The position numbers and the translations under genes are program-made. DNA of 64,000 nucleotides from Promethearchaeota archaeon (GTDB lineage Archaea; Asgardarchaeota; Lokiarchaeia; Sigyniarchaeales; SOKP01), in the NCBI GenBank assembly GCA_030603385.1, contig JAUVXW010000023.1, positions 1 through 64,000 of the forward strand. The letters are read 5' to 3'. The notes under the pieces were generated by a model. It was not told the DNA's origin. It did no database searches and saw only the letters and a program-made list of their open reading frames with translations. Shown here piece by piece: positions 1-64,000 of this stretch (position 1 is the stretch's first letter; every line of letters starts with the position of its first letter).

Positions 1-153
1 ATAGATTTGATAAGGATTTGATATTTCTAAGAAAATATTATTTCTATGTTAAAGATGCATTTAGTAAATTTGATTTTTATCAAGATATTTTAAAATCAGA
101 TTGAATGAAGAATTGGAATTTAAACTTTAATAATTAAGAGGTGTTTATTTTAT

Positions 154-306
154 TTGAAGATATCATTAGAATCACTTGAGATTGCATGGGATTTCTTAGA
201 AAAGAAAGAGTTTTTTGATAGGCTTGGTTTTGAGTTAGTTGGTATTAATGATATCACTAATGAGGAAATTTACCATGTAATGCAAAAGAAGAATGGAACT
301 TTTTGA
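154..306 (+). CDS. Small hypothetical protein (50 aa) or gene remnant
   Basis: Read by hand: TTG start, MKISLESLEIAWDFLEKKEFFDRLGFELVG...GTF*, preceded by GAGGTG SD-like motif at 138-143; below ORF-track cutoff. Confidence 0.35.
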   Translation: MKISLESLEIAWDFLEKKEFFDRLGFELVGINDITNEEIYHVMQKKNGTF

Positions 307-365
307 ATGAATGATATATAATGATATTACCTCTTTTTGTCGCTTATCTGTTAAATGGAAAGGAT

Positions 366-388
366 TTTTTTACCTCTAAGGTAAAAAA
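366..388. repeat. Inverted repeat TTTTTTACCT-cta-AGGTAAAAAA
   Basis: 10-bp perfect arms, 3-nt spacer; same arm motif recurs at 480-515. Confidence 0.8.
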
Positions 389-424
389 TTCACGCGCGTA
401 TGGATAACGTATATATGGAAAATA

Positions 425-446
425 TGCGCCCTCCGGGAATTGAACC
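425..446 (-). pseudogene. Isolated tRNA 3'-end fragment (T-loop, 3' T-stem, 3' acceptor strand; Gly-like), possible att site
   Basis: Minus strand GGTTCAATTCCCGGAGGGCGCA = GG-TTCAATT-CCCGG-AGGGCGC-A; GC-rich island in AT-rich DNA; no 5' half adjacent. Confidence 0.7.
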
Positions 447-479
447 TCAGGTATATATAATATCCATACCAACACAAAT

Positions 480-515
480 AATTTTTTACCTTTGTGTTGC
501 TAAAGGTAAAAAATT
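480..515. repeat. 14-8-14 inverted repeat AATTTTTTACCTTT-gtgttgct-AAAGGTAAAAAATT
   Basis: Perfect 14-bp arms around an asymmetric 8-bp spacer. Confidence 0.85.
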
Positions 516-671
516 CTAAATTAGTGATAAATATATCTCCCATTAAATCATTTATCCGAAATGCAAAATACATATAAAAAAGAATGATGTTGGGAATCAT
601 AACTAAATAAGAGTTTGATCGAATAAAGTATTAGATATTATTTTTGAACTAAGATTAATTTAAATTAATAA

Positions 672-1484
672 TTGACTAATATTATAATAAAAAACACAAA
701 GATATCATTAATAAGTGAGATGAAATCTTCAGATAGAAAAAAAGTAAGTGAGATGATATCTTCTGATAAAGCAAAAATAAAAGATTTAATCGATGAGACT
801 GTTAGGATATTATATTTTATGTCAAATTCTGAAGAATATGATATTGGCAGGTTTATAGGAATTACTCAAAAACCAGCTTACAAGATTTTAATAATAATTA
901 AGATTTTTTTATATGCTTGGTTGTTATTCTCTTTTATTTTTTTACCATTAATGGGGAAAAAGGATTTAATTGTTGATGAAATAATCCTTACTATTTATTT
1001 TTTTATTCAGACATTTAGTTTTCAATATTTTGGATATAGTTTGTCAATATATTCAATTAAGAGAAAAAGATTTCTTAAATATCAAAAACAAATGATCCTT
1101 ATCATTAATAATAGAAATATACATAATCTTATTCAGCAGAACAAAGAATTAGATGCTCAAATTAGACTTCTTAATCAAAAAATTGATTACATTATAAAAA
1201 TATTGAAGACCCCCTTGGATTTTCTAAAATCCTATCAAATTATAGGGTTCCTGAGTTTAATAATTCCTTTACTTACTTTTTTATTTCAAAATATTATTTT
1301 ATCTATAGATATTTTGTCATATGTGATTAATCTTATCACTTTAGTTATTGTATTCTTATTATTATATGTTTTTCCTTTAGCTACGTTTTGGAAACAAAAA
1401 GATTTTAAAGGGTATAGAGGTAAATTAAGAGAAAATTTTGATAAGATTAGAAGGATTCAATCTAGGAATATTGTTGTTTTATAG
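672..1484 (+). CDS. Hypothetical membrane protein (2 TM + coiled coil + 2 TM)
   Basis: 270-aa ORF, four hydrophobic segments, central heptad-like stretch LIQQNKELDAQIRLLNQKIDYI. Confidence 0.7.
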   Translation: MTNIIIKNTKISLISEMKSSDRKKVSEMISSDKAKIKDLIDETVRILYFMSNSEEYDIGRFIGITQKPAYKILIIIKIFLYAWLLFSFIFLPLMGKKDLIVDEIILTIYFFIQTFSFQYFGYSLSIYSIKRKRFLKYQKQMILIINNRNIHNLIQQNKELDAQIRLLNQKIDYIIKILKTPLDFLKSYQIIGFLSLIIPLLTFLFQNIILSIDILSYVINLITLVIVFLLLYVFPLATFWKQKDFKGYRGKLRENFDKIRRIQSRNIVVL

Positions 1485-1957
1485 ATTGGATTTCTTCATT
1501 TCATGAGAATTGAAATTTCATTCAAATTAAATTGATGTAATTTTTTTAACAACGGCGGGTTTTTTAATTTAATTTTTATAATTTATAGCGCAGGAAAAGA
1601 TCTTTAAATTTAATATGTAGATAAAGTAAAAGTGTTATGGATTTTAATTTTCTTAAAAATCGAATTTCCACTGCAACCCTCGAATTATTACCACCTTGAT
1701 AAATTATCTTGATCCACTTTCTTTTTATATCATTCTTATCTCATTAATTCTAGAAAAAGATAATTTTGTAGTAACTTGAACAAAATAGTGATTTTTATCA
1801 CATACTTTTTTGTATGTAAATATGGCCTCTTAAAATTTTAGCTCTTTCTCGACATAATTCTGAAAATTAAAATATCTAATATTTATCTCTATTTTGCATG
1901 ACTATTCTATCTAACTTTCTATAATAATTCTTTTTTGTCGATATCATTGTCTAACTT

Positions 1958-1975
1958 TAGTGAGAGCTCTCACTA
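1958..1975. repeat. Perfect 18-bp palindrome TAGTGAGAGCTCTCACTA
   Basis: Self reverse-complementary, within a non-coding/decayed stretch. Confidence 0.85.
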
Positions 1976-2184
1976 CCGCTGAGAGTCTTTATAAAGAAGT
2001 TTCCATTTTTACCAATTTTTTTTTCCATCACCACAAAGACGATGGGGAAATTCTCCAGTGGAAAAAAAGGAGTGTGCAAAAAAGTGATAATGGCCTAATA
2101 ATTGAGGAAAAATGATTGATAAGATTTATTAGTTGTTCCGACATAATAACCTTATTAACCAAAAAGAAAGAGTATTAACTATTT

Positions 2185-2472
2185 TCATTCTTCACGCCAC
2201 GTGTATTTACACTTTACACATCTAAAAAAATGAGTACTTGGCTCATCAGAGCTTCTAATTTGTGTATGCCAAGTTTCAGCTTCCTTATGTTGACATTTAG
2301 GGCATATTCTTTTAACTATTGGATGAATAGAAATTTTATCTTCTTTGTTAACTATTATCAGATTTTTTTCTAAAGCTTCTTTCTTCTTCTGAACACTTTC
2401 ATGATCTATTGAAGTGTCTAGATTTTCTTGATAGCCACACTTACATGCAAGATAAAAGAATTTGAATTTCAA
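2185..2472 (-). CDS. tfs: Transcription factor S (TFS/RpoM family), N-terminal zinc ribbon incomplete; possibly frameshifted
   Basis: C-terminal CPKC...QIRSSDEPSTHFFRCVKC..WRE zinc ribbon with DE acidic hairpin; first CxxC of N-terminal ribbon missing. Confidence 0.8.
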   Translation of the reverse strand: MKFKFFYLACKCGYQENLDTSIDHESVQKKKEALEKNLIIVNKEDKISIHPIVKRICPKCQHKEAETWHTQIRSSDEPSTHFFRCVKCKYTWREE

Positions 2473-2591
2473 TTCATAGAAATAGTGTCATTAGTGTGGT
2501 ATAATTTCATAAAAACGATCTAGTTTGGGTAGTTTTCTTTAAATACTTCTGTTCCAATAGTCTAACAAAATCAAAAAATATTATTGAGAAT

Positions 2592-3044
2592 ATGCGAAAC
2601 ACTCAAAAAAAAATACTAATAATATCCCTTGTAGTAGTAAGTGTAATTTTAGGGTTTACAATGAGCGAAATCTTTAACTCACAGCCTATCAAAATTCAGA
2701 AGCATGATTTAGTGAAAATAGATTATCAAATGTGGGAATCAGACAAATACAGAGATCATGACATTCTCAATCCTTTATTCGATGATATAATATGGATTAC
2801 TGTGATTCCAATTACCGAAAACTCTTCTTCGGGACTAATCTTAGGACTATATAATAACCTTGTAGGGAAAAAGAAATTTTATGAAAGTGAATTAATATGG
2901 CTAGATAAATGCATTGACCAAGATCGTAATGGAATTGATGATATCACAGGAGATGTCGCCTTAAGTTATGGAAACAGCACAGATCAATATTTTAACACTT
3001 GTCTGATGATTAAATTTAAAGTACTTGATATTCAAAAAACTTAA
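2592..3044 (+). CDS. Membrane-anchored FKBP-fold-like protein
   Basis: N-terminal TM; IQKHDLVKIDY, GLILGLYNNLVG and LMIKFKVLDI resemble FKBP strands; DQDRNGIDD Ca-binding-like loop. Confidence 0.5.
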   Translation: MRNTQKKILIISLVVVSVILGFTMSEIFNSQPIKIQKHDLVKIDYQMWESDKYRDHDILNPLFDDIIWITVIPITENSSSGLILGLYNNLVGKKKFYESELIWLDKCIDQDRNGIDDITGDVALSYGNSTDQYFNTCLMIKFKVLDIQKT

Positions 3045-3141
3045 GTGATATTTACAAGCAATGTTGACAACAGTATAAAGCCTACTCATTTGCAATTTTT
3101 AGTCGTATTAAGTATCTTTTTACGTTAGTATTAAAATAAAA

Positions 3142-3606
3142 TTAGGGTAATGTTTTATTCTTAATTTTTTCTTTTAATCCTTTTAATGCTTTCGACCATG
3201 CATTTTCAAAATAATTACGGGCTTCCTGCCATTCTGAATCCTTTTTCCAGCCTGTATGGAATAAATGAATAATTGTCTTATTTGGTTTATTTGTATTATG
3301 AGTAAAAAAAACAATCACATGTGTAAGAGGATTAGCGATATTCATAAAAGATTTGAATTGAATAGGCCCTTTCCAGTCAAATGAAATGAATTTGTTCTTC
3401 TCAATCCCAGTAATTTTGCAACCAATAGTACTATTGTTTTTTCTGTTTTCAGGTTTCCAGTAAAGTTCATATTTCCCACCAATTTTAGGTTCTACTTCAG
3501 CTTTTTCAGTTAACCATCTCTCTAATAAATCATTTATAGTAAACAGTTTAAAAGCTATATTTACATTACAATCTAATTCTTCTCTAATCAGAATGATGTT
3601 TTCCAT
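3142..3606 (-). CDS. SRPBCC/AHSA1-like domain protein
   Basis: LERWL..AEVEPKIGGKYEL.W, ISFDW, TIIHLFHTGW, ENAWSKAL. Confidence 0.85.
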   Translation of the reverse strand: MENIILIREELDCNVNIAFKLFTINDLLERWLTEKAEVEPKIGGKYELYWKPENRKNNSTIGCKITGIEKNKFISFDWKGPIQFKSFMNIANPLTHVIVFFTHNTNKPNKTIIHLFHTGWKKDSEWQEARNYFENAWSKALKGLKEKIKNKTLP

Positions 3607-3754
3607 TTTCTATTATCCTTTGAATATTCACTCAATTTTTTTTTTTTTTTTATAATAAATATAATAAAATGATTTCTTATAAGCCTACAAAGAAAATTTT
3701 TTAAGAAAAGAAACGAATTATAGATCAATATAGGATAAGTTACCCTATCCCCAT

Positions 3755-4435
3755 TTGATAATTTTGTCACAAAAAAATTCTGAAGATAGCATTCTGACCA
3801 AACAAATACAAGATATTTCAGTTAAAAATAATGAATCAGAAGAGAATGAGATAGAAAGAGAAAATTCTTCCGTTTGGCTTGAGAAGGAATCTTTTCGAAT
3901 TGCTTTAATTAGCACATTTACAGCATTAGCAATTGTATTGGGATATTTATTGGCATATATACCTAATATAGAGTTATTTACTCTTACAATTTTTTTATCA
4001 GGTTTTATCTTAGGGAAAAGAGATGGAATGATTGTTGGGTTTTTAAGTTCATTAATTTTTTGTTTTTTCAATCCCCTTGGCGCTTCTCCTTTACCACTTT
4101 TAGCTTTTCAATTAACACATTATTCATTAACAGGATTATTAGGAGCATTGACTAATGACGTTCTAAATAAAAGGAGTTTCTTTACATTCGACGAAGATTT
4201 ATATAAAGTCCCTGTGATGGTTATATTTGGAATTCTAGGAGCTATAATTACTATTAGTTTTCAAGTTTTTTCATCTCTAGTCAATGTTTTTACATTTTAT
4301 GATTCAATCGAAGAATTTTTGCCATATTTCGTTATTGGAATCCCTTTTACAATAACACACATTATTGGGAATACACTTGGATTTATTTTCATTTTACCTG
4401 GATTAATCTATCTAGTTCATAATATGGTTTGTTAA
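3755..4435 (+). CDS. ECF transporter S-component-like membrane protein
   Basis: IALISTFTAL...YIPNIELFTL...G...G..VG pattern, about 6 TM, HIIGN near C-terminus; true start may be downstream. Confidence 0.75.
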   Translation: MIILSQKNSEDSILTKQIQDISVKNNESEENEIERENSSVWLEKESFRIALISTFTALAIVLGYLLAYIPNIELFTLTIFLSGFILGKRDGMIVGFLSSLIFCFFNPLGASPLPLLAFQLTHYSLTGLLGALTNDVLNKRSFFTFDEDLYKVPVMVIFGILGAIITISFQVFSSLVNVFTFYDSIEEFLPYFVIGIPFTITHIIGNTLGFIFILPGLIYLVHNMVC

Positions 4436-4441
4436 TATAGC

Positions 4442-4594
4442 TTAAAAAATAGCAAGTAAAGCTATAGTAGAAGGGAACATCATTACAATTAAGATTATTA
4501 GCCAAATAATTATGCATCTACTCCTTTTTTTCTCATCTTAATTATTCTCATCAATTTCAATATCATCTAGTTCTCTATTCAGATTGGAGTCCAT
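4442..4594 (-). pseudogene. Small tail-anchored protein ORF interrupted by one in-frame TAA
   Basis: MDSNLNRELDDIEIDENN*DEKKRSRCIIIWLIILIVMMFPSTIALLAIF*; internal stop at 4538-4540. Confidence 0.5.
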
Positions 4595-4668
4595 TTTATC
4601 ATCAATAAAAAGTAAATATGTCGTAAAATTTAATCTAAGAAGTAGATATTAAAATTAAATTGAATCAA

Positions 4669-5148
4669 TTATTTTATTTCGGAGAGTAAATTAATATTTC
4701 CCCCAGCTGCTTCGATTTTCTCAACAGCTCTTTTGGAGGCATTTTTAACAGTTATATTAATCCTTTTATTAATTTCTCCACGCCCCAATACTTTCTGTAT
4801 ATTAATCTCATTTAAATTAATACTGTAGGTATTTCCAGATTTAGAAGCCTTTTTTTCTATAACTAAAGCTTCGATTTTATGATCCAAATCTTTAATATTT
4901 AGAGTATTTACTTGATAAATTCGGGTTATATCTTGAGGTCTCTTAAAACCTTTTTTTTCGAAATCCCAATCAGGATCTGGAAATCCTAATTCTTTTTGTT
5001 TTAAGTAATAACTTTTTTTACTTTTTTTCCATTGAGTCGTTTTGCCCCTCCCAGCGCGTTGTCCAGATTTCCTATGCTGTCCCACTCTACCATACCCATG
5101 TGTTCTCGTGCCTCTCATTTTTCTTACTTTTCTATCATGATTTCTCAT
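4669..5148 (-). CDS. rpl15p: 50S ribosomal protein uL15
   Basis: KVRKMRGTRTHGYGRVGQHRKSG, KVLGRG, AVEKIEAAGG. Confidence 0.97.
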   Translation of the reverse strand: MRNHDRKVRKMRGTRTHGYGRVGQHRKSGQRAGRGKTTQWKKSKKSYYLKQKELGFPDPDWDFEKKGFKRPQDITRIYQVNTLNIKDLDHKIEALVIEKKASKSGNTYSINLNEINIQKVLGRGEINKRINITVKNASKRAVEKIEAAGGNINLLSEIK

Positions 5149-5168
5149 TTGTTTCCTTCACCTACTCA

Positions 5169-5693
5169 TTATAACATTTTATAAATTAAATCATTTATGT
5201 AATGCCCAACATATCCAAGTGTACCACCTTCAGCGTAATGTTTTTTTATTGTACCTCGATATCCTTTTCTTGGGGGGTGTAAGCGGAATACAGGTTTAAT
5301 TTTATATATTTCTTTTTCTCGAAATTGTATCTCTCCATTAAGCAATGCTTTTGAAAGTTCTTTAAACGTTTTAAAATCTGTTAAGTTTTTTAAATGCTCT
5401 TCTGTGAGTGGTTTATTCCCCTCAACCCTTCCCCTTACTCTTAATAACCTAACTAATGTTTTATCATCAATTTCTCCATATGTTATATAATCTTTACATT
5501 TTATAAGCATTCCTCTATAGCTCTTTGTTCCCCAAATGAGAACACCATGATTTACTTTATGCATTCTAAGCATTTTAAGAGTGTCAAGATTTTTGCGCTT
5601 CATACCAGGTGCCCCTCTTATACGAATTGCAAAGTAGAGCTTTGGGACATATTCAGTTTCTTTTGACTTGATTTTTTTTTTTGCCATTGCCAT
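5169..5693 (-). CDS. rpl30p: 50S ribosomal protein uL30 (archaeal L30p/L7e-type)
   Basis: AIRIRG, TLKMLRMHKVNH, FRLHPPRKG; start moved to ATG 5693 (SD GAGTGGTG) to avoid overlap with S5. Confidence 0.95.
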   Translation of the reverse strand: MAMAKKKIKSKETEYVPKLYFAIRIRGAPGMKRKNLDTLKMLRMHKVNHGVLIWGTKSYRGMLIKCKDYITYGEIDDKTLVRLLRVRGRVEGNKPLTEEHLKNLTDFKTFKELSKALLNGEIQFREKEIYKIKPVFRLHPPRKGYRGTIKKHYAEGGTLGYVGHYINDLIYKML

Positions 5694-5712
5694 ATTAGCA
5701 CCACTCATTTTC

Positions 5713-6327
5713 TTATATATTAAAGTTAAATTTATGAGCATTTTTTAAGGCATCATAAGTTGCCTTTACAAGGTTTTCACTTGTTCGAGTATCACCAAAT
5801 GTTTTACTCCAGATATCTTCAATTCCACATAATCTTAAAACTTGTTTTACCTTATCAGCACATGCTAATCCCACACCAACAGGGGCTGGAATAAGTTGTA
5901 TCCGAACTGAACCACATTTACCTTTTACTCTAAAAGGAATACTATGAGTTCCCCCACATCCGCATTCTTTGCTTCCACAACCTCTAAGTACCGGTATGAT
6001 AGAAAGTTTAGCTTTGTCGATTGCTTTCCTTATTGCCGGTCCAACTTCACGGCTCTTACCTGAGCTAATACCAATAAATCCGTCAGTTCCTACGATTACA
6101 ACAGCTTTGAATTTGCTACGTTGGCCACTAGCTGTCATTTGTTGAACCATAGCAATATTTATGACATCTTCTTTGATCTGTGGAAGTAATGTATTAATGA
6201 TTTCTTTTTCCTTTACTACTAGATTATTTTGATAAATTTTATCTAAAGTAATTAGACCTTGTTTTACAAGTTCACCCAGTCGTGTTTTTGGGAGCCATTC
6301 TTCTTCATTCTTTCTTAATCGACTCAT
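5713..6327 (-). CDS. rps5p: 30S ribosomal protein uS5
   Basis: WLPKTRLGELVK, VQQMTASGQR, GCGSKECGCG, GKCGSV. Confidence 0.98.
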   Translation of the reverse strand: MSRLRKNEEEWLPKTRLGELVKQGLITLDKIYQNNLVVKEKEIINTLLPQIKEDVINIAMVQQMTASGQRSKFKAVVIVGTDGFIGISSGKSREVGPAIRKAIDKAKLSIIPVLRGCGSKECGCGGTHSIPFRVKGKCGSVRIQLIPAPVGVGLACADKVKQVLRLCGIEDIWSKTFGDTRTSENLVKATYDALKNAHKFNFNI

Positions 6328-6342
6328 TTTTAATCACATAAT

Positions 6343-6936
6343 TTAAGCATTATTTTCTATCTTTTTTATAGAATCTGAAAAAATCTGACTAATTTTCTGT
6401 GGATTTACTTTTTTTTGATTGAGATAACCAGAAAATATTTGCTCATAATTTTCTGGATCTTCTGATTTTAATTTTTTTGCGTAATTTTCAATATGAATAC
6501 CTTTTATTCTTTCCTCTATATTATCAGGAAAAAATTCTTCATGATACGGTATTTGTAATTCTGTATCTATTAATCCTTTACAAGCAGCTAGAACTCGATT
6601 TCTATGATAAAAAATACCGAGATCAAATATTGCTTCTTGGATGTTGTTCTTTTTTGCTCTTATTCCTGCTAAGTAACCTGTCAAATAAGATGCGGGGATA
6701 TTCCCAGTATTAGCGATCCATCCATAATTTGAAGATAATTCTTTAGAAAAAGCAGATATTAGAACTTTATCACCACCTAATTTGGATTGGACAATTTGAA
6801 TCCTTGTATGATTATTTGAAACTCTAATTACTACCCTTAACTTTCTTGATTTTAATAGCTTTAATCTCTTATGATAATCGGTTTTACCTTTAAATCGTCT
6901 TTGGGGTGGTCTTCTATATCTGGGTCCGCGTGCCAT
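6343..6936 (-). CDS. rpl18p: 50S ribosomal protein uL18
   Basis: MARGPRYR..RR.KGKTDY.KRLKLL, GNIPASYLTG. Confidence 0.98.
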   Translation of the reverse strand: MARGPRYRRPPQRRFKGKTDYHKRLKLLKSRKLRVVIRVSNNHTRIQIVQSKLGGDKVLISAFSKELSSNYGWIANTGNIPASYLTGYLAGIRAKKNNIQEAIFDLGIFYHRNRVLAACKGLIDTELQIPYHEEFFPDNIEERIKGIHIENYAKKLKSEDPENYEQIFSGYLNQKKVNPQKISQIFSDSIKKIENNA

Positions 6937-6939
6937 GTC

Positions 6940-7395
6940 CTATCTACCTCTTCTTATTAATTCCTTTTCTTTTATATATCGATTTAATTGGGCAACACTT
7001 GTGAACATTCCGCCTTTAGCATTTTTATATAATTTCCGATAATTTGCAACTGTGATTAGTTTTCTATCTCTTAATTTTCTCAATTCTCTTCTTAATGGGC
7101 GGATTCGCTTAATCCACGCTCTCTTTTTTGGTGTTCTTGCGTGCTTCGTTCCCTTCCTTTTTCCAAGGCCTCTCGCTCTTCCTTTCTTCTTTCTCTCATG
7201 TCGAACATTTTTTCTTTGCTTTGAGATACCTTTCTTATATTTCTTTTGAATTACTCCTTGCTTTATTAAATTGCGTATATCTTCACGTGTAATAGCAAGA
7301 GAGATATCTTCAACTAAATATGGATCAAAGTAAACTCTATTCTCCCCACACTTGAGAATCTCTGCAGCCATTCTTCTCTGTGGCTTTAAATTCAT
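6940..7395 (-). CDS. rpl19e: 50S ribosomal protein eL19
   Basis: QRRMAAEILKCGENRV, AITREDIR, GKRKGT, WIKRIR. Confidence 0.98.
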   Translation of the reverse strand: MNLKPQRRMAAEILKCGENRVYFDPYLVEDISLAITREDIRNLIKQGVIQKKYKKGISKQRKNVRHERKKKGRARGLGKRKGTKHARTPKKRAWIKRIRPLRRELRKLRDRKLITVANYRKLYKNAKGGMFTSVAQLNRYIKEKELIRRGR

Positions 7396-7423
7396 TTTTA
7401 TGTTCCTCTAATTTTTCTTAATC

Positions 7424-7906
7424 TCATATAGAATCTTCTAAATCATCGATATCAATAAAATCTTCACTTTCTAAATCTGCTATAGGAGCCTCTGCCATTT
7501 TTTCTAACATTTCAATTTCTTTTTGTGAGACTCCAAGGTTTAATATTTTAAAACCTCTTCTTTGGCAATAATCTGTTAATACAATGCGCTTCTTAGCCCC
7601 TAATTTTCCAGAAATTTTTATTGCATGTTTATTTTTATTTAAATTTTTTAAATCATCAAATGTAAAAATTAATACTTCTATATACCCAGAAGGATGTAAC
7701 CCTCTAACTTTTTTTGGACCTCTGTACCCTATTGTTGGAGATTTGACACCTGATTTCTTTTTCTCTCGAGTTTTTGAGTCAATACCCCTTGCTTTCCTCC
7801 AAGAATCCTTTACTCTTTTATATCTCCAGGATTCAACTCGCCTGAAAGACGGTCTTTTTTTACTCATCTTTTTCCTCAGTTTCATCAATCTCTTATCTTG
7901 AACCAC
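7424..7906 (-). CDS. rpl32e: 50S ribosomal protein eL32 with acidic C-terminal tail
   Basis: RPSFRR.ESWRYKR...WRK.RGIDSK, RGLHPSG. Confidence 0.98.
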   Translation of the reverse strand: MVQDKRLMKLRKKMSKKRPSFRRVESWRYKRVKDSWRKARGIDSKTREKKKSGVKSPTIGYRGPKKVRGLHPSGYIEVLIFTFDDLKNLNKNKHAIKISGKLGAKKRIVLTDYCQRRGFKILNLGVSQKEIEMLEKMAEAPIADLESEDFIDIDDLEDSI

Positions 7907-7921
7907 AATGAAAACCTCATT

Positions 7922-8500
7922 TTAAGTAATTTCCCAGATAATATCTTCTCCCAATTGCTTTCGATATAAGTAAACCCCATCTTGGAAAACTCTGGGATCT
8001 TTTTTTCTTATCCTACACGCTCTTTTAACATTTGCAGCGCTTTGACCAAGTGTTTCTTTATCTGGACCAATAAAATAAACATCTTCTCCTTTAACTTCCA
8101 CCTTTACATTATTTGGATATTTAGCCTTTCTCGGGGCTCTTTCTCCTAAGAAATTTTCAATAAAAATGGTCTGGTTTTTTTCATCTACTCGAACACTACA
8201 TGGGAAATGGGAATAGGCAATCTTTGAGACGTATTTATAATTAGTTTGAACACCTATAATCAGGTTATTAATGATGCTAACTACCGTTTTTATTAATGCT
8301 AATGTTCCACTTTTAGGGAAATTAGTTGAAAAAACAACTTTATTATCTTTAATTGTAACTTTTATTCCCGTTATATGTGAAAAATCTTTTGTGATATCTC
8401 CATTAGCCCCTTTAACTCTAATATGATGACCTCCTTCCAATAAAACCTTAACTCCGTCAGGAATCTCCAATTCTTCTTTAAAGAACGCTATTTTTACCAT
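7922..8500 (-). CDS. rpl6p: 50S ribosomal protein uL6
   Basis: YSHFP, IENFLGER, KDPRVFQDGVY. Confidence 0.98.
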   Translation of the reverse strand: MVKIAFFKEELEIPDGVKVLLEGGHHIRVKGANGDITKDFSHITGIKVTIKDNKVVFSTNFPKSGTLALIKTVVSIINNLIIGVQTNYKYVSKIAYSHFPCSVRVDEKNQTIFIENFLGERAPRKAKYPNNVKVEVKGEDVYFIGPDKETLGQSAANVKRACRIRKKDPRVFQDGVYLYRKQLGEDIIWEIT

Positions 8501-8522
8501 TTTTAATTACCTCATAGAATTA

Positions 8523-8906
8523 TTAATAAATATAACATAAAGTATGTCCACCTATATTCTTTTCCTCAGCTTCTTTCATTGTCATTATTCCTTCATTTGT
8601 AGTAAAAATGATTAATCCTAAACCTGGTGCGGGTAGTAGTCGTCTTTCCAAAAAATCAAATTGATTAATTTTATAATTCAATCTTATTAAACCAGCACAT
8701 TCATTAATTCTACCTAGTAATGCTATTTTGAATTTTCCTTGACGACCATCATCATATCTTTCAAATTCTCCAATATAAGCATGTCTTTGGAAGATCCTAA
8801 GTATCTGTTGAATAATTTTAGACGCTGGACTGATTATAACTTCTTTTTTACGTGCTCTTTCTGCATTCTTAAGAGCACAACATGTATCTGCGAGTGAATT
8901 TACCAA
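8523..8906 (-). CDS. rps8p: 30S ribosomal protein uS8
   Basis: LKNAE, PASK, YIGEFE..DDGRQG, LGRINEC, LPAPGLG, IGG; TTG start. Confidence 0.97.
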   Translation of the reverse strand: MVNSLADTCCALKNAERARKKEVIISPASKIIQQILRIFQRHAYIGEFERYDDGRQGKFKIALLGRINECAGLIRLNYKINQFDFLERRLLPAPGLGLIIFTTNEGIMTMKEAEEKNIGGHTLCYIY

Positions 8907-8941
8907 ACCTTTTCACATCCTTTTATCATTTTTCTATTTTC

Positions 8942-9091
8942 TTATTCATATCTTTTAAATCCAATATCCTTCCCAATTTCATAAAAGCAACGTCTACATA
9001 TGTACAAACCATATCTCCTAATTATTCCTCGATGGGTATGACAACGCCGACATTCTCTTTGTCCTTTACCATAACGCTTGCCTTGTGGAAT
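8942..9091 (-). CDS. rps14p: 30S ribosomal protein uS14 (Zn-binding), ATT start; absent from ORF track
   Basis: (M)[48 protein letters not shown]; canonical position between L5 and S8; SD GGTGA 6 nt upstream of ATT. Confidence 0.93.
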
Positions 9092-9112
9092 ATTTTTTCA
9101 CCTTAAAATTCA

Positions 9113-9706
9113 TTAAATATATTCTAAATCTAATTTTTTGACGATACCAACTCCAAAGTTTTGTTTTAAAAAATAATAGGCTTCCGCACGTGAGATATAA
9201 TGATGTTTTGGAATCTTTGACCTTGCTTTTCTTCTAGATTTCACTCTCATTCCAGGTCTAGCTATTTTTCCACACACATCCAAACCCCATAACCCTATAC
9301 TTGCCTCATATTCTGTTTGAGGGATTTTAATATGTTCATCAATGCCAAACGCGAAATTACCATAATTATCAAAACTTTTTCTCAAAATTTTATTATTATT
9401 TACTATTAATAATCTTTTTAATAATCTTTCAGCTTCTTTACCTCGAATAGTAATCATACAGCCAATTGGACGCCCTATTCTAAGATTGAACTCTTTCACA
9501 TTAACTTTCGAAAGTGTTTTAACAGGTGTTCTCCCTGTTATTTGTTCCAATACAGTGACTGCTTTTTCTAATTCTTCTCCACCAGTGCCAACACCTATAT
9601 TCAGGACTATCTTTTCTAAAAATGGTTTTTTCATTGGATTTTTCCATTTTTCATCAAATTCTTTGGATTCGACGCTTGGAACTTTCTTTTTAGTCTTGGC
9701 TGACAT
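9113..9706 (-). CDS. rpl5p: 50S ribosomal protein uL5
   Basis: NPM.KP.LEKIVLNIGVG, IGCMITIRG, FD..GNFAFGIDEHI. Confidence 0.98.
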   Translation of the reverse strand: MSAKTKKKVPSVESKEFDEKWKNPMKKPFLEKIVLNIGVGTGGEELEKAVTVLEQITGRTPVKTLSKVNVKEFNLRIGRPIGCMITIRGKEAERLLKRLLIVNNNKILRKSFDNYGNFAFGIDEHIKIPQTEYEASIGLWGLDVCGKIARPGMRVKSRRKARSKIPKHHYISRAEAYYFLKQNFGVGIVKKLDLEYI

Positions 9707-9728
9707 ATTTTTTTCCTCTTTAGGACTT

Positions 9729-10484
9729 TTAATTATCTATTTTAGGTAAATCAATTTCGGATTGATCTTCTCCAATTATAAATGTATAATCATATAGTGT
9801 TTTGGTATAACTTCCATTATGTTGAATAGAGACAGTACTTGCTTTTGGACCAAATCGCTTTAAAATATTATTAATTTTCCCTATTTGTCCGATATTCTTT
9901 CCAGACATAATAATTGCTAAATTATTTTCCTTAAAATTCAAAACTTTCATTATTTCCTGCTCTGGAACAGAAATTTTTAAAACATCCATAACCTTATAAA
10001 CATCTTCTTTTGGACTCCTTGGATCATTAACCCTGATCAAAATATTTCTTCCATCATGTAAATTTAATTGAATATGACCACCCTTTATATTAGTTTTGTT
10101 GGTTATCCGACACAATTTAAATGTACTTTCTTTTTCATTTATTTCGTGCAAGATTAAGCCATAATGGGAATCTGGTAATATTCGATAATGTTTATTCATT
10201 TTTTCTATTGAAAGAACATCCATCAATCCTATAGGAAATGATTTATCTCTAACTACTTTTCCATCGACTTTAAAATAACCTAATCCGATTAACTTTTTTG
10301 CTTCCCTATGATTATCTACTATTTCTAACAAATCTCTTACGATATGTAGGAGTGGTAGACAAAACCTGCTGGGATGAGGACCAGGAGAAGATTTGATGAA
10401 AAACTTTCCATGTTTCCTTTTAATTTGTAAAAAAGCAGGTGTGTTGAGTCTTTTAAGAGTTTTTTGGCCTCCATGTCTAGTCAT
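9729..10484 (-). CDS. rps4e: 30S ribosomal protein eS4
   Basis: LKRL..P, PGPH, VDGKV..D..FPIGLMDV, QLNLHDGRN. Confidence 0.98.
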   Translation of the reverse strand: MTRHGGQKTLKRLNTPAFLQIKRKHGKFFIKSSPGPHPSRFCLPLLHIVRDLLEIVDNHREAKKLIGLGYFKVDGKVVRDKSFPIGLMDVLSIEKMNKHYRILPDSHYGLILHEINEKESTFKLCRITNKTNIKGGHIQLNLHDGRNILIRVNDPRSPKEDVYKVMDVLKISVPEQEIMKVLNFKENNLAIIMSGKNIGQIGKINNILKRFGPKASTVSIQHNGSYTKTLYDYTFIIGEDQSEIDLPKIDN

Positions 10485-10911
10485 ATTTTTCCTCCTCTTT
10501 TTCTTTCTTTGGTGCTACTAAACCTTCGTCATAAAAACCGTACAAAGCTTTTCTTTCTATCATTTGTGCCCGCCAAGGATCTAATTTTTTTTCCTTCGCA
10601 AACTTAGTAATGATTAAATTTGATACATGAATTGCAGGGTGGTATTGTGTCCCATCTGATTTTTCAAATTGGGCTTCCTTTATCTTACATCTTAAATTTT
10701 TTGTGATCTCCAAAACTTCGCCTTCGAAGTCTTTGAACTCACCGCTTGTGATTCTGACGCTGTCCCCTACTCTAACAGGGAGCTTCTTTATCCCATATTC
10801 GTCTCGAAGAAAATCGGCTACCCTAGTGCTGAACAATTTGGATCGTTCGTGATTTTTATAATTGTGAAGAGCTTTTCTTTGCTTCCGTGGTTGCTTTGAT
10901 TTTACTTTCAT
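10477..10911 (-). CDS. rpl24p: 50S ribosomal protein uL24
   Basis: SKQPRKQRK, LPVRVGDSV KOW motif, IHVSNL. Confidence 0.98.
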   Translation of the reverse strand: MKVKSKQPRKQRKALHNYKNHERSKLFSTRVADFLRDEYGIKKLPVRVGDSVRITSGEFKDFEGEVLEITKNLRCKIKEAQFEKSDGTQYHPAIHVSNLIITKFAKEKKLDPWRAQMIERKALYGFYDEGLVAPKKEKEEEKYD

Positions 10912-10934
10912 CTTCTACTCCTTTTCTCTTATTT

Positions 10935-11360
10935 TTAAATTATTAACGATGAAATTGATGCTAGCCGTGGGAATAATTCAGCGGCCTCTCGAGCGATCGG
11001 ACCCCTGATCTCTGTTCCTTTAGGATCTCCTTCTTTCGTCACTATAACTCCTGCATTATCTTCAAAACATAATCGTGTGCCATCTGGTCGGCGAAAAATT
11101 CTTTTTTGCCTAACAATAACGGCTTTTGCTATATTTCCTCGTAATTCAGGTCTTCCTTTTTTTATTGAGACAGTACATATACTACCTACTGTGGCTTTGG
11201 GCAATCTCCGTAGTCTTCCTTTATAATGATCTACATTGATAATTTGGGCTATTTTAGCTCCAGAATTATCTGCAATTTGGATTCTCGATCCATTACATAA
11301 CCCATAACTCGTTCTGGGTTTTGCCATCCGTTTTGCGCCCATCTTTCGTCTTGTACCCAT
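10935..11360 (-). CDS. rpl14p: 50S ribosomal protein uL14
   Basis: ADNSGAK, KKGRPELR, RRPDG...FEDNA, KGTEIRGP. Confidence 0.98.
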   Translation of the reverse strand: MGTRRKMGAKRMAKPRTSYGLCNGSRIQIADNSGAKIAQIINVDHYKGRLRRLPKATVGSICTVSIKKGRPELRGNIAKAVIVRQKRIFRRPDGTRLCFEDNAGVIVTKEGDPKGTEIRGPIAREAAELFPRLASISSLII

Positions 11361-11714
11361 TTAGATCCCTCCACTTGAGATTTTATTTAATACTATAAAC
11401 GCTTTTGTTTTTGAAATTTTACGAGATTCTCCAACCCGTACAAGGTCTCCAATCTCAATCTCCTGAGATAAACATTCAGGTAAATGACATGCGAGTCGTG
11501 TATTACGACGCTCATATCTTTGATATTTTTTAACAAATTGAACATAATCTCTTCTAATAATAACTGTATTCTTTGATTTCTTACTTACAACAATACCTTG
11601 GGTAATTTTGCCTCTAATTCTTGTGTCCCCATGAAAGGGACATGATTCATCATTGCAATCTTCAGCTTTAGCCTTAGGGGGAATTACACCAGGTATTCCA
11701 ATATTTCTACTCAT
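11361..11714 (-). CDS. rps17p: 30S ribosomal protein uS17
   Basis: RNIGI, CND..CPFHG, KY.RYERR, RKISKTK.F. Confidence 0.98.
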   Translation of the reverse strand: MSRNIGIPGVIPPKAKAEDCNDESCPFHGDTRIRGKITQGIVVSKKSKNTVIIRRDYVQFVKKYQRYERRNTRLACHLPECLSQEIEIGDLVRVGESRKISKTKAFIVLNKISSGGI

Positions 11715-12025
11715 TTTTTAAACCATCTCTTCTTTTTTAAACTTCTTAATCTATTCACCGGAAGACCAACGACTTCACTTCCTTGAACTTCCAGAAGATA
11801 ATCCTCTCCATCATTCTTGTAATTTGTTAATTTAAACCTAAATACATAATCTTTTTTAATATATTTTTTAACTTTATTTTCTTTTTCTGTAATGAGCATA
11901 TTTCTTGTATCGTCGATCACAACTCCTATATCCAAAAACTCTGTATCATTTTTTTTTGATTTAAGCTTCGCATAAGCTTTTATTCCTATTAAGTCATGAT
12001 AAATTAAATATTTTGGATTAATCAC
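11711..12025 (-). CDS. rnp1: RNase P protein component Rpp29/P1
   Basis: HDLIG, G.VIDDTRNML, G....G.P..RL; conserved operon position. Confidence 0.9.
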   Translation of the reverse strand: MINPKYLIYHDLIGIKAYAKLKSKKNDTEFLDIGVVIDDTRNMLITEKENKVKKYIKKDYVFRFKLTNYKNDGEDYLLEVQGSEVVGLPVNRLRSLKKKRWFKK

Positions 12026-12225
12026 TATCTTTCCTCATTGTATACAGTTAATATTCTAGCAATTTGCTTTCTTAAGATCTTAGCCTTACCAGGATTGTCA
12101 GAAAGGCCTCCTCCTGTTTGGTTTGAATATAACATCATTAATTCTTCTCTTAAATTCAATAAAGCTCTCTCTTTTTCTCTTTCATCCATTTCTCGTATTT
12201 TATTAGCAGTTAATATATCTCCCAT
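12025..12225 (-). CDS. rpl29p: 50S ribosomal protein uL29
   Basis: IREM...ER...L..LREEL, NPG...LRKQIARILT. Confidence 0.96.
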   Translation of the reverse strand: MGDILTANKIREMDEREKERALLNLREELMMLYSNQTGGGLSDNPGKAKILRKQIARILTVYNEER

Positions 12226-12256
12226 TCCATATCACATCTTTTATTTCATACTGATT

Positions 12257-13054
12257 CTATTTTTCGTCTTTTTCGTCTTTTTTTTCTGCCTCTTCTTCTT
12301 CTGGAGCTAATGAAATCTCAGATATAGCCTCCTCGTCTACTTCATCAATTATTTTTTCATCTTCTTTGGCTAATCCAGATGCTTCTTCCTCAATAATATG
12401 TTCAACTTTTGTTTTGGCTAATTTTGATTCTGCCTCTGCTTGAGCTTTAGTTAAAAGATCATATTTTATCTTAACTTCATCACCCATCTTTGTATCAACA
12501 TGCTGAATTTTTACGACTATCCCTAAAGTTCCAGATTTTTGAACACACTGTGCTACACCCTTATCGACTCCTTCTTGTGATTGATATCCACTTTTTGTCA
12601 TTGTTCCAGCTCGAAATATTTGCGTTCTGGCCCTTTGACTCGTAACCTTACCCGAGACCCGGATTTCAGCGCCAAGAGCACCTCCAGAATCCATGATTTT
12701 TCTAAGGATATAATAACCCGCTCTTCTATAATGACGACCTCTATCTAAACTGTATGCTAAGCGTTCTGCCATGATTTGTGCATTCAAATCAGGATTCGGA
12801 ACCTCCTCGACCTCTATTTGTGGCATTTCTAAGTCAAATCGATCCTGGAGTATATCTGTAATTTCTTGGATGCGTTTTCCCCCTTTTCCAATTACTAGAC
12901 CAGGTCTACTTGTTCTTAAAGTAATACGTACCCCAAGCGGAGTTTTTTGAACATCAACGCCTGCAAAACCTGCTCGAACTAATTCTGATCGCAAATATTC
13001 ATTTATTTGCATCAATTTTATACCCTGCTCAATAAAATTCTTCACTAGGGGCAA
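12257..13054 (-). CDS. rps3p: 30S ribosomal protein uS3 with acidic C-terminal tail
   Basis: RAGFAGV, RPGLVIGKGG KH motif, GAEIRVSGK...RA; TTG start after GGTGA. Confidence 0.98.
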   Translation of the reverse strand: MPLVKNFIEQGIKLMQINEYLRSELVRAGFAGVDVQKTPLGVRITLRTSRPGLVIGKGGKRIQEITDILQDRFDLEMPQIEVEEVPNPDLNAQIMAERLAYSLDRGRHYRRAGYYILRKIMDSGGALGAEIRVSGKVTSQRARTQIFRAGTMTKSGYQSQEGVDKGVAQCVQKSGTLGIVVKIQHVDTKMGDEVKIKYDLLTKAQAEAESKLAKTKVEHIIEEEASGLAKEDEKIIDEVDEEAISEISLAPEEEEAEKKDEKDEK

Positions 13055-13134
13055 TCAAATCACCATGTAAATGCGTTTCCTCGCAGTTTTATTTATCTTC
13101 ATAATTTTATCTTTATATTTTTATATTTATTTAC

Positions 13135-13614
13135 CTAACTTGGAAATTCATAAATTACAATCTCTATATGGGTAAGAGTTTTAAATTTAGGCGTACTACG
13201 ACCACGAGCGCGTTCAATATATCTTTTTATAATCCTTCCCCTATGCGCGGCGGCATGAATAATTCTACACATTTCAATATCTAAACCTTTATATTCTCCA
13301 TTTGCTTCGACAGAAGAAAGAATTTCATAAATTCTAGCAGCTGCTTTTTGGGGAAACTTTCCAGCATACCACTTATATTGTTTTAAATCTTTCCGATGAG
13401 GAGCCTTTTTCTTATATCGTCTGAAAGGAACTGATTGTTTTAGTTGAATAACGTCTTCAAGAAACTCTTTAGCTCGTTCAACTTTCATCCCCTTTATTAC
13501 AGCACAGATTTCTCTTGCATGTTTTGGTTTCATTCTTAAATCTCTACCTGATGCTTTTGCCAGTCTTTCAGAATCATATTTTTGTTCTATGAATGAATAA
13601 CCCCAGTTAGGCAT
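13135..13614 (-). CDS. rpl22p: 50S ribosomal protein uL22
   Basis: KHAREIC..IKGM, VPFRRY, GKFPQKAA, RARGR. Confidence 0.98.
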   Translation of the reverse strand: MPNWGYSFIEQKYDSERLAKASGRDLRMKPKHAREICAVIKGMKVERAKEFLEDVIQLKQSVPFRRYKKKAPHRKDLKQYKWYAGKFPQKAAARIYEILSSVEANGEYKGLDIEMCRIIHAAAHRGRIIKRYIERARGRSTPKFKTLTHIEIVIYEFPS

Positions 13615-13647
13615 AATTTTTCATCTCATTAATTTTATTATTATAAT

Positions 13648-14175
13648 TTACTTTAATGGTACATATTTTGAACTTCTTGTGGCTCCAATCCCAGGGGATC
13701 CATGCTGTACTCGCTTTCGAGTTAATGAAAATTCCCCAAGATAATGACCGATCATTTCTGGTTTAATATCAACTATCTCAAATATTTTTCCGTTATAAAT
13801 ACCAATTTTTAGCCCTACCATTTCTGGGAAAATAATCATATCTCTTACGTGTGTTCGAGTTAATAGATCTTTTCCACGTTTTTTAGCACGGTAAGCCCTT
13901 CTAAGCCTTTCAAGTAATTTTTTTTGCCTAGGAGGGAGCCCTCGCTTTAAGGATCGTCTTGGTCTAGCTGGTAATAATTGTATGAATTGATCCATATTCA
14001 TTTTCTTGAGTTCTTCTAATGTATATCCTCTGTAATGAAATCTTAATCTATCCAGCTCTTTTTCTGCATCTAATTCATCTTCATCTTTTTCGACTTCCTC
14101 AATAATTTCCTCAGAAGGTTCTTCCTTTTCTAATTCTTCTTCCAATTCTTCCTTGGTATCTTCATCCGGAGCCAT
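13648..14175 (-). CDS. rps19p: 30S ribosomal protein uS19 with long acidic N-terminal extension
   Basis: [43 protein letters not shown]. Confidence 0.98.
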
Positions 14176-14394
14176 TTTTTAACCAATCTGCTTAATTCTT
14201 TAACATTATTCAGTTATTTTTTTCTGATATAACTTCATACGGTAAGGTTTTTAGTGTTGCTTTTAATTTTAACTTTTAGGTTAAGTCGGTGAAAATCATA
14301 AAACTTATAAGTTTTAGATGTAGTTTTGAAGAGAATCCTAGATTCTCAATTCCTTTCAAGATTCTTGATATATTTTCTCACAATACAAAATGCA

Positions 14395-15081
14395 TTAATA
14401 GTATTGATTTGGATTAAAAATACGTTTTATATCATTTTCATCAAATTTACCGTTCCATCTTTCTTTAATTATTATATATTTATTTACTTCCTTATTGGGG
14501 TTGATAACAGAATGGTATGTATTTATTTGGTTTTGAAATTTTGTACCATTTTCAACATAATAATAAACTTTATTTCCATTAATGATTATTGGCTTACCAT
14601 CCAAGATTTCCCAAAATTCATTTCTATTTTTATGGATTTGAATTGATAAACCAAATTCTGGTCTAACAAAAATCAAATTATACTCAGAATAAGTAAATTT
14701 GAAGCTATACCACTTGGGAAGTGTGTCAATATAGTCTTTAGGAACATCGTATTTTTCTATAAATTGTTCAGGTTTTAAATTGATTTTCTCTGAAGTTTCG
14801 TATGTATAAGGATTATAAATAATCTGATGATGTAAAATGTCATTACTGTAATTAATTTCAATAGGTTCTTTTCCTCTATTAATTATCATGTAATAATCAT
14901 TAGGTTTTATTAGTAGATCATTTTTTTTGATTGCTTCTGTTTTAAAAGAGTTTCTATTTATGATGAAAATATCTTCAAGGTTACTAGGATTTATGGTAAT
15001 CAATAATTCTTTTGAATTATTCTTTCTCAGTGACGTGCTTCTTTCAGAAAAAATGATCTCTTTCTTCAAATTAAGTTCCAC
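14395..15081 (-). CDS. Cupin-domain protein (type II mannose-6-P isomerase C-terminal-like)
   Basis: LSIQIHKNRNEFWEILDG matches the LSLQxHxxRxEHW cupin motif; downstream H in YHSVIN. Confidence 0.65.
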   Translation of the reverse strand: MELNLKKEIIFSERSTSLRKNNSKELLITINPSNLEDIFIINRNSFKTEAIKKNDLLIKPNDYYMIINRGKEPIEINYSNDILHHQIIYNPYTYETSEKINLKPEQFIEKYDVPKDYIDTLPKWYSFKFTYSEYNLIFVRPEFGLSIQIHKNRNEFWEILDGKPIIINGNKVYYYVENGTKFQNQINTYHSVINPNKEVNKYIIIKERWNGKFDENDIKRIFNPNQYY

Positions 15082-15083
15082 CC

Positions 15084-16052
15084 CTATTCTATCTTAATAT
15101 TTAATTCTTTCAATTTCTCTTCAATTTCATTTAAATAAGGCATTGAATCTTGAGCACCCTTCCTAGTAACTGCTATAGAAGCAGCAATCGTTGCATACTT
15201 CACGGCATTTATTATTGTATCACCTTGACTGAGTTTGCTAGCCAGGACTCCAATAAAGCAATCTCCAGCGCCAACTGTATCTACGGCATTTACTTTAGGA
15301 GTCGCTATATCAATAAACTTATCTTCAGCACCTATATAAATTAAAGACCCTCTATTCCCTAAAGTGGTTATTACATATTTTATACCTAATTTAACAATCT
15401 CTCTTGAAGCTTGTATGATTTTAAGTTTCCCTTCACCGGTTAACTCACGTAGATTTAAGAGTGAATGCAACCTATATAGCTCTCCTTCGTTAGGGACAAT
15501 AATATCAATTTTTTCCAAAATTTCAAGAGGAATTTGCTTCAATGGAGCAGGATTTAAAATTTTTATAACATCTCCTTCTGAAGCAATTTTGAATACTTCC
15601 TCAATTGTCTCAATTGGTATCTCCATCTGAACAACTAACGAACTAGCATTTTTGATAACATCTGCTTTAGCTTTTATTTCCTCTACAGATAATTTAAGAT
15701 TTGCTCCAGGGGCTACACTAATCATGTTTTCCCCTTTATTATCGATCAATATAAAGGCTACACCACTTGCTTCTTCTGTATCTCTGATTATATGACTCAT
15801 ATCTATGACATCTTCAGCTAACTGAGAAATCATTTGATTTCCAAAAGAATCCATACCAATTTTTCCAATGAAAACAGTATTTGCTCCCGATCTAACTGCT
15901 GCTACAGCCTGGTTAGCACCTTTGCCACCTAGAAATTGTTTAAAGATCCCACCAGTGACAGTTTCTCCCGGATTTGGAAAACGCTCAGAATAGATATTTA
16001 AATCCATATTACTAGAACCAATAATTAAAACATAATTAAGCGTTTTACTCAT
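15084..16052 (-). CDS. rbsK: Ribokinase (PfkB family)
   Basis: GSSNMD, GGKGANQAVA, QMEIP, LNPAP, PNEGE, DTVGAGD. Confidence 0.93.
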   Translation of the reverse strand: MSKTLNYVLIIGSSNMDLNIYSERFPNPGETVTGGIFKQFLGGKGANQAVAAVRSGANTVFIGKIGMDSFGNQMISQLAEDVIDMSHIIRDTEEASGVAFILIDNKGENMISVAPGANLKLSVEEIKAKADVIKNASSLVVQMEIPIETIEEVFKIASEGDVIKILNPAPLKQIPLEILEKIDIIVPNEGELYRLHSLLNLRELTGEGKLKIIQASREIVKLGIKYVITTLGNRGSLIYIGAEDKFIDIATPKVNAVDTVGAGDCFIGVLASKLSQGDTIINAVKYATIAASIAVTRKGAQDSMPYLNEIEEKLKELNIKIE

Positions 16053-16183
16053 ACTATAAACACAGTATATAGATATAATTATGATTTTTATTATTTTTTA
16101 AATAATATATTTTATTTTTAATAAAATAGTCTTAAGTTTTTATGTCATATTATCTAAAAAAGGGATTTCTTAAAAAAAAGTAA
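16047..16183 (+). repeat. 137-bp direct repeat, copy 1 (includes rbsK start codon and upstream region)
   Basis: Matches 17783-17919 at 135/137 positions. Confidence 0.95.
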
Positions 16184-16293
16184 TTAATTCTTGCTAAAAA
16201 ACAAATACCCCATTAAGATTTAAATTTAGGAATAATCTTATCTAATTAACTAAGACAATTTCTTTTTCATAAAATAGCAAAACAAATGGAAGA

Positions 16294-17781
16294 ATGGAAG
16301 AATTCAAGGTTAATGAATATATCTCACTCAGGTTGAAAGGAAAAGAGACCTTCATTTACATACAGGGAGAGAAGTTTATCCAATGTAAATACTTACTATT
16401 AAATATCCCAGTAGAAGAGGTTAGCTCTCTCGATGAAATTAATTCGATTGATGAGGCTGCAGATTTATTAGATAACTCCTTAGAGCCTGAACCACAGATA
16501 GGACTAAGACGTAATGACAAAATACCTCCCGATACCGAATTTTGGGGGCATTGTTCAAACTTACAAGTCTGGACAGAAATGGATTATGACACAAAGCTCC
16601 TACATAGAAATATCGCCTTCCCGTTGCTAAAAAAACTAACGGATGTAGGTGATCCATTAGCAAAGAAAGTATTTAAAGAAGAAATTGCTAAGAGAATTGA
16701 TAGTCGATTTAACCCAACTATTACATTCTTAGTGGAAGAAGGTTATTTAGATTATCTATCAAGTGATTATTTGGAAGATATTGTGTATAAAGGTTATTTG
16801 AAATTTATTTTTGAACCCCTAGTTGAAAAAATAAATACCATTATAGAAAATGAAGACTCTACAGCAGTCTCCTACCTAATCGGTTACAAATACTTGAAAT
16901 ACTTAAATAGCAAAGTCTTAGTTCATCTCTTTGAAAATCCAAAAATTAACTTCCTTGATAAAATAATTTTTGAAATGGATGATGACCCATTGGGAATTGG
17001 AGAATGGGGTTATTCGTTTTTTGACAAGATTGGAGATACAATATCTCACGCAGTAAGAGAAAAGTTAATGAATCTTATAGAGGAGAAAGACTTAAAGATG
17101 TTTATTAAGATTATAGAAGCGTCACTATTGAATAATCTAAAAAAAAAGGATCTCTTATTTTTAATTAAAAATCCAAAAATAGACTTATTAGAAACAATCT
17201 TAAAGACATTAAGATCAACAGATATAGACTCTGCGTTTTATTATGGCCAAAAAATATTCTCAAAAAAGAATATAAAATATGCTAAACAATCCATAAATGA
17301 AAAAATATTAGAGATAATAAAGCATAATAATCTAAATGAACTCTGCCAAATAATTGGGCTTGGCTTATTAACGCTATTAGATGACTACGATTTTGAATTA
17401 ATTTTAAGAGATCCAAATATAAAAATTCTTGAAAATTATATTAAAGTATTTGAACTTCAAGAATCATATAGTGCTGAATTATCTAAATATGAAATCAAAG
17501 CAGAATACTATCCGAATGAATTTTTCAGCCAGATCTTAAAAAAGTTTCCTATTTTATTCAAGAAAAAATTCAATGAGATTCTGGACACATGCAATACAAC
17601 AGACTTAACAACTATAATTGATTATGAATTGCTGGATTTAATAACTAAAAGAGAATTAAAACATTTTTTAAAGCTTACAAAAACTAATTTTTTAGAAAAG
17701 TTCGAAAACGCTTTGAAAGAAATAGAAAAAATAGAAAATATGAAACTCGAAAAATATCACTGGATATTAAATAAAACTTAG
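16294..17781 (+). CDS. Lokiarchaeal-type conserved N-terminal domain fused to four helical repeats
   Basis: EFKVNEYISLRL...FIQCKYLLLNIP...EFWGHCSNLQVW...LLHRNIAFPLLKKL..GDP.AK.VFKEEI; recalled as an expanded Lokiarchaeia family often fused to LRRs; repeats ending NPKINFLD/NPKIDLLE/DPNIKILE/TKTNFLE. Confidence 0.75.
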   Translation: MEEFKVNEYISLRLKGKETFIYIQGEKFIQCKYLLLNIPVEEVSSLDEINSIDEAADLLDNSLEPEPQIGLRRNDKIPPDTEFWGHCSNLQVWTEMDYDTKLLHRNIAFPLLKKLTDVGDPLAKKVFKEEIAKRIDSRFNPTITFLVEEGYLDYLSSDYLEDIVYKGYLKFIFEPLVEKINTIIENEDSTAVSYLIGYKYLKYLNSKVLVHLFENPKINFLDKIIFEMDDDPLGIGEWGYSFFDKIGDTISHAVREKLMNLIEEKDLKMFIKIIEASLLNNLKKKDLLFLIKNPKIDLLETILKTLRSTDIDSAFYYGQKIFSKKNIKYAKQSINEKILEIIKHNNLNELCQIIGLGLLTLLDDYDFELILRDPNIKILENYIKVFELQESYSAELSKYEIKAEYYPNEFFSQILKKFPILFKKKFNEILDTCNTTDLTTIIDYELLDLITKRELKHFLKLTKTNFLEKFENALKEIEKIENMKLEKYHWILNKT

Positions 17782-17782
17782 A

Positions 17783-17919
17783 ACTCATATTATAAACACA
17801 GTATATAGATATAATTATGATTTTTATTATTTTTTAAATAATATATTTTATTTTTAATAAAATAGTCTTAAGTTTTTATGTCATATTATCTAAAAAAGGG
17901 ATTTCTTAAAAAATAGTAA
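17783..17919 (+). repeat. 137-bp direct repeat, copy 2
   Basis: Begins 2 nt after the stop codon of 16294-17781; 2 mismatches versus copy 1. Confidence 0.95.
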
Positions 17920-17948
17920 GAGAAAAATGAAAAAAATAAATATTTAGA

Positions 17949-18272
17949 TTATTCGGAACCTTCTTCCTCAGCTGCTAATTCCTGTTCTAATTCTTCTAAT
18001 GGAACTGGTGCAGGCGTGGTCAACATACTATAACCAATCCAAACAGCGATGATTGAAATGAGTACAACGAGCAGCCAAATTGGCAAAACTACAAAAAGTC
18101 TCCAATCAAGCCAATCGATATCAAATAGATTAGCCCAAGAATCCCACTCACCTGAAGATGGAGCCCAAATCGTGGTAAATAATAAATCTAATACAGATCC
18201 CATCGTATAAACTATTGCAATTAAAAGCCCGACAACAATAACAATAGCCCCTATCAATTTATCTTTTGCGAT
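17949..18272 (-). CDS. DPM2-like two-TM protein; probable ATC start
   Basis: (M)AKDKLIGAIVIVVGLLIAIVYT...FVVLPIWLLVVLISIIAVWIGYSML resembles DPM2 (DQVVG...YYT...AIP...ISYVML); SD GGAGTTGA 6 nt before ATC at 18272; ORF track starts at TTG 18257. Confidence 0.6.
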   Translation of the reverse strand: MAKDKLIGAIVIVVGLLIAIVYTMGSVLDLLFTTIWAPSSGEWDSWANLFDIDWLDWRLFVVLPIWLLVVLISIIAVWIGYSMLTTPAPVPLEELEQELAAEEEGSE

Positions 18273-18471
18273 TGTGGTTCAACTCCTTAATTTTTATTTA
18301 TCAATTTAGATTTTTTATGTTAAATTTTAATTAAATTGAGTTTAATATTATTTGTTAAAAAATTATTCAATTAAAACCATTCTATTTAAAAATGAAATTA
18401 GATTTGAAAAATTGATATCTTATTGGCAAAAATGATATTTAGTGTTTTAACACGATAATGATAATCAAATT

Positions 18472-18909
18472 TTAGGTGTTAAAAGAGATAATAGCCGAAC
18501 CTTGGGTGGTAATTCTTTTTTCTTGAGTTTCTGTTAATACACTGATTTCTATTAGTCTTTCATCATCTTCTTGATATTTTTTCAGAATTTTACCTTTAAA
18601 AGTAAGAATATCATTTTCATTAGCAGGCGCTGAGTAGCGAATTTTGAAATTCTTTAAGGTTCCACCTTTAGCCCAGTTTAAAATATAACTTCCACTCATT
18701 GCCATTTGCAACATGCCGTGAGCGATACATCCCTTTAATCCTGTTTTTTTAGCAAATGATTCATCAAAATGAAGTAAGTTATAATCTCCAGAAGCCGATG
18801 CATAGTCAACTAATTGAACTCGTGTAATAGGGTCGCTTTTTACTTCAGGGAGTTCCGAACCTTCAGTTAATTCTTTATAATTTATAATTTTATTTGTCAT
18901 CTTAATCAT
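18472..18909 (-). CDS. MaoC-family (R)-specific dehydratase, catalytic subunit
   Basis: YASASGDYNLLH.D..FA...G....IAHGML hydratase-2 motif. Confidence 0.9.
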   Translation of the reverse strand: MIKMTNKIINYKELTEGSELPEVKSDPITRVQLVDYASASGDYNLLHFDESFAKKTGLKGCIAHGMLQMAMSGSYILNWAKGGTLKNFKIRYSAPANENDILTFKGKILKKYQEDDERLIEISVLTETQEKRITTQGSAIISFNT

Positions 18910-18926
18910 ACTCTTTTAAAATAAAT

Positions 18927-19370
18927 TTAATGGAATACTATTAGGGTGATAATTGCATCAAAAATTTTTTCATTTGTTTCTTTATTTTTTCCTCTTGTTA
19001 TTGCTGTTACTATATCCATTTTCCCTCGCGATCCTTCTTTTTCAACAAAGTTTTCTACTTTTGTTTGATATGTAATTGTGTCTCCGGCTACACACTGCGA
19101 ATAATATTTGAATTCTCTTCCACCGTCCAAAAGCTTTTGGTAATCAATACCCAGAGTAGCATAAAAGTTTTTCTTCCCAGAATAAGCCATTCTAGTAAAG
19201 AATGTGGGAGGAACAGGGATATCTTTATATCCTTGCTTTTTTGCTTCATTTAAATCATAATAAATTGGGTTGGTATCTCTAATTGCATTCGCAAATTGAG
19301 TAATTTTCCATCTACTGATTGTCCTTTCACTGGGTTCAAATTCATATCCAATAAATTTTCGGTCAAGCAT
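18927..19370 (-). CDS. MaoC dehydratase N-terminal/HadA-like hotdog subunit
   Basis: I..FANAI.DTNPIYYD...AK..GY..IPVPPTF, AGDTI. Confidence 0.85.
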   Translation of the reverse strand: MLDRKFIGYEFEPSERTISRWKITQFANAIRDTNPIYYDLNEAKKQGYKDIPVPPTFFTRMAYSGKKNFYATLGIDYQKLLDGGREFKYYSQCVAGDTITYQTKVENFVEKEGSRGKMDIVTAITRGKNKETNEKIFDAIITLIVFH

Positions 19371-19684
19371 AATACAATTTAAGGTTTAATTCAATATAAG
19401 ATTTCAATATTTGAGTTTTTAATTTTGCAGCCTGTTTTATTTTACCATAAAAATTAAAAGTTTACAATTAAAAGTAATCATTCACTGATAACTTTTCTTA
19501 ATAAAAACGAAATTTATATTTTTTATATTATTATCAATGATAGGATTATTTTAAAATAATCAACGAAAAAAATATAAATATTAGAATTAAGCAATTATTA
19601 AAATTTTAAAAATATTAACCTAAATGGTAAAATATTTTAGAAGCTTTGTGCAATATAAAGATTGGTTAAAGAGGTTAACGAAAA

Positions 19685-19882
19685 ATGGACTTTGATATAA
19701 AACTAAATATGGACGCATGTACAGGATGTGGTACATGTTATGAGGTATGCCCTTCTGAATGCTTTGGCGAACCTGAGGGTGGAAAAGTAAATATTATTGA
19801 AGAAAACAGAGAAGATTGTGTAGGTTGTAGGGCTTGCGAAACTCAATGTCCAGAAGAAGCAATTGAGATAATAGAGAATTAA
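19685..19882 (+). CDS. 2[4Fe-4S] ferredoxin
   Basis: CTGCGTCYEVCP and CVGCRACETQCP. Confidence 0.95.
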   Translation: MDFDIKLNMDACTGCGTCYEVCPSECFGEPEGGKVNIIEENREDCVGCRACETQCPEEAIEIIEN

Positions 19883-19986
19883 GTTTTCAGAATCGGTAAA
19901 TCTAATTTCTTTTTTTTATTTTTTCTTTTCTATTTTTGTTTTAAAAACACTGTGAGTATTAGAACCATTAAAATGTTCATTTGAAA

Positions 19987-21099
19987 TTACCATAATAATA
20001 TTCTGTCACAATTTTTACAGATCCCTTCGTTTATTTGCATATTAATACAGTTTTCGTGATATGGAGCTTTGCATTCTTTGCAAATAAAAATTTTTCCCAT
20101 ATGTTCAGTAAAATCATAGCCACAATATGCACATTTACTTGTATAAGAAAAATTATCAGAACTATTTACATCTAATTCAACTATTTGGGAAGTTCCTGTT
20201 AATCCTGTACCCCCAGAAGTGGGTGTTAAATAGTTATTTTGCTGGTTTTCTGCAGGTGTTTGAAAATATTGCTGTTGAGTTTGAGGTGTTACCCCATCAG
20301 AAACATATCCTGCTGCTGGAGTTTTTGAAATGCCCATCTTTTGAGAAACTTTTTCATCTAGAATATTTGTCATAATTAATGCTGATGCGTATTTGCCTTT
20401 AGCTCCTCCTTTCTGTAAGTGTGTGTGACTTATCATATGAATAATTCGTCCTCCCATTTTTCCATAGTCAAATTCTACGAGTACAGGAGATTCTCCCCAT
20501 TTGTTTTGAATTTCCCAGGAATTAATTAGTACTCTAACGGCTTGATGATTAATAATCTGGATTGGGAAAGAACGGGTTTCTAACCACCAACGAAATTCAG
20601 TTTTCTTTGTATTTTTCCCTGTTTGCTTCTGCCATTTACTCTGTTGGATTTCGCTTAAGACACCATCTAAAAATGGATGGTCTGGTTGAATAATTTGACA
20701 CGGAACAACTGCATCGGCGGTTTTTGCACGATTCCATCTTATATACCCAGGAAAAATATTTTCTATGATACTTTGAAGTGCCCAATCAGTAGTTATTAAC
20801 CATCCACCATTTGTTACAAAATCTTTTACTTTTGGATAAGCAGCATGGGGAATATCACTACCAGGGCACCCTATAAGAACTACATCATACTGTGATAGAT
20901 TTTCTTTCATGATTTCTCTTTCTTTTACAACTTTTTTCACTGAAGCGTACATATGTTCTACCACTTTTTTAGGTTTTTCATACCTTCCATTAATCGCTAA
21001 AATTTTTCCATGTTTTTCTACAGCTTTTACAACATCCTTTTTATTCAGTGCTTCCATCTTGCGTTTCTTAACTTCCGAATAGATGTCTTTCAAACTCAT
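19987..21099 (-). CDS. Class-I-GATase-like (flavodoxin-fold) domain protein with C-terminal C4HC3 zinc finger
   Basis: YDVVLIGCPG, FV.NGG.LITTDWA, G.GRIIH..SH; Q/T/P-rich linker; C-x2-C-x13-C-x2-C-x4-H-x2-C-x9-C-x2-C. Confidence 0.7.
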   Translation of the reverse strand: MSLKDIYSEVKKRKMEALNKKDVVKAVEKHGKILAINGRYEKPKKVVEHMYASVKKVVKEREIMKENLSQYDVVLIGCPGSDIPHAAYPKVKDFVTNGGWLITTDWALQSIIENIFPGYIRWNRAKTADAVVPCQIIQPDHPFLDGVLSEIQQSKWQKQTGKNTKKTEFRWWLETRSFPIQIINHQAVRVLINSWEIQNKWGESPVLVEFDYGKMGGRIIHMISHTHLQKGGAKGKYASALIMTNILDEKVSQKMGISKTPAAGYVSDGVTPQTQQQYFQTPAENQQNNYLTPTSGGTGLTGTSQIVELDVNSSDNFSYTSKCAYCGYDFTEHMGKIFICKECKAPYHENCINMQINEGICKNCDRILLW

Positions 21100-21180
21100 T
21101 TGATCAGCCTTTAAATAATATTATAAGGAATTTAGTGTTATTTTATAATTATTATAAAATAATTATTATATATATTTTGA

Positions 21181-22689
21181 TTGGAAGGTATATTTTTGTC
21201 AAAATTAAAAGAGTTAGGACAACCTCCTGAATTTTGGGAATATTTCGAACAAATTACTAAAATCCCTCGATGTTCAGAGCACGAAGAAAAAGTGAGAACT
21301 TATATAAAGGAAGAAGCTGAGAAATTAGGGTTTGAAACTAAAGTTGATAAAACAGGTAATCTTGTAGTACGAGTTCCAGCAAAAAAAAAACCAAAAGATA
21401 AAGTTGTTTTACAATGTCATATGGATATGGTGTGCGAAAAAAATGAGGGGATTTCTCATGATTTTTCTAAAGATCCATTAAAATTAAAAATAATTGAAAT
21501 TGACAATGAAAAATGGGTTACTGCTGAAGGAACCACATTAGGTGCTGATAATGGGGTTGGTATAGGGTATTTATTAACACTTATGAAAAAAATTCATGAT
21601 GGGGAATTGAACTTCAATTCACTAGAATTTGATCTTTTGTTTACTGTTGATGAAGAAATAGGTTTACGTGGAGCATTCAAAATTGATGATGATTTAATAC
21701 AGGGGAATTTTCTTATTAACTTAGATGCAGAAGACGAGGATTCCGTGACAATTGGCTGTGCAGGGGGAAGAGTTACTTTTTTTCATATAAAAAAGGAAAC
21801 TTTTAAGATAAATGGGGAAGAAAATCTAATTCCAATAAGAATTTTTGTATCTGGTTTGATTGGCGGACATTCAGGTGTTGATATTCATCTAGGAAGGGGA
21901 AATGCATTAAAAATCATAGGGGAAGTGCTATGGAAATTAAATAACAAGTATAAGATATGTATTAACTCTATAAATGGTGGCAACAGAACTAATGTGATAC
22001 CTAGGGAAGCCAGAGCTAATATCTTTATTAGGGAAGAGGATTTTTTAGAGATACGTGAATTTATTAAGGACCTTGTAATTAAAATCAAGGTAGTCTTTAA
22101 TGGTATTGAACCTGAAATGGATATTTCGGTTGAAAAAGTGGATAAATATGATGAAAACGAGGTGTTTACAAAAAGAATTCAAGATAATATTCTTAATCTT
22201 ATGTATACAATACCAAATGGCCCTCTTTCTATGCATCCAAAAATTAAGGATCTTGTTTTTACTTCATCTAATTTAGGAGTAATAAAAACTGAAAAGGATA
22301 AGATCGAAATAAAATTAAGTCAACGAAGTCTGAACGAATTCTTTAAAATTATTATTTGGGAAAAAGTTATATCTTTATTTAAATTAACGGATTTAGAGAT
22401 AGATATCATTATAGATTCCGATTATCCTGGTTGGCAACCAAATTTTAATTCTAAACTTTTAAAGTTAACTAAAGATGCATTTAAAGCGTTATTTAAAAAA
22501 AAGATTGATGTTAAAGCGATTCATGCAGGATTAGAATGTGGAATTTTGAAGAAAAAATATCCAGACATGGAAATGATATCAATTGGTCCTAAAAATATTG
22601 GAGCTCATTCCCCCGATGAGAGAATATCGATACATTCTGTGGAGAAGATTTGGAATTTCTTGATATCCTTATTAGGAAAACTAAATTAA
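21181..22689 (+). CDS. pepD: Aminoacyl-histidine dipeptidase (M20C)
   Basis: LQCHMDMVCEK, GTTLGADNG, FTVDEE, NLDAE, GGHSG, IHAGLECG, HSPDE. Confidence 0.95.
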   Translation: MEGIFLSKLKELGQPPEFWEYFEQITKIPRCSEHEEKVRTYIKEEAEKLGFETKVDKTGNLVVRVPAKKKPKDKVVLQCHMDMVCEKNEGISHDFSKDPLKLKIIEIDNEKWVTAEGTTLGADNGVGIGYLLTLMKKIHDGELNFNSLEFDLLFTVDEEIGLRGAFKIDDDLIQGNFLINLDAEDEDSVTIGCAGGRVTFFHIKKETFKINGEENLIPIRIFVSGLIGGHSGVDIHLGRGNALKIIGEVLWKLNNKYKICINSINGGNRTNVIPREARANIFIREEDFLEIREFIKDLVIKIKVVFNGIEPEMDISVEKVDKYDENEVFTKRIQDNILNLMYTIPNGPLSMHPKIKDLVFTSSNLGVIKTEKDKIEIKLSQRSLNEFFKIIIWEKVISLFKLTDLEIDIIIDSDYPGWQPNFNSKLLKLTKDAFKALFKKKIDVKAIHAGLECGILKKKYPDMEMISIGPKNIGAHSPDERISIHSVEKIWNFLISLLGKLN

Positions 22690-22761
22690 AATATCAAAAT
22701 TCATTCGAAGGTATTTGAAAAAATTATTAAATTGTAATAAATAATTTAATTATAGTTAATT

Positions 22762-23283
22762 ATGCAAAAACAGCTAAAAACTAAAAAAGAACTTAAAAAA
22801 GAAGAAATAATTGGTTCTGAGACTGTGATGGAGAAAATTAAAAGGAAGACTCCATGGGTTCTTGGAAATACACTAAGAAAACCAAAAGTAAATTTCCCAA
22901 AATTGAGGCATCCAAAATTATCACTTCCTATGCCGTCAAGGTCTTTAAGTATAATAGTTGTATTCATAATATTATTTGTACTTCAGACAGGAATAGCGTA
23001 TTTACTTGTTAGAGAACCACCCGCATTAGGGGCAACTCAGGGCGGAGATCCCATTTTTATATTAAAAGATATTAATGAAGCTTTCATAATTGAGAGCATT
23101 GTGGCTTCAATCCTAATTTTATTATGCTCTACTGGATTTGTATTTTTGTATCAAGCGTCAAAATATGTTTATAATCGAAAAATGGCAATAACGATTCTAA
23201 TAATTGGACTCCTAACGATAATCATCTGCTTCATAGCATTGCAATATATAATAGCCGTTAAGACAGGAGTTTTGGCTCAGTAA
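22762..23283 (+). CDS. Oligosaccharyltransferase subunit OSTC/DC2 (OST3/OST6 family)-like
   Basis: PKL.HP...MPS, G..Y.L..EPP.LG, F...IN..FIIE.I.AS.L.....GF; 3 TM. Confidence 0.75.
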   Translation: MQKQLKTKKELKKEEIIGSETVMEKIKRKTPWVLGNTLRKPKVNFPKLRHPKLSLPMPSRSLSIIVVFIILFVLQTGIAYLLVREPPALGATQGGDPIFILKDINEAFIIESIVASILILLCSTGFVFLYQASKYVYNRKMAITILIIGLLTIIICFIALQYIIAVKTGVLAQ

Positions 23284-23302
23284 TAAGTGAAAAATTTTTA
23301 TA

Positions 23303-24454
23303 TTATTTTACTTCACAAATTTTTATCTCATCATAATCTACATAAACTTTGTATAATCCTCGCAAATTTTTATCTAATTCAGAATCTCGAGTATCTAAAC
23401 GTAATATTTGATTTGCTATATTTTGTAATTTAAATTTTGATGAAATAATAATAATATTTTTGGAGCTTACTTTCTTTATCACTTGTGGAGTAAATTGTAG
23501 ATTACCTCTTCCAAATATAAAACCTTGTTTACCTATTGGGGATATGATAATTATAGCGTTACTTTTTTTAATATATCTTAAAATTTCTTTTTCATTTAAA
23601 TCAGTTGCTATTATTTTTTTATTTAAACACAAATCAATACCTAATATTGTTTTAGGTTGATTTAATTTATCTGCTATAACTTTGGTCGTAGTTCCTGGGC
23701 CTAAAAGATAATATATATCATTTTTTAATGACTCAATTATTCGTTTCGCGATACGTTCTTGGTTATCTAAATCAGATTCAGGTGAACCCATTTTAGATAA
23801 TTGCATATAATCTGGACTAAAAGGTGTAAGTAAATATCCATATAAACTTGTTATCAATTTTCCATTCCTATATTCATTTTCATTTATATCTAACACTACT
23901 GACTCTTTCAATGGAATTTCATCCAATAGAAATTGAAGTATAAGGCTACTTGCTACTTTAGGGTTTAGGGAAAACACACTTGAATAAATTTTCACACCCG
24001 CAGGAATTCCTAAACAAGGTACAGTTTTACCAATTATATTAAAAATATCTCTGGCTGTGCCATCACCACCAACAAATAATAAAAGATTTAGGTCATCAAA
24101 GTGTTTTATGATTCCAGCAGCAACTTTAGTATGATTAGCAGTAGTATCTAAGATTTCTTCCACTTTATTGAATAATGGATGTTTAATACAAGTATATTCA
24201 AAATTAAACTCCTTTTCTAAAAATAAAGATTCACCCATAATTCCAGGGCAGATTATAAATTTCAAATTTGCCTTTATGGATTTTAATTCAATTAAGAGTT
24301 CTCTAGTTCGGTCTACAGCGCTCGGTTTAGCTCCCATTTCTATAGCGTCTAGTAAAATTTCTTTACCATCAGTCCCTTTTAATCCAACAGATCCGCCCAT
24401 TCCTGAGATTGGGTTTATTATCAAACCTATTGTGAATTTAATTTGATCTTTCAT
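23303..24454 (-). CDS. ATP-NAD kinase/AcoX family protein
   Basis: INPISGMGGSVGLKGTDG, GGDGTARD, GIPAGVK.YS.VF, GPGTT, QGFIFGRGN.Q. Confidence 0.9.
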   Translation of the reverse strand: MKDQIKFTIGLIINPISGMGGSVGLKGTDGKEILLDAIEMGAKPSAVDRTRELLIELKSIKANLKFIICPGIMGESLFLEKEFNFEYTCIKHPLFNKVEEILDTTANHTKVAAGIIKHFDDLNLLLFVGGDGTARDIFNIIGKTVPCLGIPAGVKIYSSVFSLNPKVASSLILQFLLDEIPLKESVVLDINENEYRNGKLITSLYGYLLTPFSPDYMQLSKMGSPESDLDNQERIAKRIIESLKNDIYYLLGPGTTTKVIADKLNQPKTILGIDLCLNKKIIATDLNEKEILRYIKKSNAIIIISPIGKQGFIFGRGNLQFTPQVIKKVSSKNIIIISSKFKLQNIANQILRLDTRDSELDKNLRGLYKVYVDYDEIKICEVK

Positions 24455-24524
24455 GCTTCTTAGAAATTATTAATTTTAAAAAAAAGAAAAAAAATTATAG
24501 AGTAAAAATGAAATTTCTGGCTTA

Positions 24525-24917
24525 TTATCCAGTAAAAGCATTATAAGCTGCTTCATCTAATAAATTACCCTTTTCAGCATCCCAGTTCGAAGGATCGATT
24601 TTATAGAGCCAAGCTGCAAAACTATCTTCGTTAATCTTTTCTGGCTCATCCATTAAATCAGAATTAATTGCGGTGACTGTCCCCGAGACTGGACTATAGA
24701 TATCTCCAACAGCTTTACTGCTTTCTACAGTACAATCTATTGGGTCGCTAGTGGGCTCATCTCCATCCATTTTTACTTGTTCTAGTTCGGCACCATCAAG
24801 ACCCTCAACATCAACAAAAGAAATCTCACCTAATTGTTCAGCGGCAAAAGGGGTAAGTCCTACTTCTTTTGTTCCATCATCAAACCATTGATGTGTTTTA
24901 GTAAACCATTTAGCCAT
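24525..24917 (-). CDS. gcvH: Glycine cleavage system H-like lipoyl carrier protein
   Basis: THQW, VGLT.FA..QLG.I, VESSKAVGDIYSPVSG lipoyl-Lys motif, PEKIN. Confidence 0.93.
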   Translation of the reverse strand: MAKWFTKTHQWFDDGTKEVGLTPFAAEQLGEISFVDVEGLDGAELEQVKMDGDEPTSDPIDCTVESSKAVGDIYSPVSGTVTAINSDLMDEPEKINEDSFAAWLYKIDPSNWDAEKGNLLDEAAYNAFTG

Positions 24918-25037
24918 TTTTGTCTAACTCCTTTTATATTTATTTATGAATTAAAATAATATTGAATTAAATAGTATGTTTTTATTAATTAAGGTAATAA
25001 TTTAAAATTTTATTATTGAGATTTAAAGTTAGATTAT

Positions 25038-25883
25038 TTGAATGATATGGTTTCAAAACTAGAGAATAAACTAAATTTCTATGATGAATTTAAAGATTTT
25101 TATTTTCAAATAATAAGAGATTTTAAATTTGATTATCAAAAAGACTGTAAAGCACGTGATTATTTATCAGGTATCTTAGCTAAAAAAAACCATAACTGGA
25201 TAATAGAGAATATTATAAAATCCTTTAGAAACCAGATTGGATCAAAACCAGCAATTTCAATTTATGGCTGTGGTCCTTCATTAAAAGAGACCGTTGATAC
25301 AATATTGAGACTAAAAGGGAGAAATTTTTTTGAAAAATTTATCAATTTAGCTGCTAATGGTGCTTCAGTCTTTTTGAGAGAAAGAAATATAACAATTGAT
25401 GCAATATTTTCAGATCTAGATGGAATAACAAAGAATGAATTTAATTATTCAAATTTTAATATAATTCATGCACATGGAGATAACATTGAAAAATTAATAT
25501 CTTTTGAAAAGGATATACTAGAATTTGAAAATGTTATAGGAACGACTCAAGTGGAACCCATAGAGAATGTTGTAAGCCCTGGAGGGTTTACAGATGGAGA
25601 TAGGATTCTTTATTTTATTCATAAATTATTAAATCCATCTCAAACGATATTTCTAATCGGAATGGATTTTAAGAACATTGTTGGGAAATACTCCAAATTA
25701 GATATTAAGAGCGATCAAGAAGGTTCTTTGATTAAAAAAAAGAAACTACGCTATGCAGTTGAGTTATTAGAGTGGATTAAAACCAAAATAATAAATGAGA
25801 TGTTTTTTGTAAATTCTGAGGTAGTATCTGATAAATTTAAATATATTTCTATAAAAGATCTTTTAGAAATGGTTAATTCTTGA
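25038..25883 (+). CDS. mptE: 6-hydroxymethyl-7,8-dihydropterin pyrophosphokinase (MptE/DUF115)
   Basis: G.GPSL, SDLDG, HAHGDN, GTTQ, GGFTDGDR, GMDF, KKKKL. Confidence 0.88.
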   Translation: MNDMVSKLENKLNFYDEFKDFYFQIIRDFKFDYQKDCKARDYLSGILAKKNHNWIIENIIKSFRNQIGSKPAISIYGCGPSLKETVDTILRLKGRNFFEKFINLAANGASVFLRERNITIDAIFSDLDGITKNEFNYSNFNIIHAHGDNIEKLISFEKDILEFENVIGTTQVEPIENVVSPGGFTDGDRILYFIHKLLNPSQTIFLIGMDFKNIVGKYSKLDIKSDQEGSLIKKKKLRYAVELLEWIKTKIINEMFFVNSEVVSDKFKYISIKDLLEMVNS

Positions 25884-25887
25884 ATTT

Positions 25888-26706
25888 TTAAATCATATAG
25901 TCTTGAATCCCTTTTGACGTAATTTTATAAAGAAGTTTTCTTTCTGAAAGATTTAATGAATTAACTAGTTGAACATAATTCATTTCTCTATTTTTTTTGC
26001 TCAAATATATGTATTCTGAAAAGAAGTGATTTAAAAACTGATTTCCTACAGGTAATTCTCGAATTATTGCTTTTTCAGAGAAATTGGAAGCAACTTGGGA
26101 AGTTACTATTGTAATTAAATTATATTTATAAGTAAGCTCATCAATTTTTTTTACAATCTTAAAAAATGCATCCTTTGCTTTATAAAATGAAATACTTCTA
26201 TTGCCTAAATCAGACCTAAAATGATTGTTAATTGTGTCAATAATTAATATACCTCCACGATTTTTCATAATAGCATTTTCAAAATCCTTTAAAGCAAGTA
26301 AAAATGCTGAATTACTCATAATTTTTGATACTAAGATACTTTCAAGTACACTATGAATTTCAAACTCAGAAGGTGTTAATAATTCTCTTATTCTTTCAGG
26401 ACGAAATGTGTTTTCTGTATCAAAATAAAAAATGTATTTAATATTTTTAAATCCTAATATTTTATTGAGATGTTTATAAGCTTGAACACATAATTGGTGA
26501 CATAACTGGGTTTTGCCTGTTTTGCTAGACCCAAATATCAAATATTTCTTTTTTGAACAAAAACCGCCTCCTATTACATCATCAAAATTTCTAGAACCCA
26601 AGGGTAAAATTATTCGATTTTTTTGCTGATCTTGTGATATTGAAATAATTTGGCTAGGGTTTATGATTTGGGATTTTTTAATTTCTAAAATTTCATGAAG
26701 ACACAT
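25888..26706 (-). CDS. RadA/Rad51 paralogue (RecA-fold ATPase, lacks N-terminal HhH domain)
   Basis: Walker A GSSKTGKTQLCHQL, DTENTFRPERI, Walker B LIIDT. Confidence 0.9.
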   Translation of the reverse strand: MCLHEILEIKKSQIINPSQIISISQDQQKNRIILPLGSRNFDDVIGGGFCSKKKYLIFGSSKTGKTQLCHQLCVQAYKHLNKILGFKNIKYIFYFDTENTFRPERIRELLTPSEFEIHSVLESILVSKIMSNSAFLLALKDFENAIMKNRGGILIIDTINNHFRSDLGNRSISFYKAKDAFFKIVKKIDELTYKYNLITIVTSQVASNFSEKAIIRELPVGNQFLNHFFSEYIYLSKKNREMNYVQLVNSLNLSERKLLYKITSKGIQDYMI

Positions 26707-26877
26707 TTATATGTATTAAGGTAATTTAAATTTAAATATAGTTTGCAGATACTAATTAAAACCTAAATAATTAGAAGTCTAGATTAAAAACGAAAAATTA
26801 ATTTAAAAATAAACATAAAATTAATATCATAGTGCTTAAAATGTAAAATTTGGAAAAAATATTAATATCCCAATAAA

Positions 26878-27489
26878 ATGGCTAAAAAGAAAAAAGAAAC
26901 TTGCCCGTATTGTGGGAAGAGTTTTGCTTATTTATCTCGTCATAAATGTAAAATAAAAGAAAGAATTGAAGGGCCCACGGATGAAAAATCAGAAGTCGAA
27001 CGAAGAATTGAAAGAATAGAAGAAAAAAAGAAAGAATTTAATAGGGCATTACGTAAAAACGAAAAAGTAGTATTAAATATTATTAATCGAGAAAAGGTGC
27101 TCTATTTTAATGATCTTCGAAAGCTAAGTGATGCAGAGTCTAATGAATTAGAGGAAATTTTAGACATTTTATTCTTACAGTCAAAAATCAATATAAAGAG
27201 AGAGTTAGTTGAAGCTTCTTGGACAAAACGTATTAATTCAATTGAAGAATTAGATGTCAAAGTTAAAGCTGTTAAAATAGACAAAGATCAAAAAGAGTTT
27301 GTATGGAATATGTTTTCTAGACAGCCATGTTTTATCTGTCCTTTTCGAGGTAAGTGTAATGATACAAATATGGATCAGTTTAATCCACTTCAATGCCCAT
27401 GGCTAACAGAGTGGATTGATATTAGATCAAATGATAAAGAATATAATATAAATTTTGATGAAATAAAAGCACGTTTACGAAATATCTAA
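26878..27489 (+). CDS. RPC34/TFE-beta-like protein (Zn finger + winged helix + C-terminal Fe-S motif)
   Basis: N-terminal CPYC...HKC; C-terminal PCFICP...C....FNP.QCPWL.EW. Confidence 0.8.
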   Translation: MAKKKKETCPYCGKSFAYLSRHKCKIKERIEGPTDEKSEVERRIERIEEKKKEFNRALRKNEKVVLNIINREKVLYFNDLRKLSDAESNELEEILDILFLQSKINIKRELVEASWTKRINSIEELDVKVKAVKIDKDQKEFVWNMFSRQPCFICPFRGKCNDTNMDQFNPLQCPWLTEWIDIRSNDKEYNINFDEIKARLRNI

Positions 27490-28137
27490 TTATCTCTTCT
27501 GCAATCCAATAAGATAAATTTCATTACTTTTTTTTTTGGATGATCTTGGTTTAAGAGCTTTCAATATTCTAAATTCCTTCTTAATTTTTTTAACCAATTT
27601 GTTAAAATCGGATCCTTGAAAAGTTTTCAACACCAAAACACCCTTATATTTTAAATGAGTTTTTGCTAGATCAAGAATTTTATAACAAAGATTAATCTGT
27701 TTTAAATGGTCTGAGAATTTATTACCTATTTTATTAATAGAGGCATCAGATATTATTAAGTCAATTTTAGTCTGAAAATAAGATTGAACTTTATAATAAA
27801 ATTCAGGATTTGTGAAATCCATAATTAGTAGGTCAATGTTTTCAATCGGGGATACTTTTTTAATATCAACACCCAATATTTTATAATGATCTCGATGGTA
27901 ATACTGATCATTATATTTAATTAAATTATCCTCTGCAAATCTTTTAGCAACTTGAAGCCAAGAACCTGGAGCAGATCCTAAATCTAAGATATAGAATGCT
28001 CTTTTGAAAATATTATATCTTTTTTGAATATCTAATAATTTGTATGCAGATCTTGCTCTAAATCCTTCTTTTTTTGCTTTCTGATAATGTGGATCTTTTT
28101 TATGATTTGTATGATTATTTGTCAAGATGATTTTCAA
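27490..28137 (-). CDS. rlmE: 23S rRNA 2'-O-methyltransferase RlmE/FtsJ
   Basis: DPHY.KAK.EG.RARSAYKL, LDLGSAPGSW, ISDA, K.FQG, KP.SS...S.E.Y. Confidence 0.93.
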   Translation of the reverse strand: MKIILTNNHTNHKKDPHYQKAKKEGFRARSAYKLLDIQKRYNIFKRAFYILDLGSAPGSWLQVAKRFAEDNLIKYNDQYYHRDHYKILGVDIKKVSPIENIDLLIMDFTNPEFYYKVQSYFQTKIDLIISDASINKIGNKFSDHLKQINLCYKILDLAKTHLKYKGVLVLKTFQGSDFNKLVKKIKKEFRILKALKPRSSKKKSNEIYLIGLQKR

Positions 28138-28147
28138 TCTAATAATC

Positions 28148-29395
28148 TTATAATTCTAATAACATATTTTTAATCGAAATTATATCCATATTCGTTTTAA
28201 TTGATAAAAAATCAAAATGTGTTCTTGAAATTTTATATCCTTTTCTTCTAATAGAAGTTAAGATTGTATCTAATTTTGGAATATTTGAAAGTTTTAAGTT
28301 TTTGCTTAATTTATGGATATTGTAATAAAAAGGATGCATTTTTATTTCTTCTTGAATAAGATTTAACAATTTACTAATCCTTTTTTTATTTCTATATTGA
28401 AATTCTTGGTTTAAAAGAATCATTTCATTAATAAATCTTAAATCATGAATTTCATTAACCCACAGAGGACCTGCGTATTCAATATGGTTAAATTCCTTAC
28501 AAATTGGACAATGATTAGGTAATCCTAAAATATTATCTCGAAAAGTTGAGTAATATCCACAATTATTACAATGAATTAAATAGCCATAATCTTTAAAATA
28601 CTGTGAGATTTTTTTTCTATTTTTGAAGGTTAGGCAAAAGACTCTTAAAAAATGTGAGGAATAAAATGTTAGCAAGGGAATTATTCCCATTTTGTTCACA
28701 TTTGCAATTCTTGATATAAAATATATTAATATACGGGCACCAATTTCCTTACAAAATTCAGTATGTAAAGGTTTAGACATATATTTTCGAATACAACTTT
28801 TTGGTCTAACCCCAAATAAAACTGCTGTATCAGTAGCAGTAATACATAATAATCCATCTACTTTTTGGATAGCTTTAAAAGCGCCATCAATATATAGGTT
28901 AGGTGTACCAAATGGATCAATTGAAATTACATTAGGTTTTTGTGGCCTGTTATTAGAGGAGGTATAAGAATTTTGTGCTATTTCGGAAAATAAATAATTT
29001 GCTTCTTTCCTTGACACTTCAATGTGAGCGGGATGATTATAAATTCCGTTTAAAGATAAATTTTTATTGATTAGATCAACTGCGATTGGATTAATGTCAT
29101 TTATGTAAATTTTCTTAACATTTTTACAATCTTTTAATATTCGAATAGAACTTATTCCTGAAGCTGCCATTGAATCTACAATTATGAGTGGATGTTGGTT
29201 ATATACTCTGTCATAAGCCATAATCGCTAAATTAGAAACATCTCTATTAATTTCCATTTTTTGATTATAAAAAACAATCATGGATTTTGAAGGAATCGAA
29301 TCTTTATCAGTAGTATGAATATAAAATTCAGCGTTTCCTTCTTTAATCGTACTTAAATTAGAATTCATTAATTTTTCTTTTTTTTTCATTCTCAT
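28148..29395 (-). CDS. trm1: tRNA (G26) N2,N2-dimethyltransferase
   Basis: VFYN..M..NRD, INDIN, IDPFGTP, TATD, E.G.RIL, Zn finger, GPLW, RTHF. Confidence 0.95.
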   Translation of the reverse strand: MRMKKKEKLMNSNLSTIKEGNAEFYIHTTDKDSIPSKSMIVFYNQKMEINRDVSNLAIMAYDRVYNQHPLIIVDSMAASGISSIRILKDCKNVKKIYINDINPIAVDLINKNLSLNGIYNHPAHIEVSRKEANYLFSEIAQNSYTSSNNRPQKPNVISIDPFGTPNLYIDGAFKAIQKVDGLLCITATDTAVLFGVRPKSCIRKYMSKPLHTEFCKEIGARILIYFISRIANVNKMGIIPLLTFYSSHFLRVFCLTFKNRKKISQYFKDYGYLIHCNNCGYYSTFRDNILGLPNHCPICKEFNHIEYAGPLWVNEIHDLRFINEMILLNQEFQYRNKKRISKLLNLIQEEIKMHPFYYNIHKLSKNLKLSNIPKLDTILTSIRRKGYKISRTHFDFLSIKTNMDIISIKNMLLEL

Positions 29396-29449
29396 TTATA
29401 TAATATCTAAAAAATAAATTAAATATTGTAATTCTAATAATTACTTTTA

Positions 29450-30139
29450 TTACTGAAATCCATTTTCAGTTAATTTAGACATGAAGGCTATGTGTTTATC
29501 TTCAGGGTGTTTTGTTAGAGTAAATTTTCTCTCTTTTAATATTTCTGTACGCTCAATTTTTATATCTAATGATACCCAATATTCCATTACTTTTCCCCCA
29601 CTTTGAATTTCTGTTAGCTGATCGTTATCTCTGATTTGAACTTTTTCATTAACAATTAAAATATTTACATTGTAAGAGTCGTTTATATGGGAAAGATTCG
29701 CTAATATCTGGTTTAAACAATAGTTTAAATTGTAATTTTTATCTTTTTTTTCTCTATTTAATTCTAATCGATATAGATCTGTGAGTGAATCAATTATAAC
29801 TAGGTTATAATGATTATTTGCTTCATTTAAGTTTCTTAAAATTAAATATTCTAAATTAAACACTATGTTATGTAAATCATTAAAATTATCTGGTATAATA
29901 AAGGTAATTTTATCAAGAATTTCTATTGAATCTTTGAAGATTCTATTGATTTTTTCAGAAGGAAAAATTGGTTTGGAATAAATATAAATAATTTTATTTC
30001 CATTTTTAATGGAGTTCATTGAAGTTTGGATTGCAAATGTAGTTTTTCCGACTCCAAAATCCCCCCAAATGGAAATTATACCTTTAAAAAAAGGGATTCT
30101 TTTAAAATATTCATTTAATATTGAGCTTGGAAATTTCAT
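29450..30139 (-). CDS. RadB-like RecA-fold protein
   Basis: GDFGVGKT, LVIIDS.T.LYR, GG..M.YW. Confidence 0.8.
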   Translation of the reverse strand: MKFPSSILNEYFKRIPFFKGIISIWGDFGVGKTTFAIQTSMNSIKNGNKIIYIYSKPIFPSEKINRIFKDSIEILDKITFIIPDNFNDLHNIVFNLEYLILRNLNEANNHYNLVIIDSLTDLYRLELNREKKDKNYNLNYCLNQILANLSHINDSYNVNILIVNEKVQIRDNDQLTEIQSGGKVMEYWVSLDIKIERTEILKERKFTLTKHPEDKHIAFMSKLTENGFQ

Positions 30140-30183
30140 TTAATTAAAAATTATTAATTTTATTTAATATTAATAATTATAAT

Positions 30184-31029
30184 TTGAGAAATAAAATTTT
30201 ATATGTATATACGGAGAATCTGAATTTTTTTTATAGATTAAATAGGGAACTTAATCAACTAAATATTAAGTTTAAGATATTGAGTGGATTATCAAAAATT
30301 CCAGATATTTCCTCGCTACTTCTTACAACATCTAAAGAGTTTGATAGATTTAAAGAACATTATAAAAAATTGAAGATTCTCCCCTATAGTAAGGAGAAAA
30401 ATTTTAAACATTACATATTAAAAGTATTAGCGGCTTATAGAACAGATTATAAAGGTAATTATACCGATTTACTCTTTTCTATTGACCCTGGTTCTAGACA
30501 AGTAGGATTGGTTGTGTTTGTGGATGATTATTATTTTAATTCTCATACTTTTTATGATGAAAATGTTATCATTGATTTCATTAAAGATTATATAGATTGT
30601 TTCCAAACTGATAATCCTGATCTGCTACAATTAACATTTAAATTTGGAAGTGGTGTTTTAACATTTACTGCAAAGCTTATTGAACAAATTATTAATATAT
30701 TTCAGAAAAGAAATAGGCTGAAAATTTATTTAATCAATGAGTCAAAATCCTCAAAAATTAAAATCCAAAATATAAAAAAGAGATTTAGAACTAAACATGA
30801 ACTTTCTGCTTTAATAATAGCTCTTTGGAGCGGTGTAGAAGTTGATAGCTTAGATTCTCTCAATTCTATCAAACAAGGTAAAATTCTAAATTTAAATAAT
30901 AGAAAAGAGAATGAAAAATTATTAAAAGTAGTTAATGAGTCACCTATAGAAGTAAAAGATATAATAGAAAAAATAATAAACAATGATATTTCACTTAGCC
31001 AGTCTGCTAAGATGATAATGGATTATTAA
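30184..31029 (+). CDS. Hypothetical protein with YqgF/RNase H-like domain
   Basis: FSIDPG...GL, KFGSG, INESKSS, HELSALIIA. Confidence 0.6.
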   Translation: MRNKILYVYTENLNFFYRLNRELNQLNIKFKILSGLSKIPDISSLLLTTSKEFDRFKEHYKKLKILPYSKEKNFKHYILKVLAAYRTDYKGNYTDLLFSIDPGSRQVGLVVFVDDYYFNSHTFYDENVIIDFIKDYIDCFQTDNPDLLQLTFKFGSGVLTFTAKLIEQIINIFQKRNRLKIYLINESKSSKIKIQNIKKRFRTKHELSALIIALWSGVEVDSLDSLNSIKQGKILNLNNRKENEKLLKVVNESPIEVKDIIEKIINNDISLSQSAKMIMDY

Positions 31030-31043
31030 GCTATAGAGGTTAA

Positions 31044-31838
31044 TTGATAATATTAATGAAAGAAAGAATCGATGTTATTTTAGTAGATAGAAGGTTAGTT
31101 GAAAGTAGAACTAAAGCACAGTGGTTAATAAAAAACGGTTATGTATCTGTTAATGGAAAAAAAATAATAAAGCCTGGAAAAAAGGTAGAGAATTCTTTAG
31201 AAATTACTTTAGAGAAAGAATTTCCTTATGTGAGTCGAGGAGGATTAAAATTAGAAGCAGCATTAAAATATTTTTCAATTTCGGTTGAAAATAAAACTTG
31301 CGTAGACATAGGTGCTTCAGTTGGTGGTTTTACAGATTGTCTTTTAAAAAATGGAGCAAGAAAAATATATGTTATAGACAAAGCTACGGATTTACTTCAC
31401 CCGTCACTAAGATGTGAGAAAACAAAAGGAAAAATAATTCCAATGTTAGGTGTAGATGCTCGGAATGTGCCAAATATAATTGAAGAAGTGGATATTTGCA
31501 CTATTGATATTACATTTGCATCACTAAGAACAATCCTTCCCAATACAAAAAAATTTATCAAATTTAATGGAGATATTATCGCTTTAGTAAAGCCCATTTT
31601 TGAAAGTGAATTTAGAAATATTCCAAAATTCAAAATAATTCAAGATCCTCAACAACTTTACCAAATTCTAACAGATCTAAATCAATGGTGCCTAATGAAT
31701 CAATTTTTTCCTTGTAATATAATTAAATCACCCATATTAGGTAAAGAAGGATCTATTGAATTTTTTATTCATATAAAATTAGAAGATTTAGGTTTAAATA
31801 ATGATTTAAACAGGTTAATTAAAAATGTTATATTATGA
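31044..31838 (+). CDS. tlyA: TlyA-family rRNA methyltransferase (S4 + FtsJ domains)
   Basis: RID..LV...L.ESR.KAQ, YVSRGGLKL, DIGAS.GGFTD.LL, LVKP.FE, SPI.G..G..EF. Confidence 0.92.
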   Translation: MIILMKERIDVILVDRRLVESRTKAQWLIKNGYVSVNGKKIIKPGKKVENSLEITLEKEFPYVSRGGLKLEAALKYFSISVENKTCVDIGASVGGFTDCLLKNGARKIYVIDKATDLLHPSLRCEKTKGKIIPMLGVDARNVPNIIEEVDICTIDITFASLRTILPNTKKFIKFNGDIIALVKPIFESEFRNIPKFKIIQDPQQLYQILTDLNQWCLMNQFFPCNIIKSPILGKEGSIEFFIHIKLEDLGLNNDLNRLIKNVIL

Positions 31839-31884
31839 ATAGATTTTGCAAATAAAAAGAAATTAAACCGTTATTGAATTAATT

Positions 31885-33054
31885 TTATTTAACAGGGTAT
31901 TCCTTGAACATTTTACCCCATTCTGTTTGGTAAAATTTCTTAATTATTTGCCTACCAATTAAGGGATACCATATCAAATCATGGTATATCATGGATGCAT
32001 AAGTGGGACCTAAAAAGAAGAGTTCACTGCGGAATAATGGATAAAGAAATTGTAATGGCCCTTTTCTTACCATTTGATCTCCCCATATTACTATACTGCG
32101 TTTCACTTTAAAGTTCCAGTTAATATTTGATACATCCTCTCCAATTATTTCAATTTGATCAAAATCTCCACATCCAAGGCCTTCATCATGAGCCATTTTT
32201 ATAGCAGGTAGTTCTAGTGGTTCAAATCCTAACATCCGAGCAACAACTGTATCAACAGCAACTTGATCATATCCTGCAAGTAAATAATTCTTTATACGAG
32301 GAATCATGGTTCTTGGTCCTGCTCCATCACCACATACAGTTCCATCAACTACTGAGAGGATCTGTGGATGAATTTGCTTCTGGATAATTAAAAGATCTAC
32401 TAAAACCTCAGACATATATTGATGTGAGAAATGTCTTCTTTTTGTTAACAGTCCTCCAAAAGCATTTTTCATAGCGCAAGTTATTCCCCCATGCTTCATT
32501 TCTCCGGAAGTTTTCCTTAATGAACCACCCACAGCACCCGTATGGCCATGAGTCTTCATTGTAGGAAGATGAATTATTGGTTTTCCGACATAAAATTTAG
32601 GAATCTTAAATCCTTCTGGGAATATTTTAGAATCTAGGGCGAGTAGTTTTTTATTTTTAAGGTTCAGAAACTTAGATCTGAGTGATTCGTATGGTACGAA
32701 TGGAACTCGCGTCAGTGGAACAAACCAAACACCTAGATTCTTGATAATTGGCATCCACTTGTTTCCCTTTAGCCCTTTCTCTATGTTTGTAACCACGGTT
32801 CTGTTTTCAGCAGTAAATAGTTTTTTTGGATTATATCCATCCTTGATCATTGTTCTAAGTACTCCATCAACTTGCCATGGTGGACTAGAACAGGCAGGGA
32901 AAAATTTGGACCAACTTAGATTAAGTTTTATTATTATTTTACTATTTTTATCATAAAATCTTTCATAATTTGCCATGTGCATGAGCTTCTTATAATCTTG
33001 TAATACTGTTTTAGGAGTGGTTTTAATTACAAAAAGCTGAGATTTTTCTGGCAT
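31885..33054 (-). CDS. DUF362-family Fe-S protein
   Basis: KLNLSW..FFPACS, HLPTMKTH, AMKNAFGGL, DGT..GDG.GP, DQVAVD. Confidence 0.85.
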   Translation of the reverse strand: MPEKSQLFVIKTTPKTVLQDYKKLMHMANYERFYDKNSKIIIKLNLSWSKFFPACSSPPWQVDGVLRTMIKDGYNPKKLFTAENRTVVTNIEKGLKGNKWMPIIKNLGVWFVPLTRVPFVPYESLRSKFLNLKNKKLLALDSKIFPEGFKIPKFYVGKPIIHLPTMKTHGHTGAVGGSLRKTSGEMKHGGITCAMKNAFGGLLTKRRHFSHQYMSEVLVDLLIIQKQIHPQILSVVDGTVCGDGAGPRTMIPRIKNYLLAGYDQVAVDTVVARMLGFEPLELPAIKMAHDEGLGCGDFDQIEIIGEDVSNINWNFKVKRSIVIWGDQMVRKGPLQFLYPLFRSELFFLGPTYASMIYHDLIWYPLIGRQIIKKFYQTEWGKMFKEYPVK

Positions 33055-33079
33055 CGTTATATTAATTTATAGATTCGAG

Positions 33080-33552
33080 TTAATTAAAAATATTCTGTTT
33101 ATCTTTTTCTGGACATCTAGGATGAAAGGAGCACCCTGATGATGGATTATTCGGACTTGGCACATCACTTATAATATTATTCTATTTTGTTTTGAAGTCG
33201 GATCGAAAGTAGGTCGAGCTGATAAAAGTATCTTAGTATACGGATGCGTTGGGTTATAAAGAACTTCTTCAACAGTTCCAATCTCTACGAATTTGCCAAG
33301 ATACATTACTAGAATTCTATCTGATATATGCTGAACAACGCTAAGATCATGGGTAATAAATAAAAAGGGCAAATTGAACTTCTTTTTAAGTTTTCTTAAT
33401 AAATTTAGGATTTGGGCTTGACCAGAAACATCAAGAGCGGAATTTGGATCGTCTAAGATTATTAGTTTAGGATTGCATGCTAAAGCGCTTGCAATTACGA
33501 TTCTTTGTTTTTGCTCTTCCGAAAACTTATGTAGGTATCAATCTAATTGCTC
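33080..33552 (-). pseudogene. Decayed 3' fragment of an OppF/DppF ATPase
   Basis: LD*YLHKFSEEQKQRIVIASAL..ILDDPNSALDVS..FITHDL..HPYT..RIIL* (frameshift) DVPSP..GCSFHPRCPEKD; collinear with C-terminus of 35834-37318. Confidence 0.9.
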
Positions 33553-33692
33553 TGGTTGCTAAACTTGATCTATGGCGCTATAGTATGACGCTATTGGACG
33601 TCCATGGCGTGACTAAGGTTCTAGTGACAAAGGTCTTCTTCGATGATCTTACCACGCGGACCGAATTGTAGGTTCTAATCCCCCCTCCTGCA
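33549..33692 (+). pseudogene. Degenerate tRNA-Leu-like gene with two intron-like insertions
   Basis: D-arm-like TTGCTAAACTTGATCTATGGCG, anticodon arm CTA|GA-CTAAGGT-TCTAG, variable arm GAC-AAAG-GTC, 3' GGTTCTAATCCCCC-CTCCTGC-A; 5' acceptor strand does not pair. Confidence 0.65.
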
Positions 33693-33814
33693 TTTTTTAA
33701 ATATTCTTTTTAATTTATCATGATATTATGACAAATTTAATGAAAAAAAGAATATAAATTAGGATTGATCTCCTATAATATTTAATAATTTTTTAATTAA
33801 TTACAAATTTTTCT

Positions 33815-35017
33815 GTGATTTCAATTTCGAATATGCAACTATTTACTGAATCAGATACTATTGAACATGTAAAATCTTTAGCATTTAATCGAAGTGCTAC
33901 ATCTACGGGAGAAACAGAATCATTAAATTATATAGAAAATGCATTAAGGGAGGGAAATATTAAAACAAAAGTTGAACATTTTAATTGGATAGGCCCTCTG
34001 AGGATATTGATGAGAATGGGCTATGTTATTTCTTTTTTCTATTTAATCCTTTTTCGCTTATTTTTAGTTATTATCATCTATTTTATTATAAAAAATTTCT
34101 TTAAAAGAACGCGAGATTTATCCTTTGTAAACGAAGAGGAATCAAAAAATATCTTTGCTAAAATATTATCTAAAGACCACACTCCAGATCGTCCAGTAGT
34201 TATATTAACTGCTCATTATGATTCAATTTCTATGAACATTCCTTACAAATTACAAGTTATAATATTCTTTATATATAGACTTATAGTCTTATTCTATGTT
34301 TTAATTATTATAGTTTTTTCAACAATATTTATTCTTGATTATTTAAACATCGTTTTTCTATCGAATTTTGCTATTGTTTTAATAACTTTTACTTCAATCA
34401 CTGGAGTATTCGTTTCAATTCCTATACTTTTTTTGGTTTTCATCGAAAGCCCTTCATCAGGATCAATTGATAATGCAAGTGGAGTTGCAATTTTAATTGA
34501 ACTAGCAAAATTATTTAAAAAAAATCCACTTAATAACATGGATCTTTTATTTATATGGACTGGAGCTGAAGAATGGGGTATGAAAGGCTCAAAAAAATTT
34601 TGTGAAAATCATTTTAATAGTTTAAGGCATGACTATGATTTAGATAGATCTTATTATATTAATATCGATATGGTTGGGTCGTACATTGGTCTTCTAAATA
34701 AAACAGGATTTATTAGGAGAAAAATGAATTATAATTTGAATGATATTTTTGAAGCAACAGCAAAACAGTTGAAGATTCCATTAGTTAAATTCGATAAAAT
34801 TATTAAACCGAAAAGCGATTACAAAATATTCCAAAAATATGCTCGCCGTGCGAGAAAAAAATTACAGGTAAGCTGTATTCATTCAGATAAAGATTCAAAG
34901 TTCATACACTCTTTAAAAGATACACCTGATAAATGCTCTATTGAAAATCTAAATGGGTGTTTAAATATTTGTTCCCAAACTTTAAGGAGCATTGATTTAA
35001 GATTAGAAAAGGTATAA
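33815..35017 (+). CDS. Membrane-embedded M28-family peptidase
   Basis: TAHYDS, GSIDNASG, GAEEWG..GS, INIDMVG, SD, IHS..DT; TM segments inserted within the catalytic domain. Confidence 0.9.
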   Translation: MISISNMQLFTESDTIEHVKSLAFNRSATSTGETESLNYIENALREGNIKTKVEHFNWIGPLRILMRMGYVISFFYLILFRLFLVIIIYFIIKNFFKRTRDLSFVNEEESKNIFAKILSKDHTPDRPVVILTAHYDSISMNIPYKLQVIIFFIYRLIVLFYVLIIIVFSTIFILDYLNIVFLSNFAIVLITFTSITGVFVSIPILFLVFIESPSSGSIDNASGVAILIELAKLFKKNPLNNMDLLFIWTGAEEWGMKGSKKFCENHFNSLRHDYDLDRSYYINIDMVGSYIGLLNKTGFIRRKMNYNLNDIFEATAKQLKIPLVKFDKIIKPKSDYKIFQKYARRARKKLQVSCIHSDKDSKFIHSLKDTPDKCSIENLNGCLNICSQTLRSIDLRLEKV

Positions 35018-35164
35018 AAGAAAAAATAAAATTAAAAAACACTAAATTTTTTTCTGATTTGTATTCTAATAACTTTTTTATATTAATCCTTAAATAAATC
35101 TCATTCTTCAGCCGAATCTAATTATTATATTTATATATTCAATATATATAATTATCAGGTCTTT

Positions 35165-35488
35165 TTACCATCTCATAAGAATATCAATTACTAAAAAAAT
35201 AGTATAGAAATAATAAAACACAGAACCTATAACAATAACCTTAATATACCATCTAACTGTTTTTTCATACGTTAAATCTGTTTTAGCATAATAAAAACTT
35301 CTAATCATTGCCCCAATGGCTATTAAGGTAACAATTGCTGCATAAATGAAGGATATATATTCCCATACTTTGAATTAAAGTATATAAGAAATCTCTAAAT
35401 AAACAAAAAATTTCCATAAAGATATCAATATGATAAATACAACTGAAAGTAAGAAAAGGAATCCCCATATCCATTCTCTATGTATCAT
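35165..35488 (-). pseudogene. Three-TM small membrane protein ORF interrupted by one in-frame TAA
   Basis: MIHREWIWGFLFLL...SYIL*FKVWEYISFIYAAIVTLIAIG...VIDILMRW*; stop at 35375-35377; AGGTG SD upstream. Confidence 0.6.
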
Positions 35489-35833
35489 ATTTTTTGAACA
35501 CCTAAATTTTTTAATAATTTAGAAGAAAAAGAATTAATTTTAAATTATATATTTTTCTCTCCATTTGTTAATTTTTCATAAAAAATAAGGTGTTAATTAT
35601 TACTATTTAAGATTTTTTCCAAATGTTATCATACATTTAAAGATATATTTATACTTTTAACTTTAATACTCTATCTCTCATAATTAAGATTATTCAAGAT
35701 TTATAAGAACATTATAATGATCTTATGAAATTTTTTAGAATGATTATATTTTACTAAGTTAAATTGAATTATTTCCAGTTTATGAATATAAAAATTTATA
35801 TAATAAGTTATAAAATAATTTTGGAGTATATAA

Positions 35834-37318
35834 TTATGTAGTCCAGGTGTCTGAGATATGGCCAACTCCTTCATATGATTTTCTTTCTTTTTTAAAGGGA
35901 AGGCAATACATAAAATGTTCCCCCGTTTCTCCACCAATTTGAATCTTTCTGGGATTATCAACCCCACATCCTACATGATTATCTTTTTCAGGGCACCTAG
36001 GATGAAATGCACATCCTTTAGGTGGATTTATAGGGCTAGGAACATCACCTTCTAATATAATTCTATTAATCCTTGAAGTAGGATCGAATGTCGGACGAGC
36101 AGATAACAATGCTCTAGTATAGGGATGTGATGGATTATTGAAAACATCTCTAATCGTTCCAACCTCTACAAATTTGCCCAAATACATCACTGCAATTCTA
36201 TCAGCTATGTGTTGTACTACAGTTAAATCATGAGTAATGAAAATATAAGAAAAATTGAATTGATTCTGAAGATCCTTCAATAAATTTAATATTTGAGCTT
36301 GAACAGATACATCAAGAGCGGATGTAGGTTCATCTAGAATAATCACTTCAGGATTACAGGCAAGAGCTCTAGCAATTACAATTCTTTGCTTTTGGCCACC
36401 TGAGAATTCGTGAGGATATCGATCTAAATGTTCCCTTTTCATCGAGACTACTTCTAGAAGTTCAAGAACTCGTCCGCGGATTTTTCTTCTTTTTGACATT
36501 CTTTCAAGAATTTTTAGAGGTTCACCAATTAGATCAACTATTTTCTTACGAGGATTTAATGAAGCATCAGGATCTTGAAATACTATTTGAATTCTTTTAC
36601 GGATCTGTAATCTAAATTTTAACTCTTTATGATAATCTGAGAGAATTTTCTTTACTTTATAGATTAGACCTTGGTCCTTCTTTGCTCGTTGCTTTATACG
36701 TTGTTTCTTTAAATTACCTTTGATTTTAAATATATATGGTATAATTATAATAATATCAAAAGATATAACGGCTGGAAGTAATACACCAAAGATAGTGAAT
36801 AAAATAGTTAAATAATAATTCCACCATATAATCGGCGACGCTAACAAATATGATATTATAGATGTCATAAATGTCAAGGATATCATCGAAATAATTAAGA
36901 AATTAGAAAATATTTTTCTATAGTTTTTATGAAAACTCGAAGGTGCTCTTATAAACAATCCCTTAAGCCACCCAGTTAAAATTTTAAATGTAATGGGGTT
37001 GTTTATAAAAGACATTAAAAATGAACTATTTTCAAATTTTCTTTTCTTCCAAATTCGGTGATTTTCTAAAAAAATAGCCCCATCTGTAGAATCAACTAAA
37101 TTCAATACCGTATTTCCAATTGTAGTTTTACCACATCCACTTTCTCCAACTAACCCTAATGTTTCTCCTTTGTGAAGATCAAAGTTCACACCATCTACAG
37201 CTAAAACTACTCCAATTTTTCGCTTAAATAAACCTCCTAAAATGGGGTAGTATGTCTTAAGATCCTTAACTGAAAGAATAACATCTTTTTTACTTTTTGG
37301 TTTTAACATATTTTTCAT
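35834..37318 (-). CDS. oppF: Oligopeptide ABC transporter ATPase OppF/DppF with about 140-aa TM-containing insertion
   Basis: GESGCGKT, FQDP, FSGGQKQR, LDEPTSALD, HPYT, GCAFHPRC. Confidence 0.93.
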   Translation of the reverse strand: MKNMLKPKSKKDVILSVKDLKTYYPILGGLFKRKIGVVLAVDGVNFDLHKGETLGLVGESGCGKTTIGNTVLNLVDSTDGAIFLENHRIWKKRKFENSSFLMSFINNPITFKILTGWLKGLFIRAPSSFHKNYRKIFSNFLIISMISLTFMTSIISYLLASPIIWWNYYLTILFTIFGVLLPAVISFDIIIIIPYIFKIKGNLKKQRIKQRAKKDQGLIYKVKKILSDYHKELKFRLQIRKRIQIVFQDPDASLNPRKKIVDLIGEPLKILERMSKRRKIRGRVLELLEVVSMKREHLDRYPHEFSGGQKQRIVIARALACNPEVIILDEPTSALDVSVQAQILNLLKDLQNQFNFSYIFITHDLTVVQHIADRIAVMYLGKFVEVGTIRDVFNNPSHPYTRALLSARPTFDPTSRINRIILEGDVPSPINPPKGCAFHPRCPEKDNHVGCGVDNPRKIQIGGETGEHFMYCLPFKKERKSYEGVGHISDTWTT

Positions 37319-37376
37319 ATCTGAAATTTTTATTTTTATCGATTTTCTGTTACCATAAATTGATGACTTTTAATAT

Positions 37377-38663
37377 TTAAACTAAATAAGATATCTTTTT
37401 CTCATCCTTTTCCCATTGATATTTAGGTGAATCTTTGTATTTGGGATCAAATAGATGACATGCTATAAGATATCTATCTCCAATTTCTACTAACCTAGGT
37501 TTTATTTTATCGCAAATTTCCATCCGTTCGTCACATCTAGGGTGAAATCTGCATCCGGGTGGAGGATAAATCAGATTTGGGACCATTCCTCGAATAACTG
37601 CCAATTTTTGATCCTTCTTCTCTAAACTTGGAATGGCTTTAATCAACCCAATAGTATATGGGTGACGTGGATTTTTAAATAAATCAACCGCTGTTGCATA
37701 TTCGACGATATTTCCACTATACATAACAGCAACTCTGTCACATAAATCAGCAATAATTCCTAAATCATGTGTAATCATTAGAATAGAAGTTTTGAACCTT
37801 TTTTTTAAGTCTTTCATCAAATCAAGAATTTGAGCTTGAATAGTTACATCTAAAGCAGTAGTTGGTTCATCAGCAATTAACATTAAGGGATTACAGGAAA
37901 GTGCCATAGCAATCATAACTCTCTGTCTCATACCACCACTAAGTTCATGTGGATATCTCTTTAAAATACCTTTAGCTTCTGCTATTCCCACTTCTCTAAT
38001 AATATTGATTGATTTTTCTTGAATAATTTTCTTTAATGACGGTATATGTTTGGTTTTTCCTTTAAGTTCGTCAATTTCGCTTTTAATTTGTTTTTGCTCT
38101 TCCTTTGTTAATTGGTTATCTTCTTTTAACATTTGGTTTAATTCTTTTATTCTTTCTCTATTTTTCTTTCTAACCAAATTGCGTTCGTCTAAAATTTGTT
38201 TGAAATCTTCCTTTTGGTGTAGTATAAAAACTTCCGCTAATTGATCTCCTACTGAAATAACCGGATTAAGAGAGTTAAGAGGATCTTGAAATATCATTGT
38301 AATATTATTACCTCGAATTCCCCTCATATCTTCTTCCGATAATTCAAGCAAATTAGTATCATTAAATAATACCTTTCCCTCGAGTATTTTTCCTGGAGAT
38401 CTCACTAAGCGTACAATTGAAAGAGCTGTAACGGATTTTCCGCAACCTGTCTCACCTACAAGTCCAAGTACTTCATCTTCATAAATCTTAAATGAGATAC
38501 CATCAACAGCTTTAACAATCCCTTCTTCTGTATAAAAATAAGTTTTAAGATTTTCAACAGAAAGTAATGTTCCTGTATCTTTTTTCATTTCGGTGCCTAC
38601 TTGATTAGTCTGTTCAATAGTTCCTTTATTATTTGGTGTAATAGTCATCTTTAATTTTACCAA
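37377..38663 (-). CDS. oppD: Oligopeptide ABC transporter ATPase OppD/DppD with coiled-coil insertion
   Basis: GETGCGKS, FQDP, LSGGMRQR, ADEPTTALD, GCRFHPRC; true start may be a downstream ATG. Confidence 0.93.
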   Translation of the reverse strand: MVKLKMTITPNNKGTIEQTNQVGTEMKKDTGTLLSVENLKTYFYTEEGIVKAVDGISFKIYEDEVLGLVGETGCGKSVTALSIVRLVRSPGKILEGKVLFNDTNLLELSEEDMRGIRGNNITMIFQDPLNSLNPVISVGDQLAEVFILHQKEDFKQILDERNLVRKKNRERIKELNQMLKEDNQLTKEEQKQIKSEIDELKGKTKHIPSLKKIIQEKSINIIREVGIAEAKGILKRYPHELSGGMRQRVMIAMALSCNPLMLIADEPTTALDVTIQAQILDLMKDLKKRFKTSILMITHDLGIIADLCDRVAVMYSGNIVEYATAVDLFKNPRHPYTIGLIKAIPSLEKKDQKLAVIRGMVPNLIYPPPGCRFHPRCDERMEICDKIKPRLVEIGDRYLIACHLFDPKYKDSPKYQWEKDEKKISYLV

Positions 38664-38698
38664 TATTTGATTAAAGTAAATTGTCTTCTATTATTAAC

Positions 38699-39721
38699 TT
38701 ATATATTTCTTAATCTCGGATCCAAGGCGTCCCTTAAACCATCACCGGTTAACATAAATCCTAATACTGTTATCATTATCATAAAACCAGGCCAAAAAAC
38801 TGCAAACGGAGCATCTAGTATTTGAGCTCTTGCTTGATTAATATAAAAGCCCCATTCGACTAAGCTTGGATCGCTAAAACCTAAAAAGCTAAGACCTGCT
38901 AATCCTAAGATTATCCCACCAATGTCAAACGTGAAGGAGATTATAATAGGTTGAATACAATTAGGAAGTAGGTGTACAAACATAATTCGCCAATTTCCTG
39001 CTCCTGATGCTCTTGCTGCTTCTACATAGGGTAGGTCTTTGGCTTGTAAAACTGATCCTCTAATTAAACGAGAATATCCCGCAATACCTAGAATTCCATA
39101 AGCCATAATAAAATATTCTAACTTTAGCCCCCACATTGCTATAAAAACTAAAATTAGAATTAAACCTGGAAATGCCAGGAACATATCCATGATTCTCATT
39201 ATTATTGTATCAATCCATCCTCCATAGTAAGCAGCAATCGTACCAAATATAACACCAAATATTAGAGCCATTAATATTGCTGGTAAAGCAATTGTTAGAG
39301 AAACTCTTGCGCCCCATATCAAAATAGAAAGGATATCACGTCCGAAGTAAGTTGTTCCTAAGGGATTTTCTGAAGATGGTGGTTGATATGGCCATTGACT
39401 TGGATGTTGTGGATTTGGGTAAAAATCTACCGTTTCAGCCAATGATTGGGGTGCGATCCATGGGCAAAACACCGCAAAACTAACAATTACAAGAATAATA
39501 GCTATACCTAAGATGGTTAATATGGATTTTAATCTTCGAATAAATTTTCTTTTACTTATAGTTTTTTCATATTCAAATTCCCTAATTGCTAAATCTTCCA
39601 TTATATACCCTGGAATAAGAAGAAACTTAATATAAGTGAAAATATTTTTTTTCTTTCTTTCCCGAATTTCAATCAGTTCTTCTAATTCTCGTTGTTCAAC
39701 TTGTCCCATAATTTCTTTCAC
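38699..39721 (-). CDS. oppC: Peptide ABC transporter permease OppC/DppC
   Basis: LGT..FGRDI, YVEAARASGA EAA loop, GDGLRDALDPR. Confidence 0.95.
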   Translation of the reverse strand: MKEIMGQVEQRELEELIEIRERKKKNIFTYIKFLLIPGYIMEDLAIREFEYEKTISKRKFIRRLKSILTILGIAIILVIVSFAVFCPWIAPQSLAETVDFYPNPQHPSQWPYQPPSSENPLGTTYFGRDILSILIWGARVSLTIALPAILMALIFGVIFGTIAAYYGGWIDTIIMRIMDMFLAFPGLILILVFIAMWGLKLEYFIMAYGILGIAGYSRLIRGSVLQAKDLPYVEAARASGAGNWRIMFVHLLPNCIQPIIISFTFDIGGIILGLAGLSFLGFSDPSLVEWGFYINQARAQILDAPFAVFWPGFMIMITVLGFMLTGDGLRDALDPRLRNI

Positions 39722-39737
39722 ATTTTTTTTATTTTTT

Positions 39738-40754
39738 TTAATATCTTATTCTTGGATCTATAATCCCATAGAGAATATCAATAAATAAATTTATCATAAG
39801 AAACAATAAAGCAGAAAAAAATACAAGACCGTTTATTAGATAGATATCACGTTCCATAATTGCACTCACTAATAAATCTCCCATTCCTGCCATAGTGAAG
39901 GTTGTTTCAGTTAGTATTGCTCCCCCTAATAAACTACCAAAGTTTAATCCAATAATTGTAACAGTAGGGATTAATGCATTTTTTAGAGCGTGTGTATGCA
40001 AAACGTCTTTTTCTTTACATCCTTTTGCTCTTGCCGTTCTTATATAATCCTGCTGTAAAACTTCTAGCATACTTGAACGAGTTTGTCTTGTAATTGAGGC
40101 AAGAGTTATAAAAGCTAAACATGTTACAGGCATAATTAAATGTACAAGGTAGTCTATTGTCAAATATAATTCACCAGATAATATAGAATCAATTATTCTA
40201 AAACCGGTAACGTGGGGTGGACTTCCATAATCAGGATCCTTAAATCCACCTGAAGGTAACCAATCTAATTGATAAGCTAAAGCGTATTGAAGCATCATTC
40301 CCATCCAAAACACTGGAATCGACACTCCTACTAGTGCAAATCCTCTAAAAGTGGTGTCTTGCCACTTATTTCTGTGTTTTGATGCAATTATCCCAGTTTT
40401 AATCCCAAGAAAAGAAGCAATTAGTACTGCAAATAAAGTAAGTTCAATAGTTCTTGGAAATCTCTCCCAAATAAGATCCCAAACTGGTATTCCTCTATTA
40501 ATAGCAAAAGAGGCACCCCAATTTCCTGTAAATAAGTCAGATATATATCTAAAATATTGTAAAATTATTGGTTGATCTATTCCTAAAAAACGTCGCATTG
40601 CTAAATACTGCTCATGTGTATGATTTAGTGGTAACAGAGCATAAGCAGGATCCCCAGGCATTAACCTGGAAAGTATAAATGTTATAGTTAACACTCCAAA
40701 TAATACAGGTATTAAAGTAAGTAATCTCTTCACTATGTATGAAAGCATACTCAT
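39738..40754 (-). CDS. oppB: Peptide ABC transporter permease OppB/DppB
   Basis: PGDPA, GVSIPVFW.G, DYIRTARAKG, HALKNA, DPRIRY. Confidence 0.95.
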   Translation of the reverse strand: MSMLSYIVKRLLTLIPVLFGVLTITFILSRLMPGDPAYALLPLNHTHEQYLAMRRFLGIDQPIILQYFRYISDLFTGNWGASFAINRGIPVWDLIWERFPRTIELTLFAVLIASFLGIKTGIIASKHRNKWQDTTFRGFALVGVSIPVFWMGMMLQYALAYQLDWLPSGGFKDPDYGSPPHVTGFRIIDSILSGELYLTIDYLVHLIMPVTCLAFITLASITRQTRSSMLEVLQQDYIRTARAKGCKEKDVLHTHALKNALIPTVTIIGLNFGSLLGGAILTETTFTMAGMGDLLVSAIMERDIYLINGLVFFSALLFLMINLFIDILYGIIDPRIRY

Positions 40755-40803
40755 ATCTCATAACCTCTTCTAACTATTTTTTTTCCTCTTTTATATTTAT
40801 TAA

Positions 40804-41394
40804 TTAATACTTTTTAAATTTATCATATTCCCTTCTGGCGAAACTAGCTAGAACTGCTACGGACATATTAATACCTATTAAAGTCAAAATCGTAAGATAT
40901 CCTTCATATCTGATAAAGAAATTACCAATTATGCTTAGATCAAAACTCTCTACTATAAACCAATACCATATAAAAGAGAAGAATATAATGATAAAACTTA
41001 ACCAGAAGCTATTCCTTAAACCGTATTCAAAAAACTTTTCTCTAAATGCCATCAAAAATACAATTCCTATAAGAATTATTAAAGAAAAAATAGAACGTGG
41101 ATTAAAGAGAACTTGGTATACAAATACTACTCTTTCCCCAATTGTTAGATTATATAAATCATCAGCAGTTTTAGGGTATCTATTGCAAATATACCCAAAA
41201 AATACAAAATAAATCAATAAAATTGCCAATAGAAAATTTGTTTGTCTACCTAAATCAATCTTAACTTTATCTTTTTCGTGTAATTTTGAATATATGAATC
41301 CAATAATAACACCAAAAATAGCAACAAATGGGAGTATAACAAATATCATAAATCGCTCATGTGATATTGGCATGTTAAAACACCTTGTCTCCAC
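40804..41394 (-). CDS. Hypothetical multi-pass membrane protein between oppA and oppB
   Basis: 196-aa ORF, about 5 hydrophobic segments. Confidence 0.7.
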   Translation of the reverse strand: METRCFNMPISHERFMIFVILPFVAIFGVIIGFIYSKLHEKDKVKIDLGRQTNFLLAILLIYFVFFGYICNRYPKTADDLYNLTIGERVVFVYQVLFNPRSIFSLIILIGIVFLMAFREKFFEYGLRNSFWLSFIIIFFSFIWYWFIVESFDLSIIGNFFIRYEGYLTILTLIGINMSVAVLASFARREYDKFKKY

Positions 41395-42248
41395 TTTTTA
41401 ACTTTTTAATACAAGAGAAGTTCATTTTTAGCTCACTTCTTAATAATCTCGAATCAATATTTTTAATTTGAAATTTTCAATTATTATTTAATCTAATAGT
41501 TGATCTATTATTAATTATTTTATTAACTATTAAGCCAGAGTTCTAAATCAATTACGGATTGTTGTATATTCATATAGATTTTATTATTATAAGAAAAAAT
41601 GTCTAAAATATCATCATAAATTGAAAAAAGAATAAAACTCATCGTTCTGATCTTATTTTTTTTAGATCTTTTACATCTACAGAATTTATTTCGGGTCAAA
41701 AATGTTTATTTTTTCTTTATATTATTGAAAAATACTATTTAAATTTTTGTTCATAATTTGAATTGTGTTTTGTTTTTATTATTTCTTTAAAATAATTCAT
41801 AATTTCTTCACAAAATAGGATGAGTTCTGATATTAATTTTTCTTGTTTTGGATCAATTTTTTTTTTTTTCATATTAGAACCTAATCCCAAAAATTCTGAT
41901 ATTATAAATGTATAATTTAAGGTTAAACTAGGATTTTTTGTATGAATTAAGGTAGATTTTTCAAATTACACAATTATATTGATTCAATTCTTAATATATA
42001 GTGAGTAAATTATCTATATTTTTTATAAGCAAAATTTATCAAATTTCGAATACCTATTTGGTTTCTTATCAATTTTCATTGAACTTGGTTAGATCATTCA
42101 TAATAGGTTTTTGTTTTACAGGAAGATTTAAAAAACTATGTTTTTAACTAATCTACTAATTCAGAATAATTATTAAAAAAATTTGAAAAAAAAAAAAATT
42201 AAATATTTAATATTTCTATTATTCTTTTCTGCTTAGCAATCGGATAAA

Positions 42249-44009
42249 TTATGAGATATAAATAGGAAACAAGTCTACTCTCGCAATGGCGTTAGGAATC
42301 CATCCATGAACATAATTTTGATAGACATCATAATTCTTCCCAGATGTGTACCATACAAAGAAGTAAAGTTCTTCTACCAATTTCTGTTGAATGTTGTCAT
42401 AAATTATTTTTCTGGCAACAGGATCGACAGTTAGCTCTCCTTCTAGCATCCACGTTTCTAATTCAAGATCATATGTATTAACCCAAATTGATGATGTTTC
42501 ACTGTATAATGGGGTAATATAGTTTTCCGGATCAATATAATCAGGAGCCCATCCAAGCATGTACATTGGAATCTGGCCTCTATTCAATGCTCCAGTATCA
42601 TGTTCCATGCAACTGATTATATCCCAGAAAGAGATCTGTACTACCGGAGCCTTTATCCCGATATATTTTAGATTATCTGAAGTATATAAAGCAATGTCTC
42701 TTCGAGTTGTACCTTCAGTTTGGGCGGTAATATTCCATCCAAATCCCCAACCTGCTCCAGATCCTTGAGCATACCATTCAGCATCTGTCCAACCGGCGTC
42801 TCCATATCCCGCAGTTACCATCATATCTTGTGCCGCGCCACGGTCAAATGTTGGATAATCGAATCCATAATTAGACAATGGGATACCTGTTGGGATAGGA
42901 GATTTCAATCTGTAAGCTTCGCCTAATAAAACTACATCGATTACATACGAGTAATTTATAGCGTATGAGATTGCTTTCCTAAATGGAGTATCAACCATAT
43001 AGCCGTTAAAGCCCATATAGTTAGTATTTAAGGTAGGTCCGGCTTCCAAGAGGGTTATGTCTGGATCAGCTCTGAATTGATCATGGAATTCTGGTTTTGG
43101 GGATTCATATAAGTCAATATCACCTGCTAATACTGCTGTATTCAATGCAATATCATCTTCGATAATCCACATTGTTAAGTTATTTATTGTATCATAGGGA
43201 ACCCAATCCCAATAATGTGGATTAGCGTAGAATCTTACTTCAACATCTGTCTCATAACTTTGGAAGATAAAAGGACCTGTCCCAATTAAAGTGTCACCAT
43301 CTGCATAAGTAAGGATTGAAAGTTCTTTCCCTTGGGCTTTTGTAGCTGTAGGTGAGAACATAGCTAAGGCATTAAAATTTAATAACCCAATAAATGATGC
43401 CTTTGGTACATTCATAACAATTTTTATGGTATATTCATCAATGATTTCTGTCCTATTCATAATAGTTTGTGTTATATTGGTAGCAGGGTCTTTAATTGTA
43501 AATAGAGCAGAATGTTTGGCCACTTGTGCAGTAACTGGAAGTGCTACATTAAACGGGGCAGGTAAACCCTGGTTACCCGAAATATTCATAAAATAGTTCA
43601 ATCTGTCAATATTCCATTTAGCCGCTTCTGCGTTCCAATCTGTTCCATCCGTAAATTTAATACCTGCTTTAAGTGGAATGGTTATATTTAAACCATCAGT
43701 AGTTACTGTTGGAAGAGCTGCTGCAAGTACCGGAATTAATGAATAAGCCGGATCTGTTACATTGAATTTATATAAGCTTTCAGCGATTTGGGTAATAACA
43801 TCTCCTCCTGCTGTATCGTAACACATATGCGGATCCAAATCGGTAGGACCTGCAATTGTTGCAAAAGTAAGTGACATTTCCTTCTCAGCTCCTTTAATAA
43901 TACCCGCTTCTATAGCAAGGAAAATATTACCAATACCAGATGTCGCGAGAACAATTGCTAAGATTATTATTGCTAAATTTTTCTTTTCCATTTCCATTTT
44001 TAAAATCAC
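42249..44009 (-). CDS. oppA: Peptide ABC transporter substrate-binding protein (family 5)
   Basis: N-terminal TM, LDP, GIKF.DGT..NAEA.KW..DR, IGTGPF, RKAISYAIN, GW.PDY.DP.N. Confidence 0.93.
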   Translation of the reverse strand: MILKMEMEKKNLAIIILAIVLATSGIGNIFLAIEAGIIKGAEKEMSLTFATIAGPTDLDPHMCYDTAGGDVITQIAESLYKFNVTDPAYSLIPVLAAALPTVTTDGLNITIPLKAGIKFTDGTDWNAEAAKWNIDRLNYFMNISGNQGLPAPFNVALPVTAQVAKHSALFTIKDPATNITQTIMNRTEIIDEYTIKIVMNVPKASFIGLLNFNALAMFSPTATKAQGKELSILTYADGDTLIGTGPFIFQSYETDVEVRFYANPHYWDWVPYDTINNLTMWIIEDDIALNTAVLAGDIDLYESPKPEFHDQFRADPDITLLEAGPTLNTNYMGFNGYMVDTPFRKAISYAINYSYVIDVVLLGEAYRLKSPIPTGIPLSNYGFDYPTFDRGAAQDMMVTAGYGDAGWTDAEWYAQGSGAGWGFGWNITAQTEGTTRRDIALYTSDNLKYIGIKAPVVQISFWDIISCMEHDTGALNRGQIPMYMLGWAPDYIDPENYITPLYSETSSIWVNTYDLELETWMLEGELTVDPVARKIIYDNIQQKLVEELYFFVWYTSGKNYDVYQNYVHGWIPNAIARVDLFPIYIS

Positions 44010-44312
44010 TAATAATTTTATGGTTTTCTTTTTTAATTTTTATTAGATATGTTGTTAAATATGTTTTTTAATTTGGAAACTTATAAATTTTATCCTTTTT
44101 TTTTTGTTGATTTTTGAAATCATAATTGGTTTTAAAAAATCAATCAAACAGTCTGGGTTAAAATTTCTCCATTTTTAAATTATATCGCTAAATAAGGCTT
44201 TATAATAATTAAAAGCATCATTTTTCTGAAAGTTACTAACTCTATAATGATAAATATTTTTAGTTCAACAATTTAAGTGTGCTAAAATGGGAATAAAAGG
44301 GGAAAATATACA

Positions 44313-44570
44313 TCATTTCATTATTTCAACAATTTTTTCAAAATAAAAAGAAAAAAATAAGATTGCTAACAGAATGAGGGCAGCAATGATTATTCCTTTG
44401 TCGAAAAAGGCCTTTTCCGTATTACGAGCAATTTTTGGTTTAGCTGAAGTTAAATACATATATCTCATAATTATATAAAGGGAAATCGGTATTGAAAAGA
44501 TAGATATATATTCATAGAATTTACCACTTACAGATTCAAACAAATTAAATTTTAGAATAAGATAAAGAGA
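44313..44570 (-). pseudogene. Displaced, diverged copy of the 3' end of the adjacent ubiA-family gene
   Basis: SLYLILKFNL...FYEYISIFSIPISLYIIMRYMYLTSAKPKIARNTEKAFFDKGIIIA vs full gene FYEYISIFTIPISLYIIMRYMYLTSTKPEIARNTEKAFLDKGIIIA. Confidence 0.9.
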
Positions 44571-44704
44571 ATTAACCTTAAATTTTAAAATTTAATTATT
44601 TGAATATATTATCATTTTAATCCACTAAAAGCAGTATAAAAATATCCTATTCTGAAGAGAAATATATCCTAATTTTTAAGAAGTATCAAGACTATTATTA
44701 TTTC

Positions 44705-45658
44705 CTATGTTTGAAAAAACTCGAGAAAAATATCAAAATAAAAAGAAAATAATAATATAATAAACAGAAAAGCACCAGCAATGATTATTCCTTTGTCCAA
44801 AAAGGCTTTTTCGGTGTTTCTAGCGATTTCTGGCTTTGTTGAGGTTAGATACATATAACGCATGATTATATACAGTGAAATTGGTATTGTAAAAATAGAA
44901 ATATATTCATAAAAATTGGCATTTCGAGTCTCTGTTGAATTGAAACTAATAAGATTAAAATTAATAAGAAGATATAGAGAATATGTCATAAACAATGACC
45001 CCGCAATTATTATATGAAATTGGTCCAATAATTTAAGAGAATATTGATCATAGATTTTTTTATGACCAACGGCTTTATTCTTTCCAAGAATTATCAAATC
45101 TCCTTTTCTTTTTGCGATACTCAAAAACATAGCTACTTCAAAAATGGCCAAAAATAACCAAGCAGAAACATATTCTTCAATTATTGCACATCCTGCTAAA
45201 GCTCTCCATAGATATCCAGTAGACAAAATAAGAATATCGATAAATGCGTAATTCTTAAAAAGATGACTATAAAGTTGACCTGTGACAATTATCAAAATTA
45301 TCATAAAAGCAAAACCTAGATTTGGAATCAGAAATATCAAAAATAAAATAATACACCCTCCTAATATAATTAATAACAGTATAGCGAAAGAAATTGAGAT
45401 ATCACCTGATGCTAGAGGTTTTTTTTTGATTTTTTCTGGATGATTTCTATCGTTTTCTATATCTCTTATATCATTAATAATATAATTAAAAGATGATGCA
45501 AGACATAACAGAATAAAACCTATAAAGAGAGGAAAATAGAGAGGTGTTTTAAATAGTCTTTCACTAAAAAAAATCCCAACAAATATCATTGTGTTTTTGT
45601 AATATTGCCGTATACGTAGAAGGTTTAAAAAATTTTTAATTTTATCTGACATTGACAA
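44705..45658 (-). CDS. UbiA-family polyprenyl-phosphate phosphoribosyltransferase-like (DPPR synthase type)
   Basis: R.RQYYKN, SFNYIINDI.D.ENDR.HP.K...PLASG, Y...K.....DI, KRKG. Confidence 0.85.
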   Translation of the reverse strand: MSMSDKIKNFLNLLRIRQYYKNTMIFVGIFFSERLFKTPLYFPLFIGFILLCLASSFNYIINDIRDIENDRNHPEKIKKKPLASGDISISFAILLLIILGGCIILFLIFLIPNLGFAFMIILIIVTGQLYSHLFKNYAFIDILILSTGYLWRALAGCAIIEEYVSAWLFLAIFEVAMFLSIAKRKGDLIILGKNKAVGHKKIYDQYSLKLLDQFHIIIAGSLFMTYSLYLLINFNLISFNSTETRNANFYEYISIFTIPISLYIIMRYMYLTSTKPEIARNTEKAFLDKGIIIAGAFLFIILLFSFYFDIFLEFFQT

Positions 45659-45690
45659 CCCATTGAAAGGTATAATTATATTAAAATTTA

Positions 45691-48240
45691 TTAAGTTATT
45701 AAGATTCTTTCCGGTTTAAATTTCTTCAATATTTTATAGCCTAAACGACTTGAGAAGCTTGTCTCAGATTTAATTTGAATCATAGCACTAGTATATTCAA
45801 AAATAATTAATTCTATTTTATTATAAGGGATTTTTATTTCTTTTCCAAAAATATTTTTTAATACGAGAGTTTCTTTATCATTATTTTCAGTTTTTTTATG
45901 ATAGTTTTCAATATTTTGTGGTTTTAAATTTATTTTCCGGATAAATCCAATTTCTACATTATTTACTGGTTTTTTTAGATAAATATATGAAAGAAGGTCT
46001 TTATTTATCAACCATTTTATTATTTGTAATTCAGATTCTCGAAATTTTCGATCTCTGTGTATAGGTAGAGTTATCCTTTTCGGTTTAATAATCAATTCGT
46101 CTATAAAGTATTTTAAATGTTTTTGTTCATGGTTTTTCGTGATTTCAAAATTAGTAAGGATTAACTCATAACCTTTTATCTCACTAGCATCTAAGACATC
46201 TATACATCTTGAAATCTTTAATTCTCCTTTTTTTTTGAAAAAAATGTCTTGTTCTTTGAAATTTTTAATGAAGGCAATTGAATTTGGCAGTTTAGTTTTT
46301 GAAATTGGCTTTAAAATTTTGTTGTTCTCTTCATCTAAAAAGATTAAGAAGTTCCCGTTGTGATTATTCCTGTTTAAATCAATATCTATTAAAGTTAATG
46401 GAGTTTTCTTCTCTAAAAAATATGTTTCATTTAAATCAATTTGAAAATGAGTATACATTGATGAATTTAAGAATTCTTTTTGATTGGTTTTTAGATTAGT
46501 AATGATAAATTGTTCACTTTCGCTAATTTCATCAAGGAATTTAATATCGTTTAATTTACCTAATATAATATCATCAGTAATCTTATTTCTAAAAACAAAA
46601 TCTTTACTAAGATCAAATTTATACACCTCTTTTCTTCTCAGGTTTTCCATTAAAAAAGGGATATCTTTAATTTCAAATGTTTCCTTAAATTTTTTATTCG
46701 CTATAATTTTAAACTTTTGGCGGGCAACCTCAAATTTCTTAGCATATTTTTGTTGTTTTGATTTTTTTAAGCATATAAATGGAAGAATGGCTTCTTTACT
46801 TGGTTTTAATTCATCACCCAATATAGCTGCAATTCTTAAATAACTCGGTGGATGTGAATTAATGAAACTCCCTAGGAGAGAAATTCGTGAGGGTTTGATT
46901 ATTGAGCGATTTAAATAAATGGCTGTATTCATATAATCTAATAGTTGGTTATCCTTTGTAATTTTTTCATCACATAGAAGCATGGTATTAAATCCAATTT
47001 CTCGTCCGGTGGCATAAAAGCTTTCTAAATTATATAGTGCTTTAGCAAGCTCATTTGCATATCCTGCTTTTTTCGCTTTTAAATCTGCTTTTCCCTCTAA
47101 AATTCTTACAAATATAAAAAGAAGGATATATATTGCTAAATTCAAAATAATGAAAACTATCATAGGAATCTGAGGATTTCCAAATGTATAATCGTACAGT
47201 GTAGCAGGTATACCTAAAAACATTCTAACAATTAAATCTCCAGTTGTAATACAAGTTAAAATTAACGTGTGTTTTCCTTTTGTATGTGCCAATTCATGAG
47301 CTAAAATACCATTCAACTCATCATTTGGAATTTGGTTAAGATCTTCAGCAATAATTGCAATTCTTTTATCAAAAAAAGAGCCATATGCCATGGCATTTAA
47401 AATTGGATATTTTCCATAGCCTACTTTTACTTTACCTTTAATTCCAATATTATCTTTTACTTTCCTAACTTTTTTTAACATATTGCTATCTTTTACTCTC
47501 TTGATTCCAAGCATTTTGTCTAAAATTGAACCTGAAACAAAATATATTATCCAATTCACACATATTAGGATAAAATAGATATTCATAAAAAAATCGAGAG
47601 TAGTAAATTGATTAAAAATCAATGGTTTATTACTAATGAAGTTGAGGGCTGTAAATTGATTAATAAAGACAACTACTAACCAAGCTATTATATATAAGAA
47701 TAGTGTTAAATATGCTGGGCTCATAAATCTCCACACAATTAAATATTTTCTCCCAAATAATATAAATCCCATAATCAGTATAATCCAGAAAGAAAATGCA
47801 AAAGCAGTATCGATAAATATAGGATTTTTTTGATAGAAAGAAAGGATACCTGCAAAAAATATAACATTATAAGTCACTAATGAGATTATTAATATTTTAT
47901 TTAATATTGGATATTCTCTTAATTCAAAAATTCCAATCCATAGATAAATTGAGAAGGCTCCCATTAAAGAAGTTAAAAAGTCCTTAGAAAAGAAAAAAAT
48001 GAGGAAAAAGAAAAAAGCTATTGCCACAATATCGCTCATTTCACTTCTTTTATTATTTTGAACCCAATGATAAAATTCTTCGATTGTTAATAAATACAAG
48101 AAAATTGTTATTAAAAAACTCCAATCTAATAGAAGTTCTAACCAATCAAAATGAAAGAATATCTTATTCAATAAGATGAATAATCCAATTGATGCAAAAA
48201 GATATATTATAAATAGTAAATTTCTGAAGAATTTTTTCAA
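45691..48240 (-). CDS. Large M48/HtpX-like membrane Zn metalloprotease with C-terminal soluble extension
   Basis: NAMA, ILAHELAH, E..AD, LAKAL..L, SHP....RI; about 7-8 extra N-terminal TM. Confidence 0.85.
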   Translation of the reverse strand: MKKFFRNLLFIIYLFASIGLFILLNKIFFHFDWLELLLDWSFLITIFLYLLTIEEFYHWVQNNKRSEMSDIVAIAFFFFLIFFFSKDFLTSLMGAFSIYLWIGIFELREYPILNKILIISLVTYNVIFFAGILSFYQKNPIFIDTAFAFSFWIILIMGFILFGRKYLIVWRFMSPAYLTLFLYIIAWLVVVFINQFTALNFISNKPLIFNQFTTLDFFMNIYFILICVNWIIYFVSGSILDKMLGIKRVKDSNMLKKVRKVKDNIGIKGKVKVGYGKYPILNAMAYGSFFDKRIAIIAEDLNQIPNDELNGILAHELAHTKGKHTLILTCITTGDLIVRMFLGIPATLYDYTFGNPQIPMIVFIILNLAIYILLFIFVRILEGKADLKAKKAGYANELAKALYNLESFYATGREIGFNTMLLCDEKITKDNQLLDYMNTAIYLNRSIIKPSRISLLGSFINSHPPSYLRIAAILGDELKPSKEAILPFICLKKSKQQKYAKKFEVARQKFKIIANKKFKETFEIKDIPFLMENLRRKEVYKFDLSKDFVFRNKITDDIILGKLNDIKFLDEISESEQFIITNLKTNQKEFLNSSMYTHFQIDLNETYFLEKKTPLTLIDIDLNRNNHNGNFLIFLDEENNKILKPISKTKLPNSIAFIKNFKEQDIFFKKKGELKISRCIDVLDASEIKGYELILTNFEITKNHEQKHLKYFIDELIIKPKRITLPIHRDRKFRESELQIIKWLINKDLLSYIYLKKPVNNVEIGFIRKINLKPQNIENYHKKTENNDKETLVLKNIFGKEIKIPYNKIELIIFEYTSAMIQIKSETSFSSRLGYKILKKFKPERILIT

Positions 48241-49635
48241 CTACAGTACCTCATTTTTTTCTCTTTGCTTCTTTTCGTTTTTCTTTTTCATTTTCTCAAT
48301 CACCGACCAGAAGTATTTAATAGTAAGAAAATACCAAATTAATAATCCAGGAACAACTAAGATAAAAGAAATTAAAAGATTAACAGGGATTTTTATTATA
48401 CCAAACCCAATATCTTCAAATGGTAGAGGCATAATAAGAATATCAACAATAGCTAGGAAAATTGTTATAAAAGCTAGTAAAATGATCATCTGCACGATTA
48501 TCCCCCTTATTCTGGGAAACTTATATAATATAAAACTAGTAGGAACAAAACAAATAATGATTGAAACAAAAAAAACAATAGGTTCAAAATTTCCTATGGA
48601 AACCTGTAAAAAAATTATCGAGATAATAGAAAAGAACCCACAAATAGTTGAAAGGGCATAGAAATTTTTTACTAATTCTGGTTCTGTTAATGGCCCTTTC
48701 GCTAATATTAGCCGGGGTAGTGTTAGTGCAGCATCTCTCTTATCTGATGCTTGGATTCGATCATCTTTAAGTAATATAATATCACTTTTATCTTTATGAA
48801 TATCACTACTTTCAAAAAACCCGCGAACAGAATTAATCACATAAAAACTATTAAATATATGAGCTAAAAGTGCGCAAAATGTAGCAACTTCAAGTGAACC
48901 AAAAAACATAATACATGCAATCATCGCCCCCATACTTAGAGTTCCTACATCCCCGGGGAATACTTTTGCGGGATATTTATTATAAATAAAAAATGGGATT
49001 AGTACCGCAATTACAGGAATAGTAAAAAGCACTGCTTCAGCAGAATTCCATATTAAACCGCATATAAACAGAAATGTAACTATAATTAAACAAGTTCCAG
49101 AACCTTCTCCATTATATCCTTCCAGCATATTTACACTATTTATAAAAACGGCTACAATTACAGGTATGATGAGCGGATAAATGAAGTTTAATCTAGTTTT
49201 ATCAATAAAAGGAATTGTCGGTGAAGATATTGCTATAAAACCAAAGAAATTAGCAAAAAAAATAGCACTACCACAAAAAATTGAAAGGGTAATTTTATAT
49301 CGTGATTTTAATTTTTTTCGATCATCTATAAATCCTATAGCTCCCGCGCTAATAACAGTTAAGAGAAAAATGAGAGTCTCTTTGAATAATTCTGGAAAAA
49401 AGAATATTAGGAAAATTGAAGCAACTGTAAAACCAATAACTAAAACGATTCCACCAGATTCGGCTACCTTAGGTTGAGCGTTTTTATGTATATCATAGCC
49501 TATATAATCTTTCTTTTTCATAAATTTTATTAGAAAAGGGAGGATTTTAAAAGTTACCAAAAATCCTACTAAGAAAATTATTATCAAGTAAAATATTTCT
49601 AAAAAACTCCAATTCAACTGTGTAAGATGAGGCAT
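48241..49635 (-). CDS. aglH: UDP-GlcNAc:polyprenyl-phosphate GlcNAc-1-P transferase (AglH/ALG7, MraY family)
   Basis: G.DIHK...P.VAESGG, GFIDD, NSVNMLEGYNG, NKYPAKVFPGDVG, LTLPRL...E..LV. Confidence 0.88.
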   Translation of the reverse strand: MPHLTQLNWSFLEIFYLIIIFLVGFLVTFKILPFLIKFMKKKDYIGYDIHKNAQPKVAESGGIVLVIGFTVASIFLIFFFPELFKETLIFLLTVISAGAIGFIDDRKKLKSRYKITLSIFCGSAIFFANFFGFIAISSPTIPFIDKTRLNFIYPLIIPVIVAVFINSVNMLEGYNGEGSGTCLIIVTFLFICGLIWNSAEAVLFTIPVIAVLIPFFIYNKYPAKVFPGDVGTLSMGAMIACIMFFGSLEVATFCALLAHIFNSFYVINSVRGFFESSDIHKDKSDIILLKDDRIQASDKRDAALTLPRLILAKGPLTEPELVKNFYALSTICGFFSIISIIFLQVSIGNFEPIVFFVSIIICFVPTSFILYKFPRIRGIIVQMIILLAFITIFLAIVDILIMPLPFEDIGFGIIKIPVNLLISFILVVPGLLIWYFLTIKYFWSVIEKMKKKNEKKQREKNEVL

Positions 49636-49709
49636 ATTAATGTAGGATATTTCTATTTACAATAATTAGTGTTATATATTGAACATTTCCCCTTTTCTTA
49701 ATAAAAAAA

Positions 49710-49811
49710 TAGCCCGGCACGGAATTTCAATTAACAAGCATACTTGTTAATACTCGAACCGTGGTCACGGGGTTCAAGGCCCCAGATGCTTGGCCACTAC
49801 ACCACCGGGCT
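49710..49811 (-). tRNA. tRNA-Gln(UUG) with 29-nt BHB intron at position 59/60 (49724-49752)
   Basis: AGCCCGG/CCGGGCT acceptor stem, anticodon arm TGGGG-CCTTGAA-CCCCG, T-stem CACGG/CCGTG; removing the intron restores TTCGAGT; CCA not encoded. Confidence 0.92.
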
Positions 49812-49817
49812 CTTTTT

Positions 49818-50441
49818 TTATAAATTAAATGGTTTAAGGTTTTGATTAAAAAATTCTTCATCTAATAAATTTTTAATGATTTTAAGGAATTCAATTTCTT
49901 TTTTTTTATCTCTAAATTGATCTGGGAGCATTTGTGGTATAGTATCTATTATTGGATACCAACGATTACATTTATCGCAAAATAATAGGCCTGATTCAAT
50001 TTCTGTTTCTACTTTTATTTTATTTAAAAAATATAATTCAGGAAAGATATTTTCAATATCGTTTAAATTGAAATTCTTCAAAAAATCTACAATTTTTTGT
50101 TTAATTTCTATCTTTATTATGCTAAAACATTTTTTACTATATGTATTTTTAGTCTTGTCAAAGATATTATCTAATTCATTAATACTTGAAATAATTAATC
50201 CAAGATAAGATTTTAAAGGAGATTTTTCTATAGTAACATTATCCTTTACGAAAAGGAAATCTCTTTCTTGAGATACTTCAATTACTTTCTGTTCTTTTAT
50301 GAAGGTTAGATCCCTTTTTTTATATATATCAATAAATGCTTGAAATTCTTCATCTTTAGTTTCAAAAGAAAATATATATAATTTTAATGGAAAAGATTTA
50401 TCAATGGGACATGCTAATATATCAAATAACCATGGCTTCAT
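49818..50441 (-). CDS. trm112: Trm112-family methyltransferase activator with large central insertion
   Basis: MKPWL.DILACP.DK.FPL.L ... EIESGLL.C.KC.RWYPI...IP.ML. Confidence 0.88.
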   Translation of the reverse strand: MKPWLFDILACPIDKSFPLKLYIFSFETKDEEFQAFIDIYKKRDLTFIKEQKVIEVSQERDFLFVKDNVTIEKSPLKSYLGLIISSINELDNIFDKTKNTYSKKCFSIIKIEIKQKIVDFLKNFNLNDIENIFPELYFLNKIKVETEIESGLLFCDKCNRWYPIIDTIPQMLPDQFRDKKKEIEFLKIIKNLLDEEFFNQNLKPFNL

Positions 50442-50465
50442 AAATTTTTACACAAGAAAGATATT

Positions 50466-52316
50466 TTATAAGAGATAACTTCTTAATTGTTGAATTAATT
50501 TATCGATATTTCTTTCAATTTTTCTTCTCCTTTTCTTGAAATCATCAGATAGTTTTAGATAAGCGGCTCTAGAAGGCAATCTACCTCTTTTATATCGAGA
50601 TTCTAAAAGATTCAAGCTATCCTTAACACTAATTCGTTCTGCTTCTAGAAGATCAAACCTTTTTATAACGTTTTCAAAAGTAATGTTTGTTTCTAATAAA
50701 ATCTTCTTAAAAGGATTTATTTCTTGTTGTATTTCATCTATTTTTGATGTATTTTTATCTAAAATATTTTTATAATTCTTTTTTGCTATTTTCTTTCTTC
50801 TTGCATCTTCTTCTGCTTGTCGGATTTCTAAGATTAAAGCATTTTTTTCTTCATATAAGGAACAAAATTCTCGGATTTCATTAACGGGGATAAATTCTCT
50901 TTTTAAAATTACCGTATCACGCTCTTTCTTTCTTAATTTAACAGTTAAAACATAAATTGACGCAATAAAAGATATTAAAAGCATAAAAATTATGGGTCTT
51001 AGAAGTAAGTCGAAAAAATCAATTGTAAATGTAAATTGTATTACCATGGTTTCAAAAGGTGAAATAAAATCAGATTTATACACAAGTACTGTTGTTCCCT
51101 GAGTTTTTTTGATAGCATCTGGATATTCAGAAATTGAATCAACATTATAGCAACCATCAATTATCACGTTAATAGTCTGATCTCTTCCCATATAGTCATA
51201 TGTAGTTGTTAATAAATCAATCTGTATTGATTCTTGGAACCAATTTAATGAAACATAATTTTCAAAAGGCAAATTATATTCAACATTGAAATTAAATGTT
51301 GAATTAGGTTTTAAATTTAAACGATTTTCTAATAAATTGATTGTAACTTTTTTATACTTTGAAGATCCTGAGTTCTCAATTACTACACCTAATATTTCCC
51401 CTAAATCATCAAATATGTAGAGATTTGAGGCATGGTGAGGGATTTTTAATGAAACTGTATGAAAATTGATTTCTCCAAGATTTTCTATTGAGAACTTTTC
51501 GTTAACTCTTATTATTCCCCATGGTGAGATAAATATATCACGGTTTATTTCTTTCATCTCTGTTTTAGTTTTTTCATTGTTAATAAAAGATATTCGAACT
51601 ACCTTTTTATCACCTATATTTTCCAAGAAAGGAGTTATAAAATCAGCTCCAATTTGCGAACTGATATCTTCAAAAGTATATAAGAGTGTATTAAGTCCGC
51701 CAAGGGGCGTACCCCAATCGCCCTCTAATTCTGAGGAATCTTTAGGGGCACTAAAATATGCGACTATATCACCTTCTATCTTATAGGGTAGAACTGGATA
51801 AACGGTAACCAAAAAAGCTGCATATTGATCATCTATCAATGCATAAGTTACTATGTTTTTGTAGATATAAGTAAACTTGATAGTTCTTGTTTGATGTGGT
51901 AAGAGTGGTGAATCAAAATATATAACTATCATTTCAAACCCATTCATTATGATACTAGAACGTTCAGCTAATAATGTGTTTTCGTTTATTCCTGTAGCTT
52001 TAAAGAAAATCAAATCTTCAGGATAGTATGCCGAAAGTCCAAAAAATATTGAGGAGATTGGATAATTATTTAAATTTTTAATTTCTAATGAATCTTCAAA
52101 AATTAGCAAACCATAACCAGTTATATTGGCGTCTCTTCTAACTTTTGAAACTATAACATTTTCTATTCCTTCCAAGCTAGCGGATACTTCTGGAATTTTG
52201 CTGATATTATTATATTCTATGTATTGTATTTCTGAATCCTCTGCTATATATGAGAGAATTACTATAAATAGTAAAAAACTTGTAAAAAATAATAAAAATT
52301 TTTCTTCCTTTGCCAT
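50466..52316 (-). CDS. Ribophorin I (OST1/RPN1)-like protein
   Basis: Signal anchor, two beta-sandwich lumenal domains, R.IFISPWG.I.V.E motif (RPN1 IEVSHWGNI.VEE), D.LG, one TM, C-terminal helical/coiled-coil domain. Confidence 0.8.
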   Translation of the reverse strand: MAKEEKFLLFFTSFLLFIVILSYIAEDSEIQYIEYNNISKIPEVSASLEGIENVIVSKVRRDANITGYGLLIFEDSLEIKNLNNYPISSIFFGLSAYYPEDLIFFKATGINENTLLAERSSIIMNGFEMIVIYFDSPLLPHQTRTIKFTYIYKNIVTYALIDDQYAAFLVTVYPVLPYKIEGDIVAYFSAPKDSSELEGDWGTPLGGLNTLLYTFEDISSQIGADFITPFLENIGDKKVVRISFINNEKTKTEMKEINRDIFISPWGIIRVNEKFSIENLGEINFHTVSLKIPHHASNLYIFDDLGEILGVVIENSGSSKYKKVTINLLENRLNLKPNSTFNFNVEYNLPFENYVSLNWFQESIQIDLLTTTYDYMGRDQTINVIIDGCYNVDSISEYPDAIKKTQGTTVLVYKSDFISPFETMVIQFTFTIDFFDLLLRPIIFMLLISFIASIYVLTVKLRKKERDTVILKREFIPVNEIREFCSLYEEKNALILEIRQAEEDARRKKIAKKNYKNILDKNTSKIDEIQQEINPFKKILLETNITFENVIKRFDLLEAERISVKDSLNLLESRYKRGRLPSRAAYLKLSDDFKKRRRKIERNIDKLIQQLRSYLL

Positions 52317-52471
52317 ATCTCTATCTTTTTTTCTCTTAAATTATCTAAAAATAATGAAAACAGTATATAAAAATTTATTAAAAATTAATTTTTAAACATT
52401 GGGATAAAAATTTATATTTTTCTCGCTATTTATATACATTATAATACTAAAAAATTTTAATAATAAACATC

Positions 52472-52693
52472 ATGTCAACTAGTCGTACTCAATCTAAACG
52501 CAAGAAAAGAAGAAGTGGAAGTTCTCCTATGCCTATGGGAGGTGCAGGATTAATGAGATTCTTTGAAGATAGTTCAATTGGTATTAAAGTTGGACCAATA
52601 AGTACAATTATTTTATCTATTACATTAATAATGTTAGTGATCTTAGCACACGTGGGAATTTTCAACTGGCTTTTTACACCTGGTGGGGGTTAA
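52472..52693 (+). CDS. secG: Preprotein translocase subunit Sec61beta
   Basis: GAGLMRFFED...IKVGP followed by one TM ending in H. Confidence 0.92.
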   Translation: MSTSRTQSKRKKRRSGSSPMPMGGAGLMRFFEDSSIGIKVGPISTIILSITLIMLVILAHVGIFNWLFTPGGG

Positions 52694-52739
52694 TCAGAAT
52701 ATTTAATTTAATATTAATTTAAATTCTTATTTATCTTAA

Positions 52740-53033
52740 ATGAAAATATCAGAATTTCAGAAGCTAATTAAAAACCTTTATTTTGAACAGGATCAAATAA
52801 GAGGTATAAAAAATACTTTTATTTGGTTAATAGAAGAATTTGGGGAATTAGCACATATTTTAAAGAGTCAAGAAATTGATAAAAATGAAGCGTCAGAAGA
52901 ATTAGCAGATATTTTTGCCTGGACAACTTCCTTAGCAAATTTATTAGATATTGACCTCGAATATGCTTTATTTAAAAAATATCCCAATATGTGTATAAAG
53001 TGCAAATCCAATCCATGTATTTGCTGGAAATAA
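52740..53033 (+). CDS. MazG-like nucleotide pyrophosphohydrolase
   Basis: EFQ..I..LY...D..RG, WL.EE.GEL, EELAD..AW..SLAN, KYP..C..C...PC.C. Confidence 0.9.
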   Translation: MKISEFQKLIKNLYFEQDQIRGIKNTFIWLIEEFGELAHILKSQEIDKNEASEELADIFAWTTSLANLLDIDLEYALFKKYPNMCIKCKSNPCICWK

Positions 53034-53150
53034 AAATTACCTTGAAATAAGCTCGAGTAAAAAAATTATTAGAAAATCCTATAAACCGTCAAAATTTCTA
53101 ATGAATATTCTTGAAAAACAAATAGTTTTTTAACATTTTTGTAGTAAAAA

Positions 53151-54275
53151 ATGAGCCTTTTAAAGAAGAAAATTTGGATAGATATCGAGCAACCTAAAAC
53201 TGCTGTTATGTTTCATTCTTTAATTAAGAGATTTGAAAATGAAGAATCTGATCTTTTAATAACAGCAAGAGACTATGATTCAACATATCAAATTTTAGAA
53301 GATTATAGTACAAATTATAAGAGGATTGGCAAACATGGTGGGCAAAAATTAGAGGATAAATTAGAGACTTATATTGATCGATTGAAAGCTCTTCTTCCTC
53401 TAGTTAAAACATTTTCACCTGATTATTTTGTCACATTTTTATCTATAGAAGGAACACGAATAGCATACGGTTTACAAATTCCTTCAATTGGTATAAATGA
53501 TGAGCCACGCAATGAACCTGTCTGCAAATTAATTCACCCCTTCATAGATAATATTATAACTCCAGAGTGTATCCCTATAGAACATTATATAAATCTTCAT
53601 GCTGATCCAGAGAAAATTATTCGTTATAATGGTTTAGATGAAATTGCTTGGCTCTCAGAGTATAATCCCAATCCAGATGTCCTTGATAAGTTTAGTTTAG
53701 AAAAAGGTAACTTTCTTCTAATAAGAAGTGAACCTGCCCATGCTAGTTATTTTATTGATAAACTTAAACCCGATGAGACATTGATTAGCAAATTTCTCCC
53801 ATCAATTTATAAAGAATTCCCTAATCATAAATATATCCTTTTAGTTCGATCTGAAAAGCAAAAAGGATTTCTTTTGAAAAAATTAAAAGGATTAAGGAAA
53901 GAAAAAAATATCATAATTACTCAATACTTACCGAATATAGTTGATTTATGTTTCTATGGATCTCTAATTATAAGTGGTGGCGGGACAATCGTAAGAGAAT
54001 CAAGCCTATTGAATGTTCCAAGCATAGAGTTTTTTCCAGGCGATTCTGCACCTCAAGAGAAATTTTTAATAAAGAACGGATTTCCTTTAGAACACATTAG
54101 AAGCTCTGATGAAATAATTGAAAGAGCAAATAAAATATTAGCTCAAGGACCCTCACCTAATAGGTTTAAACTTAGCTCATTCAAAGAAAAGATTAGCCAA
54201 TTTGAGAATCCCATAGATATTTGCTTTAATTTTGTCAAGAATAAATTAAGTAAATTAAAACAGAATAACTTTTAA
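53151..54275 (+). CDS. DUF354-family GT-B-fold protein
   Basis: IWIDI..PK, TAR.Y, IG.HGG, R.AYGL.IP, YNG.DE, GGGT..RE..LL.VP. Confidence 0.85.
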   Translation: MSLLKKKIWIDIEQPKTAVMFHSLIKRFENEESDLLITARDYDSTYQILEDYSTNYKRIGKHGGQKLEDKLETYIDRLKALLPLVKTFSPDYFVTFLSIEGTRIAYGLQIPSIGINDEPRNEPVCKLIHPFIDNIITPECIPIEHYINLHADPEKIIRYNGLDEIAWLSEYNPNPDVLDKFSLEKGNFLLIRSEPAHASYFIDKLKPDETLISKFLPSIYKEFPNHKYILLVRSEKQKGFLLKKLKGLRKEKNIIITQYLPNIVDLCFYGSLIISGGGTIVRESSLLNVPSIEFFPGDSAPQEKFLIKNGFPLEHIRSSDEIIERANKILAQGPSPNRFKLSSFKEKISQFENPIDICFNFVKNKLSKLKQNNF

Positions 54276-54295
54276 ATTAGTGAGAAAGCAGGACC

Positions 54296-55405
54296 TTAAT
54301 AATCTAAAAACTTATAATATACTTTTTCAAGCTTTTGCCCTACTGAATCCCAAGAGTATCTTTTTATAAAATTTTGAGCTTTTTTTATGAGTTCTTCCCT
54401 TTTTGAATCGTCTTTTAATAGGCTTACGATTTCTTTGGCTAATTGTTGTGAATTCCTTGGAGGAACAAAAATAGCATTATTTTGTAATACTTCTTTATAG
54501 GCAATCATAGAGGAGCAAATTACAGGAGTTCCACATGCGATTGCTTCGATTGGAGTTAGACCAAATCCTTCTGATGCATAAGAGTATGTTACAAAAACAT
54601 CTCCCATTGAATAATAAACGGGAATTTCCTTTTCAGATACAAATCCTACAAAATGAATATCCTTATATTTCTGTTTCCACTCTTGGTAGATTTTTTCCAT
54701 ATAAAAATCTGGTTTACCTCCCATAACTAAATTGAGGTTAGGAATTTCTTTCTTTGCTATCTTATAAGCCTTTATAATATTGTCAACTCCTTTGTATTTT
54801 GCTATTCGCCCTATATATAAAATTATGGGACCTTCGATTTGTAATTGCTGTTTTAATTTTTTTGCTTCTAGAGGAAGTGGTTTATATTTATCTTCTATTG
54901 CTGAATAGAGATTAAAGATGTTATTAATGTCTACTTTAGGAATATAATCCTTTATTTCTTTTCTTATAAAATCAGAACAAGTTGTAATATAGGTAGATCT
55001 CTCAACTGCAAGTTTAATTATAAATTTTTCAATTGGAATTCTTGTAAAACTCGTCTCAAATGGTCCTAAATCATGAATTGTAGATATGAATCGCTTTTGA
55101 TTTGATAATATAATGGGTAATGTTCCTTTAGGACTATTTCCATGTATTATGTCAAATTCTTGTGTTCTCAGATATTTAACCGTGCTAAGATTAAATTGGG
55201 GGAACCACAAAAATCGTTTCGGAATTATATTTAGCTGAATGATATTAGGATCTGAAAGTTTAATATTCCATTTTCCAGTTATAACTTTTACATTATGACC
55301 TTGATTTTTTAAGTAATTATAGATTCCTGTGAAGAATTTTGCTGCCCCATCTTGAGTATCAGGAGCAAATGTTAAAGTTACAAGAAAGATATTAAGTTTT
55401 TCCAT
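54296..55405 (-). CDS. Glycosyltransferase family 4
   Basis: TIHD, YIGRI..YKG, EGFGLTPIEAIACGTPVI. Confidence 0.93.
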   Translation of the reverse strand: MEKLNIFLVTLTFAPDTQDGAAKFFTGIYNYLKNQGHNVKVITGKWNIKLSDPNIIQLNIIPKRFLWFPQFNLSTVKYLRTQEFDIIHGNSPKGTLPIILSNQKRFISTIHDLGPFETSFTRIPIEKFIIKLAVERSTYITTCSDFIRKEIKDYIPKVDINNIFNLYSAIEDKYKPLPLEAKKLKQQLQIEGPIILYIGRIAKYKGVDNIIKAYKIAKKEIPNLNLVMGGKPDFYMEKIYQEWKQKYKDIHFVGFVSEKEIPVYYSMGDVFVTYSYASEGFGLTPIEAIACGTPVICSSMIAYKEVLQNNAIFVPPRNSQQLAKEIVSLLKDDSKREELIKKAQNFIKRYSWDSVGQKLEKVYYKFLDY

Positions 55406-55688
55406 TATATATACAATTCCTTAGTTTGATTGATTTTTATAAAAAGCTTATGTTATTTGTGTATAAACTTTATTTGAATTTTTAACATGTATATTCCCAT
55501 TTCGATTTTTCGATAGATTTAAAATAAGGAATATAGTAATTCTCTATTTATTAACTATTTTTCAATGAGACTCGAAATGTCAAATCTTGCAAAATATTAA
55601 ATATAAACTATAAATAACAATCAAATTTTTTAATGATTTAGTATGAAATCAATTTGATATTGAGACTTAATTTAAGATTGTATTTTAT

Positions 55689-56699
55689 ATGATAGTACGT
55701 TCAAAAGCCCCTTTCCGGGTCAGTTTTGGAGGAGGTGGTACTGATATGGCACCCTACTGTATAGAATATGGCGGTTGTGTAATAAGCACAACTATTGATC
55801 GCCATGTATATGTTACTATAGAACCCAGGGATGATAAAAAAATCCGGATCTTTTCATTAAATTATAATCAAGAGTTGGTTTTTAATATTGGTGATAAAGA
55901 TTATTCTACAGATTTCGAAATATTCAAAGGAATTGTGAATGTCTTGGAAATTAATGATGGATTTAATATTACAACTTATTCAGAACTTCCCGCAGGTTCA
56001 GGTATGGGGGGATCCTCCTCATTATCGGTTGCGCTAATAGGTGCATTTAACGTTTATTATAATTTTGGATTATCGGAACACGATATCGCTCAAAAAGCTT
56101 ATGATATCGAACGAATCGAATTAGAACAGAAGGGTGGTTATCAAGATCAATTTGCTACTGCTTATGGTGGATTTAATTTTATTGAATTCACTAATTTTGT
56201 AAAGGTAACCCCTATAAAGAAAACAGATGAAATAGTAAATGAATTACAATATCGTTTAATTTTATGTTATGTTGGAGGATCACATTTTTCTTCCGATATT
56301 CAAGATGAAGTTTTAAAAGGCTACGAAATTGAAAAAAAATCTTACATGGAAGCTATGCAAGGTTTGAAGGATGTGGCACATTCAATGAGAAATATTGTTG
56401 AATCTAATGATATTGGTCGATTAAACGAATTTGGTGAGCTTTTACATAAAGGTTGGTTAGCAAAAAAGAGTTTAAGCTCAAAAATTTCAAATAAAGAGAT
56501 AGAAAACTTCTATTTAACTTCCAGAAAGTTTGGAGTTCTTGGAGGAAAATTATTAGGTGCTGGCGGAGGAGGACATTTATTATTATTTTCAGAACCTAAT
56601 AAAAAGCACAGAGTTATTCAAGAATTAGAAAAAATTGGAGGAAAAATTGTTAATTTTCATTTCAATCCAAAAGGTCTTGAAGTTTGGGAAATTAATTAA
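55689..56699 (+). CDS. hddA: D-glycero-alpha-D-manno-heptose-7-phosphate kinase-like GHMP kinase
   Basis: APFRVSFGGGGTD, PAGSGMGGSS, GG.QDQ, GGKLLGAGGGG. Confidence 0.88.
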   Translation: MIVRSKAPFRVSFGGGGTDMAPYCIEYGGCVISTTIDRHVYVTIEPRDDKKIRIFSLNYNQELVFNIGDKDYSTDFEIFKGIVNVLEINDGFNITTYSELPAGSGMGGSSSLSVALIGAFNVYYNFGLSEHDIAQKAYDIERIELEQKGGYQDQFATAYGGFNFIEFTNFVKVTPIKKTDEIVNELQYRLILCYVGGSHFSSDIQDEVLKGYEIEKKSYMEAMQGLKDVAHSMRNIVESNDIGRLNEFGELLHKGWLAKKSLSSKISNKEIENFYLTSRKFGVLGGKLLGAGGGGHLLLFSEPNKKHRVIQELEKIGGKIVNFHFNPKGLEVWEIN

Positions 56700-56719
56700 T
56701 AAGAATATTAAAAATTAAA

Positions 56720-57295
56720 GTGAAAATTATGGAAGATAAAATTATTTCAATTTTAAATGAAAGCATTAAAGTTAAAGAAGCAATTAAGGATTTAGCACCT
56801 CAAATTAGAAAAGTTTCTGAAGAAATAATTAAAGCATATCGAAATAAAAAGAAAGTTGTCCTTTTTGGAAATGGAGGTAGTGCTGCAGATGCTCAACATA
56901 TAGCTGCCGAATTTGTTGGTAAATTCTACAAAAACCGTGAATCACTTCCCTCGTTAGCCTTTCATACAAACACATCTTCCGTTACTGCTATTGCTAATGA
57001 CTATGGTTATGATATAATTTTCGAACGCCAAGTTAATGCTTTTGTAGAAGAAGGAGATATAGCTATTGGGATAAGTACTTCAGGAAACTCTCCAAATGTA
57101 ATTAAAGGGTTAGCGAAAGCTAAAGAAAAGGGTGCAATAACTGTCGGAATGACAGGTCAAACACAAAACAAAATTGAAGAAATTGTAGATTATTGTCTCA
57201 AAATGCCCTCGACTGATACTCCAAGAATTCAAGAGTGTCATATAACGGTTGGACATATTATTTGCTATTTAGTGGAAAATGAACTCTTTGAATAG
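56720..57295 (+). CDS. gmhA: Sedoheptulose-7-phosphate isomerase
   Basis: GNGGSAADAQH.AAE, TAIANDY, ISTSGNS.N, T.RIQE.H. Confidence 0.96.
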   Translation: MKIMEDKIISILNESIKVKEAIKDLAPQIRKVSEEIIKAYRNKKKVVLFGNGGSAADAQHIAAEFVGKFYKNRESLPSLAFHTNTSSVTAIANDYGYDIIFERQVNAFVEEGDIAIGISTSGNSPNVIKGLAKAKEKGAITVGMTGQTQNKIEEIVDYCLKMPSTDTPRIQECHITVGHIICYLVENELFE

Positions 57296-57952
57296 TTGAT
57301 TTTAATGAAGAAAGTCGCAATCTCATTACATGCAACAGAAGATTTCGACCCAGATATAATTAAAGGTTTAAAAGGGCTTGATTATGTCCATGTTGATGTA
57401 ATGGATGGAAAATTTGTTGAAAATAAACAAAACCACTTAAATATCTTCAAAATTCTAAAAGAGAACTATGATATACCAATAATCGGTCATTTTATGGTTA
57501 AGAATCCCCTTACTTATATAGATAAAGTCATTAAATATACTGACATCTTTGTTTTTCATTATGAGTCGGGAGGAGATATCGAAAATATCATTAATAAAAT
57601 TAAAAAACTCGATAAAAAAGTTGGAATTGCTATAAGTCCTGATACAACTCTTCTAAAAATAATACCATACCTAAATAAAATTGATCTTGTTTTAATTATG
57701 TCTGTTAATCCTGGATATTCTGGACAAGAATTTATATGGGAAACTCCAGATAAAATAAATCTATTATATGCTTATAGGCATCAAAATAATTTGAATTTTG
57801 AAATTGATGTTGATGGCGGCATAAGTCCTGAAAATGCTAAATTGATAAATGTGGATATTTTAACTAGTGCAAGTGCAATTTTAAAAGCCGAGGATCCTAA
57901 TCAAATAATCAAATTACTTAAAGAATCCGATGAAAATAAAAAAAAAAAATAA
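57296..57952 (+). CDS. rpe: Ribulose-phosphate 3-epimerase
   Basis: HVDVMDG.FV, HFMV, MSVNPG.SGQ, VDGGI. Confidence 0.93.
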   Translation: MILMKKVAISLHATEDFDPDIIKGLKGLDYVHVDVMDGKFVENKQNHLNIFKILKENYDIPIIGHFMVKNPLTYIDKVIKYTDIFVFHYESGGDIENIINKIKKLDKKVGIAISPDTTLLKIIPYLNKIDLVLIMSVNPGYSGQEFIWETPDKINLLYAYRHQNNLNFEIDVDGGISPENAKLINVDILTSASAILKAEDPNQIIKLLKESDENKKKK

Positions 57953-58478
57953 AGCAATTTTCTTAGATCGAGATGGTGTGATAAATAAAGAAGTTAATTA
58001 TCTATCAGATCCAAATGATTTTGAATTTATTAAGGGTTCAATTGAAGCTTTAAAAATTCTGAAACAGAAAGGTTTCTTACTTATTGTAATTAGTAATCAA
58101 GCAGGTATTGCAAAAGGTTATTTTACGGAAAAGACTCTTAAAAAAATTCATGAGAGAATGATAAACATTTTAAAACAAAATAATACAGAATTAGATGCTA
58201 TTTATTACTGTCCTCACCATCCTGAATATTCTGGTCTATGTGATTGCAGGAAACCAAATCCAGGTATGATTCTTAAAGCACAACAACAGCATAATATAGA
58301 CTTAATAAGTTCCTACATGGTTGGAGATACTTTAAATGATATTCAAATGGGTAATGCTGTGAGATGCAAAACTGTTTTAGTTTTAACAGGTTATGGAAAA
58401 GAAGAAGAAAAAAAAATACAATCGATAATACCAGACAAGATATTTAAAAACTTAAAAGAATTTGCTATAAGTATATAA
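57930..58478 (+). CDS. gmhB: D,D-heptose 1,7-bisphosphate phosphatase
   Basis: FLDRDGVIN, SNQAGI, CPHHP...CDCRKP..GM, MVGD..ND. Confidence 0.95.
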   Translation: MKIKKKNKAIFLDRDGVINKEVNYLSDPNDFEFIKGSIEALKILKQKGFLLIVISNQAGIAKGYFTEKTLKKIHERMINILKQNNTELDAIYYCPHHPEYSGLCDCRKPNPGMILKAQQQHNIDLISSYMVGDTLNDIQMGNAVRCKTVLVLTGYGKEEEKKIQSIIPDKIFKNLKEFAISI

Positions 58479-58523
58479 TAACCAATTATCATTATAATCA
58501 ATAAAATTTACTCGTGAAATTGA

Positions 58524-59180
58524 ATGAAATTTTTTATAGATACTGCTAACTTAAAGCAAATAAAAGAAATGCAAGAACTAGGTATAATCGATGGTGTAAC
58601 TACCAATCCTACCCTACTTTCAAGAGAAGGGGTTGATCCTATAGAACAATTAAAAAAAATTTGTGAAACTGTTGATGGCCCCGTTAGTGCTGAAGTTATT
58701 GGGTTAAAAACGGAGGAAATGGTTAAAGAAGCAAGAGAATTGATAAAAATCGCTCCTAACATTGTTATTAAAATTCCGATGACAAAGGATGGGATAAAAG
58801 CAGTAAAAATTCTTGAGGCTGAAAATATTAGAACAAATGTAACTTTAGTTTTCTCTCAAAATCAAGTTTTGATAGCAGCAAAAGCAGGTGCTTCCTATAT
58901 TAGTCCTTTCATTGGAAGGTTAATGGATAATGGTCAAAACGAGATTGATATGCTATGGGAATCGATGGAAATTTTAAATGCTTATGATTTTAAATCAGAA
59001 TTAATAGTTGCATCTGTAAGAAATACTAGACATATTGTTGAAGCTGCAAAATTGGGAGCACATATTGCAACTATTCCGTTTTCAGTTTTAGAAAAAATGT
59101 TTGTTCACCCGAATACTGAAAAAGGTTTAGAAGATTTTCTAAGAGATTGGAAGAAATTAAAAGATCAATTAAATAGATAA
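58524..59180 (+). CDS. tal: Transaldolase (MipB/TalC-type)
   Basis: FIDTAN, GVTTNP, SAEV, VIKIP Schiff-base Lys, SPFIGR (Phe indicates transaldolase rather than FSA). Confidence 0.92.
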   Translation: MKFFIDTANLKQIKEMQELGIIDGVTTNPTLLSREGVDPIEQLKKICETVDGPVSAEVIGLKTEEMVKEARELIKIAPNIVIKIPMTKDGIKAVKILEAENIRTNVTLVFSQNQVLIAAKAGASYISPFIGRLMDNGQNEIDMLWESMEILNAYDFKSELIVASVRNTRHIVEAAKLGAHIATIPFSVLEKMFVHPNTEKGLEDFLRDWKKLKDQLNR

Positions 59181-59202
59181 AGAATAATGCAAATTCATAG
59201 CA

Positions 59203-60201
59203 ATGTCTCAGATTGAAAGTATTAAAGAATGGAAACAAAAGAAAGTCTTAATTATAGGAGAAGCTTTAGTAGATAAATATATTTTTGGCTATGCTGATAG
59301 AATTTCTCCTGATGCCCCAGTTCCAAATGTAAAAATTGAAAGAAGTGAAACATATATTGGTGCTATTGGATTAGTATTGCAATATATCAAATCTTTAGGT
59401 GGTATACCAGAAGTTTTTACAGTTATTGGTAGTGATTTTGAAGGGGATTTTTTCTTAAAATATATCAAAGAACTAAATATTGATCCATCAGGTATAATAG
59501 TAGATGAAAGTATAAATACACCCCAAATTACCCGCATTAAAGCATTGAATCAACATGTTTTACGTTTAGAAACAGATTATACTAATGAAATCTCAGAAAA
59601 TATAATTGAGAAATTCTATGATAAAATTGAAACTAGATCTCGTGATATTGATTCAATATTAGTTTTAGATTATGGTACAGGAGGGTTATTTAAAGATATT
59701 TTTATTCAAAATTTATTATCAAGGTTGAAAGAATATTATAGAAATATTCCTATTCTTGCTCGTCCAACTATCTCCAATTATTATCTATATGAAGACGTGG
59801 ATTTGATTAAAATGAACCTTCAAAAAGCTTTAGAAACCTTTTCAATTGATTGTTGTAATGATACTAGTATTATAATAGCAGGGAAGAGAATTTTAAACTC
59901 ATCTAAATGTAAAAATGTATTATTAAATTATTTAGAATTAGATTCTTATCTTTTTTATAAGAATTTTGAGAAAGTGGAAAAGATTAAACCAATCTTACAA
60001 CAACCTGCTAGGAGTTATGTGGCAGTTGGGAGTGTGATAATGGCAACATTAGGCTTATCATTTGCATCAAAAGTTCCAGTTTCTAGTGGAGCAAGAATAG
60101 CTCTTTCTGCTGCAGCACTTACTGCTTCTTTACCTCCAGTAGAGTTTTATGATTCTAATAAACTTAGCAATTTTATCATTTCAAATTCCAATAATAAATA
60201 A
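59203..60201 (+). CDS. HldE/RfaE domain-I-like PfkB kinase, catalytic motif degenerate
   Basis: LIIGE..VDKY..G...RISPDAPVP, LDYG.G; DVTGAGD replaced by SYVAVGS. Confidence 0.8.
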   Translation: MSQIESIKEWKQKKVLIIGEALVDKYIFGYADRISPDAPVPNVKIERSETYIGAIGLVLQYIKSLGGIPEVFTVIGSDFEGDFFLKYIKELNIDPSGIIVDESINTPQITRIKALNQHVLRLETDYTNEISENIIEKFYDKIETRSRDIDSILVLDYGTGGLFKDIFIQNLLSRLKEYYRNIPILARPTISNYYLYEDVDLIKMNLQKALETFSIDCCNDTSIIIAGKRILNSSKCKNVLLNYLELDSYLFYKNFEKVEKIKPILQQPARSYVAVGSVIMATLGLSFASKVPVSSGARIALSAAALTASLPPVEFYDSNKLSNFIISNSNNK

Positions 60202-60222
60202 ATCAGTAATACAGGTTTAAGA

Positions 60223-61089
60223 ATGACATTATCAGAAGCAGAAGGGAAAAAAATTTTACATGACATTTTGGGAATAAAAAAAGATGTTTTGAAAATGATT
60301 TTTCAGGCCCAATCTGGTCATCCTGGTGGGTCACTTTCCTGTGTTACTATTATTTATCTTCTTTATAATAACGTTATGAGGATTAATCGAGAGGATCCTC
60401 AATGGACTGAAAGAGATACATTTATTTTAAGTAAAGGACATGCAGCACCAGCTTTGTATGCAGTTTTATCAAAGATAGGATTTATTAAAAGAAAAGATCT
60501 ATTTACTTTAAGGCAAATTGGTTCAGATCTACAGGGGCACCCAGTAAAAAACTCAAAAATTGGAATTGAAATATCTACAGGTTCTTTAGGCATGGGTTTA
60601 TCAATAGGAGTGGGGTGTGCTTTAGCAGCAAAGCTGGACAAGGAAGAAAGATTGATTTATGTGTTATTAGGAGACGGAGAGTTAAATGAGGGCTCAATCT
60701 GGGAAGCTGCAATGGCAGGGAGTCATTATAAATTAGATAACCTAATCGCGATAGTAGATAGAAATGGTATTCAAAATGATGGATCTACTGAAGAAATTAT
60801 GGCTTTAGAACCCTTAGCAGAAAAATGGAAAGCTTTCGGATGGGAAGTTATTGAAACTGATGGGTCAAATCTTAAAGAAATTCTACAAGGATTTGAAAGG
60901 TGTAAAAGCATAGTTGGGAAGCCAAAAGTTATGATCTCATATTTAATTAAAGGTGCTGACGTATCATTCATGCAACATACCCAAAAATATCATGGACGCG
61001 CCCCAAATGAAGAAGAATTCATATTAGCTTTGAAAGAACTTGAGGACATTGAGGATGATTTAAAAAGAGGGATTCCCCATAATGAGTGA
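60223..61089 (+). CDS. Transketolase, N-terminal subunit
   Basis: SGHPGGSLS, FILSKGHA, LQGHP, GSLG.G, GDGELNEG..WEA...N TPP motif. Confidence 0.96.
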   Translation: MTLSEAEGKKILHDILGIKKDVLKMIFQAQSGHPGGSLSCVTIIYLLYNNVMRINREDPQWTERDTFILSKGHAAPALYAVLSKIGFIKRKDLFTLRQIGSDLQGHPVKNSKIGIEISTGSLGMGLSIGVGCALAAKLDKEERLIYVLLGDGELNEGSIWEAAMAGSHYKLDNLIAIVDRNGIQNDGSTEEIMALEPLAEKWKAFGWEVIETDGSNLKEILQGFERCKSIVGKPKVMISYLIKGADVSFMQHTQKYHGRAPNEEEFILALKELEDIEDDLKRGIPHNE

Positions 61090-62020
61090 ACAAGATCTTA
61101 GAGATACATTTGGGGAATTTTTAGTGAAAATTGGTCATTCAAATAATAACGTTGTCGTTTTAGATTCTGATTTATCTTCTTCTACAAGAACTTATAAATT
61201 TGCTAAAGAATATCCTGATAGATTCTTTAATATGGGTATAGCTGAGCAAAACATGCTAGGCACTGCCTTAGGACTCGCAATATCCGGAAAAGTTCCAGTT
61301 GTAAGTGGTTTTTCAATCTTTACTTTAGGAAGAGCATGGGAATTCATTAGATTGGCATGCCATGATAATTTAAATATAAAAATTATCACAACTCATAGTG
61401 GTTTTGTAGGAGGAGATGGAAGTACTCATAATGCATTAGAAGATTTAAGCCTAATGTGTTCACTCCCTAATTTAAAAATTTTAAACCCATTAGATAATAT
61501 TGAACTTATCAAAATGTTAGAATATATATTTGATGCAAAAGGTCCTTTTTATATTAGATTACCTAGAGGATCATTTCCCAAAATTCATAATGAAGACTAT
61601 AAGTTCCTTATTGGAAAACCAGATGTAGTTAAAGACGGTGATGACATTTGCTTAGTAGGAACTGGTTATGGTACTATATTAGCTTTAGATTCCGCTCCTT
61701 ATATTGAGAAAAAATTAGGGATTTCCATAAAAGTTGTTAATCTTTCTAGTGTTAAGCCAATTAATATTAGTGCTTTAATAAAAGAGATGTCAAATACAAA
61801 AGGAGTCGTAACTCTTGAAGAACATAATATTTATTGTGGATTTGGGAGCATCTTAGCTAGAATTATTTCTGAATATTTTCCTATGCCAATGAAATTCATT
61901 GGTATTGAGGAATCATTTGGACAATCTGGCAATAGAGAGAAGTTGTTAAATTTTTATGGCTTAAATAAAGAGAAGATTATGGAGAAAATTAAAAATTTGT
62001 TAATATCAGTGAGAAAATAA
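61082..62020 (+). CDS. Transketolase, C-terminal subunit
   Basis: DL..ST, GIAEQN, DGSTH, YIRL.R, EEH...G.G. Confidence 0.96.
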   Translation: MSEQDLRDTFGEFLVKIGHSNNNVVVLDSDLSSSTRTYKFAKEYPDRFFNMGIAEQNMLGTALGLAISGKVPVVSGFSIFTLGRAWEFIRLACHDNLNIKIITTHSGFVGGDGSTHNALEDLSLMCSLPNLKILNPLDNIELIKMLEYIFDAKGPFYIRLPRGSFPKIHNEDYKFLIGKPDVVKDGDDICLVGTGYGTILALDSAPYIEKKLGISIKVVNLSSVKPINISALIKEMSNTKGVVTLEEHNIYCGFGSILARIISEYFPMPMKFIGIEESFGQSGNREKLLNFYGLNKEKIMEKIKNLLISVRK

Positions 62021-62032
62021 TTTTTATCTATT

Positions 62033-63010
62033 TTAAGTTAATTGTTCATATCCATCTTCTGCAACCAAAATAGTTTCCTCAGATTGTGCTACATAAACTC
62101 CTTTTTTTTCTGCTAATACAAAATGAACTTGCAGTTTTCCTTGTTGTACTAACTCTTGAATCCCAAATGCAATTCCCATCCTGAATTCATTAGCTAACCA
62201 TCTTTCAGCAAATGGTAATGTTTTGTAATTTTTATTCACAAAACCTAAAAGCTGTTTAGAGGCTTTTCTACGTAAGGGAACTCTTCCAGAATATGGATTC
62301 AACTCATAAATATGTGAGTATTGCGTATTGTGAACTGATCCTTCACCAGTGCTAGCGAATATTTCTATAGCAAAAACTTCACCTTCTTCCATTATATCTC
62401 CCCCTTGAGAACCCAATTCGGGTAATTGTTTTCTCCCATGAACTGTCCATCTCTCAATTTGATGGCCTCCAAGTTCTTTTATTGGATTATATTTAAATCC
62501 TCTAACTATGTCTTCAATTTTTTGCCCTAATTCCCTCGTATTTACTTTTGGTTTTATCATCATTTTTACCGCATCAAGAGCAACTTCTGTTGCTTGTACA
62601 ATATTTTCAAGTGATTCATCTTCATTGAAATTAACGGTGAATGCAGTATCGACGATATAACCTTCAATGTGCACGCCCAAATCTATTTTTACTAAATCAC
62701 CTTCAACTATCATTAAACCGTCATCCTTTAAAGGAGATGTATAATGTGCTGCAATATTATTTACACATAAATTTACAGGAAATGCACATAAACCGCCTAA
62801 ATCTTCAATTTTAGCCTCGGTCATAGCAACAATATCTAATGCTTTCGTTCCAGGCTTGATTTTTGGTTTAATATCCTTTTTAACTTCTTGTGCTATTTTT
62901 CCTGCCTTTCTAAGTGATTCTATTTTAATTCTATCTTCTTCTTCTTTTTCTAACTCTTCCTTGCTTTTTTCTTCTTGAGTTTCACTATTTGATTTTTTAT
63001 TCTCGGTCAT
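62033..63010 (-). CDS. map: Methionine aminopeptidase type II
   Basis: AFPVN....IAAHYT, KIDLGVH.EGYIVDTA, GHQI....VH, AIE.FA, AQSEET. Confidence 0.96.
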   Translation of the reverse strand: MTENKKSNSETQEEKSKEELEKEEEDRIKIESLRKAGKIAQEVKKDIKPKIKPGTKALDIVAMTEAKIEDLGGLCAFPVNLCVNNIAAHYTSPLKDDGLMIVEGDLVKIDLGVHIEGYIVDTAFTVNFNEDESLENIVQATEVALDAVKMMIKPKVNTRELGQKIEDIVRGFKYNPIKELGGHQIERWTVHGRKQLPELGSQGGDIMEEGEVFAIEIFASTGEGSVHNTQYSHIYELNPYSGRVPLRRKASKQLLGFVNKNYKTLPFAERWLANEFRMGIAFGIQELVQQGKLQVHFVLAEKKGVYVAQSEETILVAEDGYEQLT

Positions 63011-63183
63011 TAAAATTACTAATGTGGATTTTGATAAAAATATTTTTTAAATAAGTATTTACTTTAATATTAAAGTTAACATTAAAATTAGATCAAAAAT
63101 AAAAATAATTTTATAATATAATTTTATTATTAGAATATTATTATTAGAATATTAAATATCTACTTATTCATGTTGATTAATCT

Positions 63184-63555
63184 TTGAGTGAAAATATAGC
63201 TGAACTCACTGACTTATTACGCCAAATGGAAGCTGTAAATCCAGATATCCAGGGTTCAGCTATCGTTAGCGTTCAAGGGCTTCCAATATGCTCTGCGCTT
63301 GCGAGAGATATTAATGATGGTATAGTTTCAGCGATGAGTGCAGCTATTCTAAGTGTTTCTGAACGCGCCGTAGAAGAACTTGCTCGAGGAGATTTGAAGC
63401 GAATACTAATAGAAGGTGTTGACGGCATCATAATATTGTCTAAAGCCGGGGAAAACGCTATTTTATGTACTCTCGCGAAAAGTGATGCCTCTCTCGGCAT
63501 GGTCTTTCTTAACATTCAAAGCGTCTCAAATAAGATTGCTGATTTGTTAGATTAA
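63184..63555 (+). CDS. Roadblock/LC7 domain protein
   Basis: SAIVS..GLPI.S, VSAMSAA.LS..ER...EL..G.L....IEG..G, LG. Confidence 0.93.
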   Translation: MSENIAELTDLLRQMEAVNPDIQGSAIVSVQGLPICSALARDINDGIVSAMSAAILSVSERAVEELARGDLKRILIEGVDGIIILSKAGENAILCTLAKSDASLGMVFLNIQSVSNKIADLLD

Positions 63556-63647
63556 TTTCTAAAGATTTTTTTTCCAATATATAGTTGATTGGTTTTATCA
63601 AATATATCTAAATGAGAAAAGTAAATTTAAATAAGTGTTTTAAAATT

Positions 63648-64000
63648 CTATTTTCGAATTTCTTCGATTTGGTCAAATATTTTATCAAACCTTTCTCTTA
63701 TAGAACCATATAAACCTTCTTCTTCAGAGACCACAGAATTAATTGCTGTTTTTAATCCATAATGACTTTCAGATATTAGAACTCTAATTGGTAAAGTAAG
63801 AATATCATTAAATATCATCAAGATTTCTTGAATTATGTTAATAATTTGAGGTACTCTTTCACGAGTTTTATCAATTGGCGTAGTCTCAGAGGAAATCAGA
63901 CCATTCTCTCTTTCTTTCTTTAATTCTTCCCAAACATTTTCTTTTAATTCGGAGAACTCAATACCTAAGTTTTCAAGGGCCAATTGAGCACCTTCAAATA
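63648..64000 (-). CDS. Hypothetical protein, 3' part (runs off window edge)
   Basis: Frame remains open upstream of the TTG at 63983 to the window end. Confidence 0.65.
   Translation of the reverse strand, partial: FEGAQLALENLGIEFSELKENVWEELKKERENGLISSETTPIDKTRERVPQIINIIQEILMIFNDILTLPIRVLISESHYGLKTAINSVVSEEEGLYGSIRERFDKIFDQIEEIRK

Follow-up and report, generated by a model that had tools for sequence, protein, structure and literature searches.

The window examined here, a stretch of 64,000 nucleotides from a Promethearchaeota archaeon, contains a single gene (called X below) bracketed by two copies of a host sequence that relatives carry once, at an empty site. The locus works like an insertion with long target duplication (ILTD), and extends that class beyond its original cargo; because X is not a restriction-modification gene, the class has to be widened, hence the wording "works like". 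On balance, the locus probably arose when a linear 1.6-kb segment was inserted by host break repair or replication rather than by an element-encoded enzyme. The first-pass annotation had called the mechanism uncharacterised, but such insertions had already been described, as ILTD, for bacterial restriction-modification genes (Furuta, Abe and Kobayashi 2010, PMC2853133). The features of the locus are as follows.

15084-16052, minus strand: left flank, PfkB-family (ribokinase-type) sugar kinase gene (Pfam PF00294, E 5.7e-64); its first two codons lie inside A1.
16047-16183: A1, kinase start codon and 131 bp of upstream spacer, colinear with the single spacer of the sister species G002.
16184-16293, plus strand: leader of X, 110 bp, part of the insert, with no counterpart in the empty site.
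16294-17781, plus strand: cargo gene X, 495 aa, intact frame, with an N-terminal 'FWGHCSN' domain and a variable helical C-terminal part.
17080-17781, plus strand: 3' part of X, diverged from the L069/P0002 haplotype; DNA and protein identity drop near codon 262.
17782: one base separating the X stop codon from A2 (right insert boundary), read from the sequence.
17783-17919: A2, an orphan copy of kinase start and spacer that continues rightwards into the usual 3' flank of the DPM2-like gene.
17949-18257, minus strand: right flank, small DPM2/PIG-P-like membrane protein gene (weak Pfam PF08510 match, E 0.002, below cut-off).

The two direct repeat copies, A1 and A2, are identical at 135 of 137 positions. 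The mismatches fall at repeat positions 9 and 132, the central 122 bp are the same in both copies, and the identity breaks off sharply at either side. The unique segment between them (16184-17782, 1,599 bp) consists of the leader, the ORF with its TAG stop codon, and one base. The first-pass annotation gave these coordinates and the two mismatches correctly to the base, and its reading of the repeat as host sequence is borne out. The left end of A1 is the reverse complement of ATG AGT, codons 1 and 2 of the PfkB/rbsK-type kinase gene, and the rest of the repeat takes in almost all of the spacer, ending 29 nt short of the stop codon of the PIG-P/DPM2-like gene. A BLAST search of the whole 3.9-Mb genome returned these two copies only (E 4e-64), the remaining matches being AT-rich and at most 73 nt long. 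A1 is the copy joined to the working kinase gene and agrees with G002 at both mismatch positions; both differences in A2 are states absent from G002.

Genes and sites of known mobile elements were sought in and around the insert. No transposase domain was found in the insert or in neighbouring genes, and no recombinase domain or fold in the single ORF of the insert. Mobility genes are absent within at least 6 kb of it, where all neighbours are syntenic housekeeping genes, and positions 10-24 kb of the window hold no tRNA gene. The insert ends show no terminal inverted repeats, only 72%-complementary AT-rich matches. The earlier statement that the locus lacks a transposase and terminal inverted repeats is correct and extends to integrase and tRNA. 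Three standard elements were ruled out: an IS element or DNA transposon, by the lack of inverted repeats and of a transposase domain and by the 137-bp duplication; an integron gene cassette, since an insert ending one base after the stop codon cannot accommodate attC and only housekeeping genes lie within about 6 kb; and an integrase-borne island with attL and attR, by a single ORF devoid of recombinase domain or fold.

In G002 and nine other congeners that were fetched, the kinase gene and the DPM2-like gene are adjacent and separated by one spacer copy. The G002 spacer (about 164 bp) aligns colinearly with A1 plus the right flank, and the junction between A2 and the DPM2-like flank is exactly colinear with this empty site. 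Deleting one copy and the insert had been predicted to rebuild a plain spacer, and the product matches G002 and the other congeners. Kinase orthologues with 65-85% identity occupy the same context in 18 congeners, and in every congener examined the DPM2-like gene neighbours the kinase gene, with an orientation that varies; inverted repeats that might explain these flips were sought around the DPM2-like gene in 11 relatives, and only chance matches of 11-18 nt were found. The linked-gene tree is ((G000,G002),(G004,G058)), G000 being the genome of the window.

ILTD is recognised by direct repeats longer than 30 bp (here 137 bp), by an empty-site genome with one repeat copy and two-sided similarity (here G002 and the nine congeners), and by an insert below 20 kb that has no other mobile-element genes and whose repeat is not a tRNA or att site (here 1,599 bp with one ORF). 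The published screen also asked for restriction and modification genes in the cargo; in their place, X encodes a WGHCSN-domain/helical-repeat protein.

The same architecture recurs with unrelated cargo. A genome-wide screen identified 34 of 3,194 genes (about 1%) as individually bracketed by direct repeats, while in three replicates of a control with mismatched upstream and downstream flank pairs, none of about 3,194 had a repeat as long as 27 nt. The bracketed cargo includes hydrolases, a toxin-antitoxin pair and metabolic enzymes. Four cases with empty sites in relatives have duplications of 35, 69, 114 and 137 bp. The longest is the window locus (contig C51). On C30, a paralogue of X lies between gyrB and gyrA, flanked by a duplication of 35 bp within which the gyrB stop codon lies; no relative has a related gene near this locus. 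An alpha/beta hydrolase gene (C12:38280-39287) is bracketed by 114-bp repeats, and a gene at C5:34000-35066 by 69-bp repeats. A bracketed PLD-like gene on C19 has an empty site relative to G018. In G002 and G004, an 87% identical orthologue of the C12 hydrolase is found elsewhere in the genome, and only one copy exists in G000; by this comparison the C12 cargo is a resident chromosomal gene relocated within the genome, its donor locus being on another contig. At C5 and C19 the gene order is swapped, the cargo having hopped over one neighbouring gene, and C5:32424-32485 is a leftover of the old upstream region of the cargo.

The junctions of these inserts vary. There is no microhomology at C51 and C12 and about 15 nt at C5. 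Inspection by eye revealed neither a common motif nor common microhomology at the C51, C30 and C12 junctions, and no motif shared by C51, C30, C12 and C5. The right end of the insert is at stop+1 at C51 and C30; this boundary was rejected as a general rule because the end is at stop+6 at C12 and stop+83 at C5. Four further candidates were left out of the insertion count: one on C6 (nitronate monooxygenase), where cargo and right flank are contiguous in relatives; two on C36, at 83 kb and 97 kb (HepT/MNT pair), where the flanks are multi-copy or missing in relatives; and one on C8, where relatives carry the cargo at the same place. Repeat-separated cassette arrays are also present in the genome (C19 35.9-41 kb, C9 and C43).

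Residues 1 to about 165 of X form the conserved N-terminal domain (about 160 aa), in which E82, F83, W84, G85, H86, C87, S88 and N89 of the EFWGHCSN motif are nearly invariant in an alignment of 61 members. The family is heavily expanded, as the first-pass annotation stated for Lokiarchaeia: more than 1,660 homologues in Promethearchaeota carry this domain, fused to LRR, TPR, small GTPase or WD40 modules, and the genome itself has 17 matches to X. X has no match in Pfam or PADLOC, matches only unnamed Promethearchaeota clusters in the protein atlas, and has no relatives on viral contigs. Its AF2 model has a pLDDT of 77.6. The modelled N-terminal domain found no match in the PDB with Foldseek (best E 2.4), and a wide VIA-align search gave generic helical matches only (best Z 3.8); these structure searches returned no nuclease or recombinase fold for the domain. 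Flanking repeats, which the first-pass annotation had proposed to look for around other family genes, were tested around all 17 matches, and one case was added to the window locus, the paralogue between gyrB and gyrA. Family members of at least 100 aa are bracketed more often than other genes (2/14 vs 32/3,180, p=0.009). The idea that such insertion may explain how the family spreads is nevertheless not sustained: unrelated cargo is bracketed alike and only 2 of 14 members are, even though the family is enriched.

An insertion by host processes could have proceeded along one of two routes. In both, a linear 1.6-kb segment, made up of a leader and one passive cargo gene and ending at stop+1, would be joined into the spacer between the kinase and DPM2-like genes, and the 137 bp between two target strand breaks would come to be present on both sides of the insert. 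In the first route, opposite-strand nicks 137 bp apart would be followed by end-joining of the segment and then by fill-in of the overhangs. In the second, a broken or stalled 3' end would copy the segment off another template and re-enter the target 137 bp behind its departure point. Afterwards, homologous recombination between the copies could delete, amplify or transfer the unit. In addition, A2 puts an extra promoter and start codon of the kinase gene in antisense orientation to X.

Other haplotypes bear on the history of X. The near-identical metagenome contig L069 and the protein P0002 from another data set, whose context was deduced from its C-terminal tail, have X at the same left junction and no second repeat copy. 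In L069, A2 is absent except possibly for its last 20 nt or fewer, and X passes into the flank through about 13 nt of microhomology. The leader is 94% identical in L069 (and, over 72 nt, shares 73.6% identity with upstream sequence of the X-like gene in G004), and in 100-bp blocks the locus is 69% to 100% identical to L069. For X itself, the DNA matches L069 at 84-100% as far as about 17079 and at 47-61% beyond, and protein identity with L069 and P0002 is 80-91% over residues 1-262 and 38-46% after. Judged from these alignments, the sharp drop near codon 262 marks a recombination breakpoint, and the locus is a recombination mosaic relative to L069. In the sister clade, an X-type gene with reversed orientation occupies the gap in G058, and another lies shortly past the DPM2-like gene in G004; neither has repeats. 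L069 is either a deletion derivative or a sign that X preceded the duplication, and the X-type genes of G058 and G004, in other arrangements and free of repeats, suggest that X may be an old resident of the locus rather than a newcomer. According to the first-pass annotation, relatives carrying the gene at this site without the duplication would refute a recent insertion. This applies in part: L069 and P0002 do so at the site and G058 within the gap, but the gene of G004 lies beside it. Consequently, a recent first arrival of X is not established, and the L069 haplotype and the X-like genes of the two sister-clade species allow more than one order of events, with X arriving either together with the duplication or apart from it.

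A rival explanation is Campbell-type integration, which the first-pass annotation had put forward: a circularised fragment from an L069-like donor, running from kinase codon 2 to X stop+1, would have entered the 137-bp spacer of an empty site by a single crossover. Two independent data sets show spacer, leader and X with the very junctions of the window, the locus is a mosaic with a sharp breakpoint inside X, an empty recipient site exists in G002, and the two differences between A1 and A2 fit donor/recipient polymorphism as well as later mutation. However, the required donor, with a type-a 3' half of X beside the spacer, has not been observed, and X is not seen on viral contigs. Moreover, cargo and target were not adjacent beforehand at gyrB/gyrA, C12 and C5, so that these cases cannot be explained in this way; the C12 cargo comes from another locus, and the 35-bp homology at gyrB/gyrA is short for a crossover. 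Campbell-type integration is therefore possible at the X locus but fails for the other three, and we regard it as unlikely.

If X is indeed an old resident, the second spacer copy could be secondary, produced by tandem duplication of spacer, leader and X followed by loss of leader and X, or by allelic replacement of the right half. The X-type genes without repeats in or beside the gap in G058, G004 and L069 agree with this history, tandem duplication with reciprocal loss predicts swaps in gene order of the kind found at C5 and C19, and the old upstream remnant on C5 fits as well. Yet two or three events and a clean deletion would be needed, and the junction of A2 with the DPM2-like flank is exactly that of G002. 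X is inverted relative to G058, and tandem duplication does not invert. C12, with its donor on another contig, and gyrB/gyrA, with no related gene nearby in relatives, would stay unexplained. Such a history has a small probability in our judgement.

An assembly artefact, in which a short-read assembler threaded a separate molecule or strain variant, such as a circle of spacer, leader and X, into a one-spacer chromosome, is conceivable in a 58-contig metagenome bin with 7% estimated contamination and with copies that share an identical central stretch. It is very improbable: A1 and A2 differ at two positions, reads must contain the junction between X stop and kinase start, independent assemblies put X at the same locus, and further loci of this architecture have repeats that are 4-14% diverged, which excludes graph collapse there. 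The cassette arrays mentioned above might suggest a non-autonomous transposon, an integron-type cassette or an integrase-borne islet mobilised by an enzyme in trans, but this has hardly any likelihood given a repeat that is unique host sequence and not an element end, the lack of terminal inverted repeats, of space for an attC-like site and of a common junction motif at C51, C30, C12 and C5, and duplications of 35, 69, 114 and 137 bp that are unlike the product of a fixed-stagger enzyme.

Insertion with long target duplication by host processes, the preferred reading, has wider implications. Tentatively, a duplicative process that needs no recombinase and leaves target duplications of 30-270 bp may be a routine way for this Asgard genus to acquire single genes and to move them to new places. 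If so, each bracketed gene would be a self-contained cassette that can be deleted, amplified or transferred by homologous recombination, and the process would be a main force behind shifts in gene order and behind the turnover seen in hypervariable families, the FWGHCSN proteins among them. Asgard genomes are rich in expanded, variable signalling-type families, and recombinase-free insertion, shuffling and loss of single genes between intact housekeeping genes would help to explain their turnover. As the cargo is not a nuclease, ILTD would, if the reading is true, be attributed to a host process, and in general would be a product of host repair or replication and not of restriction-enzyme activity. 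Long flanking repeats of this kind are easily mistaken for att sites or assembly errors. Comparisons of bacterial genomes revealed ILTD as early as 2000, reportedly in Nobusato et al. (Gene 259:99, as cited in PMC2853133); the archaeal host and the non-nuclease cargo are what the present cases add.

Several known systems share part of this architecture. IS elements, transposons and casposons also duplicate the target directly on both sides of the insert. Their duplications are short and of enzyme-fixed length (2-15 bp), and they have defined ends of their own, usually inverted repeats, together with a transposase or casposase, whereas the X insert has none of these. Integrase-borne islands with attL and attR, and islands that restore a gene start or gene end, likewise have direct repeats reaching over the end of a host gene, which is kept intact. 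In contrast, the X unit has no integrase in or near it and no tRNA, and its repeat is the whole spacer and not a recombination core, with lengths that vary from case to case.

Tandem duplication with random loss, and template switching of the FoSTeS/MMBIR type, yield insertions flanked by duplications. They resemble the local gene hops with duplicated spacers at C5 and C19 and the copying and subsequent loss of a donor, but distant donors or foreign cargo need extra steps, and most of the junctions examined are without microhomology. As a rule, homology-facilitated illegitimate recombination removes or replaces recipient DNA rather than duplicating it. Host recombination suffices for it: one end of the incoming DNA recombines by homology (in our case possibly through the spacer or the conserved 5' half of X), and at the other end joining is non-homologous; by analogy, it fits the sharp breakpoint inside X. 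The process has been described in naturally competent bacteria (PMC3240628), and displacement of variable 3' gene parts by it in Vibrio T6SS effectors (PMC5361080).

The likeness to bacterial ILTD extends to a gene-sized insert without a mobility gene, to direct repeats of variable length above 30 bp that are single-copy in the empty-site genome, and to the possibility of later amplification or loss through these repeats. The repeats cover start or stop codons of neighbouring genes here, as they often do in bacteria (PMC2853133). Unlike the bacterial cases, the host is an Asgard archaeon, and no archaeal case passed the selection of Furuta et al. (PMC2853133). The cargo is neither a restriction or modification gene nor a recognisable nuclease, and in at least one case, C12, it is a chromosomal gene moved within the genome. 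The mechanism of bacterial ILTD is unsolved, and DNA breakage by the carried restriction enzymes has been tentatively suspected (PMC2853133); since X is not a recognisable nuclease, double-strand breakage made by the cargo cannot be the cause here. Taken together, the archaeal host, the non-nuclease cargo and the one relocated resident gene point to a host process.

A single cargo gene, X, lies between a PfkB/ribokinase-type kinase gene and a small PIG-P/DPM2-like gene, bracketed by two copies of a direct repeat:

15084-16052, PfkB/ribokinase-type kinase gene (PF00294, E 5.7e-64)
16047-16183, repeat copy 1
16184-17782, unique segment of 1,599 bp (110-bp leader, one intact ORF and one extra base)
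16294-17781, X, an intact ORF of 495 aa
17783-17919, repeat copy 2
17949-18257, PIG-P/DPM2-like small gene (weak Pfam match)

The copies agree at 135 of 137 positions, their similarity stops sharply on either side, and they are the only two found by BLAST (E 4e-64) in the whole 3.89-Mb genome (58 contigs, 31% G+C), in which the window is contig C51. The left end of both is the reverse complement of ATG AGT, codons 1-2 of the kinase gene, and the right end of the repeat lies 29 nt away from the stop of the DPM2-like gene. The first-pass annotation had described a near-identical 137-bp repeat around one gene with no transposase, and coordinates, identity and insert content were all confirmed. 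No inverted repeats were found at the insert ends, no tRNA near the insert, and no recombinase among the genes of window positions 10-24 kb, all of which are syntenic housekeeping genes in relatives. Copy 2 retains the kinase promoter region and the ATG AGT, opening a minus-strand frame of 35 codons that extends into the 3' end of X in antisense; transcription antisense to X may be driven from this copy.

The locus was compared in 12 congeners and then in a thirteenth (G058). The kinase and DPM2-like genes adjoin each other, with nothing in between, in 10 of the first 12, G002 among them; the eleventh, G004, has an X-like gene just past the DPM2-like gene. Seven linked genes yield the tree ((G000,G002),(G004,G058)) with G018 outside, G000 being the present genome, so G002 is its sister species. 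Between the start of the kinase gene and the stop of the DPM2-like gene, the G002 spacer (~164 bp) holds a single repeat copy and is colinear with copy 1 followed by the sequence beyond copy 2 on its right: the empty site sought in relatives exists. As G002 matches copy 1 at both mismatch positions, both changes lie in the orphan copy 2. Sequence comparison thus presents the X unit as a probable insertion relative to these relatives. The DPM2-like gene itself differs in orientation among species while its neighbours are fixed (loci L021-L032, L022 and L068): it is co-directional with the kinase in G000, G002, G018, G006 and G058 and divergent in G003, G004, G008, G011, G012, G014, G015, G016 and G017, with no flanking inverted repeats remaining. 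The G018 orthologue of window gene 12257-13054 consists of two ORFs (L025, G018:C85 8992-9826) with residues 58-76 missing between them, which could reflect a frameshift or a tRNA-type mini-intron.

A 1,859-bp metagenome contig, L069 (Ga0114925_10096971), joins kinase start, spacer, leader and X exactly as in the window. It is 88% identical over its first 1,058 nt and 100% identical across window 16880-16979; identity falls off at about window 17080, to 47-61% beyond. A second spacer copy is absent: the L069 form of X continues through at most 20 final nt of spacer into the DPM2-like flank (92% identical), stopping 20 codons on. The same tail recurs in the protein P0002, which comes from a separate data source and matches X exactly at its N-terminus; this indicates that the haplotype is real. 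Comparison with G058 and P0007 places the native end of L069-type X at '...WITDLLK', and hence the L069 junction in ~13 nt of microhomology between gene end and spacer end. Either the L069 form was derived from the two-copy form by a microhomology-mediated deletion, or it is older and the two-copy form arose from it. At 1.5% (2/137), the divergence between the two repeat copies is too coarse a measure to favour one of these; the background to L069 is 3-8% in the flanks.

Relative to L069/P0002, X has a sharp recombination breakpoint at about window 17080 (codon 262). Identity to the L069/P0002 protein is 80-91% at residues 1-262 and 38-46% over the remaining 233 codons, and the C-terminal part is nearer to P0003-P0005, further X-related proteins. 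The pattern points to exchange of variable C-terminal halves, with the N-terminal domain conserved in front of them. In G058 the same gap holds an X-type gene (48% identity) in reversed orientation; in G004 the DPM2-like gene is inverted and the X-type gene, which has a homologous leader, follows directly downstream of it. Neither has flanking repeats. X-type genes therefore have a longer history at this locus, which is a recombination mosaic. X had been taken for a recent first arrival; L069, without a second copy, and the genes of G058 and G004 do not support this.

X has no match in Pfam or PADLOC. Residues 1 to ~165 form a domain whose EFWGHCSN motif is nearly invariant; the domain is common to more than 1,660 Promethearchaeota proteins and fused there to LRR, TPR, Rab/Arf-type GTPase, WD40 and other modules; the present genome has 17 matches to X. 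The C-terminal part was found only in G058 (40% identity) among 53 other genomes of the genus; the whole-length type is rare. An AF2 model (pLDDT 77.6) has three strands and a helical bundle, with residues 33-72 disordered. It matched no solved structure (best Foldseek E 2.4), and the best VIA-align hit (Z 3.8) was to generic helical repeats. Because neither sequence nor model shows any sign of a nuclease or recombinase, X is treated here as putative passive cargo.

The flanking-repeat check on this family revealed a second case, and self-comparison of the genome turned up numerous further genes lying between local direct repeats. Those whose cargo is absent from the corresponding site in a relative are:

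C30:101947-102672, 241-aa X paralogue between gyrB and gyrA, 35-bp repeat (33/35)
C12:38280-39287, alpha/beta hydrolase insert, 114-bp repeats (109/114)
C5:34000-35066, cargo gene, 69-bp repeats, sites empty in G002 and G004
C19:8187-9695, bracketed cargo, compared with G018, where it occupies the other side of the neighbouring gene

The C30 repeat holds the final gyrB codons and stop, and the insert, like the X unit, ends one base past the cargo stop; in G002, G004, G012 and G006 the gyrB-gyrA gap is ~45 nt with one repeat copy. The first seven codons of the C30 ORF form an exact 21-bp tandem duplication (ATGCAAATATTCAAAATAAAT twice; C30:101947-101988, L033:4948-4989), whose first copy shares two bases with the end of the 35-bp repeat. 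At the C12 site, G002 has adjacent flanks and a single repeat copy, and over its full 1,008 bp the insert shares 87% identity with a segment at another G002 locus. In G002 and G004 that segment adjoins the orthologue of a C48 gene (C48_23365); at the old site in G000 (C48 ~23341-23365) the two neighbour genes are just 24 nt apart. Since G000 has only one copy, the hydrolase is a resident gene moved from its ancestral place to another contig. The C5 cargo has homologues 0.7-3 kb from the empty site in G002 and G004, and C5:32424-32485 is a remnant of its old upstream region, overlapping the repeat start by ~15 nt.

Other bracketed cargo is unrelated and comprises a HepT/MNT toxin-antitoxin pair, a methyltransferase and corrinoid protein pair, a PLD-like protein, CN-hydrolases and a nitronate monooxygenase, among others; four further units are candidates outside the set with shown empty sites. 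One candidate is the HepT/MNT pair at C36:96862-98221 (L036), between 160-bp repeats 94% identical, with a multi-copy Ig-like-domain gene family at its left flank. A second expanded family, of large Ig-like/esterase-like proteins with 35-51% mutual identity, occurs in or beside several bracketed units (C36:95376-96662, C20:18472-21888, C38:33998-36574 and C19:34416-35840). An exact 127-bp repeat (C36:83119-83245 and 85412-85538, L034) surrounds four small ORFs of unknown function; 127 is a common largest k-mer in short-read assemblers.

A screen of genes of at least 100 aa (repeat score at least 24 within 450 nt) found 34 of 3,194 individually bracketed genome-wide, and none in three mismatched-flank controls. 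The X family accounts for 2 of 14, versus 32 of 3,180 other genes (odds ratio 16, p 0.009), an enrichment that rests on small numbers and would be expected of a variable accessory family. A mechanism specific to this family, proposed earlier as its possible route of spread, is not supported by these counts, unrelated cargo being bracketed likewise.

The cases share a gene-sized insert, no element-encoded enzyme and mostly homology-free junctions. Duplications vary in length (35, 69, 114 and 137 bp among the four with a demonstrated empty site, ~270 bp at C19) and often contain the start or stop codon of a neighbour that stays intact. Known donors are chromosomal and often nearby, the donor copy having since been lost; the remnant at C5 argues for copying then loss rather than excision. 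An origin in host repair or replication is favoured. Staggered nicks at the target might receive an end-joined linear segment, the overhangs being filled in afterwards; alternatively, a broken or stalled 3' end might copy an ectopic or foreign template and rejoin the target behind its departure point. For the X locus alone, Campbell integration is a fair rival, with an L069-like donor supplying a circularised spacer-leader-X fragment, but it does not extend to the other bracketed cases. Tandem duplication with random loss agrees with the local swaps but is at odds with C12, gyrB/gyrA and the orientation of X. That assembly created the repeats as an artefact seems unlikely.

The structure corresponds to insertion with long target duplication (ILTD; Nobusato et al. 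2000; Furuta et al. 2010, PMC2853133), whose operational criteria describe the X unit except that its cargo is not a restriction-modification system. The undescribed mechanism first invoked is therefore not supported, and the unit is rated as belonging to a known, poorly understood kind of insertion. Furuta et al. (PMC2853133) found ILTD in several bacterial phyla and no archaeal case. They suspected that the cargo breaks DNA, and pointed to evidence for amplification through repeats of this kind. Literature searches returned no report of ILTD-type insertion in Asgard archaea. As in the cases of Furuta et al., the repeats described here often span start or stop codons of neighbours; in contrast, the host is an archaeon and X a non-nuclease cargo, whereas theirs were restriction-modification genes in bacteria. 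The X unit would thus widen ILTD to include archaea as hosts and genes other than nucleases as cargo, and the arrangement recurs within one genome; for these reasons it is of moderate interest.
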